Shown piece by piece: positions 1-14,745 of a DNA stretch of 14,745 nt; the first letter of the stretch is position 1, and every line of letters begins with the position of its first letter. Location: assembly GCA_040880105.1 (NCBI GenBank), contig JBBDJA010000029.1, positions 1-14,745 on the forward strand, given 5' to 3'. Source of the DNA: Waddliaceae bacterium (lineage in GTDB: Bacteria > Chlamydiota > Chlamydiia > Chlamydiales > SLOH01). The notes under the pieces were generated by a model. That model did no database searches and had not been told where the DNA came from. It worked only from the letters and a program-made list of their open reading frames with translations. A program made the position numbers and the translations under genes.

Positions 1-22
1 AAATGACATTTGGTTAAAAAAA

Positions 23-523
23 ATGTACAAAAAGTTTTTCTTTTCCCTCTTTTCAATACCGTTATTACTCAATGCCGGATCGACTCTTAGAACGACAATC
101 CTCCTTTCAGAAGATCAAGAGGCCATTCGCCCGGGTCAGCCTATTACATTTTCAGCTCAAGTCTCAAATGCAGGAGATATGGCTAATCCTGAAGGCACTC
201 TTTACATCCGATATGCATTTCCCGCTCCATTAGACAATCATCCAAGAAGCGTTCTCTTTCGATCGGAATCGCGTAGGATTCCCCCCATCTTGCCGGGAAG
301 GTGCGTGAAGCTTACGTTCACAACTCCCCATCTTTTACCTACTCTATATGACTATATTCGGGATGATTGGGCAAAACGGCATTATGAAGCTGTTATTGAG
401 ATTAATGGAGAAGAAAAGGTATCAGGAAGCCGAGCAATCCTCTTTTCTGCGCACTACTATCTTAGTCGACCGCTATTATCAAGCAAAGCTTCATTCAACT
501 CTTCTGTAAACGACGTCAAATAA
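23..523 (+). CDS. Hypothetical exported protein, possible Ig-like/CARDB-type beta-sandwich
   Basis: 166-aa ATG ORF. Signal-peptide-like N-terminus (MYKK FFFSLFSIPLLLNA). Segments PGQPITFSAQVSNAG and IPPILPGRCVKLTF resemble CARDB-type strands (by eye only). Confidence 0.7.
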   Translation: MYKKFFFSLFSIPLLLNAGSTLRTTILLSEDQEAIRPGQPITFSAQVSNAGDMANPEGTLYIRYAFPAPLDNHPRSVLFRSESRRIPPILPGRCVKLTFTTPHLLPTLYDYIRDDWAKRHYEAVIEINGEEKVSGSRAILFSAHYYLSRPLLSSKASFNSSVNDVK

Positions 524-1839
524 TCTCCTTCAAAAAGAGAGATATCGCGCCGGATTAAGGATTCCCAAGAAAGGGTGTGATCTGCTTCTAGCTCCTCTAA
601 AAACGATTCTAAATGCAAATACGCTGACGATTGCAACTTAAGACTTAAGGGAGAGAGAGGGGAAAAACGAGATTGGGAAATAAAAGATAGGGACTGTTTA
701 ACAATTTCACAATAAGACGGAAAAAGATAGCTGTGCAAAAGTTTTTGATACGCTCTTGTCTCAGGATTCATGCTTGTTTTAATGCTTATATTGAACCCTC
801 GCTTGGAGAGTTCATTCCAGGAGGGTAAAAGATTTATCTCTTCATGAACTTTTGATAAATACAGATATGGATCGCTTCTCTTTTGCAGACTCTCCAAAAA
901 ATCAGTCACTCTTTTGTCTTTTCCACCAATTAATACTTCGATTAGTTTTTGAAAGAGTCTGCATGATCGCACCAAATCCGATTCAAAATCGGCTTTCCTT
1001 GCCTTAAAGATCTGAATGGCTCGATTCAAGGGAAATTGAGTCATCACTGAATTGCGTTTTTCAAATAGGTCAAGTAGACAAGACCCTACCCGAAAATGCA
1101 AACACGGAAGGAGAAGTTGCTCTGGGACGCCGAACCCGACATGTTGGGAGGGATGTGGATACGCTCTTTGTGATGAATGGGTCATCAGCTCAAAACTATC
1201 TTGAACCGGAAGGTGTCGCAAAGTCACGGGATCCTTTCGCAGCTTTCCGGTGACAATCACGGTCTCTCCAGGGAAAGGGACGTATTTCTGCTGCAGAGTC
1301 ACTGAGCCGGTTAAACTGTCCTGCTGCATAAAAATCGGGTTTTTGCGTATTTCGTCTAGCGTTTGTTGAACACCTAAATAGGAGATTTTGTTTTCTCTAA
1401 AGAGTGAAATTGCTTTCATCCGAAATAAATCAGAGATCTCACCGGATGCCAAGAGTGGGGAGGGTGAAAAAATACTTTGGACGCGCTCTTCGTCCCTATT
1501 GAGCAAAGTAGAGTCAATGACGATTTTTCGGCGTTTCGGGATAATTTTAAGCCATCTTTCGCTTAAGGAATTCTGCTTCTTGTCTTTACTTTCTACGGCC
1601 AAGTTAAATCGTCTAAGGATTTTATGAACTTTACTTGTGTCTTCTTCAAACAGCTGATGAAAAAAGAGATTTCGGATCGCTTTTTCGACCCTACGCTCTT
1701 CTTTTAAAATTGATAATCGATACTTTAAGCGAAATTTTGAAGAGAAAATTAATCTAAGGCGCATCCAAAACGAGAGTTTTTTTTCCTCTCTTAACTCACT
1801 ATGGAGAATCAGAGCTGCCCATGATGAATCATTATTCAA
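457..1839 (-). CDS. Hypothetical protein (~460 aa)
   Basis: Long open frame. TTG start overlaps the 3' end of rluB by 8 nt, suggesting co-transcription. No family motif recognised and the start is uncertain. Confidence 0.75.
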   Translation of the reverse strand: MNNDSSWAALILHSELREEKKLSFWMRLRLIFSSKFRLKYRLSILKEERRVEKAIRNLFFHQLFEEDTSKVHKILRRFNLAVESKDKKQNSLSERWLKIIPKRRKIVIDSTLLNRDEERVQSIFSPSPLLASGEISDLFRMKAISLFRENKISYLGVQQTLDEIRKNPIFMQQDSLTGSVTLQQKYVPFPGETVIVTGKLRKDPVTLRHLPVQDSFELMTHSSQRAYPHPSQHVGFGVPEQLLLPCLHFRVGSCLLDLFEKRNSVMTQFPLNRAIQIFKARKADFESDLVRSCRLFQKLIEVLIGGKDKRVTDFLESLQKRSDPYLYLSKVHEEINLLPSWNELSKRGFNISIKTSMNPETRAYQKLLHSYLFPSYCEIVKQSLSFISQSRFSPLSPLSLKLQSSAYLHLESFLEELEADHTLSWESLIRRDISLFEGDYLTSFTEELNEALLDNSGRLR

Positions 1840-2524
1840 AGATACTTTCCATTTGGCTCAAAGATAATTGGCGTACATTGCCTTCCGGAAGGGCTCCTAA
1901 ACTTAAGCCCCCAATGCGGATTCGCTTCAACTCAAGCACATTCAACCCTGCCTCTTCAATTAAGAGACGTACTTCGTGCTTTTTTCCTTCCAAAACAGTG
2001 ATCTTAAGCGTTCCTTTTCGCACCTTGACGACGCGATGCGGTTTAATATGCGTGTTTTGAATCAGTGTCCCATCTGATATCACTTTTAAATGCTGTGATG
2101 TCACTTCCTGATCCGTCTTCACCAAATACTCTTTTGCGATATTTTTTGATGGGTGGATGACTCTCTGGGCGAAATCTCCATCATTTGTCACAATAATCAG
2201 ACCCTTGGTCTCTTTGTCCAAACGTCCAACGGTAAATAACCGTTTGGCTTCATCATCAAAAAGGTCGATCACAAGTCTTTGTCTTTTTGAAAGCCGTTTA
2301 TTACTACAAAGATAGCCGGAGGGCTTATTTAATAAATAATAAACCTTTGCCTCTTCGGTTTGCAGCGGCATATCGTCAAAAAGAATCTCATCCTCTTCGG
2401 TGACCAGTGTTTGAGGGATCTTCACGACCTCTCCATTGACTTTGACACGTCCTTCGAAAATCAATTCTTCCGACATTCTTCGTGATGCCAAACCGGCTTT
2501 TGCTAATCGTTTACTTAATCTCAT
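1832..2524 (-). CDS. rluB: rRNA pseudouridine synthase, RsuA/RluB/RluF family
   Basis: N-terminal S4 domain (RLSKRLAKAGLASRR...GRVKVNG), LLNKPSG, catalytic VGRLD and EGKKHEVR motifs. Start placed at ATG 2524 (MRLSK) rather than 2551. Subfamily assignment is tentative. Confidence 0.9.
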   Translation of the reverse strand: MRLSKRLAKAGLASRRMSEELIFEGRVKVNGEVVKIPQTLVTEEDEILFDDMPLQTEEAKVYYLLNKPSGYLCSNKRLSKRQRLVIDLFDDEAKRLFTVGRLDKETKGLIIVTNDGDFAQRVIHPSKNIAKEYLVKTDQEVTSQHLKVISDGTLIQNTHIKPHRVVKVRKGTLKITVLEGKKHEVRLLIEEAGLNVLELKRIRIGGLSLGALPEGNVRQLSLSQMESIFE

Positions 2525-2529
2525 TTTAT

Positions 2530-2557
2530 TTGCTTTTTTTATTATATCCATTATACT
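2530..2557 (+). promoter_or_regulatory. Putative sigma70/sigma66 promoter for the gpmA-nifS-nifU operon
   Basis: TTGCTT (2530-2535), 16-nt spacer, TATACT (2552-2557), 26 nt upstream of ATG 2584. A minus-strand TATAAT (2546-2541) may serve the divergent rluB. Confidence 0.5.
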
Positions 2558-2583
2558 GATTGGCTAATAAAGAAGCGATAGAA

Positions 2584-3258
2584 ATGAGTGTTTTAATCCT
2601 AATGCGCCACGGTGAATCGGTTTGGAATAAGCGCAATCAATTCACCGGTTGGGTCGATGTTCCCCTTTCTGAAAAGGGAATCAAAGAGGCGCTTGAGGGA
2701 GGCAAGAAAATTGCCGATATTCCAATCGATGTTATTATTATAACAACCCTTATACGCGCGCAGATGACAGCCTACCTCGCGATGAGCCAGCACCATTCAA
2801 AAAAAGTGCCGATTGTTGTTGAAAGTGACGAAAAGTTGAAGGAATGGGGTAAAATTTACAGCGAAGAGGCCAAAGAAAATAGTATTCCTGTCTATAAATG
2901 CTGGGAGCTTAATGAACGGATGTACGGAGAGCTTCAAGGTTTCAATAAAGCAAAGACTGCAGAGAAGTTCGGCAAGGAGCAAGTACACACTTGGCGCAGA
3001 AGCTTTGATATCGCACCTCCGAACGGTGAGAGTTTAAAAATGACTTCCGAAAGGTCCATTCCATATTTTGAAAACACGATCGTTCCGATGCTTGCCGAAG
3101 GAAAAAATGTTTTTGTCTCTGCACACGGCAATTCCATTCGGTCTATTATCATGGACCTCGATAACCTCTCAGAAGAAGAAGTTGTAAATCTTGAGGTTCC
3201 AACCGGTGAACCCATTATCTATGACTATCTAGAAGGAACATTTAAAAAACGTAAATGA
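2584..3258 (+). CDS. gpmA: 2,3-bisphosphoglycerate-dependent phosphoglycerate mutase
   Basis: LMRHGESVWN, FTGWVDVPLS, LNERMYGELQG, WRRS and AHGNS motifs. Start placed at ATG 2584. Confidence 0.96.
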   Translation: MSVLILMRHGESVWNKRNQFTGWVDVPLSEKGIKEALEGGKKIADIPIDVIIITTLIRAQMTAYLAMSQHHSKKVPIVVESDEKLKEWGKIYSEEAKENSIPVYKCWELNERMYGELQGFNKAKTAEKFGKEQVHTWRRSFDIAPPNGESLKMTSERSIPYFENTIVPMLAEGKNVFVSAHGNSIRSIIMDLDNLSEEEVVNLEVPTGEPIIYDYLEGTFKKRK

Positions 3259-4397
3259 CCCATATATATCTCGATAATAGTACTCTTACACGCCCATCAG
3301 ATGAGGCTGTTTCGGAAATGCTCCCGTATTTCTCAAACGCGTTTGAATCGTACCATGCGCCCTACACTCCCTTTAATCTCTGCACACAAGTCAAAAAAAG
3401 CTATGAGAAAATCTATTCATTTTTAGGGGCGAATCCGGAAGACAGCGTGATTCTTACCTCTTCCAACGCAGAGGCGATTAACCAAGTTCTCCTCTCGGCT
3501 TATTTTGATTTGGCGATGCCGACGGGAAAAAATCAAATTATTTTCATGAGTAGCGATGAGGCCCCCTTTTTAATGGGAGCGAATCGACTTGAAAAGCTTG
3601 GGTGCATCTGCAAAATGTTAGATGGGGTTCCGACAGCTGAAAAAATTGCCGACATCATCTCCCCGCGAACGTCGATGATCTCTTTGTCATGGGGGAATGG
3701 GTTAACAGGCACGATGATCCCTGTCTATGAAATTGCCGCACTTTGTGAGGAGCGAGGAATACGTCTTCATTTAGATATCACACACGTACTTGGCAAGCAA
3801 ATTTTCGATCTCAAGGATCTGGGTGCAGACATTATCACCTTTGACGGTAAACACCTTCATGCCCCCCGTGGATGCGCGGGTCTATGGATCAAAGAAAAGG
3901 TCACATGCAGCCCCCTCATCATGGGCGGGATTGAACAAGGTGGCAAACGTGCCGGCGACCTTGATGTCCCCTCTCTTATCGCTCTAGGAGTCGCCTCTCA
4001 ACAAGCAAAAGAGAGCCTCGATCTGATATGTACCGAAACCGCGCGATTAAGGCAGCTTTTAGAAACGCAAATTCTTAAAGAGTTTACAAACGCTCGGGTC
4101 CTCTTTCAAGACCAAATCCGCCTCCCCCACATCACAGCTATTAGCTTCGAAGGGGTTTCTAATGAAGCGCTTCTATTTAGACTTGCGCAAAGAAAAGTCT
4201 TTGCAAGTATAGGGGGTGGCTCCTTTCAGCAGATCGGCATCCTTCTTGAAACGCTCGGCATAGAAGCTAGTATCGCAAATAGCACGGTTAGCTTTTCCTT
4301 AAGCCGATACACTACAGAAGAGGAAGTTCTTAATGCCGCAAGCGTGATTGTCGAGGAGGCAATTTCACTTCGCAAAATTACAGGCAGCCTCATATGA
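3255..4397 (+). CDS. NifS/IscS-like class-V aminotransferase-fold protein with degenerate catalytic motifs
   Basis: IYLDNS, LTSSNAEAIN, NGLTGT, PLIMGGIEQGGKRAG and VSFSLSRYTTEEEV match IscS/NifS. The catalytic Cys, EH and HK motifs are altered. ATGA overlap with gpmA. Confidence 0.88.
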   Translation: MTHIYLDNSTLTRPSDEAVSEMLPYFSNAFESYHAPYTPFNLCTQVKKSYEKIYSFLGANPEDSVILTSSNAEAINQVLLSAYFDLAMPTGKNQIIFMSSDEAPFLMGANRLEKLGCICKMLDGVPTAEKIADIISPRTSMISLSWGNGLTGTMIPVYEIAALCEERGIRLHLDITHVLGKQIFDLKDLGADIITFDGKHLHAPRGCAGLWIKEKVTCSPLIMGGIEQGGKRAGDLDVPSLIALGVASQQAKESLDLICTETARLRQLLETQILKEFTNARVLFQDQIRLPHITAISFEGVSNEALLFRLAQRKVFASIGGGSFQQIGILLETLGIEASIANSTVSFSLSRYTTEEEVLNAASVIVEEAISLRKITGSLI

Positions 4398-5164
4398 ATG
4401 TACTCACTCAAATGTTTCCCTGGAATCGATACAGTCGTAAATTGATCAAACGCATTAAAACTCCTTGCAATGCCGGACATTTTGACTCAAATGAATCTTC
4501 TGAGCGAGAAATGCGTCTTGTAGCGGGAAAAGAAGGCTCTATTGAAGATGGGAACTGCGTTGAACTCTATTGGCTTGTCGATGAAGAGGATGGGGTCATT
4601 GTCGATGCGAAATTTCAAACATTTGGTCAAAGCGCACTCATTGCTGCCGCTGACATCGCATGCGATCTTTTAGTCGGGAAAAACTATGGTCAGGCGATGC
4701 GCCTAAGCGCCGATCTTATCGATAGACAAGTGCGCGATAAAACAAATACTCCCTCCTTCCCACAAGAGACCTACCCGCATATTAATTTAGTCATTGGAGC
4801 GATTGATAATGCAGCAGAGCAATGCTTAGATATTCCATTAAAAGAAAGCTACGATGCGCCGCCGACCCCAATGGGTCCAATCGAGGTGCGAGAGGGTGGA
4901 TATCCCGGGTGGATTGAGCTGCAAACCGCACAAAAAATCGATCTTATCAAAGAGGTGATCGAAATTGACATTGCTCCCTACATTGCACTTGATGGGGGTG
5001 GAGTAGAGGTTATCAATTTGATCGAGAATGAGATTATCATTCGGTATAAAGGCAATTGCACCTCCTGTTTTGCGTCTGTTGGAACGACCCTTTCTTATAT
5101 CCAAGAGACATTAAAAGCGAAACTTCACCCGGATCTAAAAGTCACACCCGACCTCAACCTATAG
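4394..5164 (+). CDS. nifU: NifU-like protein: degenerate IscU-type N-domain plus C-terminal Nfu domain with CxxC
   Basis: DGVIVDAKFQTFG resembles IscU. IAPYIALDGGGVE...YKGNCTSC is the Nfu signature. ATGA overlap with the nifS-like gene. Confidence 0.88.
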   Translation: MNVLTQMFPWNRYSRKLIKRIKTPCNAGHFDSNESSEREMRLVAGKEGSIEDGNCVELYWLVDEEDGVIVDAKFQTFGQSALIAAADIACDLLVGKNYGQAMRLSADLIDRQVRDKTNTPSFPQETYPHINLVIGAIDNAAEQCLDIPLKESYDAPPTPMGPIEVREGGYPGWIELQTAQKIDLIKEVIEIDIAPYIALDGGGVEVINLIENEIIIRYKGNCTSCFASVGTTLSYIQETLKAKLHPDLKVTPDLNL

Positions 5165-5668
5165 CTCCGGGAGCGGAAAATCGTCAACGATTTGGCTCAA
5201 GTCAAAAGATTGACCTGTTTCAATTTTTAAAGATGTCGCGGCTTGATCAATTTTTGATGCCTCTTCGGTTGTCATATTGACATTCAAACCTACCCCTAAA
5301 ATGATTGCCAACTCTCCTTCAAACCATGCCGTTTCACACAAAATACCGGCAATTTTTTTCTGGTTTACCATTAGATCATTCGGCCACTTGATCTTTGCTT
5401 GCACTCCATACTGTAATAACCACTTTTGAATGTTTCGAGCGAACTTTAAAGGGATCTTAGTCAGGTCTTTGGGATAATCAGGCAAAAAACGGACAGATGT
5501 CATGTATAAATTGCCCTTTGGGGAGATCCACTCTCTCTCAAATTGTCCTCGACCGCGGGTTTGGATATCGGCGATAATTAACGTGAGTTGATCTTTTGGA
5601 AACCCCTTTAATTCTCTTTTGGCAAATAGATTTGTCGAATCAATGGATTTTAGGTGAATCTTCTTCAT
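5159..5668 (-). CDS. birA: Biotin-protein ligase, catalytic domain only
   Basis: IDSTN, QTRGRGQ...WISP, KWPND, KIAGIL and GVGLNV motifs. No N-terminal HTH. Start placed at ATG 5668 (MKKIHL). Confidence 0.92.
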   Translation of the reverse strand: MKKIHLKSIDSTNLFAKRELKGFPKDQLTLIIADIQTRGRGQFEREWISPKGNLYMTSVRFLPDYPKDLTKIPLKFARNIQKWLLQYGVQAKIKWPNDLMVNQKKIAGILCETAWFEGELAIILGVGLNVNMTTEEASKIDQAATSLKIETGQSFDLSQIVDDFPLPEL

Positions 5669-5770
5669 ATTTGCTAAAATTATACTACACACGTCATTTT
5701 ATCCGAGTGAGAATATTAGAGAAGAGACTTTGATTGCTGATGGATTCTTTTCTCTAATCTCTTTAATATA

Positions 5771-6913
5771 ATGCCTATGCTAGATTTTAAAAAATTATCC
5801 AAAATTGATTTCCGTTTGATTCCGGTGCTTGGAATCCTAATGCTCATCAGCCTTCTTGTTATTTCTTGCGCGACAAGTGAAATGACACCTAGCGGGTTTG
5901 AAGAGCGCATATTTACACCTTATGTTGTCAGCCAAGCCAAGTGGTTTTTTATCGGAACACTAGTCTTTATATGCACAGCTGCCTTTGACTATCGCAAACT
6001 ACACGAATGGACGTGGTTACTGTACGCGCTCATGATTATTACACTCCTTGGTCTTTTCTTTACCAAGACCATTGTAGGTGTGCAAAGATGGTATCGCATC
6101 CCACTCATCGGGATTAGTTTTCAGCCATCGGAAACAGCAAAGCTGATTGTTGTCATTACCCTTAGCTGGTTCCTAGAGAGGTATTCGGATCGAGCAACAC
6201 GCATTAGTACATTATTTTGGGCAGGCATCATTGTCGGTATTCCCTTTCTTTTGATCTTAAAACAACCGGACCTGGGTTCCTCTCTTGTTTTGATTCCAAT
6301 GACTTTAATGATGCTGTATTTTGGTAACATCCACCCTAAAATCGTTAAAGGATTGACGTATGTCGCACTGGTCTTTCTTATTTTTATTACATCAATATTT
6401 CTCGGCTTGATTCCACACGAAATTGTAAAACCGATGGCGACGAAGGTTTTAAAGGAGTATCAATTAAAGAGATTAGAACCAGGCACTCACCACCAAAAAG
6501 CAAGCGAGACAGCAATCGCAATCGGGGGCTTAACAGGAACAGGATGGAGGAAGGCGGAATACACATCAGGGGGCTGGCTCCCGGCGGCATGGACAGACTC
6601 TGTCTTCCCATCATACGCTGAGCAATTCGGTTTAGTAGGCGTGATCTTTCTAATCTCCCTTTTCTACATACTGCTTTACCTCTGTTTCCAAGTCACAGCA
6701 GCAGCTCCTAACCTATTCGGTAGACTCCTAGCCGCAGGAATCACCGGCTACATCGCGATCCACATTCTGATTAATATAGGAATGATGACAGGCTTTCTTC
6801 CCATCACCGGGGTTCCGCTTGTTTTAATCAGTTATGGCGGTACGAGTACTCTAATTACAATGGCAGCCCTCGGTCTTCTTCAAAGCATCTATAGCAGGAG
6901 GTTTATGTTCTAA
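5771..6913 (+). CDS. rodA: SEDS-family peptidoglycan glycosyltransferase RodA
   Basis: Multi-TM protein with GVQRW, FQPSETAK, KQPDLG, WTDSVF and PITGVPLVLISYGGTS motifs. Divergent from birA. Confidence 0.92.
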   Translation: MPMLDFKKLSKIDFRLIPVLGILMLISLLVISCATSEMTPSGFEERIFTPYVVSQAKWFFIGTLVFICTAAFDYRKLHEWTWLLYALMIITLLGLFFTKTIVGVQRWYRIPLIGISFQPSETAKLIVVITLSWFLERYSDRATRISTLFWAGIIVGIPFLLILKQPDLGSSLVLIPMTLMMLYFGNIHPKIVKGLTYVALVFLIFITSIFLGLIPHEIVKPMATKVLKEYQLKRLEPGTHHQKASETAIAIGGLTGTGWRKAEYTSGGWLPAAWTDSVFPSYAEQFGLVGVIFLISLFYILLYLCFQVTAAAPNLFGRLLAAGITGYIAIHILINIGMMTGFLPITGVPLVLISYGGTSTLITMAALGLLQSIYSRRFMF

Positions 6914-7350
6914 TGGCGCAACATCAATTTTTATTTACAGAAGGCAATTGGCTCGGACAAGGTGAGTTGCAGCTGGCCGGATCTAAAGAGACTCTTCCGG
7001 TATTCATTCGTTGGGAAATAGAGCCCATAAGAGAAAACGCAGTATTATGTAAGCAAACTGTCGAAGTGCCATCCGCTCAACATAAAGGAGTCAACTACTA
7101 TACTCTGACACTTCAAACAACATCTACCTTTGAAATTTCACTCAAGAATGAATTTATCTCTACTAAAGGCCATGGATTGATTAAGGAAAATTCTATCACT
7201 TGGAACTTTCAAGATGAAGGGACGCTTGAGGGAGAGGAGGTATTTACTCTTCAGAACAATGGAGAGTATCATTTTAATGCCGAGTTTTTCTCCGCTGTTC
7301 AGCAAGAGACACGCATTAGCGGCAGAATCTGGAAGACTTCAAATGTCTGA
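6913..7350 (+). CDS. Hypothetical protein, probably all-beta
   Basis: 145-aa ATG ORF coupled to rodA by a TAATG overlap. Alternating polar/hydrophobic strands. Confidence 0.8.
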   Translation: MAQHQFLFTEGNWLGQGELQLAGSKETLPVFIRWEIEPIRENAVLCKQTVEVPSAQHKGVNYYTLTLQTTSTFEISLKNEFISTKGHGLIKENSITWNFQDEGTLEGEEVFTLQNNGEYHFNAEFFSAVQQETRISGRIWKTSNV

Positions 7351-7386
7351 TATTGAATATAAACGAAAAAAAAATTGAGAACAGAG

Positions 7387-7415
7387 CGGTGTAAAGAGTC
7401 AGACTCTTTACACCG
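7387..7415. terminator. Perfect 14-bp inverted repeat between convergent genes, probable bidirectional terminator
   Basis: CGGTGTAAAGAGTC-A-GACTCTTTACACCG, 11 nt after the rpsJ stop. The minus-strand U-run lies about 12 nt further on. Confidence 0.65.
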
Positions 7416-7426
7416 TTAGAATTGAA

Positions 7427-7771
7427 TTAACCCATCATCCCGGCTTTGATCTTAATATCAACTCCAGCAGGAAGAGTGAGGCCTTTTAATGCATCAATGG
7501 TCTTGCCTGTTGGATTTTGAATTTCAATCAAACGTTTATGAGTACGGATTTCAAACTGTTCGCGAGATTTTTTGTTCACGTGCGGTGATCTAAGAACAGT
7601 GTAAATCTCTCTTCTTGTTGGAAGAGGGATTGGACCTGCGATTCCGGCACCTGTACGCTTAGCTGTTTCAACAATATCTGCTGTTGAGCGATCAAGCAAG
7701 CGTTGATCATATCCCTTAAGGCGAATCCGAATCTTCTGGATTGCTTTTTTTTGTTGTTGCTGTTTAGCCAT
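7427..7771 (-). CDS. rpsJ: 30S ribosomal protein S10
   Basis: [17 protein letters not shown] and [23 protein letters not shown] motifs. Confidence 0.98.
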
Positions 7772-7780
7772 TGATCTCTC

Positions 7781-9865
7781 TTACTTTTTGATAATTTCTT
7801 CTTGTACTTTAGCTGGAACGCGTTGGAAATGCGCAAATTCCATTGTATAGTTTGCTCGACCTGAAGTAATCGAACGCAAATCAGTAGCGTAACCAAACAT
7901 TTCGCTAAGTGGAACTTGGGATTCAACAACAGCTGCACTTTTCTGCATTTCTTGCTTTTGAATCTGTCCTCGACGACGGTTAATGTCACCGATAACATCT
8001 CCCATTGAAGCTTCAGGCGTTGTCACAACCACTTTCATGATCGGTTCTAAAATGATTGGCTTTGCCTTTGCAGCGGCTTCTTTAATCGCCATAGATCCGC
8101 AAATTTTAAAGGCCATTTCATTCGAGTCAACATCATGGTAAGAACCAAATACAATTGCCACTTTGACGTCAACCAGGTTATAACCGGCAAGAATACCGCT
8201 AGTGAGTCCTTCCTCAATCCCCTTAATAACAGCTGGGATATACTCTTTTGGAATCACACCACCGACGATTTTACTTTCGATTTGAATCCCTTTTCCTGTC
8301 TCGTTAGGTTCAATTTCAAGCTCAACGTGCGCGTACTGTCCACGTCCACCACTTTGCTTCACAAACTTTGTTTGCGATTTAGCTGGAGCAGTGATTGTCT
8401 CTTTGTAAGAGACTTGAGGCTTACCGACATTGGCTTCAACGTTAAACTCTCTTCTCATTCTGTCATGCAAAACATCAAGGTGCAGCTCACCCATTCCGGA
8501 AATAATCGTTTGTCCCGTATCTTCATCTGTAGAGACGCGGAATGTTGGATCTTCTTCGGAAAGCGCGCTGAGTGCAGTTGAAAGCTTTTCACGATCTGCT
8601 TTAGACTTCGGCTCAATCGCCATTGAGATCACAGGCTCAGGGAAGACCATTTTTTCCAAGATAACCTGCTTTTGACCCGCAGCGCACAATGTATCACCTG
8701 TTGTTGTGTACTTCAATCCGACGCAAGCTGCAATGTCACCGGTAAAGAACTGATCGCGCTCTTTCCTTTGGTTTGCATGCATCTCGATCAATCTTGAGAC
8801 ACGTTCCTTCTTTTCCTTTGATGTATTGACAAGGTTCATCCCTTTGTCCAATACGCCGGAATAGATACGAACAAATGTTAATCGTCCGACATAAGGATCC
8901 GTCATCACTTTAAAGGCAAGCGCTGCAAGCGGAGCATCATCTCTTGGCTCGATGTTAACTTCTTCTTCCGAGTCTTCTAAAAGGCCTTTAACATTCGTAC
9001 GATCAAGCGGGGATGGCATCCACTCGACGATTACATCAAGCAGTTGTTGCACTCCCTTGTTCTTTAAAGCACTTCCGCAAAGAACCGGATTAATTTTATT
9101 GGCGATTACACCTTTTCTGATCACAGCATTGAGTTCTTGAGGAGTCAATGCGTCCGGGTCTTCCAGAACTTTTGTCATAAACTCATCATTCTCATCTTCT
9201 AGAAGAGCAAGCTCATCTAAAAGCTCTGCGCGCATTTCATTTGCTCGATCAAGATAGTCTGCCGGAATTTCTTTCTCTTCCCATGTCGATCCGAACTCTT
9301 CTTCTTTGAAGAAAAGCGCCTTCATCGTCACAAGATCGATGATTCCATCAAATTCAGCCTCTGCTCCGATAGGTAAGTGAACAGGAATCGCATTTGCATG
9401 TAACTTTTCTTTCATGGAAGCGACAGCATCAAAGAAATCTGCCCCCATCCGATCCATTTTGTTAATAAACGCGATACGAGGAACTTCATAAGTGTCCGCT
9501 TGACGCCAAACAGTCTCTGATTGAGGTTCTACACCTGACACAGCATCGAAAACAGCTACAGCACCGTCAAGAACACGCAATGAGCGCTCTACTTCTACAG
9601 TAAAGTCAACGTGCCCGGGTGTATCAATGATGTTAATCTTAGACGTTTTCCAAAAAATTGTGGTCGCCGCCGATGTGATGGTAATTCCACGCTCTTGTTC
9701 TTGTGCCATCCAGTCCATTGTGGCCGCGCCATCATGAACCTCTCCGATACGGTGGGATTTTCCGGAGTAAAAAAGAATACGCTCGGTAACGGTCGTTTTC
9801 CCGGCATCGATGTGTGCCATAATTCCGATATTACGCACGTTTTTTACACGATCATTTTCTATCAT
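7781..9865 (-). CDS. fusA: Elongation factor G
   Basis: [40 protein letters not shown] and YHDVDS motifs. Start placed at ATG 9865, after a GGAGAAGGA SD-like sequence. Confidence 0.98.
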
Positions 9866-9879
9866 TATTCCTTCTCCCT

Positions 9880-10356
9880 TTACCATCTATAATGCGCAAA
9901 CGCTTTATTAGCTTCTGCCATACGATGGGTGTCATCTTTTTTCTTAATTGTCGACCCTTGATTGTTGAAACAATCAGAGAGTTCACCAGAAAGGGCCTCT
10001 TCCATTGAGCGTCCGCTTTTTGCACGAGAATAGTTAATAATCCAGCGCATTGCCAAGGCAGTTCGGCGGAGAGGAGCGATTTCTATAGGCACTTGATACG
10101 TAGCACCACCAATACGGCGTGACTTCACTTCGAGTGTCGGCTTTGCGTTTTCCAATGCCTGTTCAAACGCTTCAAGAGGATTATCCGTTCTCTTCACGCG
10201 TTGAGCAAACTTTTCAATTGCACCATACACAATGCGACGGGCAACGGTTTTTTTTCCGCTTAGCATCACCTTGTTGATAAATTTTTCTAGCAGTTCACTG
10301 CTATAAACGGGATCCGGCTGGACCTTGCGTTTTTCAGCTCTTCGTCTTCTTGACAT
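9880..10356 (-). CDS. rpsG: 30S ribosomal protein S7
   Basis: [15 protein letters not shown] and [15 protein letters not shown] motifs. Confidence 0.98.
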
Positions 10357-10548
10357 CGTTTAATATTCTCCAATTCACTCTAGGCGCATTTGCCTATTTA
10401 AATAATTACCCGCGTTATTCACAGGAAATATCAGGAGATCAAAACAACTTCACGTAGGTTCAAACAGAACCGGTGCGTGATTTGTGTTTACGCAAACACA
10501 AATCACGAACTAGGATCTCATTATATAGAGATCCTAGAGTTACTTAGG
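10357..10548 (-). promoter_or_regulatory. Structured rpsL-rpsG intercistronic RNA, candidate S7-responsive translational operator
   Basis: Four hairpins (10510-10537, 10476-10507, 10457-10471, 10381-10396). A long-range CUCUAGG/CCUAGAG helix is flanked by AGUAA and UGAAU next to the rpsG SD. Confidence 0.6.
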
Positions 10549-10911
10549 ACGCTTCGCCCCGTATTTTGATCTTCCTTGCTTACGGTCCTTTACAGCACCA
10601 CAATCCAAAGCTCCGCGTACAATATGGTAACGCACACCGGGCAAGTCTTTTACACGACCGCCACGGACAAGAACAATGCTGTGCTCTTGTAAGTTGTGTC
10701 CTTCTCCCCCGATATAGGCAATAACTTCCTGCCCAGTTGAGAGTCGAACCCATGCAACTTTACGCAATGCAGAGTTTGGTTTTTTCGGCGTCTTTGTTTT
10801 CACTTGAACGCAAACTCCTCTTCTTTGAGGACACGCTTGCAATGCAGGTGATCTACTACGCTTTTTCTTTGGCGTTCTATTCTTCCGAACGAGTTGGTTA
10901 ATCGTTGGCAT
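10540..10911 (-). CDS. rpsL: 30S ribosomal protein S12
   Basis: [30 protein letters not shown] and [13 protein letters not shown] motifs. Confidence 0.99.
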
Positions 10912-10971
10912 TCAATATTCTCCCTTCGATGATCAGTTATCAATCAAATTTTGATCAATAAATACCTAGGA

Positions 10972-11000
10972 AGTATAAGCAATCCTTCGTTTTTTGAAAA
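10972..11000 (-). promoter_or_regulatory. Putative sigma70/sigma66 promoter of the rpsL operon
   Basis: Minus strand TTTTCA (11000-10995), 17-nt spacer, TATACT (10977-10972), 60 nt upstream of the rpsL ATG. Confidence 0.55.
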
Positions 11001-11046
11001 GGTTATTCATCGAACTTTTGCAAAAAATAAAAATAAGCAGTTAATT

Positions 11047-11730
11047 TTAATAAAGAACAAAGTGAAGATTTTCCCCGCCCATTTCTTTGAATAACTCTAA
11101 ATGAGAAATCCATTCAAGCTCGGCAAGTCCTCGACAAATCGAAAGAGAGCCGGCGATAAAGCAAAGTATAATAAAGATAGAATTATATGAAGTTTTCCAT
11201 TTAGCAAGATAGCGATGCGAATGCATTGCAAGTAGTAAGGATGGACTCGTCAGTAGAGCAAACACAAATCCATTGATCAACCCAACTTTCACACTTCCGA
11301 CAAGTGCACATGCGGAAAATACAACAATTGTCTGTCCGCAGGGAAGCAAAACTGTAAAAAATCCAAATAGAAAAAGAGAAAATGGATGGGGGCTTAAAGC
11401 AAAACGGGTCAACCGGTGATTAAAACGATTCATCCATGAAAATGAAAAAGAGGGAATGCGTATAACATTTTTTAAACCTATAAATAAGACAACTCCTCCA
11501 AATAAAAGACTAGTGATTGCCGGGATATGGAATAATTGCACGAGATGACTAAGCACTGCACCGAGTCCGCCTGCGACTGCGCCCGCAAGAGAAAATGAGA
11601 GGGTGCGCCCAAAAAAGTACCATAAACGGTGGGGGTGTAGACCAATTGTCATTACAAGAGGACCACACATTCCCATGCAGTGCAGATTTCCTAAAAGATA
11701 AAACGGAAGCATTGAAAACAGTAATGTCAA
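11047..11730 (-). CDS. DsbD_2 / sulfite exporter TauE/SafE-like membrane protein (cytochrome-biogenesis/metal-handling type)
   Basis: HCMGMCGP and LLPCG motifs, about 6 hydrophobic segments, TTG start with GAGG 5 nt upstream. Confidence 0.82.
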   Translation of the reverse strand: MTLLFSMLPFYLLGNLHCMGMCGPLVMTIGLHPHRLWYFFGRTLSFSLAGAVAGGLGAVLSHLVQLFHIPAITSLLFGGVVLFIGLKNVIRIPSFSFSWMNRFNHRLTRFALSPHPFSLFLFGFFTVLLPCGQTIVVFSACALVGSVKVGLINGFVFALLTSPSLLLAMHSHRYLAKWKTSYNSIFIILCFIAGSLSICRGLAELEWISHLELFKEMGGENLHFVLY

Positions 11731-11768
11731 GAAAACCTCAAAGCAGACAAATTGTAAAAAATGAAAAA

Positions 11769-11945
11769 TTAGCGGCGACGGGATGCATCGATACGAATTT
11801 TTTGAGTTTCAATCATAGATAGGGATGTCTTCCCTGATTTTCTAGAGAACCCAAGACTGCAAACAAAAATGAGAATACCAATGAAGACAAAGAAGACTGC
11901 GGTGGCTGCACACTGAAAAAAACGGATCCGTTTCCAAATACTCAT
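11769..11945 (-). CDS. Small single-pass membrane protein (58 aa), absent from the ORF track
   Basis: Hand translation: MSIWKRIRFFQCAATAVFFVFIGILIFVCSLGFSRKSGKTSLSMIETQKIRIDASRRR*. Its ATG overlaps the upstream stop (ATGA) and it fills the intergenic gap. Confidence 0.6.
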   Translation of the reverse strand: MSIWKRIRFFQCAATAVFFVFIGILIFVCSLGFSRKSGKTSLSMIETQKIRIDASRRR

Positions 11946-12778
11946 ATGGGCTCCTGATTTGCTTGCTCAATATCCTTTATTACTCTTTGGCGCATCTCAG
12001 TGTCAATAATCCCCCACTTATCAAGCAGCTTGTCAAATCGACTTGTTTGAACCAGTTGATCCAATCCGCGATCAAACTTATACACAAGTTCAACTGACTT
12101 AGGGTCGGTCAGTGCAACAAGCCGCAACCCCTTTTCCGTTAAAGGTGCGGTCGCAATTTTCACCTCTCCTTTATAGTACCCTTGTGTATACACATAGGCA
12201 ACAAGCGCGTCCATAATGACACCGTCAATCGTATGATTCATTAAATTTTCTAAAAGAATCGCAGGTCGATCAAAAGGGACAAATAAAATTCTGGGGTGTT
12301 GAGCGGTACTAAAGACCTGGAGTGTCTGGCTTTCAAGTCCGACTATTTTTCCTGATAATTCATCTAAAGAACGGATATCTTGGTCTTCTCTGACGATTAA
12401 AACAGGACCGACAAGATAAAAGGGATCTGAAAAAGTGTAATGGCTTCTAGTGTATGGATTTGGTACAAGGGATGAAATAATTGCATTATAATTCCCCCTC
12501 TCCATCCCTTCGACTAAACTATGTGGACCGACCTCAACAAATCTGACCGAAAACCCCTCTTCCTCAGCAATCTCTATTAAGAGTTCTCGAACAAAGGCGA
12601 GCATATGCCTTTCTTTTCCCTGCAGATTTAGCGGGTACCAACTAGAATCGAGGCCAATAAAATATCTATTTTTATCAACTGTGTGTCTTCCTATCCGATT
12701 GATACCGAGAAAAATGAACCCGATGACTACAATCAGAGAAAGTGTATATATGATCTGTTTTGGGCTAATTTTTTTCAT
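11942..12778 (-). CDS. Family-3 (GlnH/FliY-like) amino-acid solute-binding protein with N-terminal membrane anchor
   Basis: IGLDSSWYPL, YTFSDPFY, SLDELSGKIVG, IDGVIMD and FDKLLDKWG match the SBP_bac_3 pattern. Hydrophobic residues 9-26. Confidence 0.88.
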   Translation of the reverse strand: MKKISPKQIIYTLSLIVVIGFIFLGINRIGRHTVDKNRYFIGLDSSWYPLNLQGKERHMLAFVRELLIEIAEEEGFSVRFVEVGPHSLVEGMERGNYNAIISSLVPNPYTRSHYTFSDPFYLVGPVLIVREDQDIRSLDELSGKIVGLESQTLQVFSTAQHPRILFVPFDRPAILLENLMNHTIDGVIMDALVAYVYTQGYYKGEVKIATAPLTEKGLRLVALTDPKSVELVYKFDRGLDQLVQTSRFDKLLDKWGIIDTEMRQRVIKDIEQANQEPI

Positions 12779-13193
12779 TCCTAAATATGATCAATTTCGG
12801 AGACAAACATATAAGGTTACTCTAATTTTAATAAAGAGGTCCCTTACTATATGTGATGTTCCAAAATGTTTTTTACTGCCTCTTCACCAAACTTAAGACT
12901 ACCAGTTTTTCCTATTGCCATACAAATCAAAAGAACGTAAGAAGGAGAGAGTTTGTGTAATAATTTTTTTTAATCAAGAGTTTTAGAACCATGATCTTAC
13001 GTCAAAACTCCATAAAGAAGAAATTTTACATATTGCTAATTATTAGTGAGTTAAGGATGATTTTCACTCAAACGTCAGGTTGCGGACTGAAAATCAAAGA
13101 TTTAACAATCTGCAAACATGAATCACGATAATTAGCTTGCAGCCATTAGGTTTGACATGGTAGATTCGGACTTAAATCAGCTTGAGAACATAG

Positions 13194-13202
13194 TGTGGAA
13201 AC
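13194..13202 (-). promoter_or_regulatory. DnaA-box-like 9-mer upstream of dnaA
   Basis: Minus strand GTTTCCACA, one mismatch to TTWTNCACA, 32 nt before the dnaA ATG. Confidence 0.35.
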
Positions 13203-13234
13203 GATGTTCATAACTATAGGATAGGTAACAAAAA

Positions 13235-14572
13235 ATGACATGTTGTGAAGTTTCAGTTACGTGGACTGATTTTTTAAATTGCGCAAAAGAGCGTTGCTCA
13301 GGCGCAGCTTTCAATAATTGGCTGGCTCCAATCCGGCTAATTGAAGAGTCTACTGAAGAGATCACATTGGAAGTTCCAAACATTTTCATTAAAGAATACC
13401 TTTATTCAAATTTTCTTGAAGAGCTCCGTGCCCTTGTTCCTCTTCGCGCATCCGGAGAACCTGCCATTAATTTTGTCATTGCCAAGTCGGAGCCTACCGA
13501 AAAAGAGGAAGCTGCAGAAAAGAAACCCGCAGCCAAGACACATTCGGGATATACAACCTTAAACTCCGGCTATAGCTTTGACAGCTTTATCGATGGACCC
13601 ATCAATCAATTTGCGAAATCAGCAGCACTCGGCGTAGCAAATCGTCCAGGAGAGCTATATAATCCACTTTTTATTCACGGAGATGTCGGACTTGGAAAAA
13701 CGCATCTTTTACACAGTATCGGTCACGCCATTCAGAAAAGTAATCGGCAGATACGGGTTCAGTGCGTCACAACAGAATCATTAATCAATGAGTTTGTAAA
13801 ATCACTTCGCGCGACACGTTCCTTGGATAAGGTGAAGAGGTTTTACCGCAACGATGTCGATGTGCTTCTTGTGGATGACATTCAGTTTCTTCAAAACTTA
13901 AAAAACTTTGAAGATGAATTTTGCAGCACTTTCGAAGCATTGATCCACCAAAAAAAGCAAATTGTGATTACCTCGGATAAATCTCCACAGCAACTCGACC
14001 TCTCGACAAGACTTGTCGGCCGCATGGAGTGGGGGCTGGTTGTTCAAATCTCACCTCCTGATGTGGAAACTCGCGTTGCAATTCTTGAAGATAAAGCAAA
14101 AAAACGAGGAATTAAAATTCCACAAGATGTTGCGTTCTGGATTGCCGAACGATTGACCCGTAACATACGGCAACTTGAGGGCGCTGTAAACCGCCTTTCC
14201 GCACAGGCTCAATTACTTGATATTCCAATCACTCAAGAGATTGCCGAGCATATTCTTCGAGACTTTGTCCAACCTGTCGCTCAGAAAAAAATCACTGTTG
14301 AGCAGGTATTGCAAGTTGTTCAACAAGCGTTCAACGTCACTATTGAAGACCTTAAAGGCAACTCCCGCATGCAAAAGATCGCAATTGCGCGTCAAGCCGC
14401 GATGTACCTCGCATGCCGCACGAATAAGGGGACACTCCAGACAATTGCCGGAGAGTTTGGAAAAACCCACTCAACGCTACTTCATGCCTGCAAGGCAGTT
14501 GAAAAGAAAATGGAATCGAATCCATCTCTAACTGAACAATTGGCAAAGTTAGAAAAGCTTTTATCTTGCTAG
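13235..14572 (+). CDS. dnaA: Chromosomal replication initiator DnaA, resembling the chlamydial second paralogue
   Basis: YNPLFIHGDVGLGKTHL (Walker A), LLVDDIQFL (Walker B), NIRQLEGA and RQAAMYL...HSTLLHA (domain IV). Confidence 0.96.
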   Translation: MTCCEVSVTWTDFLNCAKERCSGAAFNNWLAPIRLIEESTEEITLEVPNIFIKEYLYSNFLEELRALVPLRASGEPAINFVIAKSEPTEKEEAAEKKPAAKTHSGYTTLNSGYSFDSFIDGPINQFAKSAALGVANRPGELYNPLFIHGDVGLGKTHLLHSIGHAIQKSNRQIRVQCVTTESLINEFVKSLRATRSLDKVKRFYRNDVDVLLVDDIQFLQNLKNFEDEFCSTFEALIHQKKQIVITSDKSPQQLDLSTRLVGRMEWGLVVQISPPDVETRVAILEDKAKKRGIKIPQDVAFWIAERLTRNIRQLEGAVNRLSAQAQLLDIPITQEIAEHILRDFVQPVAQKKITVEQVLQVVQQAFNVTIEDLKGNSRMQKIAIARQAAMYLACRTNKGTLQTIAGEFGKTHSTLLHACKAVEKKMESNPSLTEQLAKLEKLLSC

Positions 14573-14745
14573 AACAGTCTCTGGATGAACGGGTCTATTA
14601 AACTTATCATACTCGGGAATCTGTCACTTGACTAGAACAGTCTCTCGATGAACGGGTCTGTTAAATTTGTCACACTCGAAGACCTGTCACTTGACTAGAA
14701 CAGTCTCTGGATGAACGGGTCTATTAAACTTGTCACACTCGAAGA
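14569..14745. repeat. 63-bp tandem repeat, at least 2.8 copies, truncated by the window end
   Basis: Units begin CTAGAACAGTCTCT at 14569, 14632 and 14695. Unit 1 vs unit 2 match at 54/63 positions. Confidence 0.95.

Follow-up and report, generated by a model that had tools for sequence, protein, structure and literature searches.

In Escherichia coli, protein S7 of the ribosome binds the spacer between rpsL and rpsG, in which AGUAA/UGAAN is one proposed site and CCA/UUGGR a second (PMC3616713, Fu et al. 2013), and its regulation acts on coupled translation only (PMC10931766, Aseev et al. 2024). On the ribosome, S7 recognises the junction of helices 28, 29 and 43 (h28-h29-h43) of 16S rRNA (PMC13674486), at first protecting h43 only (PMC10216711). 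A sarcin/ricin-like motif is located in this junction, and AGUA/GAA is a generic structural module of many RNAs (PMC8450098). Many bacteria have long S12-S7 spacers (PMC10931766, PMC3616713). In the parts of these two papers available to us, the E. coli S7-operator structure is described as not obviously conserved in other phyla, with chlamydiae unmentioned (PMC3616713), and S7 regulation as unstudied in other phyla save for a cyanobacterial proposal (PMC10931766). The cyanobacterial S12-S7 spacer (Meng et al. 1989, via PMC3616713 and PMC10931766), likened here by the reviews' description alone, resembles the RNA described below in its place and in its proposed 16S mimicry but belongs to a different phylum. 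No chlamydial S7 element was found in the accessible parts of the full-text literature, including PMC7247131, PMC1913097 and PMC2965389, although subscription papers and supplementary motif tables could hold one, nor did a term look-up in bioRxiv 10.64898/2026.10.21.760802 find one.

We analysed a stretch of 14,745 nucleotides (the window), in which the genes of interest lie as follows.

10540..10911, minus strand: rpsL (S12, 123 aa; TIGR00981), whose last codon and stop, AAG UAA, supply AGUAA
9880..10356, minus strand: rpsG (S7, 158 aa; TIGR01029), encoding the predicted ligand and predicted to be the first regulated gene
10368..10371, minus strand: rpsG Shine-Dalgarno (SD) sequence GGAG, from sequence, outside the conserved fold
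7781..9865, minus strand: fusA (EF-G; TIGR00484), starting 14 nt past the rpsG stop
7427..7771, minus strand: rpsJ (S10; TIGR01049), directly 3' of fusA

The original prediction had placed this DNA in a chlamydia-like genome, and this was borne out, the nearest S7 relatives among named records being mostly Chlamydiales/Parachlamydiales. The order at 7427-9865 (minus strand), with rpsJ directly after fusA and neither tuf nor rplC behind, is usual for chlamydiae. Two open reading frames that flank the cluster, at 11047-11730 (minus strand, 227 aa) and 6913-7350 (plus strand, 145 aa), gave no NCBIfam match at 1e-5. The rpsL-rpsG spacer is 183 nt long on the minus strand, and the rpsG start region from -15 to +3 has a predicted mean unpaired probability of 0.70.

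S7 searches yielded 188 loci with both genes (including E. coli) and 3 without rpsL; 179 of the former remained once 9 exact duplicates had been dropped. We excluded one locus from an unpublished genome, and none of our claims depends on it. A tree of S12 plus S7 put 138 loci in a chlamydial clade (support 0.64, weakly resolved) and 41 outside it. Spacer lengths in the clade were bimodal, 38 being 7 to 52 nt and 100 being 85 to 318 nt, and the short and long groups were set by this length and not by any motif. An anchor search that required A[GA]UAA and U[GA]AA, scored the flushness of the inner hairpins and ignored the letters of helix P1 found three hairpins between AGUAA plus 4 nt and 3 nt plus UGAA in 79 of the 100 long spacers. 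Trained on 63 of these 79 anchored elements, a covariance model then matched 15 of the 21 long spacers that the anchor search had left out, bringing the element to 94/100; the model missed L011, L019, L027, L070, L148 and L163.

The conserved RNA occupies 10544-10449 (minus strand) in the window and consists of AGUAA, a short bulged helix, three hairpins that complete a four-way junction and, at its end, UGAA. Its parts are these.

10540..10544, minus strand: AGUAA, 5' strand of a predicted bulged-G (sarcin/ricin-like) module; its last A pairs with U10452
10536..10539, minus strand: P1 5' strand (Y, bulge, Y, Y), from anchored counts and alignment
10512..10535, minus strand: P2 hairpin with an AGGA...UCCU base; 94% of cells paired, two-sided changes in 8/9 pairs
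10473..10510, minus strand: P3 long hairpin; 80.5% paired, two-sided changes in 18/18 pairs
10457..10471, minus strand: P4 hairpin with a GG...CC base; 91.9% paired, two-sided changes in 3/3 pairs
10449..10455, minus strand: P1 3' strand and UGAA (10452-10449), found by an anchor search blind to the P1 letters

In a MAFFT alignment that was not fitted to structure (A1), 87.0% of cells were paired, compared with 68.4% in shuffled controls and 33.7 to 46.4% with slid partners, and 31 of the 34 pairs showed two-sided changes. Unaided, RNAalifold recovered P2, P3 and P4 but not P1. Anchored counts gave the first P1 pair in 78/79 elements, the third (a3-b2) in 63/79 and the fourth (a4-b3) in 76/79. 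At a4-b3 both partners changed on the same branch eight times, seven of these being pair-to-pair, and at a3-b2 there was no clean same-branch compensation among the 79 elements. The excess of G-U cells (177) over A-C cells (73) points to an RNA on the mRNA strand. Related genomes are not independent in these element counts, which are read against the weakly resolved tree. We conclude that the spacer element is a real, conserved, covarying RNA family.

In the window itself, P1 comprises C10539-G10453, a C10537.C10454 mismatch at a3-b2 and U10536-A10455, and the protein-free fold prefers a small decoy pairing at the mismatched third pair. The covariance model matched 10447-10546 with 75.1 bits (the window was in its training set), and a 151-nt region folds with z = -8.9. 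A promoter and terminator scan of the window found nothing within the conserved element. Rfam 15 gave no match at the gathering threshold in the spacer and only chance matches elsewhere; because Rfam also misses the E. coli operator, this null does not speak to S7 operators.

AGUAA was invariant in alignment A1. It coincided with the rpsL stop in 86/100 long and 13/38 short spacers (Fisher p 7e-9, a value that overstates the difference because kin are not independent); long open reading frames in the genome of the window that end in Lys-UAA use AAG 19 times and AAA 39 times. Among the 14 long spacers with another stop, in 11 the element was anchored by an AGUAA 3 to 135 nt downstream, and the remaining 3 were among the loci missed by the covariance model. 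This reappearance of AGUAA downstream argues that it is selected as RNA. Altogether the motif lies off the stop in 17/79 elements, by up to 135 nt, so overlap with the stop is not required; parsimony on the weak tree gives about 16 changes of offset. The displaced copies retain AGUAA. One displaced case, L043, has a 130-nt insert (spacer positions 1-130 after the rpsL stop) between stop and AGUAA that forms one long hairpin with inverted ends, and an outer helix with the rpsL end is still predicted, as if a MITE-like insertion had been tolerated inside the junction. In L025, AGUAA lies 84 nt further on and the outer helix is rebuilt from noncoding sequence upstream of AGUAA.

This outer helix, P0, and a neighbouring small hairpin reach into the rpsL coding sequence.

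10562..10576, minus strand: P0 5' arm, inside the rpsL codons G-R-S-K-Y; pairs with 10446-10433, pair probabilities 0.62 to 1.0
10433..10448, minus strand: P0 3' arm, from duplex comparison and folds
10546..10560, minus strand: small h29-like hairpin in the rpsL codons G-A-K-R-P, pair probabilities 0.87 to 1.0, sitting where 16S h29 would be

We divided the anchored elements into 55 long-tail ones, with at least 40 nt from UGAA to AUG, and 24 short-tail ones. In the long-tail elements the bases after UGAA paired better with their own upstream sequence (mostly the rpsL end) than with the mean non-cognate in 51/55 cases, with mean duplex energies of -11.8 versus -8.2 kcal/mol and 25 elements at z<=-2 against shuffles, whereas the short-tail elements gave no P0 signal, the cognate duplex being better in 11/24. 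Whole-region folds contained P0 in 43/55 long-tail and 0/24 short-tail elements. The structure ends 18 to 31 nt before the AUG in the short-tail form, mostly 33 to 46 nt before it in the long-tail form and 76 nt before it in the window. The smallest natural forms, with 59 to 75 nt from AGUAA to UGAA, are L067, L136, L151, L155, L156 and L157. The h29-like hairpin was present in the rpsL G-x-K-R-P codons of 47/54 long-tail loci versus 19/38 short-spacer loci. With the peptide fixed it forms in 39/43, 10/16 and 15/16 outgroup loci; because of the last of these counts, obtained with the same peptide, we rejected the hairpin as a selected part and do not count it as evidence.

For comparison with 16S rRNA we used three copies from two chlamydial relatives, no assembled 16S rRNA having been found in the genome of the window. 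All three read AGUAA-U...G-UGAAU. In the mRNA element the A-U pair (63/63) is followed by U-G (38) or C-G (38), that is, by Y-G in 76/79. At the level of sequence, AGUAA-Y/G-UGAA thus corresponds, in the same register, to the base of helix 43 of 16S rRNA, which belongs to the S7 site, and we take the AGUA/GAA letters to be the sarcin/ricin-like motif of the h28-h29-h43 junction. The long-tail form also repeats the order of that junction: outer helix, hairpin, AGUA, helix, GAA, outer helix. There are differences: a four-way junction, in place of the short loop of h43, caps the chlamydial helix, the base that follows UGAA varies, and the h29-like hairpin is without demonstrated selection.

The likeness to the Gammaproteobacterial S7 operator lies in the same spacer, the same position on the mRNA strand, AGUAA and UGAAN strands that close a helix into a multibranch junction, and an outer helix below the module, which in chlamydiae is the P0 of one subgroup. 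The E. coli spacer reads AGUAA-GG...CC-UGAAU, and its UGAA lies 23 nt before the AUG, compared with 22 to 35 nt in the short-tail chlamydial form. In E. coli, however, the junction has three stems, whereas that of the chlamydiae is a four-way junction of three covarying hairpins; the A-U pair is followed by G-C, not Y-G; and CCA and UUGGR are both present, as they are in only 5/79 chlamydial elements. AGUAA lies 13 nt downstream of the rpsL stop in E. coli, while in chlamydiae it usually is the stop, and the E. coli outer helix contains the rpsG SD in the predicted fold, whereas its chlamydial counterpart pairs rpsL coding sequence and leaves the SD outside the conserved fold. The covariance model (R1) gave no match on the E. 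coli locus (L196) at E<=1, so shared ancestry of the two RNAs is not supported. The chlamydial element does not belong to the S7 RNA family of Gammaproteobacteria (Fu et al. 2013).

Taken together, these comparisons make it reasonably probable that the spacer RNA is an S7-binding feedback operator that lowers translation of rpsG and the genes downstream when free S7 is in excess. That S7 is the ligand of the chlamydial element seems likely and is the firmest part of this proposal; the whole mechanism, including repression of rpsG-fusA-rpsJ translation, we would put somewhat above even chances. In most genomes the motif includes the rpsL stop, and P0 occupies the end of the rpsL coding sequence, so a ribosome that completes rpsL would have to unfold P0, the motif and P1. 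The hairpins would bring the rpsG start effectively closer and so favour coupled re-initiation. Free S7 might then clamp the motif once it has refolded; in most genomes the motif ends about 18 to 46 nt upstream of the AUG (in the window, 76 nt). The bound protein would reduce coupled initiation, or the loading of 30S subunits, at rpsG and, via coupling, at fusA and rpsJ. The exact geometry of E. coli does not carry over, because the chlamydial SD is not sequestered. The rarity of the second E. coli S7 site (5/79) and the absence of P0 from the 24 short-tail elements count against an S7 operator. In its strongest form the proposal would be that environmental chlamydiae widely carry an independently evolved S7 operator, repeatedly lost, which rebuilds the h28-h29-h43 junction from the rpsL end and its own stop, so that termination and S7 binding are mutually exclusive, the four-way junction serves as a re-initiation bridge and the stop codon itself is the protein-binding site of a translational switch; this is possible, but we advance it tentatively and at less than even confidence.

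The element might instead act without a protein, as a coupling or mRNA-stability structure whose module and junction make the spacer compact, shield it or flag a site of processing. AGUA/GAA is indeed a recurrent self-structuring module (PMC8450098), the SD is open and in most genomes the structure stops 18 to 46 nt short of the AUG, the second E. coli S7 site is nearly always absent, and many lineages lack the element, 38/138 having short spacers. Against this, a short spacer would be a simpler means of coupling the genes than a 100-nt junction, the invariant A-U with Y-G next to it reproduces helix 43 in register, and the spacer is the one that S7 binds in E. coli (PMC3616713). We therefore regard a protein-independent role as rather unlikely.

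Less likely again is that the RNA serves feedback by a different operon product (EF-G, S12 or S10) or by S7 acting with a partner. This would fit with fusA and rpsJ lying directly behind rpsG and with the conserved bases of the junction (AGGA/UCCU, G-C and GG/CC), for which we found no counterpart in the S7 site. In the loop of 23S rRNA, a C-G pair and a tetraloop close off the bulged-G module. Elongation factors engage the bulged-G motif in 23S rRNA (PMC5961109), but the chlamydial RNA, with its invariant A-U and its junction, is like h43 and unlike that 23S loop. Furthermore, S10 assembly needs S7 and S9, and the list of six primary binders does not include S12 (PMC10931766).

The original prediction had proposed a 16S-helix-43-like, S7-type element in this spacer, for which the comparative data provide support, and had built it in a way that they do not support. 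It paired CUCUAGG with CCUAGAG to bring AGUAA together with a distal UGAAU, next to the rpsG SD.

10373..10384, minus strand: distal CCUAGAG-UGAAU; the conserved partner lies elsewhere, and this one is no more than a lineage-specific alternative

The strings are present as described (AGUAA 10544-10540, CUCUAGG 10539-10533, CCUAGAG 10384-10378, UGAAU 10377-10373 and UGGAG 10372-10368), and the two heptamers are complementary. In the predicted fold, however, all seven pairs have a probability of 0.0, and enforcing them raises the minimum free energy from -89.1 to -70.4 kcal/mol, at a cost of 18.7 kcal/mol. Five of the seven bases of the 5' arm lie within a local 10-bp hairpin (10537-10528/10519-10510, p 0.93 to 1.0), and the 3' arm is taken by another (10396-10392/10385-10381, p 0.93 to 1.0). 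A 7-bp helix between AGUAA and UGAA occurred in 1/100 long spacers, that of the window itself, the next best having 5, 4 and 4 bp. The distal site was compared in one sister genome, L002, the single other genome of the family in the collection searched (two collection scans found no relative nearer than 79% S7 identity); it carries CCUUAAAG at the heptamer site, which breaks the helix at its third pair. We therefore rejected the heptamer helix. The UGAA at 10377 proved to be the wrong copy, the conserved partner of AGUAA being 10452-10449, and the fifth position of UGAAU varies (G 44, U 17, A 13, C 5; n=79). Nor does the conserved fold bring the stop beside the rpsG SD, its UGAA being 22 to 135 nt, and in the window 96 nt, upstream of the AUG.

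That the earlier fold nevertheless forms, or serves as one state of a two-state switch in this genus in which the distal CCUAGAG-UGAAU replaces the proximal partner and puts the stop beside the SD, is very improbable. In its favour, dinucleotide shuffles of the spacer contained the heptamer complement in 47/20000 cases and the complement followed by UGAA in 0/20000 (a post hoc pattern), AG-UGAAUUGGAG is retained in both genomes of the genus, and the C.C mismatch weakens the proximal P1 in both. Against it, beyond the energetic cost and the broken helix in L002, P0, which directly follows the proximal UGAA, is also retained in both genomes, and the distal motif overlaps the translation-start region, which would explain its conservation without pairing.

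A selfish hairpin repeat (REP/MITE) or an intrinsic terminator or attenuator can practically be dismissed: a feature in its favour, a weak terminator-like hairpin at 10425-10409 (minus strand), lies outside the element in nonconserved distal spacer that differs in L002, a U-tract follows P4 in 0/79 elements, and the element has no second copy in its own genome (blastn), matches once per genome (25 candidates scored in each) and always lies between rpsL and rpsG (30/30 loci).

An S7 operator in the rpsL-rpsG spacer is already known from E. coli; the four-way-junction architecture is new. A family of about 100 aligned examples, including natural minimal forms and cases with the motif moved off the stop, opens two points to direct experiment: the portion of 16S rRNA that S7 requires on an mRNA, and the way in which termination on one gene is linked to initiation about 150 nt further downstream. 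If the S7 operator proposed here is real, it would be a case of convergent rRNA mimicry and a control kept in many environmental chlamydiae and not found in the small-genome family searched (f35).

The covariance model matched 68/150 Chlamydiales genomes, once each (62/127 of those of high quality), in a search that scored 25 candidates per genome, left one genome unscored and included some genomes of the training set. Both rpsL and rpsG were present in 30/30 match loci that were fetched. A second, overlapping draw gave matches in 64/150 Chlamydiales genomes, distributed by family as 17/17 in f31, 15/22 in f8, 0/17 in f43 and 0/26 in f35. Family f35, three of whose spacers measure 43 to 48 nt, is probably the Chlamydiaceae, judging by its genomes of 1.0 to 1.3 Mb and its large genus. 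The long or short state of the spacer changed about 15 times on the tree, which suggests that the element has been lost repeatedly.

In other phyla the covariance model matched 0/5 genomes. Among 30 spacers from the phylum to which a Lentisphaeria record belongs and 29 loci from that of an Acidobacteria record, AGUAA followed by UGAA occurred in L241 and L286 only, the former in a spacer of 39 nt and the latter with no match to the model. On a nonchlamydial metagenome contig, the 128-nt spacer of L178 has AGUAA and a later UGAA flanking a hairpin; it gave no match to the model, and its minimum-free-energy fold does not pair AGUAA/UGAA in the manner of h43, so that either chance or a separate S7-type site is possible. 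In the 26-nt short spacer of L166, a P1-like 5' strand is still followed by a terminal AAGUGAA, possibly a relic of a lost element.
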